A stretch of 64,000 bases of DNA, taken from contig RBZT01000312.1 of assembly GCA_003693705.1 (NCBI GenBank), forward strand, positions 208,095 through 272,094. The letters are read 5' to 3'. The position numbers and the translations under genes are program-made. Origin of the DNA: Polymyxa betae A26-41 (taxonomy: Eukaryota > Protista > Endomyxa: Phytomyxea). The notes beneath the pieces are model-generated. The model was not told the origin of the DNA. It did no database searches and saw only the letters and a program-made list of their open reading frames with translations. Shown in pieces: positions 1 through 64,000 of this stretch; within the stretch, counting starts at the first letter, position 1, and each line of letters opens with the position of its first letter.

Positions 1-1886
1 ATTCGCACATAGTGTTATCCAGCTGTTAACAATTGAGAGCGCTAAAGTCCAACAGCAAGGTCTCATATCTCTCCATAAGTTTCAGTCATACGTTAATTCT
101 ATGTTTTCTTATAGCATCTCGACTATTGGTCTATTTAGCTATAACCCGACCGGAGCTGCTTCTAACCCAGCCCATCATCTCGCAGCTCTGTCGCCTGATC
201 AATCATGACATGAACAAGAACCTGGAGACGGTCCCGGTGAACGACCGCGTCCAGCGTCTGATCTCTGCTTCCGATGGCAACTCGCACATGTCGTCGACAT
301 CTACCGGAAGTCGAGCAGCACGAACGATTTGTATGATGTCGCCATTGACAGTGAGTAATGGCGAATATATGATAGAATGTGGTGTCCTATCAGGATTAAC
401 ATTGATGTATTGCAATATACAATCATATGAGTCTCAACAGATCGCGAACCAGACTCTGAGGATGGTTTTATCTGCTGTGCCACATTCAGCTGGCATACTA
501 GAGAGATATATGGGCCCTGAAATCTATTCGGCTTTCGTCAACAAATTGCAGGGAGCAGCACTGCATCGAATTTTTACCGAGGATGCTATTCAACAAGTTC
601 GGCGGGCGATCGGTGTGAAAGAATCCGATGTGGGCAATTCTCATCGATCGAAAGAATCGATAGAGATGCATGAAGTTTTGCAAGGAAAGGTTGTTGATGA
701 TGGCAGTGAATTGCCCCCTGGAACGACAGAAGTAAATTGTGAGGCATTGTTGTAGTTCCGGCAATAAAGTGATTGCGATAGGAGAAGGAGGATGAAGATA
801 AGACCCAGCCAGTGACAGATCATGCTAACGAAGAGGTTTTAACTGGAAATAATGCATTGAACAAGTGGGTTTTCTCAACGCCATTTCGTTGATTTAGATA
901 TAAAAAATCTATCTCAGATTGGCGGTCAAACTCGTCATCGATCGTGGTGTGGCTGAAGCAGAGAAGCGTGCCAACCAGGCATATAAATTGAACGACAGCA
1001 GTCCAGCTAACAAGAATATGTACCAAACGATTGAAAGACGATCTATGGAACCCACCGAAACTTTAGAATTGGTCATATCCTTGAAATTGATGTTATCAAA
1101 TTCATTGATCTGATCGATTTCAGATAGTAGCGATTAAAGAGCAGCAACACGCTGGGAAGGGATCGACAGGATCAGGGCCATCAAGTAGGCGTATTTCTGT
1201 TGAAAGCGACTCAGCAACTCGTTTGCTGACAAGGAAGCTAATTCCTGTCGGGAGCGGTGCCCGAAGCATCTCCCAGGCAGTTTTGACTAATCTAATCTCG
1301 TCACGAAGGTCCCTTCTGCCTGGTCTAAACGATCAATGCTTACGCGATTACAGAGGATCGCTTCCACGTTCTACCAGCGCTTTGAAACACCAGGCGGGAA
1401 ACACAGGCCTATTTGTGCCAATGGCGATACCGAATCTGCATGAAGGAACGGTGCTGATGACGCAGTACACATCGCATAACCTCTATGACCAAGAGATCAA
1501 CATTGACACACAATCGACAGAAAAGTATTGAATCCATTGTGATCTTGTAATGCAGATACTGAATGACTGCAGGTTGCTCCACGATTACAACGATCTACTG
1601 AAGACTATTCGATTGCTTCATGAGCAATGACGTAACCGGACATCATGAATTTCATTAGGTGGTAATCGATATTAGGCTGATTAGAGTCTGGTTGTCTGCC
1701 CCAGACTGGTCGATGGAATTGTTCATCAGGATATCCCTGCGAATACACCACTGGAACCCGATGATAAACCAAGATCAAAAACATATCACCAGCGATCAAT
1801 CGAAAACAAATTGCCATTTTACGTTGACATTATTGGTGGATCGTGCAAAACGTTTCGCAATTTATAATCAATCGATAAAGTCATAA
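1..1886 (+). CDS. 3' part of a multi-exon hypothetical protein (5' end outside window)
   Basis: Chain of + strand ORFs (33-755, 919-1113, 1223-1531) joined by plausible short GT-AG introns. No family motif recognised and the 3' end is uncertain. Confidence 0.5.
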
Positions 1887-2220
1887 ATCATAAAACGTAT
1901 ATATTATTATCGAATACGATAGGCTGAATATGCATATGAATCCATTACGAATCTCAAGTGTCGAGCTTGCAACACACATCTGCTGTTTCAACACGAACTT
2001 CTGTTTTATATTGGTGCCTGTGAAAATTCGTCCTTTTGGTAGGGACGATTTCAAGCCCCGTCATTCTCCATGGATTTTTAATAACAGTTGAGTAATTACC
2101 AACGGCATGTCATTTAACTGGCTTTCAGAAACTATGTCGAAAGCTCTAGCATTCTACATTTCAATTATAAGAGCAAAATACCGAGATGATCGTGTGAATA
2201 TCATTTAATAAACAAATCTA

Positions 2221-5200
2221 CTATACTGAATTCAAGCCAACCTCTTTCAATCGCGCTTGAAGCTCTGAGATACGAACCTGATTTCTACTAATGATTTGTC
2301 TTGGATTTTCGATAGGCGTTTGTGATGATTGCCCTGGTTGCACAGGTACCGCTTGAATCCCTTGCCGTTTTATATTCAGCTCCTTTCTAAGAGTGTTAAT
2401 CTCCTTGATCAACTCGCTGTTTTGCTCCATGACGCGATGCGTTTCACGACTTCGCCGTTTGCTGTCGTTTTCAACGCTGCGCTTTAACCGATCGATTTCT
2501 CGACGCAGATACGTAGATTGCTTATTATACTCGGCTTCTATATCTGGCTCCCGATCAACCATAGTCGCATTGGCTTGCACATATGTTGCAACGAGCTGTG
2601 TGACGCCTTCCAGCATAGCGGCATCTTCCAAATGCACTACATGATCCAGATCGAACATCTGCCTTTCAGATTGAGCGCGAAGATGCTGTCCTTGATGCCT
2701 GGCTTCATTTATGCTAGACTGGATTTCGTTTGTCTGCTTTTTGAGATCTTCAACCGCTTGCTTTAATGTCCCGTTATCAGAATGCAACAGTTCCAGCTCT
2801 TCATCCATTTTCTCTTCTTGCTCTTGCATTTCTGAAATTTTGCATTCATGTGGTTCGATTTCTCGTTTGAGCTCTTTAATTTGATAATCTAATACAAACT
2901 TGTATTTCTCCATCTCTTGATTCTTTTTCTTCAGCTCGTAGATAGTGCGCTCCTTATCACCAATGGTAGCGTCAAGAGTGCTGATTTCAGATTTGTTTCG
3001 GTCAATTTCTTGACGCAGCAATGTAATTTGCCCACGAACGGATTCTTCCTTTTCCGACATCATTTTCAGTTCTTCCTTCTGATCCTCAATATCATTAGAA
3101 AGACTACTGAACCGTTTCTTCATTATTCCATTCTCGCCCTTTAATCGCAATGTAGTCTCACGTTCAGCAGCGAGTTGCTGATCGAACTTCTCCTTCAGCT
3201 CCTGAATTTCAACATCAGTGTCTTGCTCCAACTGGCGTTTGGTCTCGTTAAATTCGCGAAGAATCGCTTCTTTCTCTTCCAGTAATCGTTCCACACGGTC
3301 CTTTTCTCGATGAAGCATCTCTTCTAATTCTACCTGCCTCTCATCCAATGCATCTTGATGCCTCTCATCTGCAATATGCATCTGACGATCCCATTCTTCT
3401 TCCTCTTTCTTCATCTCCAACTCCAATTCGTGGTAAGCTTCCACTTCTTTCATGATCTGTTCTTGGTGCTCTTGCTTTGCCAAAGCCAGTGTTGCCGCTT
3501 GCATTTCTTCCAACTTCTTCACTGCTTCTTCGTAATCCATTTCCATGTCCTGTTTTTCATCCTTCAACCTATCATAAATCTTCTTCTGTTCCTCGAGTGC
3601 CACCTGACACGATTCTTTCACTTCTTTTAGTTTCTCGTTATGGCTCATTTCTTGCAAACGCAGCTGATACTCATTGTGTAGCGTCAGCTCGTCGACCTTG
3701 TTTTTCATATCGTTTGTTAGTGTGGCTCTTTCCTCTAAATCAGACCTAGTAACTAACACTTCCTCGCTCCACGGTATCTGAGAAGCAGCGGACGACGAGC
3801 TACGCCCTTCTTGTTCTCTGACATCAAACACAGCAAGACAGCCATCTGCACCGGCAGAAAAAAGCATAGTATCATCACGAGAAAGCCGTAATCGATTAAC
3901 GGCGGCTGAATGGCATTGATAATCCTGGCAGTGGCCTACCAAATGAGTTGGTCCTTAGAGACAAAATATGAGTGCAGCATTTACCTGTTAATGGGAACTT
4001 GAATGAACGGACTTGACCTTGCTCAGTTCCAGCAAACAACATTCTCTCAACCGGGTGCGAAAGTATAATCTGGGTAAGAACGGTGCCAGCATCAACTTCC
4101 TTTTGGACCGAAGAATCCGAGATTTCCTGATGTGGCTTTAGGAAACCTTTGAAAGATAATCACTGAATCTACCTTGAGAACACGATCATTTCCGACGGCA
4201 TAGATTTTGCCATCATGGCTACAAACGGCTTGATAATACTTGCAGCCCTTCTGGACGTACTCCCGCTCACGCTGCCCAGACTTTGCTGAGAACTCATAGA
4301 CAGCACCATCAGAGCCACTTGTTATAACGGTCTGATCATCATGGGTCCACTGAATGGATGATACTCTGGGAGGCCACGTCTTATGAAGGCACTGTCAGAT
4401 GCAACGTAAACGCTTACCTCTGATTATGACCTCGCAATGTGCTGATTAGATCGCATGTATAAGTTGAATACACCACTATCATGCTGCCATGGACGGCTGC
4501 GAACATATGCCCGCCAGACGAAAACTGGACTTCGCGACAGTTTTTCACGTTGATTTCTTTGCAAGGGCGGATATCGTCCATCAATAGATTCATCAGGCGA
4601 AGTTTATCAGTGAAACCGATAACGAGCTGGAATCCCGTTGGATGAATAGCAACAGAAAGACATTGTTCGGTGAAATTTTTGACACACTCCATTGTTCGAT
4701 CTAGGTAGTTCCAGACGCGAATGGTGCAATCGGCACCACAGGTGACGACGAGCGGTTTTCGGATGCAAACATCCATGCCTAGAATAGGACCCGAATGGAA
4801 CGACTCCAACAAAGATTCAAATTTGATTTCATCCGGCTTTAGAATGTCGGTGTTGGCGAGTGATAGGAAATATGCTCGTGATGCCGATGTGGTAACTGCA
4901 AGCAGCTGTTCGGACGGATTCAATGCGATATTCTGGACATCAGCAGTCGTAGATTGCCGGACATGGAGTCGCTTACACGATGCTAATAGAGCCCCGTGCT
5001 CATTGTCAGATGAGACAAGGTCGAACAGAAACACGAGGCCATGCCGAGACCCGCACACCAAGCCATGATTGAATCCTGATAAACACAAGGCGCTGGCCTG
5101 TGATGTCGAATTTACTGAGCCCTCACCGACGTGGTAATGCTGGTGACTGACAGTTCCTGGTTCGACTCCGACCGTGTTCAGATTGATTGCTTGGACGAAC

Positions 5201-5983
5201 GTTGATCCCAGCGGACTGCAAACGAACACGATGCCCGCTTGTGTACCCAGTACGAGACTATCTTTAAGCCAAGCATGCGATATGAAGTCGTGTTGGCTGA
5301 TGTCTTTGAAGTCGCTGGCGATCGGTTCGAATTGCATCGATGATGATAATCGATACAGAGAAATACGGCCATGCCCGATCACGACAACTAGAGTTGGGTC
5401 ATATGTTGAGAAGCTACATTGATGCATTGCAGGAGAAGACGTCTGCATTGAATTAGGGGTCGCCAGTGAGCTGATGTCGTCCACGCCGGCTCCAGATGCT
5501 GATCTCACTGAGTGCAAGGGGCGTATCTTTTCCCACATCCAGTTCGTCAAGAGATAATCGGGAGCAGCACCCAGTGTTAATAACAGTTTGCCATCCGGCG
5601 AGAACGACATCCAAAGATACTGCATAATTTGACCTGACATTATTACCTAAACTTGATTTGTTTGAAATCTGAGGCCGATAGATCTATACCAAACAAACCT
5701 TCCTCTTCCGTAAGGTTTGCACGTCAAAGATTGTGATTATGGCACGATCAGAAGCTTCGGCAATGGCAACGAATCTTCTGTTAGGCGACAGAGCTAAAGT
5801 GGTGATACGGGACCCTTCGCTCCCAAAGATAAATCTTTGAGTTTTTTTCTCAACATTATAGATTACTACTGAGTGGCCAGCAGGATAGAGAACGACATTC
5901 TCGTCTACGAAATGCAGATGAGAGAGGACCTCAGGGCTAAGACCCAGCGTATGCACATGGCTTAAGACAGGAGCTGACGCCAT
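2221..5983 (-). CDS. CFAP57: Cilia- and flagella-associated protein 57 (WDR65): WD40 propellers plus long coiled coil
   Basis: N-terminus LHFVDENVVLYPAGHSVVIYN..QRFI; FHSGPILGMDVCIRKPLVVTCGADCTIRVWNY; C-terminal LRLKGENGIMKKRF and YELKKKNQEMEKYKFVLDYQIKELK. About 5 exons. Confidence 0.93.
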
Positions 5984-6139
5984 TTCGGCCAGATCAGATC
6001 TGGCTCATGTACCCTGAAGATCATGACGTGCAGCATTACTTCCAGCAATCTTTAGGAAAGAGCGTCCATCATAATCCGGTCGTTCTTATATCTGAGAATG
6101 CTGCATTCAACGCGATTTGCAGCACCCATCAAATTAAAC

Positions 6140-8466
6140 CTACCCATTTACGAGCATTTTATTTGCTGAGTCGATTTGCAATTGAGCGAGTAAGTTTTGG
6201 ATTCGATGTTGAAGGGCGACAATTTGTTCCTTTTCCAATGGCACGTAACCCGGGATACTATCTCCTTGCCTATGTCGTTTCTCTTTCTCCAAAAGAACTT
6301 CCAGCAAACCAATTTCTTCTTTATCGCCAATCACGGCATCGGGGAGTAATGGTCGAGGCGCTGGTAACTTCTTCCGATCTGGCATAGATAAAGCTTCAGG
6401 CAAGGCATCACTCTCAGCACGGTGAATTTTTCGAATCCATGCTCGAACACAGGAGTTTGTCAACATTCTTCTTCGCACTTCAATTGCTGCCAAATTCCGC
6501 TCAGTCTTACGCCTGCAATGCTTGATGTACAGGATCCAAGCCCGAAACGCTTTTGATTGCAACGATATACTCCAGTGTTGCAGAGCAAATATCTGTAAAC
6601 GTCGCCATGATAATGCTCGATGCCATCGAATGAGAATATTAAAACATTTTCTATGCCGCCATAATCTTGTTACAACTCGAAAAGTTTTTCGCTTCTTCAC
6701 GAATCCAAGCCAATGAAGGAAAGATTCTCGATAGGTTATAATTTTTGAAAGGCTCCGGCGCCTCTGCAGCCGTAACCAAGCAATCAGCAATGTCCTTCTT
6801 CGAAAATTGTTTGCAGCTCTTAAATCATGCGCTAGCCTTAGCCAAAACGACAATAGTCGCTGCCTGTAGTGTAGCTGAGCAACCTGGGTTTTCTGTTTGC
6901 AATTATGAAGATGAACGAACAGAGCTGTGAATGCATTTTTCCGCAACTTGTTGCGATCAAAAGAAATGGCTTTAAACAGTGATCGGTATTTTTTCAAAAC
7001 CGAAATGACTAAATTCCTCTGGGATAGTGAACGAATGATGAAAGTAATTCGTCGCGTACGATCTACAAACGATTTCCACTCTTGAAAGAATGGCAAAAGC
7101 AATCTTCGACGCCAGCAAGCTGTAATTGATGCATTCACACGCCAACAGCGGAAAAAATGACGTTTTTTAACGTCAAACCATGCGAAGTTGCAACGCCACT
7201 CATACAGGTAATTAGACAGAATTCGACGATCATCGAACGCCCTGGCCTTCAGAATGACATTAAACTAAACCGATTGAAAACTGTTCATAGGTTACCTTCG
7301 ATAACGAATAGTCCCATCGCCACGCGATATATACTTTTTGCTGCAATCGCAATTAGCAAGTCAGGTAACATTTTTGACAGCCGGTGATGTACTTTGAGCG
7401 CAGAACGGTAATGTTGAGTTGAAGACATCTCAGCTATCCTTCTTGCAGATCGTACGCGATAAAGACGAACCCATTTGCGAAGAAATGATCTCAACGGATA
7501 GGAAGATTGAATACTCTAACAGCGCTTTCAGCCAGACCAATCATGGAAAAGCAGAAAATACCTGAATCCTCTTGAACCGTAACCAAGGATAGAATACTTT
7601 CTTCCAGACTACACAGTTATCAAACCGGATAGCTGTCGAGATCAACTTGTTCCGCCGCTTCTGGATTTCTAGAAAACGAGACTCCCAGGCGATCCAATAT
7701 CCCAACAGGAACATTTTCCTAGAGGTTTTTAACGCCGATCGCCATCGCTTTAGAATCCTTCGCTAAATATGATGTCAATTTGCTTACGTTAGAAAGTCAG
7801 TATAAATTTACAGTCAGGAAGCTTTGGCGATACTTCTGTACAGATGATTTGGAAAGACGAGTTTGATAAAGCCAATGTTTAACAGCTGGTCGTAAATGCA
7901 GCTTGGCTTCCAACCGGGATCTCCATCTGCCAAATGCAATCTGGCGGCGATACTTAAAAATGCACACTCTAACAGAGGGCTTTGATCCTCGGCGAGCAGA
8001 TCGCCCTATCACAGGATTAATCGCATGACGATGCCTTTTCCTTTCACCCACGAGCTAGATACGATCTCCAAGCCGTCCAGGCTCGTATTAGAGAACGCCG
8101 ATAATAATCGCGTCGCTGCTGGGCGGCCGAAATCCATCGCTTCCAATAAGTCACTAAAAGGGCCATACAATGCCACGATCCAGCTTGCTTATAGGTCCGA
8201 TGCTTAAGCACATATCGACGCCATATAGAAATGGCATGCAAACGTTTTTGTTGATTCGCTTGCCTAGCCTGCACCCATCTCCGGTTCACGATTCTTAGAA
8301 GCCGGTGCTGGCATGAAGCCGTCTGGAACGTCTCGAGAAATTGCAGTTTCTTCGCCTTCGAGGTGACATCCCGCCATTTCCGTATAGCATAGCACTCAGC
8401 AAATGAATGCTGTCTAACGGCCATACTAATGAGGCGATATGGCCAAGTATCGTAAACGTGTCTCAT
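6140..8466 (-). CDS. SFI1-like centrin-binding repeat protein
   Basis: Very basic helical protein with periodic LLxxxF/LxxW repeats (LLPFFQEW, LQSKAFRAW, LIRAWTAW). ORF pieces join through short introns, e.g. a 46-nt intron near 8006-8051. Confidence 0.7.
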
Positions 8467-8539
8467 CCTGGCTTTGGCAGAGCCAAGCGGCCCCAGGCGC
8501 AGCCAGCCATCAGTCCATTATTCACTTGTTTGCGGCAAG

Positions 8540-10191
8540 ATGGTCGTGACCATTGTAGGCGCTGGTCTGACCGGCTCCATGCTGGCCATCTTATTGGCAG
8601 AATATGGAGAGAAAATCGTCATCATGGAAAAGAGAAACCAGGAGCCAGAAGATGAATTTATCGACTGCAGAGAAACGGCGCATCTTGTCAATCCGAACAA
8701 AAGGTGGGCCTGGCGACAGCTGCTTTGACGCTATGTTAAAATCGGATAAGGTCGATCAATTTAGCACTATCGTTCAGAGGAATCGCCGCTCTGAAGAAGG
8801 CTGGTCTTTTTGAGAAAGTTCGGCCGCTACTAGTTACGATGGAAGGACGCTGTGTGCATCCCCTTAATAGTCCCGTCAATGTCCAACCATACGGTCACGA
8901 AGGACAAGTATTGCTAATCAGATCGAACAGAACTTTTCATATAATATGTTTTAGGCTATTTATTCTGTTGCCAGATCAGACATGAACTCGTTTTTATTGG
9001 AACATATGAAATCTCTTATGAATGTATCGATTCGCTTCGGATGTATTTCTGAACGAGTATCTTCTGATGGGGAAGTTATTTTCGTCGATAATGGCCATCG
9101 GCAAGCAATGCCTTCAGATTTGATTATCGGCGCTGATGGAGCATTCTCTTCTGTTCGGGATTCGCTATTAAAATGCTCGCGAATCAACGTCGAACATCAA
9201 TCGCTTTCTGTTGGGTATAAAGAATTCATTCTGCCGGCCACGTCTTCTGGATCGTATGCTCTCCCATATCCAAATGCACTGCATGTCTGGCCTCGGCATT
9301 TACTTGGTATGCTGGTGGCGTTGCCCAATTTCGACGGGTCGTTTACATGTACATTGTTTATCCCCTGGGATGGACCAAGAGGACTAGATGCTTTGGATAA
9401 AGCTAGTGATGAGCAAGTATTTCACTATTTTCAGGAGCTATTCCCTGACATCTGCGATCTCGTCCCAGATTTAATCGACCAGTTTCGATGTAGCCCCTCA
9501 AGCCCATTATTGACGGTGAAAACCAATCCTTGGAATTGGGTACTGCTATTGCGAAACCAATTTGGTGGGCTTACGATAAGTAGGGGAAAGTTGTACTTCT
9601 TGGTGACGCTGCTCATGCTGTGGTCCCTTTCTATGGGCAAGGGATGAATGCTGGATTTGAAGATGCATTACTGTTTCAAGAAATTTGGGATGTAAGGGCA
9701 TCAGCTCAATGCTGTCTCTGTACTGATCAGTTCCAGGAGCAAAGAGGGGATATTTCCAGAATATTAACCGAATTCAATAAGCGTAGGCAACCTGGAGGAA
9801 TTGCATTGGCTGATTTATCTTTGAGGAATTTCCACGAGGTAATTCCATCCATCTAAAAATTCAAGGGTTGTTTAGTAGTGATTTAGATGAGTTGCCTAAC
9901 CGTCCACAGAACATTTCGCTGGAAGAAGCGTCTTGAAAGTGTCAGTTTTTCGTTAACTATTGCAAAACAATTCTAAATTGCACTGTTTAGGCCCTCTCTC
10001 ACTACTTTCCAAATCTCTGGATCCCGTTGTATACGATGGTTAGCTTTACACGCATGCCTTACGAAAAAGCTACACGCCGAGCGAGACTTCAAAATAAGAT
10101 CTTGTACTCAGTGCTGGGATCATGTTCACTTCTTCTGTCAGTATCGGTTGGTGCATTAATACTTCGATACAGGAGAATGCGTTTCGAATAA
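8540..10191 (+). CDS. KMO: Kynurenine 3-monooxygenase
   Basis: [11 protein letters not shown] motif, [49 protein letters not shown] and a C-terminal hydrophobic anchor; multiple introns. Confidence 0.93.
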
Positions 10192-10284
10192 TAGTCTAGA
10201 TATGCTTATTCTATTATTAACAAGCTTGTTAAAAAGTGTACTTGATTCTATCCAAAAATAAAAATATCTGTTCTAGCTAACAAT

Positions 10285-13200
10285 ATGGATAACAGTTTGC
10301 GGGCACGGTTGGATGAACTAGTCGGCCAACCTGTAGATGTGGCGTATTCTCTCGCTGTTCAGAAGATCAACAAGTATGGGAAGCTTCAGCGTCGAATCAT
10401 CGTTTTGGGGAATTATAGCATTTTTACATTAAAACTATCTGGGAATGGATCCAGAAAGAAAGTCTCTATCCAACGGCAAGACCATCTCTATCATTTGCTT
10501 GAAGTCAAAGTCACAGATCAAGAGGTGCGGTTGGAATACATGACGTTCTGAATCCGACAGGCTGATTCTCTGGTTCAGATCGCAATGTTCTTTCCTGATT
10601 TCCAGTTACGAGTAGTCGCTGAACTTGGGACTGCGCTGGAGCTCATAAGGAATTTATATAAAGAATATTGCAAGCTAACAAACTCCTGTACTGATGGATC
10701 TGTTGCCAAATTTTCAGGTAATTTGAGAAGTAAACGTTCAACACCATTGCCAATGTCCTATCCAGGGAAATTCTCAACCGACTATATCTCGTCAGCAACA
10801 CTATTGAAAAGTATTCAGATCCGTATGTCAACCAACAACATTTGTAATTGCCAAACTTTGACAATACGGCAGATATGTCGGATTCGGCGGCGTTCTCTTA
10901 CAGGTTTAATGGGGCATGTAAATTATTCGATGCCAAGCCTACCTACGAGGCTAGAATGAACCTATTAGCTGCTTATACAGCCGCTGCCAATGCCGATCGT
11001 GACTCAGAGCGCGTCCTGTATATGACCCCCGAACGATACCCGAATCTGGATTTACCCATAATCCAGGCGCTATTCAAAGCACTCTTCTACGGAATGCCAT
11101 TTGTTAAAGTCGGTCGCGTCATCATTTCATGATCAGCGCCGCTCAGCAACCTCAATCAGGTGCTCATACATAATATCGCTCTGAAAGATGCCGGTACGAT
11201 CACAGCATTAGAAGCCATCGCTCGATTCCCAATCGCTCGCATTCTCGAGATGCGCAAGGTGGGCGCCACGATCGCCAGCGTCCCTGCCCTGCGAAGGTTC
11301 ATACCGGCCCAGCGCTCCCCTGTTCGCTCATCTTGTTGACTGTAGTGCTCTAATGCGACCCAGCGGATTCGACTCGTTCGACATCTCAGGAAATGAGTTG
11401 GAAGGTAACGGACGTTACCACGATGTGGAGGCGCTGAACACGTTCTGGTGACAGATGACGGGATGCTGGTGATCGCAGATGTTCTTACTGCCTGGACGAC
11501 GCCATTGGAGTTGCTGTCGGTGGCCCGACTGCGTTCGATGCAGCTGGGCACGGGTCGGTTCGCTGCCGCCATCTTAGACAACATCGCTCTACGTCGATCG
11601 CTGAAATCGCTCGGTATCGATTGACTTTTAGATGATCGTCAATAATCTCAACTTCATGATAGATTTATCGGGAAATGTACTCGGTACGGCTGCCGGTGAT
11701 AACTTGCAGAAGTATTTGGAGTCGCCAGACTGTGCTCTGCAACGCATCATCCTCTGCAACTGCCAGATTGGTGGTGAAGCCTCGGTCTTGGTGGCAGCGG
11801 CTCGTTGCCCGACCATGGTGGAGATGAACGTGGCCAGAAATCCCTTCTCGGACGCCGCTAGTCTCAACCTCTGCGATGCGATCGCATCCAGCTCCAGCCT
11901 GCGTCATATCGACATCTCATTCCTGAAGCTGGCACCGCGAGTCATCGAAGCCATCGTGGCGGCGACGTTTCGATCCGATAACAAAGAAAATATGACCATA
12001 ATCTTGAACGGCAACGATCTCGGCGAGGAGGTCGGAGCCAAAATCGCCTCGATTTTGAGCGGCTGTGACAGCATCCGCGAACTGCACCTGGACAATTGCG
12101 AACTGGGCCAGTACAGCGTCATGCTGGTCCTGAAATGTCTGACCGGCAGAAAGATCGTCAAGCTGACTGTCGCCGGGAATATCGTTGATGGCGAGCAGCG
12201 TTCAAAGACGGAGGTGGACACGATGGCAGAGACGTTGGGGGCGTTCATCTGCGAGACGAAGACGATTGAGGAGCTGTCCATCGCTGATAACGGGACGGCG
12301 CGGGCCGCCATCAACGTCCTGCCCATGGTGGAGATGATGAAGCAGGGTCATGGCAAAATGCTCAAGACGCTGGACGTCCAGGGCAACGCTTTAGGAGATG
12401 AAGGTATCGCCGCCCTTGCCGAACATCTGGCCCAGAACAACACGCTGCATTCTCTGTTTCTTGATCACAACAATATCAAGGTATTCGTCGAATTATTTGC
12501 AAAGCATTTTCGTGTTGAAGTTGATATCGTTAGCTGCGAGGATTCGAAGCGTTAGCGCGCGCCCTCGAGACGAATGTCTCGATTGTCAATATGCCGTTCC
12601 CCTCTCGAGACTACAAGTGCGCCCTGCACATGATCGGGACGAATCAGGTGAGAGTTTTGATCCATTATTAGGACAAGAAACCAGTTAACGAGAGCATGTT
12701 AGGATGACCTAAAGAATATCCCGAACTTGATCGAATCGAAAATCGTTCGGAATCGAAATATTCTGGCGCCTGGTCATCAGAATCATAAAACGCCATGGTA
12801 GCAGGTCGGAGCTAATCACAAAAATGACAGCAGAAAATCGAATAAAAGCCCACCGCTCTCATTATTTCAGAAGCCCTATTGTAATTTCAGTTATCGGCCT
12901 GCGATATGCAGCTACCAACGATGTCCGTCCGAGCAAAATCGTTCGGTTGATCGATGGGAATTACGGTCTCCGTCACGGTATCCGGACGCAACCCGCACGA
13001 TCTAGGCTTCGAGCGCCGATGGCATTGTCGGCGTGCACAATCCCAATTCTCTCTCTTGCACGAACACCATTTCGGAGACGATGATTGTAGAGGCCTTCCT
13101 CTTCACGATCCCATTGATGAGTTAGCGATCACCGCACCGACCGTAATACTGATCCCGTCTCAGCTTCTCAAATGACTGATCTCTTGTCGTCAGATCGCCA

Positions 13201-13637
13201 GTTGCTGAGTCCCGATAGCGAGTCTTGGAGCGATTGAATGACAAAGCCTCTAACATTGCAATTCTTGCTTCTCCAATCATCGATGATGATGAAGATGCTC
13301 AGCTGGGGAACCTGGAACAACATTCGGTCATGTCGTGTAGATCAGGATCAAACATAACAACAGAAGAATCGGCAGGAATCTGCGAACCAGATTCTGGATT
13401 GTAAGCTTCTAAACAGCGCTCGCTCCAACTTTCGAGGTAAATGATCGATTGAAGATGAAACTTCAAAGACCTGATTTCCACAATCCAGATATCGAGCTAG
13501 CTGAAGGCACGAATGAGCGACTCCTTCCTCTAGAGAATCCTCTCTTTCGAAGGTTGTCCGTTAACGAGGCGGAATCTAGACGTCGTTTCATCGGCGGTGC
13601 CGCAAGAGAAAACAGCACGTTTAGCCTTATCGGCTAG
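10285..13637 (+). CDS. CARMIL/LRRC16-like protein (N-terminal PH-like domain plus RNI-type LRRs); 3' end uncertain (12.8-13.6 kb)
   Basis: VQKINKYGKLQRRIIVLGNYSIF PH-like start, then LRRs such as LDVQGNALGDEGIAALAEHLAQNNTLHSLFLDHN. Confidence 0.65.
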
Positions 13638-14262
13638 AGAATTAGAGCCAGTAGATCGCCGGGACATTGCTGCCAATGTTAGGACATTCGCCGGTCGGCC
13701 TTAATTACTCTGCTTTGATTGTAAAGCTGTTAAAGCTTTATGGAAGGGACTGGTAGCTTATGCGTAGACGAATGTCTAAACCCTGTCTGAGCATTCTCCT
13801 TAATTCCTATTTGTAAGTATTGCTAGCATCGGCTGCAATGTTATTATCTAACCTAAGCCATTTCAAGCGTCTTCGACAACTCGAAGATCGTTTGTCGCGT
13901 TCACGAATGACAGATAATCGGGCGCGGCATCGCGTTTATTCATTAGCTTGAGAAGAAGCAAATCTTGATCCATGTACCCGCCATTCGATGGTCGGAAGTG
14001 TGAATCAGATATGGCGCTCCTATGTGACTCACTTGTCGTGACACATACGATGGGAGTCAGACTTGGGCGGCAAACCCTAGCGTCACTCCGGTCCTGTCAA
14101 ATCAGCCGACTGCGCGGTTTTCGAATCACTCTCTCATTCGTTAAAGAAGTGCGCTCTCTCGCTCCTACGGTAGGACAAGACCCTCGCGGAGTCCGCATTC
14201 GGTTTTCAACGACTATCGGGGCCAATATAGTTACTGTGTGAGTCCGCGGGTATCGCTCCATC

Positions 14263-15213
14263 ATGACGGACAATACTAACCTCGATGCCATGGCCAGCGG
14301 TGGCTCGCCTCACATTTCGTCCGCCACTGCATTGGGAACGGACCACGGCGGCGGCTTTGAAATTCCCTTCGCAAAACGCCAGCGGGAGGACGCTTGCGAC
14401 GAATCTGCCGCTAAAAAAGGCAAGATGGATATGAACAGCGACTCCGAGTTGCTTAAAGAGGATGCTGCGGCCCCCCAGGCCGATTTTAACAAGGGCTCCT
14501 GTCATCAGTGCAAATCGCGCCGTGCTATTGGCGATCTGATTTTCTGTACTAATATTGTCGATAAGAAGAACAAGCACTGCCGGAAGAAGTATTGTGAAGG
14601 CTGCTTAAAAAAGTTCTATAAGGAAGATGTCAGTGATCCTTCGCAGAGGACCAATTGGTCCTGCCCTTCCTGTCGTAAGATGTGTTGCTGCGCTGCCTGT
14701 CGAAGGCGTCGTGATCCTAAGGAAGCGTCGTCCCAAGTGGCTGCTCATCAGATGCCTAACGATCAGCCAATGATGCAATCGTTAGGTGGCCAGATGATGC
14801 AACCGAACTTTCCTCCATTCGAATCCTCTGGAATCTTTTCGTCGTTAATACGGGAACCATCTGGTGGTACACCGATTTCTTACATGGCTAACAATATGAG
14901 CGCATTTCAGCCCCAATTGCCCCAAGAGCATCCTCTGTTTAGCAGCCAAGGAAGCTCGACTGGCGGCGTCGCTCAAAGCTCATCATTCGCCATGCTTTAT
15001 GCTGTGGCGCAGATGCCTCATGTCCGAGATCAGATCAAGCAGATTCTAGACCGATCTGATTTGACCGACGAGGAGAAGGTCGAATCTATTGCCGCCCTAT
15101 TACGTCGAGCCGTCGTTGGCGACGAGAACGCAGATGGCAATGGTCAACAGCAATCGGATGACCCCGCGACGTGTGATGAGACAACGAACGAGTTTGGCAA
15201 CGAAGAGGCTTGA
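14263..15213 (+). CDS. Intronless zf-4CXXC_R1 (CDCA7/JMJD1-type RING-like) zinc-finger protein
   Basis: SCHQCK..C..C.KKYCEGCLKKFY..WSCPSCRKMCCCAACRRRR; basic NLS-like stretches and a Q/M/S-rich tail. Confidence 0.85.
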   Translation: MTDNTNLDAMASGGSPHISSATALGTDHGGGFEIPFAKRQREDACDESAAKKGKMDMNSDSELLKEDAAAPQADFNKGSCHQCKSRRAIGDLIFCTNIVDKKNKHCRKKYCEGCLKKFYKEDVSDPSQRTNWSCPSCRKMCCCAACRRRRDPKEASSQVAAHQMPNDQPMMQSLGGQMMQPNFPPFESSGIFSSLIREPSGGTPISYMANNMSAFQPQLPQEHPLFSSQGSSTGGVAQSSSFAMLYAVAQMPHVRDQIKQILDRSDLTDEEKVESIAALLRRAVVGDENADGNGQQQSDDPATCDETTNEFGNEEA

Positions 15214-15596
15214 ATGGTATATTCATCGATTGGTCGTTTTGATCGATTGACAGAGAGCTAGTGCTTGCTTGCCATTCGTTATCCGTGTCTTTCATCTATC
15301 GATCATTAAAACTCTGCATTATAATTATGATATCAAATTTTGGCTTCCTCTTGATGTCATATTCTGCTTCTTTTTGGTCAATTTCAAATCAAACCTTGTC
15401 TGCTTAAGTGCTGCATTGTGAGTACTTTTGGCGTAGCTGGGAACTTAATATCTAAACGCGGTCATTCCGGTTTGAGTAATTTTGCGAGAACGAAATGAAT
15501 AAGAGTAGTTTTTTCTAAATGAATACAGAACTCAAGGGCTTGTAAAATAGGTTTATTTTGTTTCGAAACAATTGACGACCATGTATAGTTACAAGG

Positions 15597-16624
15597 TCAT
15601 TCGTCTGAATCTGGATTTCTATAGCTGACCATCGCATCCACTCGATGTATCTAGAGAACACTCAGAACACAATGGAAGAGTAAGAAAATTGTAAACCTTC
15701 GTTGTAAATGAGCGAAGCTTGACTTCAGCCGAATTCGCGATATACTTAGGGTCACTTTCTTCCCAAGCTTTCGGAACCTCTGTATCAAGGTCTGTATGAA
15801 TGAGTAGATCGAAAGTGCCTAAAAGATGTCAGGTTGCTTAGCATGCTTTCGTTTGCCAAATACATGGACTATCAAGCAGCGGCAAGAAAGTAACCGACGA
15901 TGTAATTTGTCTCATAATTGCTTGGATTTCTCTCATTATCTCCTATCATTGAAATCAGCATTTTGGCGTTTAGTCGTTTTGTGAAGCCCAACTTTTTCAG
16001 ATTTTGAGCTGGCGCTGTTATTCCTGCCGTTACAGTCTTCGTCGTTTCCTGGGACATCTGTAACTATATCAAATACCCATCTAATAAATAGTGCTGTCAG
16101 AAAAAACTTCAATGAGAAATTGATTCTTACCGCTCTAATGGCGACCCATCAAGTTGATTAGAAATTACAAGAACAAGGCATTGGACATGCCCAGTCGTAA
16201 GCCACTCTAATGCCATTGTAAATACTGCATGAAGCTGACAAAAAAGTTAGGCAGACCTGAAAGCTGGGTCAGAACTTGATCAAGGTATTCCACCAGCCCA
16301 GCATCAGTCGTAACAAGCTAAACATAAGCATCATAATCAAAGCAAACCAACAGTAGGCAGTCACTAACAAGCCTCAATCCATACTTTTCAGATGCTGAAA
16401 AGCTCTCCGGAGGATATATTCCACGTTGGTAAAGAATCGTGTTAATCGAAAACCCTGAACAATGAATTACTTTCTTCAGCCTCACATGGACCGAGAAACC
16501 GACCAAAGAACTCGGTGACAATCTGCGTCGATCCCTTCAATGTGATAGCATTCTTCGACGCTTGAGCCACACCAGACTGCAGACATCATTGAACCGCAGC
16601 TCCAGAATCAGCCATCATTACCAT
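15597..16624 (-). CDS. MAD2: Spindle checkpoint HORMA protein MAD2
   Basis: Spliced product [44 protein letters not shown]...EIQAIMRQITSSVTFLPLLD...IHRVDAMVSY. The first coding exon is the ATG alone (16622-16624). Confidence 0.93.
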
Positions 16625-16911
16625 ATGATTCTGGAACACGAACACGACGACTTTTAATTGTTAGAAAGGCGTAGAGAACAGCGCAGCCCAGCGTCATGAC
16701 TACCCACTTGCCATCTGATCATTCTCCCATTATACCATCTTTGTGTTGAAATCCTTGTGTATCTCTTGACTCCTATTACGAGCTGAGGCCATCGTTATTT
16801 TCCGAGTTGAATCGGTTTCTTTCGAAATCAGCAATTGAGTGAAGATGCAGCGGTGGGGCCCACCATGACGAACAGCAACCATGCTGTTCAGAGTTCAGCT
16901 TGTTGTGAACC

Positions 16912-19886
16912 ATGTCTGCAGCGAATCTTCATCAGCAGTTGATACAGATCTACATCTGCTCTTGCCAGTCGCCTTCGACGCTTAAAGAATTCGTAGTACA
17001 GATACCGGGAGCGGAATCTGTGAAAGTATCTTTAGAAAGCGAACGATGGGTTTTCGATCGCGGTCAAAGATGTCTCCCGGTTTACATCCATTTCACCGAT
17101 CAGCTAAATGTCGTAGCTATTGAGTTATGGTCGAATTCAAGCAACGTTCCAGTTTCTGTATTCCCTTTAGAACTGAGCGACTTGCAAATCGGAAAATCTG
17201 TCTCGCATTCGCTTAAATGGATTGATAATGGCGCGATTAAGCACTGCAATGTTGTCATTGCTAAGGTTTGATATTATTCGATTCCACATAAAACGCTTAG
17301 ACAGTATAGGCTCAAATCTTCACCCCGAGTCGATTCGCTAACGCTACCGCTTACAACAAACCAAATATCGATCCTGACTTTCAGTTATTCGTTTCCCGAT
17401 GCACGTATAACAGCTCAGTACAGCCAGGCAGAAGTGTGGTCATTGTCAGTAATGCAAATGGTTATAGAGGAACGAAATCTCTGTCTCGCGTTTGGAGCCG
17501 GTAAAGCCTTTAAGAAACGTCATCCAATATTTAGCATGAGCGTTTTGACAGAAATCAAATATGGAACGAAAGCATCAGCTTGGAACGTCTCAACCCCCAG
17601 TCTGGGGCAACTTCGTCTCTTGATCTTGCTATAATCGATGCAGATTCTGATTCACCTCAAACGCTTGCGCGTTTCCAGCCAATCCCTCTAAATGGCCACT
17701 TTGCGACCCGGTAATTCGAAGTGTTCTACGATTACATTTGTAGTCTAAGTTTATTTAGGGGACATTTTTCGGTTCCAAATGTGAATGATAGCATTGAGGC
17801 CACTTTATTTCTTTCTATTTCGGTATGGAGAATACCCCTGGAGTGCACTCAATTAACAAGTTATGTTAGCCGGTGGTAGATTCCGCTTATGAATCCGCGC
17901 TGCTTGATGCAAATCCCATCTGGGAAAAAGTCCAGGTTGCTTCTTACTCTATATAAAACTGTGAGAATCTGACTAAGACGCAGATTTCTTTCCATTCAAT
18001 TCAGCTTCCTGACATTGATATTGATACAGTCTTTATCACAGCCTTCCTTTCTGTTAATATCGAACAATATCAGAAGAAGGTTGATGATTCCCTGGTATGT
18101 TTTCGAATCACTCCTAATAATAAAGATGAAAGGTTCTTGGTAGATGCTTTGGCCGCCTTTTCCTGTTTCAAAACTGGTCAAGGCTGGCGACCAGACTGAA
18201 TCTATTTCGTTGTGTGGTGAAGATTCTTCTTACCGATTCTGTAAGCATCAGCTGGTCAGATCTTGCTGCATATAACATCTAATCTCTCTTTGTTTATCGC
18301 AGACCTCAGTGGCCCTATCAAAAGGTTGTCGTTTCCAACATTAAGTCTAGATACCTCAATATTCGACGATAAGGTTCGCTTATGATTGCTTTAATCTCTG
18401 TCCCAACCTCTATGCAGCAAATTGTCTTCAGCCAAGGTTGTTTCATAGTAGCTGAAATATACTCGTATCCGAAAGTAGCAGAATTATCCCCCTATCTCTT
18501 AGGTATATCTGTGCTTCTGGGTGATGCGTATCTAAACCGTTATCAGGATATTGCTCAATGAAGTTGAGTGATCGAAGCCTCGTTTCTACTAGCACGGTCT
18601 ATGGTTGTGGTGGTACTCTAACGTGGTCTGCGTGTAGACCAAATAAAAGCAGGTTTGCTAATGAAGGCGAGATCAGTTGGAGTTCAGTGAAGGTTGCCAA
18701 ACACATAATTCTCTGCAAGTTGATATAGCTAATTTACATAGAATGAAGCAACGACTGGAATGAGGAAATCCGAGGTCATCTTGCAGAAAGCCCATCGGAT
18801 ACTTCACCTCACCCGAGTCCCTGCTTTGCGTTTGAATAGAAGCAACGACCAGGAATCGAAACTCAAAGGCCTTTTAGAAGAAGCTCAGCAGGAGCTAATT
18901 ATCACCAGAAAAGATTGCAAACGGTTGCAATTCGTCGTTATCAATTTCACTCTCTGAATGCTCTTAGGCTAGAGAGTGAGCTGGAAGATAAAGCTGCGGC
19001 GTTGAATGCTTGTATTGAAAAGGCACGAGAGCTGGAGCGGCAGTGTGAGCAAGTATGCATTAACCTGTTGACAGAATTCATTGTACTAACTCGAAGCACG
19101 TAGCTAAATAATGACAAATGGTTGTTGGAAAACAGATTGAATGAGTATGTCCAATTACAGGAGAAATTTCTCCAAAACACTGGTATCGAAGGCTCTCCGT
19201 TAAATGTGGCCCAATTACAAACATTGCTAAAGCAGTCAAGACATGATATTGACACCCTAAAAAGTGAGAATGATGACAAGCAAAGACTAATTGAGTCACT
19301 GAAGAGTCGAATTCACAAAACGTCCAAGCTGGAGAAAACCTTGGCAACAATTAAAGAGGCTCATGCTGCACAGACGAATTATTTACAATCCATTCAAGTG
19401 GGTTTCTTAGATTCGAATTCCGACTCATCTAAAGGGTTTTTATAGGATGACAGAAAGAAGATCGAGAAGTTTTACAAAACAATTCAGTATCAAGAAGATA
19501 TTATCGTTAATCTTGAAGGCCTTCTTCGCTCTTGCCAAACAGTTCCTGTCGGGCCTTCAGTTGGTTCTGAATTATCTGCTCAAGGTGACAATTGGAAAGA
19601 GCGAGCATTGAAAGCTGAAGTAAGTACGATGAGACAGTGAAATCTGTAATAACACAATTATAGGCAAGATGTAATGCGTTTGAAGGTGAATTACGAATTG
19701 CTGCTGAACACTATGGCAAAGAAATAGCTTCGTTGCAAACACAACTAATGGAAGCTAATATTAGGCCTAAGGTACCCAATGCCCAACACGAAAGTATTGC
19801 ACTTACATCGAGGTTTTTTGTAGTCTGCTGATTCCACATTATCAGTGAATGTCGAAGATTTTGATGAACTGGAAAGAGAGCAATGA
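16912..19886 (+). CDS. Multi-exon protein with beta-rich (C2-like) N-terminus and coiled-coil C-terminus, CCDC33-like
   Basis: C-terminal IKEAHAAQTNYLQSIQ..KKIEKFYKTIQYQEDIIVNLEGLL recalls the CCDC33 coiled coil; many short introns. Confidence 0.5.
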
Positions 19887-20873
19887 ACCAACCTCAACAG
19901 CAAACATTAAAGATGTTAGACTGGAATGAGTTCTTCAGCGAGATTTAATAGCTCATTATAAATAAGAGGTTATTAATCAAGCATGTTTTTCGATAAATGT
20001 GATGTCTTTTAGTATGTCTTACATAAAATGAAAATACTTACAATTCCGGGATAGAAACATATTACAACTTCTAAATTCTGCAAAATTTGGACTTTGTTTG
20101 TAGAACGCATTTTACGCACTCAACGAAGCATTTTCAGCGACGCAGCAATCTCTGAACGGATCGATTCTGCGAGATGCAGAATTGTTTGTACGTTTGTTTA
20201 GGTTTGCGACTCAAACGGACGAGGAATTAAGCCGTTCTCTATTGTCAGTGTTTTAGAAACCGTTCGATTAAATCTTTTGAATAGATCAAGTCTTTTAAAC
20301 TGCTGTTGGGAATTCGCTGCGACCCTGTATGCATTGCTCTCGGAAAATGGAGCGTCGAACGTTAATGGATGATGGACTGGATTGGAAATACACTCAAAAG
20401 CAATGGTACCGAAGCACCTCTTTTAGTCACTCCTCCATGTATTGGGAATAGGCTCAAACATGCCCCATCAAACATCGGCACTGACACACGAACGAATACA
20501 ACCTGAGCATTCAATCGCTGGGTCCATCTCAGAGCACCACATCATGCACCAAGACGAACCGAAAGCGACCTCTACAAGTAGAATCTCCCTTTGAGTCGCT
20601 GGTTTGGAAGGTTCCGTTGAGAGCCTTCCGAGGCTCCGAAGGACAAGTCAGACGGACCATTTATAGATCCGAAGCCAAGTCATTAAGAGCCCTGGATTAT
20701 GGCCTGCCACTGTACCAGATAACAGTCGTGAGCGCACTTTCTCAAAGCCAAAAAAGCTTCCATTCTGTCAGAGACGTCACTGTTTGGTACATCCTATCAT
20801 TCGAACCAGTCTTCGCCCTTCTGGATCGCAGTTCCTCTGCCTCATCCATTTATATTTTTTGTGTTGGTTTGCA

Positions 20874-23363
20874 ATGGCGACTGAGCTGGTGCTGGGCACG
20901 TATCGTCTCAAAGACCTTGACGTCATCAATGACGTGATTGCTTTTGCTGCTAACAATGGTATCACTCTCATCGATACCGCTAGCCTATATGGCAATGAGC
21001 AGAGCGTGTATTCGACGGCTGCTAAATACGGTCTTCGAGTTGGCTCCAAGATTCATCAGCGGCTGCTTCCTGGCGCCACTCTCGACCTTGCTCGCAAGAT
21101 GTTCGAGATGAATGAGAGTCGACCGCTGTCTCGGATTCTGATGCACAATCCGCTTCCGCTGCACATGTGGCGTGATCTGGAAGAAGCCGTTCGCAAGGGT
21201 TATACCGAATCCATCGGTATATGCAATGTGGATACCAAGACATTGCAAAAGCTGGTCAATGCCGCCGAGATTAAGCCGAGTGTCGTTCAAGTTGAGCTTC
21301 ACCCATTCTTGCCCAATCTCGATGCCACTTTGGCTTTGCTATATTATTGCAAGGAGCATGAAATCGCGTTTGAAGCTCATAGTGTTCTGGGTGGTGGGAG
21401 CCCTATTGTTCGTTCGACCAAGGAAACTCCTCTGCAGGCAATTTCTAACCAGCTTGGCTGGGATTCGTCGGTAACAGCCCAGCATTTGATTAAGTGGATT
21501 CGCTTCACAGCTCCAGGTGCTGCTATCTGTATCAAATCGAGTTCTGTCGATCGCCTCAAGGCGTTGGTTCAAGCTGCTTCTGATGCAGATTCTTCCACGT
21601 TCTGCGACCTGACGTCCCGCATCACTCCATTCCGTGTCTACCCGGTGAATGATTCAAATCCTTTGGTGACATCGATTGAGAACGATGGCGTATTTTCCTG
21701 CCTTGGTCCCGATGCCTGGTCCTGTCTCGAAAATCCGTCTGATGATGTAGTTGAACGTGTCGCCTCTCTTATCAAAGCGGATGAAGCCGTTCTGCTGTCA
21801 GAAGGTTCCAGTGGCACTTTATCCGGCGTTGCCATGCACCTGCATGGTGCCAAATCTGGATGTGGCGACACCAATCTTTTCACTCGTGTTGCTATCTCTC
21901 TATTTGGCGATGAAGAATGTGCTCGTATCTTCAAGGAGGTTGACTTGCCTACTGATCCGAAGGAAGTTCGTAAACTGTGGGCTTTGTACCCATCGCTTTC
22001 CTCTTGCGTCTCTAAGCTTAACAATTTGTTGAAAACTCTACGCGCTGGCATAGACAAGAAGATGAAAGATTCTAAAGGCGGAACCAGCTGTCAGCTAGTC
22101 CATGTCAATGCTCTGGATGCTGATTCGACACCGGAAATTCCTGATTCCGTTCAGAATCCCATTGCCATGCCTGTTGTCATTCCTTCTTTTGATGAGCTTG
22201 CTCCGTTCTTCAATTGGTTGGCCAATCTGACCCAACAACCGGCCTCTGATGTGCAGTTTGGTCGAGGCGCTCTGCTGCTGGGTGGTCATCTGGACATGTG
22301 CAAACAAGTTGTTGGCCCTGCTCATATGGGCAAACTTTGTGAAGCTGTCAAGAAGGTTGCTCCGTTGGGTGTCGTCGATCATTTCTTACTTGGTAATAAC
22401 ATCGCTTTTGAAGACGCTGAGCGGACTTCGGGTCTTGGTGCTCAAGAAGCGTCATCATTAACGCGAGAACAAGGCGTTGAAAATCTGTTGGAGATTATGA
22501 AGCCAGAGTATGGTATCAAAACGTGGTATTTGGCTGGCAACTGCATCGATGGCGATATCACCAAACGCATTGTCGATGTTTTGAGTTCAAACGAAGTGTG
22601 CGACTCGTTGTGGCTGAAGAGGAATCCATTGGGACCTGTTGGTGGGCAGGCGATCGGCCGTCTACTGGGGCTAAACAAGCATCTCAAAATGCTGGATTTA
22701 CACAATACTGGCCTATGCGATGAAGGTGTCATTCTTATGAACGAGGAGCTGAAGAAGTATGGGCCCCTGGATTCTTCTCTTCAACATATTCATCTTGGCG
22801 CCAACGGAATCACTTCCAAATCGATTCCGGCTTTGTCTGAATTCCTACTGGCTTTCTCCTCGAAGCTTGAAAGCATCTATTTGGACATCAATCAGATTGG
22901 AGACGATGGCATTGCTGTCCTTGCTCGCGCTCTGGAGAAGTGCTCCCACTTAAGGCGCTTGACTCTTGGATCTAATCGCCTCACTGATGCTGGGTTAACG
23001 ACGATCCGTGACTTAGTTATGGGTCTGCCAAGTGTTGAAATGCTGAACGTCGGTTTCTACAAGAGTACTGCTGCACTTGGAGAGCAATACGATAGCTTCA
23101 CAAACGCTGAACCAATGATCGACGTCGTCAAACACCATCCTTCATTGAAGTTATTGAAAGTCGAGAAATCCGGCCTACCTGAGTCCGAATGCCAGCGCCT
23201 AATCGATATTGTTCAAGAGCACGGAAAGATCACGTTATATACCCGGCAGCAGATCAACTACTTGATGAAAGACATCGTCGTGCACAGTGAAGACGAGCTC
23301 AGCTATCTTCGGAACCCCAAGCTCGTCGACCATATTTTCAGCATCTACCGCAACAACATGTAA
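20874..23363 (+). CDS. Intronless aldo-keto reductase :: RNI-like leucine-rich-repeat fusion (829 aa)
   Basis: AKR motifs LGTY, IDTASLYGNE, SK, LMHNP, SIGICN, PSVVQVELHP. LRR part LDMCKQVVGP, HFLLGNN, TWYLAGNCI, LWLKRNPLG, LDLHNTGL. Confidence 0.88.
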   Translation: MATELVLGTYRLKDLDVINDVIAFAANNGITLIDTASLYGNEQSVYSTAAKYGLRVGSKIHQRLLPGATLDLARKMFEMNESRPLSRILMHNPLPLHMWRDLEEAVRKGYTESIGICNVDTKTLQKLVNAAEIKPSVVQVELHPFLPNLDATLALLYYCKEHEIAFEAHSVLGGGSPIVRSTKETPLQAISNQLGWDSSVTAQHLIKWIRFTAPGAAICIKSSSVDRLKALVQAASDADSSTFCDLTSRITPFRVYPVNDSNPLVTSIENDGVFSCLGPDAWSCLENPSDDVVERVASLIKADEAVLLSEGSSGTLSGVAMHLHGAKSGCGDTNLFTRVAISLFGDEECARIFKEVDLPTDPKEVRKLWALYPSLSSCVSKLNNLLKTLRAGIDKKMKDSKGGTSCQLVHVNALDADSTPEIPDSVQNPIAMPVVIPSFDELAPFFNWLANLTQQPASDVQFGRGALLLGGHLDMCKQVVGPAHMGKLCEAVKKVAPLGVVDHFLLGNNIAFEDAERTSGLGAQEASSLTREQGVENLLEIMKPEYGIKTWYLAGNCIDGDITKRIVDVLSSNEVCDSLWLKRNPLGPVGGQAIGRLLGLNKHLKMLDLHNTGLCDEGVILMNEELKKYGPLDSSLQHIHLGANGITSKSIPALSEFLLAFSSKLESIYLDINQIGDDGIAVLARALEKCSHLRRLTLGSNRLTDAGLTTIRDLVMGLPSVEMLNVGFYKSTAALGEQYDSFTNAEPMIDVVKHHPSLKLLKVEKSGLPESECQRLIDIVQEHGKITLYTRQQINYLMKDIVVHSEDELSYLRNPKLVDHIFSIYRNNM

Positions 23364-23488
23364 TCAATAAAGAAACTCATTGTCTTCAGATTCCATCTTC
23401 ATTATGCCGATTGCGTTATCGTCTCGAGCAGCGTCATTATAGATGTTGGGACGGAGTTGACGGAGGTCTGTCTCATTGATGATAGTGT

Positions 23489-24386
23489 ATGGACATTGAT
23501 GGCTGGGCGGCTTTAGCTTCATATCAATCGCAGCTTTCAGGCCCTCTCTCCCTCACGTCGTTCGATCTGGTCACACCTGGCATCACCTGTAATCTGGTTG
23601 CCATTGTCCAGCATGTCGAACAAGATCCCGAGCGCACCAGCCTGGTCATCACCGATTACGGGACCGTCTCGGTTCGTGTAGGTCTCTCCAATCGTCTTGC
23701 AATCGCCATCTGACCAGCTTTAGCTAACTCTCTGGAGAAACTGCTCTCAATTGGTGCAATCGACTCGTCCTGGAGCCGTCATATTGGTGACCGATGTTCA
23801 CATAACAGAGTATAACAACCGCCTTCAAGCATCTATGACCGCCCTATCCAGGCTATTCCATCTTCAAGCTCCAGTTTTGCCTTCGTCTCTAATCGGGACT
23901 CGTGTTAGTGAACTACTCGATATCTCGAACAAGCTCTTCCCACGACCACGACCAACAAACGTTGTCGGCGATAGTCTTGATCGGCAGCGATTGTTCGACT
24001 CCATGGACGAAGCTCTGATAGCGATGGAGTCGGGTGTTTACATCGGCCCGGCTAGAATCCGCATTCGCCTTCCTCTTCAATCGATTTCCGAGACCGCTGC
24101 GAATGTTGTTCGCCGAACCGCAGCGTCGTATGAATATCGAGAACTGCCGATCATCATTGACGATCATATCCAAGGTGTCGCAGCAGCCGAGGTCGTCCGG
24201 AAACTTTGTGCCGATCTGCCCCCATCCTCGATCCTGACCAAACGTCGAGACACGGTTTTCCAACTGCTTTGTTGCTTGAATGCTCCAGGTAATTCCCCAT
24301 TCTACTGCAGAATCGTCTCGCAAGTGACGTTGCAACAAAACGGAGTCAGAATGCGAACCTTCACGATTGTCTCCATCAGCTGGTGA
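23489..24386 (+). CDS. OB-fold ssDNA-binding-like protein (POT1-OB1/SHLD2/RPA-like)
   Basis: One intron (~23678-23722) gives CNLVAIVQHV..SLVITDYGTVSVRLTLWRNCSQLVQSTRPGAVILVTDVHITEYNNRLQASMTALSRL, an OB-fold strand pattern. Confidence 0.6.
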
Positions 24387-24483
24387 CATCGCTGCGTCTT
24401 TATTATTCGCTCAACAAGCAATAATTAACGCTGCGAACGTTTCGTTTGAATCGACGCTGCAATGTCGGCGACATTCCGGCGGT

Positions 24484-24899
24484 TCATCGTGATTCACGTA
24501 GATAAGCTCGTCTTGTAATTAATGCCTGCTGATAAAGACCTTCATGTAAACCATGAAGTCGAAATGCAATTCTCGCTCGTAACACTTTGTTCAACGGTTT
24601 CTCCTAACAAAACGATCAACAGTAAGATCGAAATCAGTTCTCAAACCTACTCGGTCCTGTTCAATTTCTCCAATGAATCCGAACAGATCTTTAAGAGGAT
24701 GACGGCAGACCATAATATCGGTTGCAACCTGAATCTGGACGCCATTCATCTCGACCAAAGCCAGACACCGCTCTGCGTCGAATGAGACGACATTGGCTAC
24801 GATTCGAACCGATTGCCCAAGAGGCAGATCGCCTATTTCTTCCAACAGCACGACCGAGGCTGGCTGGACCGAGCATTGCGACGCCGTTAGCGCCACCAT
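24484..24899 (-). CDS. TEN1: CST complex subunit TEN1
   Basis: With intron 24604-24650: PASVVLLEEI..GQSVRIVANVVSFD..LFGFIGEI..VLRARIAFRLHGLHEGLYQQALITRRAYL, matching the plant/animal TEN1 pattern and ~120-aa size. Confidence 0.8.
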
Positions 24900-24914
24900 T
24901 GGAGTGCGAAAGAC

Positions 24915-24930
24915 AAACCCTAAACCCTAA
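24915..24930. repeat. Two tandem telomeric-type repeats (AAACCCTAAACCCTAA; TTTAGGG on minus), telo-box
   Basis: Read directly; 16-31 nt upstream of the TEN1 ATG. Confidence 0.8.
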
Positions 24931-25002
24931 CTTGTAGCGATTCGATTCATTGAAGCGGATCCGAGAAAAGAGACATCGCCAACACTATGACAATCATGAA
25001 TT

Positions 25003-26754
25003 TTATAATTTAAACGATAACGAATTCATTGTTGTTGTCGGTTTTAACGACGCTGGTTTCTCCTTTCCTCTTTGCGCTTCTGCATCTTGAATCTTCTTGA
25101 AGAAATCTCCAGATCGTGTATATTGGGTCGTATCTTTGCCATCGGCGCCCGACCTGATTGTCGTATTCGTCTTGATCTCTTCCAATGCCGCCTTCTTGTC
25201 GCGTTTCGCCTTGAATCTGGCGTCGTATTTAGCCCGGACGTCATCGTCGGCGTTCTTCTGCTGGCGCTCCTTCTTGTTCTTCTCCTTCTTCGATCGTCTT
25301 CGCGCCTTCTTCTCGTCTCTGGATAGTTCTGTATCGGCGACCGGCTCGTGCTTGTTCGGTTTGTAGACCTCCTCGGGCGCCATCGCCTGCGCTGAGCTGA
25401 CCGCCATGGGAATGGCTTCCTCCATGGCGATGGCCGGCACGTTCTTTCGCACGACGACCTCGTCTCGGGCCGGTTTCGGCGTGAAATGGAAATTCGACAA
25501 CGCATCGAGTTTGTAGCAGAGCGATGCGAATAGCGATGCGATCCCTTTATGCTCTTTCGAGAGCTCCTCTTCAGCTTCAGCAACGCCGGCCGCCTTCTCA
25601 ACATATTCCTTCTCATAGAGTTCAGCGAGACCGATCTCGCTCTTATCGGTCTCCAGCTCAGAACGCGCTCGGAACGGTTTCTCAACCGGCTCGGCTTTCC
25701 TCTCGACATCGTCATACGCCCGGTCCTTGATCCGTTGACGAATCAGATCTTCGAGATCGTTGGTGACCTCCTGCGTGATCAAACTCGGCCGTTTATCGGC
25801 CATCTCAAAGTCGAGGTTGGCATCGGTCAGCGCATCAGCAGGGCGATCAGCGACCTTGGCTTCACCCATCAGCTCCCAAGGGCGTCCATTCAGATTCCGC
25901 TCTTCAAGCTGTTCGATTTCTTTCTTTAATCTCAGCTGCCGTTTCTTGAATTCGGACAGGCCCGCAAACTCGTCGTCGGAGGCGTCGGGCGCCGATTTCG
26001 ACGACTTGTTGTCGTCGGCGAACATATCGTTGTACTGGGCGTCGGCGGCGCCATCGATATCGTGAAGAAGGTCGACCGGTTCTTCCTCGTTCTCGTCGTC
26101 GTCATCGGAGCCTTCCTCTTCTTCTTCAGCCTCATCATCCATCTCCATTTGATCAGCGAATCCCTCCATATCGTCCATATCGAAGAAGTCATCGTCAAGG
26201 TCGCTGCGAGAGCGCTTTTTCAACGCCGATTCCGTCGAGCCTTTATCGGATTCGTCGTCGTCTTCGTCAAGGTCGACCTCTTCATCGCCTTCGTCGGACT
26301 GCTCTTCGTCGTTGTCTTCGGATGGCGCTTCGTCATCATCGTCGGACGAACGCACATCTTCGTTCTCATCTTCGATCCGTTCCGAATGTTCATCTGATGA
26401 CAGATCGGTGTCGTGCTGTTCCTCTTGAGCCATATCACCAGCTTGGATCTGGGCGCGTTCGGCTGCAGCCAGATAATCAGCGAGACATTGCTGGACGCGA
26501 TCCAGCAGCGGTTCTGTGCGAAGTTCGAGTTCCTCCCAGATCTGCTCGGCATCGAGGCCATCGACCATCAGCTCGGGTAGTGGACCGTATTCATCGAGGT
26601 CGTCGGCGTGATCGTACGCGACCTTGATCAAATCGCGAAGTTCCGTTTGTAGGTTCGGATCTGGGGCGACGAATTTCTCAGGGGCGTTGATTATTTTTTC
26701 CAGCCGCTCGAATGCATCCTCGTGCCAGGATGCCAACTCGGCAGCGACTCCCAT
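25003..26754 (-). CDS. MPP10: U3 snoRNP protein MPP10 (intronless)
   Basis: DGLDAEQIWEELEL, acidic middle, PWELMGE, LEDLIRQRIKDRAYDDV, KLDALSNFHFTPKP, PAIAMEEAIP, C-terminal SFKL. Confidence 0.95.
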   Translation of the reverse strand: MGVAAELASWHEDAFERLEKIINAPEKFVAPDPNLQTELRDLIKVAYDHADDLDEYGPLPELMVDGLDAEQIWEELELRTEPLLDRVQQCLADYLAAAERAQIQAGDMAQEEQHDTDLSSDEHSERIEDENEDVRSSDDDDEAPSEDNDEEQSDEGDEEVDLDEDDDESDKGSTESALKKRSRSDLDDDFFDMDDMEGFADQMEMDDEAEEEEEGSDDDDENEEEPVDLLHDIDGAADAQYNDMFADDNKSSKSAPDASDDEFAGLSEFKKRQLRLKKEIEQLEERNLNGRPWELMGEAKVADRPADALTDANLDFEMADKRPSLITQEVTNDLEDLIRQRIKDRAYDDVERKAEPVEKPFRARSELETDKSEIGLAELYEKEYVEKAAGVAEAEEELSKEHKGIASLFASLCYKLDALSNFHFTPKPARDEVVVRKNVPAIAMEEAIPMAVSSAQAMAPEEVYKPNKHEPVADTELSRDEKKARRRSKKEKNKKERQQKNADDDVRAKYDARFKAKRDKKAALEEIKTNTTIRSGADGKDTTQYTRSGDFFKKIQDAEAQRGKEKPASLKPTTTMNSLSFKL

Positions 26755-27038
26755 TTTTTGTGGAAATTCAACCGATGATCAGGAATCCTGGATCAGATTT
26801 CAAGCGCAGTCCGCTGCGGGCTTTTCTCGAAACCTTTTCAAAAATCTTTTGATTTTTTTTTCAATCCGTTTTCGACTTATGGTGAGCAAATGTCCAGATT
26901 TCCTGAATCAGTGGAACACCCAGCTGGAGTTTTAAGTGATTATTTCTTTGGAACATGTTTGCAAACCGTTCTATGTTTATTTCTGTTCTTAACTCTCTGG
27001 GTCGAAGATGGTACATTCGTTGTTAATCAACACAGTCG

Positions 27039-28619
27039 ATGCAGCTCGACGATCTGAATGGAGAGGATCGCGTTGATATCGACGAACAGCATGAGACGTT
27101 CTTCGATTGGCAACCTAAAGACAGCGGCGGGCAGAAATTCACCTCTCTCCCTGCAGCATCTGTCGAAACTGTTGTCACGAATGAAAGGCAGAACAGGTTT
27201 TGTATCTTTATTTCAAACGTGTCTCGATTCTGATGGATGCTCAAGGCGACAGATTCGTCAGGAATTTCGCTCATGGTCGCTGTTCCGATTCTGGGTCTGG
27301 ATGCTCGTCGAATCACCAATTTTCAACGGCTTTATTCTGCTGATTATATTCAGCAATGTGGCCGCCATTATCTTGCAGATTAACAAAGTCCTCATCTTTC
27401 AATACGGTACCAACATGATGATGTTATAAACGGCGTTGATCTCCTCATCAGGATGGTATTTCTCGGTTCTGGACAACATCTTCCTTGGCATCTACCAGGC
27501 TGAATTACTGATGCGAATCTTCGTCTGGCGTTGGCGGTTCTTCTCAGACGGATGGAATCTATTCGGTTGGAGAAAGAGACCACTTCCTATCGTCAATTAC
27601 TGACCGATGCCGCAGATCTGGTGGTTGTCGGGTTCTCGGTAATGGAGGTGTTCGCTTTGCTGTTCTTGGGCCAGATGTCCTTCATCAACCCAAAGATCCT
27701 TCGATTGCTGCGTTTGATTCGTACGATGAAGGGCATTCGAGCATTGCGAATTCTTCGAACAATCACCTTCGTGAATAGCCTGCAGGTGATTGCTGCCACC
27801 TTGCTACGATCTCTGCCTGCGATGGGCAGCATTTTCGCTTTAGTCGCCTTAGTCATATGTATTGTGGTTTCAAACAGGCTATTTACAAATCTGACCATGG
27901 TACAGATGTATTCGCTATTATTGGCGTCAATCTCTATAAAGAAACTTTACCAGAAAGGTTCGGGTCGATATTCCTTGCAAGCTTCACGATGTTTCAGTTA
28001 ATGACACTCGATGACTGGTAATAACAGAAAGAACAAAAAAGCGATCAGCTGTTAAGGTTCTCCAGGTTCTTTATCTACCACGATGGCAGATCTAATAGTC
28101 CATTCCTATTTCTCTACCTAGCGACAGCCATCATCATCGGGACGTTCATTCTCGTCAACCTGCTCACGGCTGTCATCGTGAACAACCTCGAACACTCCAA
28201 CGACGCTTTGGCGAAAGAGCGCCAAATGGCCCAGACCCTGACGAGAAAGCGACTTGAACTTCAGCATGCCAAGAACCGTCTGAATCAGATTAAGGTTTAT
28301 GAGACCCTCCTCTACATGTCACGTAATCACACATCTCTATAGCCTAGTAACATTACTGCATCGGCGCCCTCGCCAGCAACTATTCATATGAAGAACCCCA
28401 ACAATCGCCCCGAATCCCTAAGAAGACAGAAACTGATTTCGATGGCGATCATGCTACAGGTCAAGGCTTGTGCAATGGGGTTCTGAGGGGGACTAATGCT
28501 GTTGTTAGGGGGCTCTTGAAAGTCAAGTCAGCCAGTTTCAAACTCTGGAAAAGGTGCATGATGACCTCTGCTCTTCGCTACACAAATTTGTAGAAGAACC
28601 CCAAAACAATTCGTTATGA
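27039..28619 (+). CDS. Single-domain 6TM voltage-gated cation channel, CatSper1-like
   Basis: S4 KILRLLRLIRTMKGIRALRILR; pore FQLMTLDDWFFIY (intron inside the W codon); S6 FILVNLLTAVIVNNL; C-terminal coiled coil. The start may be an ATG-only exon at 27008. Confidence 0.8.
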
Positions 28620-28710
28620 TTTAGTGAATTCCGTAATGGTCACGTCGATAGAATAGAAACATGTAGAAAAATGATTAAGGAATTGCTAAGATCAAATCTA
28701 TACTTTCTCT

Positions 28711-31517
28711 CTAATAATGACATTTCAAAGCACCGATTGCCGGAATTGAACCGGACTGCAAATCATCCAGGGTTTTCATGACGAATTTGGCGATGCGATC
28801 AGGCGTAAATCCAAGCTCTTTGTAAATCACCTGTTCACCATGTCAATACTCGTGCTTGTGAAACACGAACAGGCTACCTCAGCAGGTGCAGATGCTCCCC
28901 ATTCTGGAACAGCAACAGAGAAGTGAGCATGGCTTGACCATCCGAAATCGCCTTGAGCTTCAACAGAGAACACAGGAACTCCTACTGGAAGGACCTATTA
29001 TAAAGGGTTAACATGAAAGATATGCATTCGAAAGCATTTGACCTGTCGACGGTATTCTTTCGATTGTTTACCAAAAAGTTCCAAACACGGAGCCGATACC
29101 ACCGTTGTTGGGATGTTCTCGTGGTTGAGCTTCAAAGCCGCTTTTAGAGCAATGTTCACTTCAGTTCCGGTAGCAATCAGGCACACTGCAGGCGGAACAT
29201 CTGCATATGGAGGCAATGAGCGACAGGATAGAATTGCAGAGAATTATCTGACTGTTTTGCGTCGAGACTATCGTATAAGCTCCGAGCTTCACTTTTTCGG
29301 CGGAAGTATTGCCTAAATCAGTCGGCACATTCTGTCGAGAGAGTGCAATGACAGTGGGCCCGTTGACCGATTCAATAGCTGTAGAATACGCCCCGTTGAC
29401 CTGATAATGTTAACAATAGGATTCAAAGTGAACCTTGTTGATACTTCATTTTGATCAGCAGGACGCATCACAAGAAGATGTGGTGTAGCTCGAAGCAGAG
29501 CTAGAACCTCAACAGGTTGATGAGTTGGGCCATCTTCTCCCAAACCGATAGAGTCGTGTGTCATAACGAATATATGACGAATTCGGCTCAAAGCAGCAAT
29601 GCGAACAGCCTGGTATTAATTACAAGTATGCAATGTACGAGGATGAGAACGCACAGGAAATCCATAAGTAATAAAGTTCAAGAAGGTAGCAGTAAAGGGG
29701 ATCAGCCCGCCAAAAAGCGATATGCCGTTTCCGATTGCAAACATTGCATGCTCACGGACACCAAATCTGAAACAACAAGGTTAAAAAGCAGAATAACGAA
29801 AACAAGGCCAATACCTAATATAGCGACCGTCGGGTGTTTTAGGAGAAAAATCATAGGAGCAATTTAGATCAGTCAGTGTTGAAGGAGTTAAATCGGCCGC
29901 TCCTCCAACCAGTTCCGGTAAGACTTTTGCAAGAGCATTGAGAGTCTGATTTCGAGTTAAATGCATGAATGGTTTGTAATAGTACACCGTACAGCATGCG
30001 ACATTCTCCGAGTAGCCAGCTCAGCGGAAGAAGCCTTCTGAGGTAGCCCACAGTTCCTAATAGCATTGAGCGAGTGACAGCAGACAGAATGATGGAATTT
30101 TACCATCCACGAGGCAGCTCCTCTGCGAACGTCCGGGTGAATTGAGCATGAAGCTGAGAATGTTTCACTTTGTACTAAGCAATGTTTAGGTCGAGACGGC
30201 AAAGTGGACAACATGAAACTCACCTCCTGGACTAATCGCTTCCAGTCTTCATAGAGAGCAGTGTTACGATCGACAACGGTTTTGTAAAACTTCTTGACAT
30301 TGTCGGGAACTATAAACGATTGTGCAGGATCAAATCCGACAGCGGATTTCATTTCAGCAAGAACTTCCGCACCTAGCGGCGCTCCATGCACACCTACGCT
30401 CTTAGTATTCACCACGATGAACCGTTACTAGAAGCTAACCATGCGTTCCTGCCTTCTTGGAAGTGTACCCAATGGTTGTTTTCAAGGAAATTAAAGTAGG
30501 CCGGTCAGTGACTGATTGAGCTTCCTGCATGAACCGTTGAGCCAGCAAAATGCAACGAAATGCATCTTACTTTGATAGCAGCTTCAATAGCCTGATAGTC
30601 GGAGTCGCCGTCGTCAACAGTAATCGTATGCCAGCCATAAGCCTCAAAACGTTTGGGTACGTCCTCAGTGAATGAAAGCGAAGTATCTCCGTCAATTGTG
30701 ATCTATTCGAGTTTAGGACACACTAGTAAGAGTAAAGGCACCGAATACAGACCTTATTATCATCATAGATGACGATCAATCGCCCAAGCTTGTTGTGCCC
30801 AGCTAAGGAGCATGCTTCACTGCTGACGCCCTCTTGTAGGTCACCATCACCGCAGAAGACATAGGTATAGTTATCCAAAATTGGGAAATCTGGTTGGTTA
30901 TATAATGCAGCTTGGTGAACCTGTGCCATTGCCATACCAACTGTATCATCGCTTAGAACAGGGAAATTCAGAGCATGCTCGTGATACCAGCGGTTGAAAT
31001 GCCTTGTCCTAAGGGGCCTGTCGTGGCTTCAACTCCATGTGTATGACGAAATTCAGGATGTCCTGGTGTCACACTACCCCACTGACGAAACGACTAAAAC
31101 AAATTCGTAAATCGAACTGTGCTGATAGTGATGACACAATAAGACCTTGAGATCATCCATCGTAATGTTAAAGTCTAACAAGTGCAGCATTGTATAAAGC
31201 AAAGCGCAGCCTGAGCCATGATTAACGATAGTTTTCGATCAACAGCACCTCAGACCGTGCCCATTAGAAAGAACGAAACGGTCCCGGCCAGGCCATTTCG
31301 AGTCGGTTGGCGTCACACGAAGAAATTTGGTAAAGAGGATATGAGCTGCAGGCGCCATTCCAAGCGGCATGCCTAGATTCCAGGATCAGTTAAGTACGAA
31401 AGCTGGCAGCATATTACAAGCTGTACCTGGATGGCCGGAATTGGCCTTCTGAACCATGTCAGCCGACAAGCACCGGATGGTAGCAAGGGCGACGTGGGTG
31501 ATATCGTCGGTAATCAT
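28711..31517 (-). CDS. TKT: Transketolase (many short introns)
   Basis: [53 protein letters not shown]. Confidence 0.96.
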
Positions 31518-31864
31518 AGTTAGACGTTTAACGACCGCACGTTGCTGTATCAAATATATTTGGACGGAGATAGGTTTGACCGAACGATGAAGCAGTGAAC
31601 CGAATAGATAAATAATGTCGCAATGCAGATGCAGAGCGCACTAAGTCGGTATCCTCCAATCCCGATCTAGATACACCAACAGTGCTTTGTTAGTCGACTC
31701 CAAGTCCTGATTTTCTTTCCAGAACTGATGCATGGCTATTCTAGAACGATCCTTTGCTTGGATCTACACTTCGGATGTGCCTGGTTTTTACTCAAAAGTG
31801 TTTTGAGAATTAAGAGCTGCATTGTACACAGAATGTTTGATATAAATTTATTTTGATGGGAAGA

Positions 31865-33952
31865 TTAGTTTAGGATAATTGATCGTCGGTTCATGAGGTT
31901 TGCTCTATCCCAAACGTTCGCAGCTTCAGGAGCAAATTTTACTTGTTGTAATTGGTTTGCAGTACCTGTACAAGTCAATTATAAACCAGTCCGGAGTAAA
32001 AATCTGGTAAAATTACCATCGGTAGAGTTGCAATCAGGCAGACCGATATTGACGAATTTTGGAGCAGCGCTGAGCAAGTATGTTTTTTGAGGTTTAGGAG
32101 TTTCGCATTCAGAAGAGTTCAGCCTTTTCCCAAGTCAGAATAGATTAGACTCAAAAAAGCCATTACCCGGTAGGAGCTGGACGTAACATACTGGCAGCAC
32201 CAGAGCCAACCGGACCAGCCGAACTAGGAGCTGATGTCAGTGGAGCAGTTGATGGCGCGATCGGAGCGACAAATGCTGAGGTAGGCGCTGGGGTGATCGA
32301 CGCAGCTGAAGTTGGCGCTGGAGTAGCCGGAGCCGTTGAAGTTGGCGCTGGTGTGATTGGTGCAACAGATGCTGAGGTAGGCGCTGGAGTGACCGGAGCA
32401 GCTGAAGTTGGCGCTGGANNNNNNNNNNNNNNNNNNNNNNNNNNNNNNNNNNNNNNNNNNNNNNNNNNNNNNNNNNNNNNNNNNNNNNNNNNNNNNNNNN
32501 NNNNNNNNGCGCTGGAGTGACCGGAGCAGCTGAAGTTGGCGCTGTAGTGATTGGTGCCGCAGATACCGATGTAGGAGCCGGTGTAATCGGAGCCACAGAT
32601 GCTGATGTAGGAGCTGGTGTTATGGGAATAGATGAAGATGGCGCTGGAGTGATTGGTGCAACAGATGCTGAGGTAGGCGCTGGAGAGACCGGAGCACTTG
32701 ACGTAGGTGCTGACGGATCACTGCACTCTATTGCAGGAACCGGTGTTTGTGGAGCTACAGACGTTGTTGAAGGAGCAGGTGTAATGGGAGCTGCCGATGC
32801 CGATGTAGGGGCCGGCGTAATCGGAGCCACAGATGCCGATGTAGGAGCTGGTGTGATTGGGGCTGCAGATGCCGATGTCGGAGCAGGTGTAATTGGAGCC
32901 ACAGATGCCGATGTAGGGGCCGGCGTAATCGGGGCCACAGATGCCGATGTAGGAGCAGGTGTAATCGGAGCCACAGATGCCGATGTAGGGGCCGGCGTAA
33001 TCGGGGCCACAGATGCCGATGTAGGGGCAGGTGTAATCGGAGCCACAGATCCCGATGTAGGTGCCGGCGTAGGATCGTTGCATTCTGAAGTCGGAGCAGG
33101 TGTTTGTGGTACAGCATAAGTTGATGTAGGTGCTGGTGTAATCGGAGCTGTGGATGCTGATGTAGGAACCGGTGTACTCGGAGCCATAGAAGTCGCCGGT
33201 GTTTGTGTTGCAGCAAATGTTGATGTAGGGGCCGGGGTCATAGGAGCTACAGACGTCGATGTTTGGGGTGCAGGTTCGGATGTAATTATTGGAGTAGTGG
33301 TTGGCTGGCTGGTAGCAGCTGCAACAGAAACAGAAGTTGGCGAAGGGGTTGAGCTCCTTAGCTTCGAATGAAGATATTTTTGATGATCATACCCATAAGA
33401 TGTTGACTTCTTGTAATGTTTGCTGAGTGGCGACGGGGAAGACGAGCTTTGACACAGCTCATAGGGACGGTTGTAGAATGGGCAAACAGCATCATACATG
33501 CAAACAATCATAGACTCATTAGTGCTGCCGCTGATGCAATCATTTTGAGCACATCCGAAATAAGTCATATTCTGAAATGCCATTTGCTTGTAATTATTGC
33601 ACTGGTAACCGTCGATACATGTGTTTAGATTAAGATTGTAGAAACGGTTTTCATCAAACCAGGTATGCACTGCTTTGTCGGCTGTCATATTCTGTCCAAA
33701 AGCGATATTTACGCCAGGAGTCATGTTCGAATTGTCTTTTTGACATTTCATAGCAAACGACAAAGCTTTGAGAGCCAGTGCATTATCCCAAGAGAGCGAG
33801 CTTAAGGGTGAGCAAGGGATTGGGTTAACGTTGGAACGGAGAGCATTATGCGATGATATGATGTCCTCTATATCCGCCGATTTCAAGTTGGCCAGTGAAC
33901 CCACAGCCAATAGTATCGATGAGATTACGAAAGTTTTGGTGATAGCCAGCAT
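31865..33952 (-). CDS. Secreted CAP/SCP (PR-1-like) protein with Pro/Thr/Ser-rich mucin-like stalk; spans an assembly gap
   Basis: Signal peptide MLAITKTFVISSILLAVGSLA; HNALR, WD, WFDE, FGCA, VCMY. Repeats continue after the gap; last exons are inferred. Confidence 0.8.
32250..33270 (-). repeat. Coding minisatellite, ~36-bp unit (APITPAPTSASV) with shorter variants
   Basis: Tandem units such as gccggcgtaatcggagccacagatgccgatgtagga on the + strand. Confidence 0.95.
32419..32508. other. Assembly gap (90 N) inside the minisatellite
   Basis: Run of N. Confidence 1.
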
Positions 33953-34366
33953 TTAGATATACCAATCAGCAATACAGCTAATATTAAAATACAAGCACGG
34001 TGGGATTGAAAACTCTTGATGAAGCGTCCAGTGTGAGTCACTAGCTATTAATCTTGGTTAAGTCGGGAAACATTCTTTATACGCCTTAGAAATATCTGTT
34101 GTACATCCAGCATCGCATCTCTCTCCAGTCCGGTTGGATCTGTATGTCGATAGGCATTCGCGATAAGGCAGCTAGACGCCTCACATAAATGATTGAGGAC
34201 CTGTTACTACCGGTAGAAAGGAAGTGTCGAGTGGGGGGCCTTCCTTAGGTATGTAGACAGTACACACTGACTCTCTTTGGTCTTACGTTACTCCTCCAGT
34301 GAAACTGGGCACGTCTGAGCGCAATCATCAAATGATTTCATTTCCGTAGATCGAGTTTCAATCGTC

Positions 34367-36049
34367 ATGGAGCTTGCTGGTAGGCACGGTGCCGTCCTCG
34401 TTCTCGGCGACATCGGGCGTAGCCCGCGAATGCAGTATCAAGCGCTATCGCTATCGAAGCATGGAGCGCGCATCGCTCTGATAGGCTATCGAGGGTAACT
34501 TCGTCGTTTTGCCTTACAGCCGACTCTTATAATGCTTGGTCTACAAGATCACAGCCTTTTTCGGACGTAGTTGCAGATAAGAATATCACTATATATTACC
34601 TTCCGGAATGGGTTTATCGGCCAAAATCTCGAATAATGTTCATAGCTTCTGTGCCATTTCGTATTTTCTTCGAATGCTTGGTCATTTTGTATACTCTTAT
34701 TTGCTTGATACCGCATCCATCCTTTATTTTGGTCCAGGTACAGTCTTTGTGATGGCTGATCTGTTATCGTTTTTAGAATTGATTCAGAATCCTCCCTCCA
34801 TTCCTTGTCTCATTATTGCCAAAATTGCGTCTCTGGTATTCAGATCTGATTTCATTATTGATTGGCATAATTTTGGATTCACAATTCTTGGTAAACGAAA
34901 CGCGTTTTATCTGTTTGATCAACTAATTTTTTTAGGCCTACGACTTGGACGATCACATCCGTTTGTGAAGATTGCGTATCTGTACGAGAAGATATGTGGT
35001 CGAATGGCTGACCAAAGTATTTGTGTCACTGGTGCGATGCAGAAAGAACTTAGCTTGAATTGGAAAGTTCAAGCGTCTGTTTTGCATGATCGTCCTCCCG
35101 CCAAATTTCGTAGGCTCACGCTGGACAAAATCCACGAAGTAAACTGCCTTGTTTTAACCAATAATTTGTTATTCATTGGTTGTTTTTTCAGTTTTTCGTG
35201 AATTTTCAGAAATCCGGGTTGCTCGACGAGGCTTCGGATTGGCTCCCTCCTGTTTCCGAAAGGAAAAAACGGACAGTTATTACAGAAAAAGCCGATGGAA
35301 TTGTTCGATATCGAGAGGGAAGACCTGCTGTGATAGTGACATCAACCAGCTATACTCCTGATGAGAACATCGGAATGCTTCTCGATGCTCTTTTAATGTA
35401 CGATCGTAATCATACGGCATCTGATCCTCGTCTGCTTGTTATCATTACGGGAAAGGGGCCACTGATGGAGTTTTATTCAAAAGAGATCGCACTGTTGAGT
35501 TTAGAGCACGTCAAAGTCATTCAAGTTTGGCTATCTGCTGATGATTATCCGAGAATTCTTGGAAGCGCTGATCTTGGAGTCAGTCTACATATCTCGTCTT
35601 CAGGCTTAGATCTGCCAATGAAAGTTGTAGATATGTTTGGCTCAGGCCTTCCGGTGTGTGCTGTAGGATTCCCATGGTAAGGTGTTCAAGCTTTTGGAGG
35701 AATGGGTTTTTACTTTGCCAGTTTGGATGAATTGGTTATCCACCGGAAGAATGGTCTTGTGTTTCATTCCAGTGCTGAACTTAAACAACAGCTTTCTGTA
35801 AGAATTATCTAAACTTGTTGACATGCTTTTCAAATCGCATAGGTAATCTTCAACAATGATTCATTATTAAGCGACATGCGCCAGGCGTTGAATCAGTTTA
35901 TTGCTGTGCGCTGGGACGATTGCTGGAATCAAAATGCATTACCTTGCTTCATCAAAGCTCCAAAACCGACAACATTGCGATTTTATGTTATTTCAGGCTT
36001 ATTAACATTATTAAGCATTCGATTTATAATCAGCATGTACAATTTATGA
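34367..36049 (+). CDS. ALG1: Chitobiosyldiphosphodolichol beta-mannosyltransferase
   Basis: [68 protein letters not shown]. Confidence 0.95.
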
Positions 36050-36068
36050 AATAAAGACGATAACAGTT

Positions 36069-36790
36069 TCAACTAACTCGCTTCCTGAACTGTTGAAAGA
36101 CGAGCTCGTCAGATGCACCGTAGCAAGCGTTTCTCAAACCTAGAAAGACGTGTTAGCTCTCCATAGAAAACTCTCTCTGTTATAGCCTATACGTACCTTG
36201 TTCGTTTTCGTATTGTTGAAAATTGCAACCAATATTGATAGGTATCGTCTTCTGACCTTGGAAAACATTGGCTGTGACAGTATTCTTTCTCTTTGCAGCT
36301 TGTTTGGCTGCTTCGGTTGCTCTAATATTTCTGAGTTTATCCTCTATTGAAAGATCATATTCCTGAAGGTCCAGCGCCGCTTCAGAATGCACGACAGTCT
36401 GCCTTTTTCTGTCGATACTTTCTCGATCACCAGAAATGACTTCATTAACTTCGAGCAATCTTTTCAGGCCATGCTTCTTCAAATGTAGAGTAACAGGAGA
36501 AATCTGGTCGTCGGTCAGTTTGAAATTTTGACTCAGAAAGTTGGTCTTCTTTGGCTCTTGAGCAGGTACTGGCTCTTCAGAAGCTGCATTGCACATTTGA
36601 CGCCGAATCATTTGCATCTTTCTGATGTGAAGAGCGCGAGTGCCCTAGATTCAATGTCGGAATTTTCCGGAAAACGAAACAAGATGGAGTCAAGAACCTC
36701 GGGATCTGATTCACAGTCGATATCCCCAGTGGCAACACGCTGCGAACAGGTCGGTTTCCGCCTGCCTCGAAAACGAACAGCAGCTGTCAT
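36069..36790 (-). CDS. C9orf78/Tls1 (Hep_59) splicing-associated protein
   Basis: LQEYDLSIEDKLRNIRATEAAK and C-terminal ASDELVFQQFRKR match the family's EVDLG..K.KNI..TE.AK and ATDD...F.K motifs. Confidence 0.75.
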
Positions 36791-37153
36791 CTATAGCAAG
36801 ACGATATGATGGATTTAAGCACTGCTTTTCACTTCTTGAAATCACAGGACGAGCCCTGACACGCGAGTCAGCATGACAATTGCGGCTTGCGAAAACGCAG
36901 ATTTCCGCGATGTTGTTATGCCAAATGTTCTCGAGAGTTCGAATGCCGCGAGCAGCTTTTGTTTAGAATGCATTGCTTGGAATTCTTCTTCCTTCAAACA
37001 TTCAAACATAAGGTGAATAAACCTGTGTCATGTAGCCTGCTTCCATTTCTACAGGGCGGAAAGCGTGATCAGTCCTTTCCGTTGCTGAAAAAATGAGGAG
37101 GTATTTAGTCACAGGCTGGGATTCACAGCTGTCCGACAAGCCATGCAACAGTA

Positions 37154-39341
37154 ATGCTGGCGAGACGATCGGATAATAGTTACTCGGAGGAATTCCGGCG
37201 AAAGCTCATGGCTGAGAAATTGCTGCCGCGAGCAGATGGAGACCGTCCCAATCTGCTGACTGATCGGCAGGCGTATATCAGCTATTTGGAAGTGCAATTA
37301 GATCGAGTCACAGCTTCATGTATGGCAGTGCAGGCGTTTAGTGATCGAATACAACAAGTCCAGGATCATGCAACCTTGAACGAATCACGTCTACAAAATG
37401 TAGCTTTTTGTGGCCAGAATTTCATGATCATTTATTGTTATTCAGCTGACACAAGAGGTGCATGTGGGCTTTACAGAACGTGACCGCAGTGTTGAAAAGC
37501 TTGAAACTTTCGATAAGAAGATCCAGGAGAGACTACAGGCTATTGAGGATCGGTGCAAGACGTTAGAATCGCAAATTAAGAGTGTAATGATAGATGTTCC
37601 AGATATCGAATCTCAGGTGTTTGATGTTTGGCGGACTCCAGCATCGATCTGACGACTTTGTAGATTCATCGGATTGTAAAGACCAAGCTCGACTCAATCC
37701 TGACAGACAATGAGCATTTAGAACATAAGCTCACCAAGCTGCTTAATCTGCAAATCGACGCGTTGTCTCAATCTCAGAGGTATAGCTGCCTGGTCATCGC
37801 TAAATAATGTCTAAATTGTGAACAACAAGTGATTCCGAGAGGCGATTGACAACGATGATGAGCAATGATAAAGACTATATGGAGTCAACTGTTAGAAATT
37901 CGGAGAAACATTGGGCAATGGCCTGGGAGCAAGCCAATGCTGATCTAAATGATCGCATTGAGAAAATTAAGCATGATGTTATTCGTGAGCTTCATGAACG
38001 TGTCTGTGAACTATTGATTGCTTCGCGGTCCTGTTTGATTCTTCTCTCAGATGGGCATCGATGACATTCAGAAAGCTCGAGAACTGCAGTCACGTCGCCT
38101 TGCTCAGCTTCAAGAACAAGCAAGTTCTTTCTTTTCTCCTTGCGATCTAAGTTCATATTAGCTACAGATGGCATCGTTACGACCCGGGATAACGACACAT
38201 TTGAACAATTTGTCAGACAAGTTGAGAACATTTGTATGAACAAGCCGTGAAATTCTATTTGTTGTACTGAATATCATGCAGGAAAACAGGGAGGTTGAAC
38301 GAGATCGCGTGTTTCAAACTGTTGAAGCTCGTGTGAAGTCAGCTGAGCAAATCTGTTCCCGTATTGCACATGATACTCTTAAGAAGGTAAACTCATTAGA
38401 TCTGTTTGGGCCAAACTGATCATGACCTTTGCTTTCAGGTTGAACTTCATCGACAAGAAAATCTTCAGAGATTGAATGAGATGTCAAGCGGTATTCGTAA
38501 TGACTCGTTCAAGGTTGAGATGCGAACAGAGCTGCGACGTTGGGAAGAGGCAATGTCAACACTGATTCAGAATACAGAGAGGCAGGTTAGAACGAATTGG
38601 ATATCCAAATGCCATTGTTCTTATCGATTCGATGAAGATAAAAAAGCTATCCGATTCGATGATAGCCACGAAACCTGCTGTACCAACTGACTCTAAAGGC
38701 ATGAATGAGAACAAGAAATTGCCAACTAATGGCTCGACAAAAGCAACAACTAAAGCGGCGACCAGTTCTGCCAAGTATACCAAACTTGTTGTAATTAAAC
38801 TGAACTAATTTGGAAAAAGGATAACACGAGGGCATACACAATCAGAGGCGAAGCAGCACCCGCCTTGGTTAAACGTCTTATCTAAGTGGCAACAGCATCA
38901 CTCACCGCGACAATCATTATCAAAGAGTTCGTCATCGACAAGCGATTCTACGCCTATAAGAGATGGTATAAAATATGATTTGTGCAAACGCGAATTTGAT
39001 AGGCGATATCGATGCAGATAAGAGGAACGCTGATGATTACGAGTCTAATTGGAATGCAATTGCGACAACTATCCAACAACTGGATCGTGACTGCAGAAGA
39101 GAAGTCGATAATAGAACAACACCAACGATAAGTAAGCGGTTTTGATGATGACGATAACGCAACGCTAACGAACATTACAGAGGAATTAAACAAGTCATCC
39201 ACGAGAGTCGCAGAGAGTAAAAGATCTGTAATAAGACGATCAAAAAAAGCTTCTGACATCAGATCAGCGTCGCCGAAAGTACTTGCGACATCAAAGAAGA
39301 AATTACAATTAGGAGTGAACCACCGAATAATAAAAAGGTAG
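37154..39341 (+). CDS. Multi-exon coiled-coil hypothetical protein
   Basis: DRQAYISYLEVQLDRVTASC followed by heptad-rich exons separated by short introns. Confidence 0.6.
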
Positions 39342-39344
39342 TAT

Positions 39345-40229
39345 TCACGAAACCAGATTGATTCCACTGTGCTCTTTTTGGAAGACGAACGTCTTCTTAG
39401 AAATGAAATCAGTCACCAAATCAACGAATTCAATGGCATGATCTCGGCCAGACAGATCGTGACTGGCCCCTGGAAGGAGAGTGTGGGTGCTCTCTGGAAT
39501 AAGTTTGGCAACACGTTCAGAGAATCGTTTTTGATCAATGCCGTCAGGGACAAACTCGTCGGCGAGAGAAAATACCCACAATGAGGGAACGGAAATATGC
39601 CCTAAAACCTGAAGCATCTCTTGCTCAGTGAAATCGGTGCTAAACAGATCATCGTCTGTTAGCCTCCCAGCCAGAGACGCAAACCTGTATGCTGTTATAG
39701 CACATCCAAATAATCTGGCTTCTGGTAAAAAGTTGTCTCCTTTTCCACACGCGATCATGTCCAGCGAAGTCTTGAGACTGGATTCTACATCTGGTATCGC
39801 CGATAGTATATAATGTCGATCAGAAACCGGCGCTTGTAGAATTACACCTTGAATGATTCCATCCAGAGATGAATAGGCTTTCAGAAAAGACACACAATCT
39901 TGGCAACCGGTTGAGTGCCCCAACAAAAAAATCGATTGCGATCCTCTCCCAATCAAGAACTTGCAAACAGCAAGAATATCGTCGACATCATCTGCTATTG
40001 AAAAAGCCCCAAATGCATTGCCCGCAGATTTCAGCTGGCACTGGACCAACGACATCGAACTTGGAAGTCTCTGATGCAGCAGCGTCATCACATCCTGCAT
40101 CGCCAACAGCCTATCCGTCAATCCTGGCACGAAGACCAGATGCGATGAAGCCTGGGGATCGCCCGAGACGAACACGATCGGCGATGCATTTGTCTCTGAG
40201 TTGTTTATCGAATGGAGCCACCCGTTCAT
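39345..40229 (-). CDS. DUF1749/UPF0613 alpha/beta hydrolase (SidJ-like esterase), intronless
   Basis: FVPGLTD, nucleophile elbow GHSTGCQD, ILQAPVSDR, DDLFSTD, DEFVP, GASH. Confidence 0.88.
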   Translation of the reverse strand: MNGWLHSINNSETNASPIVFVSGDPQASSHLVFVPGLTDRLLAMQDVMTLLHQRLPSSMSLVQCQLKSAGNAFGAFSIADDVDDILAVCKFLIGRGSQSIFLLGHSTGCQDCVSFLKAYSSLDGIIQGVILQAPVSDRHYILSAIPDVESSLKTSLDMIACGKGDNFLPEARLFGCAITAYRFASLAGRLTDDDLFSTDFTEQEMLQVLGHISVPSLWVFSLADEFVPDGIDQKRFSERVAKLIPESTHTLLPGASHDLSGRDHAIEFVDLVTDFISKKTFVFQKEHSGINLVS

Positions 40230-40343
40230 CGTGGGTGCGCCCCAAAGCCCCAAATGGGATGGTGTAACGTAATGGCTGAAGTCGGATAATATAGTGTCGC
40301 TGAGCCTAATCAGTAATCAGCGAGTGCGTAACCCGCCGCGCCC

Positions 40344-41675
40344 ATGTTCTCCACATTCCTTCGTCGTCAGTCCATACTCGTTCGTCATTTAGCTATGACG
40401 GCCGCCCAGACCACCCATGTTCCTGTCGTTATCATCGGCAGCGGGCCATCTGGTACCTGAAAGATTCAAGTGCTCAAATCCGTTTCTGATTGCAATGCGA
40501 AAGGTCTGACTGCTGGAATTTACGCTGGGCGTGCTGGATTGACACCGGTCATTGCTGCCGGATCTGTTCTCGGGACTAATATTCCAGGGGGGCAGCTGAT
40601 GATTACGACGGATGTCTCAAATTACCCAGGTTGATGATTTTCCAACTTCTGGCTATCCCCGACCTAAGTTTTGTAAAGGATTTCCTGAAGATATCACCGG
40701 CCCTGAACTAATGGAACGAATGTTCGCCCAAGCTAAGCGCTTCGGATGTAAAGTCATCGAATCATTTGCTACGAATGTACACTTGAAACCTGGTGGTCCT
40801 CACAAAGTTTGTGTTCATTCAAGCAATAGATCGGCACCAAAGATTGGCTTAGGTTCTGATCGGCGAAGACTGGTACAGCTGTGATGCACTTATTCTAGCC
40901 AATGGCGCCAGAGCACGGTGGCTGAATGCACCTGGAGAAGATAAATTCGTCAACCGTGGCATCTCTGCTTGTGCAACCTGTCAGTGATAATCACAATGGC
41001 CATTGTGATCTGCTTAGCTCTGTTTGCCTTAGGCGATGGGCCGCTGCCTGTTTTCCGAAACAAGCATATTTATGTCGTCGGTGGTGGCGACAGCGCTTGT
41101 GAAGAGGCACTGTTTCTAGCTAAATTTGCGAGCAAAGTCTTCATTATTCATCGTCGCGATAAACTTCGTGCGTCGAAGGCCATGGCGGATCGAGTGTTTC
41201 AGAATCCCAAGGTATCGCTTTAGCTCTGCTTTAATATCATCACCTGTAATTTCGTATACTTAGATTGAAGTGCTGTTTAACAAGAATGTTGCCGGATATC
41301 TGGGCAAAGACATGCTTGAGGGTATCACTTTACAAGATACAGTAACCGGAGACTCCAAAGATGTCGAAGCCGGTGGATTATTCATGGCTATTGGCCATGA
41401 TCCCAATACCGCCCATCTAAAAAATTCTGGTCGGTACTATGATGGTTTGCTACAAACCCCTGTTTGATCAGGATTTCTAAGGCATCGAACTGGACGAGGC
41501 TGGTTACATCAAAGTTCGTGACAGCGTATTTACGAATATTGATGGTGTCTTCACTTGTGGCGACTGTCACGATAAAACCTATCGTCAAGCGATTACGGCT
41601 GCTGGATTTGGCTGCATGGCAGCGATTAGTTGTGAGCGGTGGCTGGAAACGCAATCGGCGTCGAAACATTCGTAA
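40344..41675 (+). CDS. NADPH-dependent thioredoxin reductase, low-MW (TrxB/NTR) type
   Basis: [34 protein letters not shown] (split by an intron), [20 protein letters not shown]. Confidence 0.95.
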
Positions 41676-41711
41676 TTCACTGTTTAAAATACTGTATTTT
41701 GATTATACCGT

Positions 41712-42950
41712 TTACTGCTTTGTTGCTTGAAGTAAGTCTGCAGTCAATTGGAATGATGACTTGTGGTCGAGGAACAATCTTGACATTTGTTGAACAAATG
41801 CTGAATGTATCGAACTGAACGACATGACATCTGGAGGCCTTGAATCGTCCCATAGGCGATCAAACCTAAACCAGAGTATCGCATACAGATCGATGAAAGC
41901 ATCCATTGAAGCTCTTCCTCTGGCAAACAGAAATCTGCAAGAATTGATTATGTCAATACTACGAGCATAGCTGTAGCTCACCTGTCGCATACACCTGTTT
42001 TAACGAACTGCAAAGCATCACTTGTCAAACGGATTCCACAGATGGCAAATCCAGGACTATACAAAAAAATTACTACAAAGTATAGACACAAATTGCTGTC
42101 GTACTATTTAATAGGATCTCGACCATACGAGCTGCAAATTGACCTTGCCAAGGCGGGATACCTTTCACAAAAGTCGACCTGATCGCGAAATTGAAAAGTC
42201 AGAGAAACAGCTTAAACTGATTACCAGATTCTGAAGCCCGAGTATCCCATTGCCTCTAAAATCGGAAGCGGGATTCTTTCCTTGGAACCTTCAAAATCAA
42301 TTACTCACCGAAACACTGTATTCATTTCACTAACCCGATTTGATCCCATTCCTTCGAAATCCTTCCTGGATAAAGGGTATCAGGTTTTAACGCTTTCCAC
42401 AACTGAGCGAACTTTAGAAGAAGGTTCAGGAGACGTGTCATAATTCAACCTTTGTCAGCAGAGCTGTATGGTGGGGATCACTATCATTAAAGGCGACATC
42501 TCGAGCTTTTCCGAGTTCATCGACTAATAAAGCAATTCCTTTTACAGCCAAAAAGCATTCTTGCACAACACTGCATGTCTTGGGATTGTCCAAGCGTTTA
42601 GTCTGGCATGTGAACTCAAACATTTCCGTGACGTCAGTGTTCACCTCTACAGGGAACAGTCCTTTAAGGGACTTCGATTCAACCAGAGTGCATTTCATTG
42701 CATATAAACGATCTGCTTCCGTTGAGAAGCGCCTATGCGCCACTCGGCTAATCTCGTCTTTATCGGTATACCAGTGGACTAACAAATTCAGAACTTAGTT
42801 GGGCATGGTTTGAAGGCACAGACTCAAGGTTTTGAAAGCGGATATAATTGGTACAAGGATGACATTGGCGATTGTATTCGGAACATAACGGATGACGCCG
42901 CGTATAATCCAGATGATGCTATCGCCCAGATCGGCGACAGACGGCGACAT
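41712..42950 (-). CDS. ELMO/CED-12 domain protein (ELMOD-type Arf-like GAP)
   Basis: LWKALKP..RISKEWDQIGFQGKNPASDFRGNGILGLQNL and F.FDRLW..PPDVMSF. Confidence 0.88.
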
Positions 42951-42992
42951 TATCAACACAGGCGATTGAACCACACGCAATATTATGTGCAC

Positions 42993-44369
42993 TTATTTGT
43001 AAGCTATGGCAAAAGCCGGAAGCCAGGGACTGTCTTCATGTAGAACCAGATCATCGTCATCAAAGCTTGTTTGATTACTTCCTGATCTGGGAGTCGCAAA
43101 GATTGCCGATAAGAAGGTTAATTGAATCTTTTTCTGGTCTTTTGCGGTAATCGTTCTTTCCGATCCGAGATTGATGATGTTCTTTGAAGATAATTGGCGT
43201 TCGCTTCTATTTTGGATAGAAACATTCCTAGCATTGTGAATACTGTGCTGGGATCGAAACCCATTTCTGAAAATATCGCAGATGCAGCAATCGATTTGCC
43301 CGCAAGGAGGCCTTGACTAGTTAGTAAAGAAATCGCATTGTTTGGGAAGACCAGATGCTCCATGAAACCGTGCGGTTAACCTTGGGGTAATCCCTTTGGA
43401 GCTCAAGACATCTTGGAACTGAGAAAACGTTCGAGATATGCCTGGGCCCGCAGAAATCTTGAAGATTCTACAAACCTTGCCCTTACGACAATTTTCATTA
43501 AACAGGGTTTCAACCCTTGTATGATCAGGATGCGCTCGCTTGAGCAGATGAACTTCGAATTCCAAGGAATTACTTCCGAAAACAAGCTCAACATCGCTTC
43601 TATCAGACGGTTTCAAACCTCTGTTGTTTGACAGAATCCAATGGGATTCCGAGCAGAAACTGAGGCAATTGCCGCTTGTATCAAGTAATGAAGTCTTGGT
43701 ACAGCCTTGAAGAGAGCATGGCTTTTCAGATACAAGCAATGGCCCTTCCAGTTTCATTGCACACATGCTTGAGCAGCAACCGGAATTACTTCGTATCCAG
43801 CGTTGCTTAAAGCAACCTGGCTGTTTACATCGTCTCTGGCGATCGAATTTATCTTGAATGGCATGCCTGGTACTGCAGTATTCGGCTTGAATTCCGCTTA
43901 TAGGATCTCTATAAACGGGGTCGATACAAGTTGGCAATAAGCACGTTATTGAACCAGAGAATGGGGATGTGCAACAGAATTCACCATTGTTAATCGCGAT
44001 TCTTGCATGTTTAACACTGCAGAAGGCCATCTTTGCGTTTGTTCCGAAATTCGTTGCGGAAGTGCACGATTTCAGTCTGCAGCTGCGTACGTTTCTGCTA
44101 TTGCACTCAGCTGAACGATTGGCTCTATGCTTCAAAGCATGTTTGTTGCTGCAATACATGCCCTGCTGACGAGAGATAGGGTCGCGATATACTGGCCAAT
44201 CACAGCCTGGCAGTGCACATTGGCGGTTGCCAATACAAGGCTTCTGCAGCTCCAGCCGATTTGCAGCATGCTGGACATGTTTAACACAGCAATAAGATGC
44301 TCGACTATTAAATGACGAGTCATTATAGACAGGCTGACTGCATGTCGACAGTGCACATATGACGTGCAT
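42993..44369 (-). pseudogene. Cys/His zinc-finger repeat protein with a degenerate PARP/ART-like C-terminal domain, interrupted by in-frame TAG (43317-43319)
   Basis: Six C-x4-C..C-x3-H/C repeats; RFHG..C..*..C....CCIC.I...GF, with the same frame continuing 107 codons to DDDLVLHEDSPWLPAFAIAYK. Confidence 0.6.
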
Positions 44370-44456
44370 GACGTTACCCCCGACTGGATTGCGGCCTCCT
44401 CACTCCCAACTTACCTAGATGAATTCAATGATAAATTCGAATTAAAGATGTTAAAT

Positions 44457-44640
44457 TCAGTGCTGTATCACTGAGGGCGAATTTCAATTTCATAAAGTTT
44501 ATGTTCAATATAATTTGCATAACGAAATTATATTGTGTGAAGTTTGGTTTTCTATACAGCACTGATATCAAAAGCCGTTAAAACCACTGTTGAAGATTGA
44601 TGGATAAACTGGAACCAGACACGCTTCTTTATCCATCAAT
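44457..44640. repeat. Cluster of inverted repeats, MITE-like
   Basis: 12-bp IR at 44457-44468/44554-44565, nested 11-bp IR at 44506-44516/44525-44535, and 13-bp IR at 44596-44608/44628-44640. Confidence 0.7.
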
Positions 44641-45261
44641 GGAATCGACTACATTCCAGAACAGCGCCCAATAGGACGCGACTCTTTTCACACGAGTTAA
44701 AGCATGCAGGATTACGCTATGAAATCGGTGTTGCCACTGAACGCTCAGAAATAGTGCACATCGCTGGATGTAGTGATTGCGCTTTCGTCCATTCTTATCC
44801 GTCTTCGCTAATCCATGGTTTAATCACTATTCCATCGGCGTTTTTGATAATGCCACTCTTATTGATTATAAAACCTCAGGAATTACGTTCAGGACTGGAT
44901 TAACTTTTTTCATTTCACGGATAATATTCATCATTCCATAGCACTGGTACAAGGTGAGCATGAACACCAGGACGCTGATAGACAGGCGAGACTCCATCGA
45001 GAAGAGAAGCGAATGCGTTGCGGATCTGGATCATTACGAACCGCAGTCTATAGTTTTCGTAGACCTTGGGTCGTTCTGAATTGGTCGGAGTCGCCAACAG
45101 CTCTGTACCATCGTTGCCACTCTCGCCATATATCCTGGCTTGAGATCGGTAGGGTTTCGTGACCCCGTTTGCACCTAGGACAACGACGATGTGCACAAGA
45201 GTGGACTGGTATTCCAATAGAACAGTGGCGATCTGTGAATATGTCGTCTTCATGATTTGTA

Positions 45262-46008
45262 ATGCCTATCTCTCTCTTCGTTTATTACGAGGCAAAGTGC
45301 ACAACGAAATCGGTCTTCACCATTGCAACGTTGGCGTTGGGCAAAGTCAACGTCGTGTTCGTTGGTATGCGGTTTTTTGTACAAAGACGATATGCTCTCC
45401 ATATCCTACCATTTATTATAACAATTATTGCTCTATGCCTTGGTTTGCCATGGATGGGAACCACGGGCCCTGGCTGGCTTCTTTTGTCTTATCTCGTATT
45501 GCAAATGACGATGCAATACGCCTACCGTGAACAGATTGGCATGGATGAATCTTTCAGTCTCTGGCAACGGATGGTGTTCACTCGATGGAATGTGCTATTC
45601 GTAATTATTCAATCGCTGCCAGGCTGTATATTGGCATTCAGATCGCCCAAATTTGCATCAATTCCTCATCAATATTGATAATCACCGGCAAAACAATTTG
45701 TATCGCTGGGTGCATTATTCATCACTGCTATCGACATCATCCTTTCCGTTTACCTCTTTTGCACGCAGATTCCCGTTCTAGCTCTCTCAGTGAGTCTGGG
45801 ATGCTGCTTCCTGATCGCGTTACTCGGTGTATTTGGTTTCGCGCTAATGCAAATCAAATGTGTGATCATTTTGTTATTCCCTGTTGGCGTCGCTGTGTGC
45901 AATAATCTCATATCTCGGTATCGAATTCGTGCACTTCGACAACGTTCAATGTCTCAACAAATTGACTACCTACCGACCGTAACGAACAAACCTTTGGGAT
46001 TATGTTGA
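45262..46008 (+). pseudogene. Possible disrupted multi-pass membrane protein
   Basis: Two hydrophobic segments in the same frame separated by TGA-TAA at 45676-45681; no clearly frame-restoring intron. Confidence 0.35.
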
Positions 46009-46542
46009 TGCATTATCGTATATATAACACGATGGCATAGATATGCTACCCTGTCCACTACGCCGTTATCAATGCACCGAGGCAGTAGTAATGCATGTCA
46101 CCAGCCTAATCCCACGGGGGCGTCATCGTCTCGTCTACCAATCGGATACGTTTCTCCATTCAATTTAGGCAATAAATGTTCCATTTCACCTTCCAGCATT
46201 TTTTAATCGAAACAATCTCTAGTGGGGAATGTCTTCTGAGAATCGTTGATCTATCCCGTCCGCCACCTGGGTGCTGGAAGTGACACTCATTTGTCAAAAC
46301 CTACGTATTTCATTATTATCATTTATTATTAATAAATAATAACGTCTGAAAAAACACTTGTTGTTTCTCATTTCTTAAATGCGCTTCTGGAATGGCAGCT
46401 GTACAGTATCGTAGGCTTTTACACTTCTCCGCCCAATATTTTGACTTAGATATGATTGCTGAAACACAATGATTTATTGTTACTGCTTTTTAGCGTCGTC
46501 GATTATTTGTCTATTTCACTGGAATCTTCTGACAGAAAAGAA

Positions 46543-47189
46543 ACTATTGAACAATCTTCCTTTAACTCCAACAGTTTTCAGAAATAAGATTATATTATCG
46601 TTAAAATCAGCATGAGGAAGAATGACGAATGCCTTTCCGCTACATGTCATCGGTAATCGCGGATTATGTACTCTTGTGTCATGACTTCGTTAGGACAAAT
46701 TAATAGTTCTCGAACTTTCAGTAACACAAGAAATATCTCGTGTGACTGTGTCTTATTACAATAAATACGACAAAATAAACTACTGCTTCTGATCGGGCTG
46801 AGCCTTAGGGCTCAGCCCGATCAACGAACGTTTCTACCAACATCACTTGTTGTGTCGCTATCGCCTTCTTCTTCTTCTTCTTCGATATTCTTCTTCTCTC
46901 CTTCTCTTCTCTCCACTTCTTCCTCTTTTCCCATTCCTCGACCCCTGTAGTAGTTGGGTCATAACACTCTGGCAGTAGTAGTTTTGTTAAAATGAGATAG
47001 TCTATCCCATTCATCTGGTTCAAATAATTCAGGTAACGAGAAAATCACGTTTAACAACAAGGTCATCGGGACTATTGAACAATCTTCCTTTAACTCCAAC
47101 AGCTTTCTTAAATGAGATCATATTATCGTTAAAGTCAGCATGAGGAAGAATGACCAATGCCTTTCCGCTACATGTCATCGGTAATCGCG
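46543..47189. repeat. 119-bp direct duplication (46543-46661 vs 47071-47189), about 7 mismatches
   Basis: Manual alignment. Confidence 0.9.
46677..46966. mobile_element. Solo-LTR-like insertion (290 bp)
   Basis: Termini TGTCATGAC...GTCATAACA (8/9 inverted); flanked by ctcttg/ctctgg (6-bp TSD, one mismatch); excision restores the host reading frame. Confidence 0.8.
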
Positions 47190-47357
47190 TATTTTGATCA
47201 ACTGGGGGCAGGCCCACCTGGAAGCTGTCGGGAGCCGGCCCCTTTAAAAATTTTAAAAGCGAGACTTCTCTGGCTCGCTGCTGTCATGAGCGCAACCCGA
47301 GAATGCAGCTCAACAGCGCGGTGCCTGCTTGCACAGCAGTTCTTACTGCTGGCAGCC

Positions 47358-47632
47358 TGTCACATGATAATAAATCAACTGCATCTAGCTCAGTTCGATT
47401 AACGCCCGTTTTGGACTAAAACCCTATTCTGTATCGTCGCCCCTGTTTCTGTCTCCTTCGTAGTCTTCCTCTGCTCGTCGTACTCCCGTGTATTCCGATT
47501 TTCTGGTATTCTTATATTCTTATATTATACTTTCCAGTCTATATAACTCGCTTCTGTTCTGTAGCATTACAGTCCTTATATTCTCGTATCTTTTTATCTA
47601 ATTTTATAATACTGTAGTTCTGGTCCATTACA
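47358..47632. mobile_element. Second solo-LTR-like insertion (275 bp)
   Basis: TGT...ACA termini, flanks gcagcc/gctgcc (6-bp TSD, one mismatch), TATATAA inside, composition unlike the flanks. Confidence 0.6.
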
Positions 47633-48405
47633 GCTGCCCCGACAATCGCGAACGTTGGATGGATTTGCATCTGGTCGTCACCGGTCTTCATCAGCATCTG
47701 ATGGAATTCTCTCATGCTTGGAACTAAAGAACGAAATAAATCTAAAACTCAAACACAACTTGCGCCCACAGAGTCTACCTGAAGCCTGATTAAGGCGTGA
47801 AGCGATCTCATGATGGATAGAGGCGATGAGGTTGGCATATGCAATCTCTTTATCATCATTTCCAGTATCCTCTGCATGCTTCCGCATCGTCTAGGCTTCG
47901 TCAAGTCGGCGTTCGAGCGAGAGGATCTTGTCCTCGACAGACCCTCTTAAATACGACTCCATGACGAATGAGAGAATGGGTGCGCGTGACTGGCCTTCTC
48001 AGCCTCCTACACCTGACACTAGAAGTGATTTAAAAAAGAATCTCGTATAATTATTAGTCTTATTATGTACTCGCCTGGGAGTGACCTGTTGTGAAGCTGA
48101 CTCGATAGTGTCATGTGCCGACAATGGTACATGCGTTCGGCAACAGGAATAGACAGTCTGTTGTCATGGCGTCGGGGGGCAACCGGATCAAGGAAGAGAG
48201 TCGATATCGCATACTCGCAGTGCGAGTGCAACAGAATGTCGATAGACAGAGTCAAACTGTATTACTGTCGTAATGTACCAGCGACTGGTGATTGCAGATT
48301 GCCGAGTCAACCTCTACTGATGGGGTCGACCCCATCGGCCCCGATGACCTTCCAGGCTGAGGGTTCCGCTTCTTATTATCATCATAATGGTTTATTCACA
48401 ACCTA

Positions 48406-51400
48406 TTAGTCCATATCGGCAACGTCGTCTTCGGCGTCCTCGTTGCCGTTCTCTATCAATGCTATTGGCTGGTCTCGCATGTTAGAAATCGGGCGCCCAA
48501 CCTGGACCCCCAATGCTTGAGTTAGTTTCGCTGTAGAAAGATTAGGGCGGTGATACGATGTAAGATGATTCGCTCTTACTCAATCGGTACTGAAGTGCTG
48601 CCAAGATCACAAGACAGGAATCATTAGGACCGACTTCATGTTGCGGCCCGCCAGATTCCTTCGAACCTAATATTTGCTTGCCACCTGCTATAATCTGAGG
48701 ACTTAAATGGAGTTACTCAGGATTGTTTTCACCTTGTTCTTGAGCTAAAGCTTCTGCAGAGTCTATTGCACGTATCAAAGACAGCAATCCTTCTTGCACG
48801 AAAACCAGCTTTTGGTTCATTTGTTCCACTTCATTGCGGCGACGAACCATCGTCAATGTGACCTGATCACTCTTCAATACAGGATCGGTTCGCGAGGCAG
48901 CTCAACTTACTTCTCGGTATTTCTCTTGTAACTGATCTACGTCTTTCCATTTCGACTCGGAAACTGTGTTCTTTTGCTCCTCGAGAGTGATCATTGACAT
49001 GGTTTTAGCCTAGCATCGCTCAGAAGTTGGAAATGATACGAGATTCATCACAGTACTGCTTTCAGTTTTTCAATGACGGCTTTGTGTGCGGCAATCTCCT
49101 CTTTCAATTCTCGATCGATTTCTTCGTTAAAATAGAACTTATCGATTATGTCTTGAGGATCACTTAGGCCGGTAACCAACTTGATCTTATGGAATCGTTC
49201 CTGGCAGAAACATTTAGATTTGTAACAAGATTTTGAACGGTTTGCAATGACCTCGTAATATTCTAATTGCTGCACCAGCTCCTGTAGTTTCTGTCGGTAC
49301 CCATGACCTTCCTCAATGATTTTGTCGCATTCTTGTTTCATTCTTTGAATTCGATCACGTTTTCGCTCCTCACTGCGGTTGTTTTTCTCCCGAACCTTTC
49401 GTTCCTGTTCTCTACTGTTGCTGATTTTATTGATCAAAATCTAACAAAATCAGAAGTTGACACGAAGCCTGTGTTATGATGCCTGACCTGATGATAGCTT
49501 TTCAGCTGGAAAGCGAAGAAATTCCGAAAGCCTTCCATGTCGCCCTTGAATTTTACGATTTCGGCATCCACAGCGTTCTTCTCAGCCAGAACCCTCTCTG
49601 ACATTGCTGAGACCTTTGCATACAGCCGCTCATGTTCAGCAAGAAGCCCTCTAAGAACGCACTGTTTGATCTTGTACTTTCTGAAAGCTAATCTGCTGCC
49701 TACCTTAATGATTCGATCTTCTTCGACAGTTCCAATCGTTCGTCCTTCATTCGCAGAATATTTAGTTCGTAATTTCTCTTGTTTTCTTCTGCCTCAATCT
49801 GTCTCGTATTCAATGTCAATAGCTTCATATTGAGTTCTTTTATATGAGCCTCTCGTTTCGATGCCATTGCCAGATCCTGCAAATCTCAATGTTTATTTCT
49901 CTGTGAAAGATCCCGGCATAACTAACCTCAGGCGCTGGCTTCATGAACTTATAGACAGACTTCAATTCGGCTAACTTTTGTGTCTTCCGTCGAATATCGT
50001 CTCGAAGCTTGTCAAGTCGTTCCCTGTTGCGGAAGATCTGCTCAACGTTGGTGTTGTCGACAACGTACTGCGGCGTCTCCTTCTCTAAAGATGCCTTCAC
50101 CAATCTCAACGCCGATGACGCCTTCTCAAAGAACATGATTCGCGACACCAACGGATTCCCTGCCGAGAAAACCTCAATACAAAGGCCAGCATAACCTCAC
50201 ACTCTCACCATCCGCCATGCTGTTCCTCTTCTGCTGCAGATCAGACAGACTTTTGCCCTTCTTCATGATTTTCAAAGGCTCTAGATCGTGGCCCTTGGCT
50301 GATGTCGTCCCAGGACCAGCCGTCACCGTCGGCGGCCCTCCTGGTCGTGGGGTAGTACCACCAGGTGCAGCCGCTTGCTCGGTATGGGGCTTGCCCGGTT
50401 GCGTCTTGGCACGACGAACGAATAGATTATTGGACTCGGCAGCGTTATCATCATTATCGCCAGTTTTGGCCTTCGATTTGGTAGCCTATCTGATCATTAA
50501 TAGCTGCCCTTATAGCGGCATCCCCGATTCGGTCACCTTTAATGCCGGTGTCGACGCCGACGCTTTCATCGTTTGCGGTTTCTCGAGTTTAACCGCTTTT
50601 AGTGAATCTCTGACAACTGGCAATTGAAACTCGTCGTTGTTCGATTGTACTGCTGGATGAGCTGTGATTGTTTTCACATCAGCCTATATAACCTCAGAGC
50701 CAACACTTGAAAACGAAATTCAAATTACATTGGCTTCTTGGATCCTATCCTCAATACCATCCTGAACTTCCAGGGCGATAGCGTCCCGGTTCTTGATTAT
50801 CGATAACCTGTCAACTATCATATTGGCTTCGTCTGCCTGCGAAGCGGCGAGTTTCTCTTCGTGTTTCTGGCGGATCTTCTCTCGAGCCATTTCAACTTGG
50901 ATGATCTCCTTCGATTTCAGTCCTGAATTACACAATCAACCTAACGGCTGATCTATCGCAACAAGAAACCTGAAGGCGATCGACGAAGCAGCAGCTTTTT
51001 CAACCTGAATTCTTCGTCCTCTAAAATCTTCCAGAACCAGACGTCTTGTGATACATCCGGGTAGTGATTCGAGCTCAGAATCATTGAATGATGTTCACCG
51101 GATGATATCTGACCGACAACATTCCCAAGCAACGTATCCACGATTTTAGGAAGAATTTCGTTGTCAACCGAGTTATGCCCTAAGATTTGATATCAGAAGT
51201 TATCGTCACTTATTATACGAACGCCTAACCGAGCTGTCCTGATTCACCACATCCCCAGGCATACAACACACCAAATGCAGTTAAGCACATCGAGTGATAT
51301 CGACCAGCTGACACCTCATGAACGCTCTTGCCTTTCAGGACGAGGCGCGGAACACGAATGTTCGAGGTCGATCCATGACCGAGCTGACCCTCAGTGCCGC

Positions 51401-52869
51401 TTCCATAGCAGTAAACATCACCTGATTCATTATCAACATTCTGAAGAGCGGAACCATCTTTGAGGAAAAAAAATTTGATAATTTCAGAGAAGGAAACATT
51501 CCAAATGACGATCTGATCAAGGCTGATCATAAAATGCGAGCGGTATCGTTCTGACGTTTATCGGTGAGTATGACGAGATGCGCCTGACCACACGCCACCT
51601 GAATCACCTTCTCCTTGAATTTCACCAATCGTGGCCGGAAGAAGATGTTTGGTTCGTCCTTGGGATGGAGGTTCTCGCCGAATCCCCAAACATATAACTG
51701 CCCTATGAAGAGTCAACCAGGAGGAATCGCTTTCTCTGACAATTCCATACCTGAATCGGTAATGGCGGCCGTATTCGTGGCGCCGGCCGAGATCTGCACG
51801 ACCCGAACTGAGCTCAGCTCTTCAACCAACTTTGGGCTCAGAACATCATCGCCGTTATCGTGACCCAGCTATCAAATTTCAGCTCTGAGTCCATCGAGCC
51901 GTACTGCAATCTCTCACCTGGCCGTGCTCGCCCCCACCGAATGTCAGCACACGTTGGCGTTTTGTGATAATTGCTGTATGACGATCACCGCATGAGATCG
52001 AGATAGGCCCACCAGCTTGCGAGATCACATCTATCGCCATCGTTTTAGAAACCGATCTTTAATCGTGAAATCTGCCGTCTCAACTCGAGTCGAATTCGAT
52101 TCGTTTCGGATATCGCTCGTCGAATCTGGCGCCATGACCCAGCTGGCCGTACTTGCCGCTTCCCCACGTATAGACCGATTCGTCGTCAGCCAGTACGGCC
52201 GTATGATACTGTCCACATGCTATTGCAATAACGCAGACGTTCATTGACACCTAAGTGAGATCGCTTAGATCAAGGGTCTGCCAAACCTTGGCCAGATTTA
52301 CGAGTTTATCAACAACTGCAGGGACTGGTCTCATATTGTGCTGCTTATCAAGGCTACCGAGTTGTCCAAGACGTCCATCACCCCATGTATAAACATGACC
52401 AGCCTCTAATGCAAAATTATGCCAATGACATTGCAAGCGTTCTTCATTTCAGACCAGATAATGCTGCAGAATGAAAGCCGCCACATGCGATCTGCATAAT
52501 GGGGATGTCGAATTCGACGGCGAGAGGGACCTGGAGCCAGGTTCAGGATAGGCGGGACGGGCGGGCGATGTCAATGCCAACCTTGGCACATCGATCTGTG
52601 CCTCGGCCAACACGCCCAAGCTGTCCATAGAATCCAGCACCAAATGTATAGACCAATGTACCAGCTGGACCTGACGCCGTCCCGGCTTTCACTTTACGTT
52701 TGAATGTACGCAGGTCTTTCAAGTTCTCAAAACTGTCAAAGACCAGCTCTCGGCGTTTGAAATCGAGGGCGACGGTTTTGGTTTTCTGAGGGCTCGTGTT
52801 GGTGTTATTGGTAGAAGATTTCGAGGTGTCATGATCCGCACGAACAGAAGGCTGTTCAGAAGTCTCCAT
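48406..52869 (-). CDS. RCC1 beta-propeller fused to a coiled coil resembling outer-dynein-arm docking complex DC1/ODAD
   Basis: RCC1 repeats (VYTFGAGFYGQLG, VYTWGDGRLGQLG, YAWGCGESGQLG); C-terminal EENKRNYELNILRMKDE and FHKIKLVTGLSDPQDIIDKF; pieces linked by short introns. Confidence 0.7.
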
Positions 52870-53163
52870 GGTTCAGGCTGAGCGCCGACAGAAACGCCCC
52901 TGATCTAGTCCCCTGATCGATATATCAGTACTTGGAATCCGAATAATATAGATCATCTTTGGTACGATTTCGGTTATCACCATAGTGCACGTTCTGGACA
53001 CTGTCGTGGCTATTCCACTTGGAGTCCCTACTCTTTGCAATTGAAGATTTATGGGAGACACGACGACCATGAAGACGACAAGAACAAGACAACGAATAGA
53101 GATTCTTTATAAATATAGAAACCGAATTGGAGCAACTCGTCAGATATAAAAAAAAAATATGAA

Positions 53164-56100
53164 CTAATCTAGCTTGAGTTTCTCTCTACGCTTTGTAGAT
53201 TGAATCAGCGAATCTGGAGAACGATATAGCCTGATCAAGGAGCGATATAGTGCTTCCTCCAGCTCGAATTCTTTTTGCTTCCTAGCAACGAAAATCCCTG
53301 CGACAAGCAATCAGCGGATTCTATTCAGCAAGTTGCACCTTATCGAACCTTCGCAGAGAAGCATCAGATCTGTTACATCATGGATATCCGTGTAGATGAT
53401 AGAGTACACTTGATTTTGAACCATCGATCGGAGGAATCGACCGACAGCCAACACGATCGTGACGTAAATTGTCGTCAAAGACATTGCAATTACAGCAGCT
53501 AATAGCCCAGACTGAATTCATGGTGAGTGACCAAGTCGGATGTTGATTGCTTCCAAATGTCCTTACCGTTATGGTATCGGATATTGTTAGCACATTCATT
53601 TTGCCAACACCATTGGGTCGTGTTAACTCCCACCACTCGACATTATTGTCCGATTTCAGCTGCAGCGAAAGAGGATAACTGTCCTCGCCCGAGGCGAAAG
53701 GAATTGGCTGCACCACCTTCGACAGTTTCAAACACAACGGAATGAATTTTCCGGTTATCAAAACTGGTGTGGACGACGTTCTATCCAGCATGTTCAGCAT
53801 GACCTTTTTATCATCATTGGACATTTCTTAATGATCGTCAGCTGGCTTCAAGGATAATGAGCACCGATCTTACCAGTATCTTTCTCAACCGATATTTCCG
53901 ACACACTGGAATCTTGATGGACGAATGAAAACCGCATACTGAATCGCAGAGCTGTGGTATCGTTCAGCGTCCTTCTGAACAATTCTAAACTAGGAGGCGA
54001 CAGTTGCCAAGGCGCATCCGAATATCCGTTCGCGATGATATTTTGCACCGTTCGAGTATCAGAAACGCTGCCCAGCATATTAACCTGATGAGATGACGCA
54101 CTCTCAATGGAGAGTGAGCTTGAATCCAACAAAGTGAACTAGTTCGAATTGTGTTAGTTTTCGCTCCCCTTACATAAGTGAATGTAAACTCACGCTAACT
54201 GCGGTAGTATTGCCATTCACAGATGGTGTTAAGAATAAGGTCATCGACCCTCGCTGAACATTGTTCAGCTGATTAGTGACAGGTGATGCTGTAGAGAATA
54301 GCAGCAATGGAAGGCAGATGACGACCATCAGACCAATAAACAGCAGCGTTCCGTTTGTGAATTTGGTTATTGTTGGAAACGGCTCTCCTCGCCGATGTTC
54401 TCGCTTGTAGATCAGGTCGCCCTTGATCATGTATAGATTGGAATAGATATCTTCCAGTTTGAATGTTTCTAAAATTCGACATTCAACATTGGATAATTTA
54501 GAATCGGTTGATGCTCACCAAAGAGATCCAGAGCAGTATCAGTACTGACCCAATCCAAAAGAACCTACAATGAAAAATTAATTGATGCACTTAACAAAAG
54601 TCGCCAGAGTGAGTACTTCTAGTTCAGCGACAAATGGAATCGCTCGATAGGCCTTGAATATGTACAGACGAGTCTTGGAAGCTTTACTGAAAATAATACG
54701 GTGGTGCAGCGTGTATGCAGGATAACCACATCTGATTTGAGTGCAGCTCATCCACCAATAGCAGCACTTCAGGATGAAGAACACGACCAAAGCGGGATTG
54801 GAAGAGAATCCGTATTGCCGATTCTAAAGAAAAGTCAACCGAGATTTAAACGGCTCATAAAAAGAAATACTTTAGGCCAGGAGAAGAACATCAGATACGT
54901 AAAGAAAAGAACCTGGATGTAATGCAGGCTCAGTTTCATCATCAGCGATCTGTACAGAAAGCATAGACGATCTGTTACAATAAAGATGATCTGAAGAAAC
55001 AGAACTCCAACCTATTACCCTGTCATCAATGACTCGAATAAAAAAACATTTCGAGATTACCATTGCCCCTTCAAAAGTTTGCGAGCGAATTTGATCTTGG
55101 TTGGAATTAGCTGAGGCAGTCAGAGAATTCCACCCAAATAAAATAAAAACTGCAGTAATCATCTCGACAATGAACGAAGGTATATAGTAGGACTTGCCAG
55201 GCTTGAGGGTGGTGTCGGTCATACCGGAAGACGTCAAGCCAAGCAGATTTCTCAAAAACATAGAGATGCGATCCGGTAGAATTTCCAGCACACGACCCGC
55301 TGTTTGAATGCGTTTATCTTCGAATTGACTGGCACGAGAGGTCAATGAATACTCGGATGACACCCGCCTGATTTCAGAGAAGTTCACTGATTTGGGACTG
55401 ATCAGTTCATTTCCATCGAGTTGTTTCGATTGCGACGGCGACGCGTTCACATTGTGGTTGTCATCATCGGCGACTGGAGAAGACGGCAATAAATCGTCGT
55501 TGAACTCGCCTTCGCACTCGTTATGCAAGGAATCGATTCCTTTTCGTTTGAGGCAGTGAAGATGAACAGCAGCAGCAAATAAGCAAAATAGATCTAGACA
55601 GACAAACCCCAAAAAGTTGAGTCCCGTGGTATTAATGAGGCCAGAAAACTGAGTCCATCCCAACGTTTGCGTTTCTTGCAAAACAGTTCGACCTGAGCCA
55701 TGCTCCTTGGATTGTGATGGATCAACAAAGAAACTAATGACGAACTTTAGGAAGATAACGAGTTCGATATACGTAATGCTGAGTGCCCAAAGAGATGGTG
55801 GCACTCTCGGCCTGACAAACAGCCCATACAAAAACAGTATCAAAGGAATGAAGAGCGCTGATAATGTTCCGTTGACGACAAGGTTTAAAATGAACATGGA
55901 GACACATAGTGTTTGAGTGTGACTGATGATAAATCGCATCAGAGCTGTCCAAAAACGCAGACCAGTTGCAGATTTTGGCGATTTGATGCAATTGATGTCT
56001 TCGTTCGCGTCCGCCTTGTTTGGGCAAGAGTTTGTAATAAGAAGAGCGCATTCATCTATCGATGAGAACATGAGGTGATCAGTCCGTTTCACCATTTCTT

Positions 56101-59100
56101 GCTTCAGAAATGATATCATACTTCTGAAATAGGAGATGGTGACATCTTCGACATGATGCCGTTTAAAACAGAGTTCCAACCCGGTTAATTCATCGTTGGC
56201 ATTCTCGACCGGGGTGATCGAAACTTCAGCGACGAAAACCAGAGGGGTTGGAGCAACTGCCGCTTGGCCATTAGGTGATGATTCGACTGGAGGCGTCCAA
56301 GTTTGCATTGAAGCCAGAAGGCTTTTGATTTGGATGGTCCCACCTGATGCAATCATGTCCTGAATAGCATTAGCCAAGCGTGACCGATCGTTTTCATTGA
56401 CAAAATGGCATGATAATGAGGATCCGATAATCGATTTCTCATTTTCTCTGCCATCAATCAAGTCGACAAAGGCAGAGGAGTAAGCCTCGATAATATCGTT
56501 CTCCAATGAAGTCCGAACAGCAGCCAGATCGGTCTTGATCAGCCCATCTGTCACCTCATTACTGCTATCGAACCTTTTAACATTTGCTGAAGGCGTTTGC
56601 GATCCCAATCCCAAAGTGGCATCAAACACGCTACCGATAGTTACTGGCGACATAAAAAACACAATGCCAACAAGATTTCCATCCGCATCTGTTAACGGCG
56701 TCAACCATGCATCGACGTCGATTTGAAGTCGACTCTCCCTGCGCAGAGTGAATATAAAGATAAACGCTACACTTTGCACTGACTTTTTGATAAAGGCCAA
56801 CCGTTGAGAGTCCATATTCTGCACCTCCCGAAACGATTTCGAGCGAAGGCATTTCCTGATTACCTGTTTGATGTTCGATGAAATCTTTCTTGGGAAAATT
56901 TCCCAAGCGTATAAGCCGATCACATCTTTCGCATTCCACTGAGTCAATAGCGACACTTCCGGATTCCATTCAATAATCCTTTTATCCTTATCAATGGTGA
57001 AGTGGACGGTTCGTTCAGGAGGAACAGAAGGCCACACTTCAGTGTCTTCCAACTTCTCCAGGCCCAATCGTCGCGTATCAGTAAGCAAACAACGTAGCTG
57101 ATGCCTCAACTCTTCTTGAACGCGCCTCATTGAGTGAAATTCGGCGATACGAGTATTATTCCATAAAACACTAGCAAGATTTAATCGAATCTCGCCAACG
57201 TCTCTCCATCTCACGTATTCGGCTTCAATCCGTTCACAATTTGAACGCTGGTCTAATCTTCTTTTGATGTCCAAAATCAGAAATCCGATTAGAAAAGATA
57301 GAAACCCAGAGGAAGAAAGGGCAGCTTGAGCACTATCGATATGGCGTAGGCCCAAGTCGTTATCAACTGAGTCTGAAAGCAGAGCAGTGCGATCTCCAGG
57401 CCACGGGCACTGATATCCCAACAAAAGCAGGAAGATGACGTAATTGCAGATTCGGAGCACACTCCAGCATTTGCCATTGAAAGGCCCCGTGCTGTAAACA
57501 ATAATCGCAATCATCAAAAGGATCAGATGCGTAACGTCGGCATATAAAGAAGATGCTATGAACATAGCGCCGATGAGAAAATAAGGACAGAATGGAAGAA
57601 TTCGGGACCCCAAAGTAGAAGGCCTTTTAGGACCAGGAAGATCGACGAGCACCGATTGTTGCTCATTTACTAACTCGGAAGCTGAAACGACGACAGGATG
57701 CATAGCCGCAATGCAAGAATTGGCAAAATTGCACATAGAGAGCAGCCAGAGAGCCACATAAGTAAAAGCAATATTTGGAACATAGTCGATAGTTAAGCCA
57801 AGCCAATTTTTTTGAGCTTTGCTCAAGTCCGGAATGGGAATTGTATAGGGAAGAGTGGGCGGCGGCCCAAGAGCAGCAAGGCATTCCAAAATTGTAATAA
57901 ACAAGAATAACAGCACCGTCACTCGCCAGAATCGCTTTTGCAATCGTTTCCCAAAATTGTAGAACGAGCCCCACACAACAAAGATAAAAAGTGACGCAGC
58001 AGTCCTTCTGGCAGCAATCGCACAAAATATTGCAATTGAAGCTAGCTCGATATCGAATCTGAACGGGAAACTGCCGTCAAAAAGCGAGTTTAACTGCAGG
58101 AGCACATATCTTGCGACAGTGGATATCGTATGTGATAAGATCGATCGAGTGCGACCAAAGCGGCTCGCTGTGGCATCAGGCTTCATTGATTCGGATGAAT
58201 CAAGAGAAACACAGCTGTCAGAGGGAGACCTTTCCTCAAGACCAGCCGCATTCTTTACCGACACAATGGGACCTTGATTAAATTGTTGAGCGAGGAACCC
58301 TTCGCGTTCCATTTGCTCCGCAAGCGAACCGACCATTACAAAGGCGCGCTGAATGTAAATAAACAGAAGAATTAATAGTTCACCCCGAAGTGCATCCGTC
58401 CCTAAGAGTTGATCCTGAATTACGTTGAATCCTATATAATCAGCTCTTGCTCCACTCCATCTGGCGCGAACCGGCCGGATTTGGAACAAATATCTCGCCA
58501 GCAAAAATACTGACGTCAAGATCAGCTCGGGAAGCCAGACAAAACAGAATCCCTCTGTTCTAAGCATGCAGATACAGGACGCCAGGACATAGATGAAAGA
58601 AATTACAGAAGGGTGCAAACAGAAAGCGACAATCGGAAGCAAAGCAACAATTTTTGATATCATACTTGCGCAGAAGGCCAGGCGTCGCGAACCAATGCGT
58701 GTGAGAACACTGGACCATTTGAATTCAGAAGCTCTAGAAGGCTGAGCGCCGAAGTATTGGATTCGGAAGAACGATACTGTAACAAAGAAAACTGAAATTG
58801 CCGGAAGTAACTGGAAGAATAACGAATCAACAGCGGTATCGATGATTGGCATCCCGATAATATTAATATCAATGCGAAATTCCGGTTGTGGCGGATAATA
58901 AAGCAGCTCGATAATAGTTTCAACAAGAGATGATACAATCTTATATTGCACAGCGTATTTCAAGAATACCACACTGGCAGTATACGCAACAGCTAGGGCC
59001 CAGAAAATGTAATGCCTTGAGCGTCCACTGACAATGCTGATGCTTGACACCATGAATGCGGTAAGACATAACGTCAAATAACCGAAATCGAAGATTGTAG

Positions 59101-61712
59101 GTTCTTCCGAGAAGGAAATCAAGAAAAACGCAAAGCACGCGATCAAAGAGCCAAAGTTATGAAACGCTTCGTTGAAAATAGAGGACAGACTCAAAACGAC
59201 TCGAATGCCAGTAGTCTTCCAGGCAGCACTCATCTCCCCCCAGTTGGATCGCTGTCGTTGATCAATAAAATGAAGTTGGAACAGACAAAGCGCTGTTGCC
59301 ACCAATGGTGGAATGAACATGGCAAAGAACGGATTGAGAGCGACAAGCCCAATGGATTGGAAGATATAGCCCATGTAACCTTCCGGTTGTGGATTGATAA
59401 CGCTTACCGTATACTGGCAGAGCAACGCTGAAGCCGAAAATATCGTCAAGGGCAACCATTTTTCTCTTTTTGCTGATAGCTTCGGCATCGACACATAGAG
59501 CAGCGAAATAAGAACGTAGCCAATGTGAAGCAAATCGATCCGCGAAAATCCGACGAAAAAGACGCAGAGCAAAGCGATTTTGGCACCATACACTATGAGA
59601 GCGACTTTGACGATTCTCTCGAACTCCGACCAGGCTTCCAAAACAAATTCTTTGACAGCATAGAAGTCCAGTTTGTTGGATGTATCAGCCCGTAGTCTGG
59701 CCTGTTGTTCTTCCCAGCGTTCTGATGTTTGTGCGCCATAGCGTAGCAGCTGTCTCGTAATGCGACTTTGATTTGAGAGTTCAAGGGCCGACCTTCCATC
59801 AGCATCCAAAACGTCAATAAGAGCAAGCCCTCCACGATGTAAAACGACCTCAACAGAACCGAGATGACCATGAAGAACAGCATTATGTAAAGCCGTTCGA
59901 CCCCTGCTGTCAACAGCTTTAACAAATAAATCTTGATCACGACGAAGAGCCATGTCGAGAAAGTATTCATCACCTTCTATCGACGCATTTATAATGTTTG
60001 GGGTTGTCAGCGGGGCTCTGGCTGCTGTCCTTTTATTTGCACTTGAGCGACAGTAAAGCCATAAGATTAAAGCGGGCGATAAAAACAAGGCCATCGACAA
60101 AGCCGAAGTGCTTGATTCATCATTGTATAAGCCAAATAATTTCAGAGTGTCATCACTGAGAGTAAACACCCACGGCAGAGAAAATACAACAAATGCACAA
60201 ACAGCAACAGACACCGAGAACGGCAGAAGAGTATATAGTGCCACCTCTGAAAACTGACTAGTTCCCATCAGTAATCCGGCTAGCACGAACGCCATGAGGA
60301 CGACATTGAAGAGTTGCTGATGGACAATGAAGACAACAGTAAGAGCGAAGATACAGATTGAAATTTCGAATGTTCGAAGCCCACGTCGGAATAACTTTGC
60401 GACATTTACTGAGAACGATCGAGCATCTTTGCTGTCTCTAGATGAACGCGAATCGTTCTCGAGTTTCTCCGGAGCTGATGAAGCTCGAACTATCGGGGGG
60501 CTTAATGGAACGAGATGCTCAGGAGATGCCGACGGATTTTTGGCACCCTTAGGCTGTTCAGCAGTCGACGGAAATGGCACCGCACGGATCTCGATCTCAT
60601 CTGAATCCGTTTTCGCATCTTCTTCATGAGTCGTTTCAAAATGAAGAGCTGACGGTGACTTAATATCACTTGAATGTGGACGTCGATGCAGGATTTTTTT
60701 TGTATTCATTCTGGAAGGCAGTTGAACAGATGAAGAGATTCGCAGGGCAGCTGATCTAATCTGAGGTAACTTTGGGAATGGAATAGGATCGGTTTTAGCA
60801 CGTTCCAATGGATGTAGTGGAATTTGATTGCTGTCGGACTGGCTGGGTACATTAGCATTAGAGCTGCCGATAAAGAACTGGAACCGGACCAGAGGGCTGA
60901 ACAAAAGGAACAGCGCTAGTTCAATACTGATTGCAGTAAACAGATACCAATCAGCAATACTCCAGGTGACGCCATGATTAGGCATGACGCCTAAGAATAA
61001 ACGAGTCTCCCTTGATAGTGATCTGGAAATTTCTGTAATCCTTAAAATGGATATTGTAACCGAATGAAGGGCTGCATGGATAAGAAGAAATATTCTCCAA
61101 TAACGGATGTCTTCGCATTTCAAACGATGAAGGCCACTTTCAAACAAGGCATCAAGCTGTTCTGGCTGCTGAAATGCTCGAAGAAGGAAGATGCTTGCTA
61201 GTAAGATGACATAAGGAATCCGGAAAATATTCGGAGACAGAACGCAGGCGACAAACTCGCCAGAGAAAAAGGCATAGACCTACGACCAATTAAAAAGAAA
61301 GAACCAAATCTTCGTTGATTGAACTTTCCTTTAATCGTCCAATTTCGTTCATTGGGTCAACAGAGGGCCTACCGTATGCTGATTTCCCATATGCATCCAC
61401 TGTAACTTCGCACGCTGAAAGCACAAGGATGACTAGCGTGATAATCAAGAATATAACGCTCATCCAATCCCATTGACGAGTGTAGCCAAAGAGGTGCCAG
61501 TAAAAATCGGCATCAAAGTTCGCTGGCATGATCGCAAAGACGATCAAGCCGGCCAACCACAGCGCTGTCAGAACGGTGGTCGCTATCGGCCACGCCCAAT
61601 GCGGACGGGATATGCATCTGGCGAGCGTGAATACCAAGTACAGCGTACATGTCAGACTGTCATCGATAATGGCGGCTACCAGCGAGCATATAACAATGGC
61701 AACTGAGAGCAT
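53164..61712 (-). CDS. PIEZO: Piezo-family mechanosensitive channel with inserted ankyrin repeats and tandem PAS domains
   Basis: Pore-module motifs SCTQIRCGYP, YRAIPFVAEL, DWVSTDTAL, KLEDIY, LPLLLFS, ELEEALYRSLIRLYRSP; many 4-TM repeats; stop at 53164-53166. Confidence 0.92.
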
Positions 61713-61917
61713 AAATGGCCACCACTACTAGCAGACAATCTGAATGCCAGAAAGGCCACTTTAACCCAATCTTATTGTGAGCCCTGCTGCGCTGAATTTA
61801 CGATACGTCACTTCTTCCGATACTCTGGCGACTTTATTCAGTTTCGCTTCTAGATGTTCGGCCGTTATTCGCTTGAAATCGTCACATTTCCGTCATTTCG
61901 ACATAAGTTCGAGCTCT

Positions 61918-63658
61918 TTACGCATCTTGGTTGCCTGTTGATTCTCGTTCGACGGAACCCGGGACCGATTCGTCCGACTTCGCAGTTAAGCTGAGGTGGT
62001 CACACCAGCCTCCGAAACGAGCCGCCTGTACTTTGTTAATACATCTGCTTTGTGTTTTCCAATCTCATTCTAGCTTACCGTCTTTTTGTTGGCTTTGATG
62101 ACGGCTTGTTTACATTGAGCATGCATTGTTTTTAATGCTGAAGATTCCGGGTCAAGTCTCAGAGCTGCATCAATATCGATTATAGCGAGATCCGGTTGAG
62201 CTGTTTTCATGTAGCACTGAGCACGACGGTAAAGTGCCTTCGAGTTTTGTGGATTGAGAGCGAGAACTTTGGCAGCATATGAAGTCGCCTTTGTCAGTAT
62301 TAAATCGACGATAGTGGATTAGTAACAAAAAATAACCAACCTGCCCGTATTCTTCCTGTTTCATTTTTAGCACACTCAAATTATTTAGACAATCTAACTT
62401 GATCTGTTTAGCTTGCTCATGAACATTACTTTCTCCTTCATACTGAATAAGCTCTAGCGCATTGTTATATAGTCTTTCGGCTCTTTCAAGTTGTCCTGAT
62501 TTAAAAGCTTTATTACCAAAATCCTGGAAATTTTATCAAACAACTAAAGATAATCTTCCGGTTTCTTACCTTCTTGCACTGAGCAAGTTCTGCCTTCTCT
62601 TCGGCAGACATTTCCCATTTTAAAGTTCCAGCCTAGACTTAGATGAATTGGAAATAATCGAACCGTCCAGGGATAGTACCGAGTAATCAATTAGTTCCAC
62701 TTTGTATTCTACAATTGCCCCAGAAGGCACATTCAAAGTGTCGTCTCCAGCACATCCCCAGGCATAAGTTGGGTCAATTCGAAAGATGCTCTTCTCACCA
62801 CGACACATCGACTTAATTGCCAACTCTAAACCTTCAATAATATCCTTTTCTAAAAATGATCTCAGAAGCAGGTGATTGATTTAGGAAATAACCCATTACT
62901 GCAAAGACTGAATGATTCGGCGTCGTCTGATTTCTCAAACACTGGTCCATCTAGTAATCTGCCAGTGTATCGAACTATAATCGGTAAGTATAATCCAGCA
63001 CTTTCCAAGTCAAAAAGCATCAGAAAGTACCTGTGACATTTGAGCCATCGTTAGGGGTAGCAACTTCCCTCGATCCTTTGTTCAGCGTTTTCTTCTTGAT
63101 TCTGCCATCGTAAACAACATTGGACCAGTCATCCCAGTATAAATATTCGGCATGAACATTGAGATTCTGAAATACAAACATAAAAACATTGGTGGTTCAA
63201 ATTGGAATTGCTCGAGACCTCGTGTATATCATTGATTGTTGTTGGCATCTTAAATGATTTATACAGATGAGCAGCTTGGCAGTGGAAAATGGCTTTCTCG
63301 CCAGGTACCATGGAGCGAATCGCTGCCGTCCATAAAGGAGCAGCATGAGTTTCACCAAGAGTAAAGTGATAAGGGTAATCTCGTTGTCGCGAGGAGTCAT
63401 GAACTCGTCCATCTTCATCAAACACATCATAATGTACTGAGCAAAGTCACAAATTTTTTTTTTCAACCAAGTGCATCGCAGACCATAAATTTCTGATCCT
63501 TCAGGAGCGACAGCGTTGTCAGCATTTGAACGCCCTGGACTCACGAGCTGCTTCCTAATCCGAAATTGCTCGTCATGGCCGTGATCCAGATCGGCTTCGA
63601 TGAAAGTATCAGCATCCGTGAAAGGAGGACAGTTTGGAATATCGTGCTGCTGCTGCAT
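61918..63658 (-). CDS. FKBP-type PPIase with two FKBP domains and TPR (FKBP52/ROF1-like)
   Basis: DSSRQRDYPYHFTLG, VRYTGRLLDG, EGLELAIKSM.RGEK, GNKAFK, NSKALYRRAQ. The ORF-track start at 63808 is TTG; the first ATG is at 63658. Confidence 0.88.
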
Positions 63659-64000
63659 TTTTTTGTAGAGTGATCGAGCCCTACGGATCGGAAAATTTTC
63701 TTGCTTCAAAATCCTTTTAGGCGATCCTTTTCTAGTTTCCTGCAAAAAACCAGAAGCAAAAACAGCTCGTGTAGCGATGGTTATAATTTCACTGGTGGGG
63801 TGTGCCAATAAACATTATTGAATCAGGCTATTTTGTGGAAGCCCAGGATAAGCCACACTGGTCATGTGCTACCTAAGTATCTGGAATTGTGAAAGAGTAA
63901 AGGGATGCATATTATATTCTTTTATTGCAACCACAGCGGTTGCTTGATTTCTGTGCGTGATTTCTGTGAAATCACGCAGGAGGCTACGGTAATTTCCACA

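Follow-up and report, generated by a model that had tools for sequence, protein, structure and literature searches.

The prevailing view is that membrane tension gates Piezo channels through a lever formed by the blade and the beam. The beam is a long cytoplasmic helix that starts right after TM28, where THU7 ends, and reaches the pore axis. In animals, conduction and inactivation are tuned by a cytoplasmic region consisting of plug, latch, and clasp, which in Piezo1 are located under the pore and under THU8. In KCNH channels (EAG/hERG), which belong to an unrelated family, tuning is the task of the eag/PAS domain, an N-terminal domain that docks on the CNBHD. Animal Piezo1 and Piezo2 as well as C. 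elegans PEZO-1 (e.g., 8yez, 9uoy, 6bpz) have in common a blade of four-helix THUs, the THU9-anchor, the cap, the inner helix/CTD, and PF(X2)E(X6)W, a conserved Piezo motif (Prole and Taylor, 2013; PMC3681921). According to the domain map of human PIEZO1 (PMC12308237), the linker between THU7 and THU8 contains the beam and, after it, the central and lateral plugs, the latch, a disordered segment, and finally the clasp.

The DNA analyzed here, referred to as the window, is a stretch of 64,000 nucleotides from Polymyxa betae A26-41 (contig RBZT01000312.1, positions 208,095 to 272,094). It contains a Piezo gene whose product resembles the animal channels in all of these shared elements and in having a long cytoplasmic THU7-THU8 linker that opens with a long helix. 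In place of the animal post-beam elements, the Polymyxa protein features a PAS domain (PAS-1) and a second, probable one (PAS-2), and it carries ankyrin repeats in an earlier loop. The best explanation as a whole, to which we assign a probability of roughly 0.55, is a single expressed Piezo with a PAS-bearing THU7-THU8 linker in which the PAS pair would serve as a modulator. The features of the locus are as follows, in window coordinates and in the order of the protein:

53164..61712, minus strand: whole Piezo gene, limits approximate (ORF lists, Pfam on pieces, introns from spliced contigs)
61290..61712, minus strand: probable N-terminal exon, followed by large exons and then small 3' exons
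59720..59992, minus strand: ankyrin repeats in an earlier inter-THU loop, aa ~386-476 (Pfam, PDB, alignment to Plasmodiophora brassicae)
57266..57601, minus strand: four hydrophobic helices assigned to THU7 (TM25-28 equivalent), aa 1183-1294, directly upstream of the pre-THU8 linker (hydropathy)
57014..57262, minus strand: long charged helix in beam position (aa 1296-~1365) and linker to PAS-1 (hydropathy, AF2, conservation)
56636..57013 (approximate), minus strand: PAS-1, a canonical PAS domain split by a 45-nt intron (Pfam, AF2, Foldseek, custom HMM)
56739..56783, minus strand: in-frame GT..AG intron of 45 nt that separates strand G of PAS-1 from strand H (spliced contigs)
56516..56635, minus strand: linker of about 40 aa between PAS-1 and PAS-2 (low AF2 pLDDT; 45% identity to P. 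brassicae)
56153..56515, minus strand: PAS-2, a probable diverged PAS-like domain, core about 56165-56497, with a ~20-aa insertion before the H strand (custom HMM, hhalign, ESM)
56063..56152, minus strand: conserved DIT-like motif V-E-D-V-T-I-S and a helix that runs from PAS-2 in the direction of THU8 (alignments)
55535..55927, minus strand: THU8, four TM helices (Pfam THU_Piezo1, PDB alignment, hydropathy)
54173..55011, minus strand: THU9 and anchor exons, namely 54871-55011, 54617-54823, 54519-54564, and one at or below 54468 (Pfam, spliced contigs, translations)
53167..54132, minus strand: exons of the cap (CED), inner helix, and C-terminal domain (Pfam Piezo_cap, own-genome search)

By sequence, the minus-strand gene at ~53164-61712 is a complete Piezo, with THU repeats, THU9-anchor, cap, inner helix/CTD, and the PF(X2)E(X6)W motif, and its product is predicted to form a trimeric cation channel activated by mechanical force. 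It is the single Piezo locus, the only match to Piezo_cap in a profile search of the organism's own 27.1-Mb genome. The ORF of 2091 codons at 54872..61147 on the minus strand is present in the DNA, and a hydropathy scan of its translation groups the helices in fours. The expectation that ordinary Piezo membrane units resume after the PAS pair is borne out by THU8, which is recognized by Pfam THU_Piezo1 at aa 1741-1871 (E 1.5e-18, 67.5 bits, cut-off 27.2). Human PIEZO1 1671-1754 and C. elegans PEZO-1 align to the THU8 region, and PDB Piezo1 chains do so over aa 1694-1813. Further downstream, Pfam on the exons finds Piezo_THU9_anchor (PF24874; E 1.1e-16 and 4.5e-7, 61.3 and 29.9 bits) and, in separate exons, Piezo_cap (PF12166; E 4.7e-6, 2.7e-11, and 5.1e-12; 26.9, 44.1, and 46.5 bits). 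Within the THU9 and anchor exons, the PF(X2)E(X6)W motif is intact across an RNA-confirmed splice, with P-F-V-A-E-L-E closing one exon and V-L-L-D-W opening the next. Outside THU8, THU9-anchor, and cap, PDB searches detected no sequence similarity to animal Piezo. The ankyrin segment stays below threshold in the Pfam Ank families (E 0.0014-0.024), has matches among the designed ankyrin proteins of the PDB, with E-values as low as 3.8e-12, and is 55% identical between Polymyxa and P. brassicae.

The original prediction described one uninterrupted Piezo ORF, which is true of the DNA and not of the mRNA, from which the 45-nt intron at 56739-56783 is removed. Read-through of this intron would encode 15 extra residues. 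Contigs of X1 and X5, runs that come from two studies, show its splice joint, and further introns are removed at 55012-55060, 54824-54870, 54565-54616, and 54469-54518, so that the last ~62 codons of the ORF (below 55061) are intron read-through. The evidence for splicing consists of Logan contigs of these two runs, for which the record gives no library type; the removal of five GT..AG introns, 45-52 nt in length, clearly marks the contigs as derived from cDNA. A spliced contig of 3828 nt covers 54615-57447 and a second covers 56250-58094, and the PAS region is retained. Together, the contigs of the two independent studies join the THU9 exons, THU8, PAS-2, PAS-1, and the upstream membrane region without mismatches, and the segment is not spliced out: both PAS domains remain joined to the flanking Piezo membrane units. 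Two raw RNA-seq runs under the organism's label (X16, X17) placed zero reads on the stretch and hence provide no test. It is almost certain that the PAS-bearing Piezo layout is real and expressed.

After the last four helices of THU7, the protein continues with a long helix, PAS-1, a linker, and PAS-2 before it reaches THU8. No hydrophobic segment was found at 57014..57262 in the hydropathy scan, and AF2 models a helix at aa 1341-1360 with pLDDT 73-83. The original identification of this helix as the Piezo beam holds for its placement and for the part modelled as helical, whereas similarity in sequence to the animal beam is absent, and a THU7-plus-beam profile matched no Piezo chain in the PDB. 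The helix is therefore assigned to the beam by position only, directly after the fourth helix of THU7. Nowhere in the protein is conservation higher than in the C-terminal 41 residues of the helix region (57014-57136), which are also conserved in a metagenome contig (L007, see below), and the helix-PAS junction is 80.5% identical to that of P. brassicae as opposed to 38% overall. At the other end of the PAS pair, the V-E-D-V-T-I-S motif, which we take from general knowledge of PAS domains to be a DIT-type PAS output junction, is unchanged in both species within a segment (56063..56152) that is 50% identical. The helix after PAS-2 is predicted by AF2 with low confidence.

PAS-1, originally placed at ~56654-57007, is a true PAS domain, and this is certain. 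In the whole ORF it scores above the Pfam gathering thresholds of PAS_9 (31.1 bits, threshold 27), PAS (27.9, 22.6), and PAS_4 (25.9, 23.1), and it reaches 61.9 bits with a custom PAS HMM built from 139 PAS domains. It was folded as genomic read-through, with the 15 intron-coded residues included (pLDDT 37), and the AF2 model has pLDDT 86-95 (about 90) and shows two strands, helices, and three strands, in keeping with the five-stranded antiparallel sheet and flanking helices of the PAS fold. In Foldseek, the model matches PAS/LOV structures at E 2e-6 with probability 1.0 and TM up to 0.77. In the PDB, 420 matches reach E <= 0.001, and the best 50 listed belong to PAS, LOV, or eag domains; superposition on the eag domain of EAG1 (4llo_D) yields a TM of 0.70. 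Among the Foldseek matches listed, the fold is nearest to LOV, haem-PAS, and FAD-PAS, with 12-17% identity to LOV. The nearest sequence relatives of PAS-1 outside the plasmodiophorid Piezo are multi-PAS sensor histidine kinases (25-35% identity over the PAS N-half), whose output is a kinase/receiver module and not a channel. The best generic match comes from Paulinella micropora, a rhizarian, and is a histidine kinase with 32 PAS repeats (EP00808 P004539); Piezo domains were absent from all nine PAS-1 matches scanned. Inspection of the sequence found no LOV motif with adduct cysteine in the corresponding helix of PAS-1, and in the alignment no histidine of the F-helix region is conserved between Polymyxa and P. 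brassicae. The LOV photoreceptor and haem-PAS readings were dropped on these motif grounds. The LOV cysteine and the haem histidine define sensor subclasses and not the PAS fold itself.

The second PAS domain, which had been placed at ~56160-56530, is probably a true PAS fold, with profile comparisons and ESM features in its favor and Pfam thresholds and AF2 confidence falling short. PAS-2 is below every curated Pfam threshold in the window (PAS_9, 13.6 bits, E 0.086, cut-off 27), and its P. brassicae counterpart is sub-threshold as well (PAS, 14.1 bits, E 0.047, cut-off 22.6). The custom HMM scores PAS-2 at 7.6 and 9.1 bits in the two species, and none of 1000 shuffles scored as high. With hhalign, the 139-domain profile aligns to PAS-2 at a probability of 75% (E 2.4e-5, 90 columns, template 11-100 of 127), while a small 16-row profile centred on PAS-1 gives 0.2%. 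A search of the PDB with a PAS-2 profile returned only a chance thioredoxin match (E 0.3). The named ESM-feature neighbors of PAS-2 are all PAS in both orthologues, with scores of 0.95-0.96. AF2 gives pLDDT 24-63 in the model of the pair and a mean of 40 for PAS-2 alone (two-row alignment), and the order of elements, although unreliable at these values, is compatible with PAS.

The same arrangement is found in Plasmodiophora brassicae, the clubroot parasite, where ankyrin repeats, THU7, helix, PAS-1, PAS-2, THU8, and pore module follow one another in identical order. This orthologue consists of PBRA_006922 and the downstream model on CDSF01000087.1 and is 38% identical overall. Its PAS-1 is also interrupted by an intron, of 67 nt, at the same codon. 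Identity between the two proteins is 47-62% in PAS-1 and 37% in PAS-2, as opposed to about 22% in unstructured loops. A third lineage surfaced in an exhaustive search as a 62-aa match (P0007); its metagenome contig, L007, retains THU7 helices, beam start, junction, and the N-half of PAS-1 in order (E 0.003, 1e-7, and 6e-24). The Piezo-PAS layout is thus shown to be older than the split between Polymyxa and Plasmodiophora. Conserved peptides used as queries in two scans of metagenomes recovered no relative, and neither the THU8-THU9 region nor the exon that follows the PAS-1 intron had any match in word-indexed searches of proteins. In agreement with the original expectation that the architecture is neither widespread nor described, it occurred in the libraries searched only in P. 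brassicae and the one metagenome contig beyond Polymyxa, and no paper on a PAS-bearing Piezo was found, so that PAS-in-Piezo is apparently new to the literature.

As for function, the PAS pair may substitute for the plug, latch, and clasp found in animal Piezo1 and would most likely modulate gating or inactivation as an integral cytosolic part of the channel. Such modulation could take place through domain contacts with the end of the beam, the C-terminal domain, or the base of THU8, which is conjecture. This role would resemble that of the KCNH eag/PAS domain and would not necessarily need a small-molecule ligand. Like KCNH channels, the Polymyxa protein features a PAS fold within the cytoplasmic part of an ion channel, and they can serve as a working analogy for how contacts between domains might modulate gating. 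The resemblance is a functional analogy only, and a Pfam scan of the Piezo ORF found neither K+ channel nor CNBHD families. We give a role as gating modulator about even odds.

An alternative possibility, as first proposed, is a hybrid chemo-/mechano-sensor, in which a ligand or cofactor of one or both PAS domains (haem, flavin, a metabolite, a gas, or redox state) would allosterically gate or sensitize the pore. The sequence of PAS-1 is nearest to the PAS domains of sensor kinases, its listed fold neighbors are of the LOV, haem-PAS, and FAD-PAS types, and it is located at the plug/latch position of animal Piezo1 (PMC12308237). These points are countered by the lack of the LOV adduct cysteine and of a conserved F-helix histidine in PAS-1, and the LOV matches, at their low identity, reflect the common PAS fold. 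Many PAS domains, KCNH eag included, also lack a known ligand, which counts against a sensor. It is therefore doubtful that the PAS pair truly senses a ligand, redox state, or a gas and that membrane force and a chemical signal from the cytosol act together to gate the Piezo; a channel of this kind would be the first Piezo to have a sensor domain of its own.

It is likewise improbable that the PAS pair and the ankyrin repeats form a passive scaffold, acting as structural clasps or as sites where cytoskeletal, trafficking, or signalling partners dock, that leaves gating unchanged. Both PAS and ankyrin domains commonly mediate protein interactions, and the presence of two different soluble modules, both conserved, in two cytoplasmic loops of one protein would fit such a role. 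Conservation is, however, highest (80%) at the junction of helix and PAS-1, and the DIT-like motif after PAS-2 is invariant, which suggests mechanical or allosteric coupling as opposed to a loosely tethered docking site. An artefact (misassembly, a retained intron, or in-silico fusion of a neighboring gene), to which the difference between raw ORF and protein (one in-frame intron, a read-through tail) might point, is highly improbable and was rejected on the mismatch-free spliced contigs that bridge the region in two independent studies and on the alignment to P. brassicae, where the order recurs with the intron at the same codon; the order is also that of the metagenome contig.

Folded signalling domains (PAS-1 and probably PAS-2) appear to have replaced the plug/latch/clasp region, a substitution conserved in the sole Piezo of an entire parasite order. 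This would constitute a natural test of whether a conformational change in a cytosolic domain at the end of the beam can control the Piezo pore, and it offers a possible template for engineering Piezos controlled by ligands or light. For plasmodiophorid biology, the sole mechanosensitive Piezo becomes a possible integrator of signals in the zoospore or the intracellular stages; a role of the channel in zoospores or at the host surface is speculation. The comparison also corrects an annotation, as the P. brassicae orthologue was hidden as two anonymous models. The gene model is split at the PAS-1 intron into hypothetical proteins of 1603 and 566 aa, and the C-half of PAS-1, PAS-2, and THU8 lie outside any gene model, which makes the architecture invisible in the annotation.

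The large Piezo ORF of the window is an open frame of 2091 codons, by which amino acid positions are counted here, and the minus strand also bears the following features.

54872..61147, minus strand: large Piezo ORF
61290-61712, minus strand: probable N-terminal exon (ORF of 140 aa, three hydrophobic helices), immediately upstream of the large exon
59720-59992 (aa ~386-476), minus strand: ankyrin repeats
56739-56783, minus strand: in-frame intron of 45 nt, placed between strands G and H of PAS-1
55012-55060, minus strand: intron, 49 nt
54824-54870, minus strand: intron, 47 nt
54565-54616, minus strand: intron, 52 nt
54469-54518, minus strand: intron, 50 nt

Within the ORF, aa 1741-1871 match the Pfam transmembrane helical unit THU_Piezo1 (E 1.5e-18), confirming that Piezo membrane units continue after the PAS pair, and there is a weak match to Piezo_TM1-24. 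Piezo_THU9_anchor and Piezo_cap, with the inner helix and CTD, are carried by small exons downstream. The PF(X2)E(X6)W motif, for which absolute conservation in Piezos has been reported (PMC3681921), is intact and spans an RNA-confirmed splice. The short upstream ORF, the counterpart of residues 1 to ~165 in P. brassicae, is the probable N-terminal exon. With the exons for THU9 and cap included, the gene spans ~53164-61712 and makes up a complete Piezo. Since all three Piezo_cap matches in the entire assembly lie within this gene, it is the sole Piezo of the assembly, and its PAS-bearing exon is present in one copy. The window has a GC content of ~45%.

The PAS domains lie in the cytoplasmic linker between THU7 and THU8. 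By hydropathy, aa 1183-1294 hold four helices and aa 1740-1867 four more, with no hydrophobic segment in between; THU9 follows, its first helix being at aa 1988. The helices at aa 1740-1867 are the Pfam THU and align with human PIEZO1 residues 1671-1754 and with C. elegans PEZO-1. In human PIEZO1, THU7 (residues 1117-1304) is followed by the beam (1305-1367), plugs and latch (1368-1425), clasp (1515-1570) and THU8 (1657-1802) (PMC12308237), and aa 1296-1735 therefore correspond to the THU7-THU8 linker. Whereas plugs, latch and clasp fill this linker in animal Piezos, PAS-1 and a probable PAS-2 are found there in the window. The charged helix that opens the linker had been equated with the Piezo beam; this assignment holds by position only, because a profile of THU7 plus the helix matched no Piezo chain in the PDB.

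PAS-1 is well-supported. At aa 1383-1502, three families pass their Pfam gathering scores, namely PAS_9 (31.1 bits, cut-off 27), PAS (27.9 bits, cut-off 22.6) and PAS_4 (25.9 bits, cut-off 23.1). An AF2 model of the pair (aa 1340-1700, genomic read-through with intron-coded residues included; alignment of the P. brassicae pieces with 16 PAS segments taken from library matches) gives PAS-1 a pLDDT of 86-95. Foldseek finds 420 PDB matches to it at E <= 0.001, and the best 50 of these include LOV, haem-PAS and FAD-PAS domains and the EAG1 eag domain; probabilities are 1.0 and TM scores reach 0.77.

The second domain of the original prediction is more diverged, and the evidence is divided. PAS-2 stays below Pfam thresholds in the window (PAS_9, E 0.086) and, at the equivalent position, in P. 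brassicae (PAS, E 0.047); hhalign with a small PAS-1 profile gave no match, a profile search of the PDB found nothing, and its pLDDT is low (24-63 when modelled with PAS-1, 40 when modelled by itself). However, a custom HMM of 139 PAS domains, drawn from unrelated multi-PAS kinases found in the protein-library search, scores PAS-2 at 7.6 bits in the window and 9.1 bits in P. brassicae, values reached by 0/1000 shuffled sequences in each case. The two-species PAS-2 alignment matches the 139-row PAS alignment in hhalign (probability 75%, E 2.4e-5) over 90 columns that span template positions 11-100 of 127; ~20 residues are inserted ahead of the H strand. ESM-Atlas feature neighbours with an assigned family are all PAS for both orthologues (scores 0.95-0.96), which is a lead only. 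From these comparisons, PAS-2 quite probably adopts a PAS fold. Directly C-terminal to it, an invariant V-E-D-V-T-I-S motif in the two species is followed by a helix. DIT junctions connect PAS cores with output helices, and this motif with its helix resembles one.

Public data were compared with positions 54400-60300 of the window using contigs assembled from runs X1, of a 2017 study, and X5, of a 2022 study under another organism label. These contigs omit five segments, each of which runs from GT to AG on the minus strand, and are thus cDNA-derived. Two raw RNA runs yielded no reads over this region and do not bear on the splicing. A 3828-nt X5 contig spans 54615 to 57447, from THU9 exons through THU8, PAS-2 and PAS-1 to the helix, and X1 contigs tile 55059-60300 with no additional joint; the PAS pair is therefore kept in the mRNA and joined on both sides to Piezo membrane units. 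The frame described as uninterrupted is so in DNA, but the mRNA lacks the 45-nt intron inside PAS-1 (GTCAGT...GCGCAG). It lies at the same codon as a frame break in P. brassicae PAS-1 bounded by GTAAGC...CAG, and its 15 encoded residues have a pLDDT of 37 in the read-through model. The last ~62 codons of the ORF are non-coding, because the RNA contigs splice 55061 to 55011 (positions 54872-55060 are affected); the tail below 55061 arises by reading through the 49-nt intron and on, out of frame, into the exon that follows.

Plasmodiophorids share this layout. In libraries of 5.8 billion and 1.84 billion proteins, the sole clear relative is P. brassicae PBRA_006922 (38% identity over 1485 residues, which take in the ankyrin repeats and where PAS-1 begins). 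Its region on contig CDSF01000087.1, 10001-18498, is annotated as two hypothetical proteins, a first one of 1603 aa and a second of 566 aa. At the PAS-1 intron (14779-14845, 67 nt) the first model breaks off, the C-terminal half of PAS-1, PAS-2 and THU8 (~14847-16370) fall outside any gene model, and the second model bears THU9_anchor and Piezo_cap.

Identity to P. brassicae by segment
Helix C-terminal half and junction to PAS-1: 80%
PAS-1: 47-62%
Post-PAS-2 helix: 50%
THU8: 44%
PAS-2: 37%
Unstructured loops: about 22%

Conservation peaks at aa 1338-1378 (positions 57014-57136), with 80% identity to P. brassicae against 38% overall; this stretch takes in the linker to PAS-1 and the C-terminal half of the helix in the beam position. 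Its L-G-L-E-K core is also invariant in a 1211-bp JGI contig (metagenome 3300039110, Ga0400487_17494) reached through a 62-aa metagenome protein, P0007. Three matches follow one another along this contig: to helices of THU7 (E 0.003), to the final THU7 helix and the beginning of the charged helix (E 1e-7), and to the junction and N-terminal half of PAS-1 (49% identity, E 6e-24). They indicate a third lineage, a putative uncultured relative with the same architecture. The coding parts of the contig occupy three frames, and short introns are presumed. Two metagenome scans gave no additional relatives. The architecture is not widespread in the libraries searched, and no description of a Piezo with PAS domains was found in the full-text literature searched (InterPro-style architecture tables lay outside this scope).

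This single-copy Piezo is expressed, and we infer that its PAS pair serves as a cytosolic modulator, which would influence gating by contacting the channel close to the beam end and THU8, with the KCNH eag domain as an analogue. The invariant junctions flanking the pair fit such coupling. The hybrid chemo-/mechano-sensor proposed originally, with the pair as ligand sensor, is unlikely: PAS-1 has no LOV cysteine motif, and its alignment between the two species holds no conserved F-helix histidine. That the pair is a passive scaffold is likewise improbable. An artefact is effectively excluded by the spliced contigs of two studies.

A second soluble module is present in an earlier cytoplasmic loop, where the ankyrin segment (55% identity to P. 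brassicae) is sub-threshold in Pfam (aa 388-473) and matches designed ankyrin proteins in the PDB (E down to 3.8e-12); the protein thus holds two different inserts. The remaining library matches cover PAS-1 only. Nine were scanned with Pfam: eight are histidine kinases and one is a SpoIIE phosphatase, all of them signalling proteins with multiple PAS domains, and none carries a Piezo domain. The best, P0002 from the rhizarian Paulinella micropora (EukProt EP00808 P004539; 4799 aa), combines 32 PAS repeats with histidine kinase and receiver domains, which hints at a possible origin of the Piezo PAS in a multi-PAS kinase of Rhizaria.
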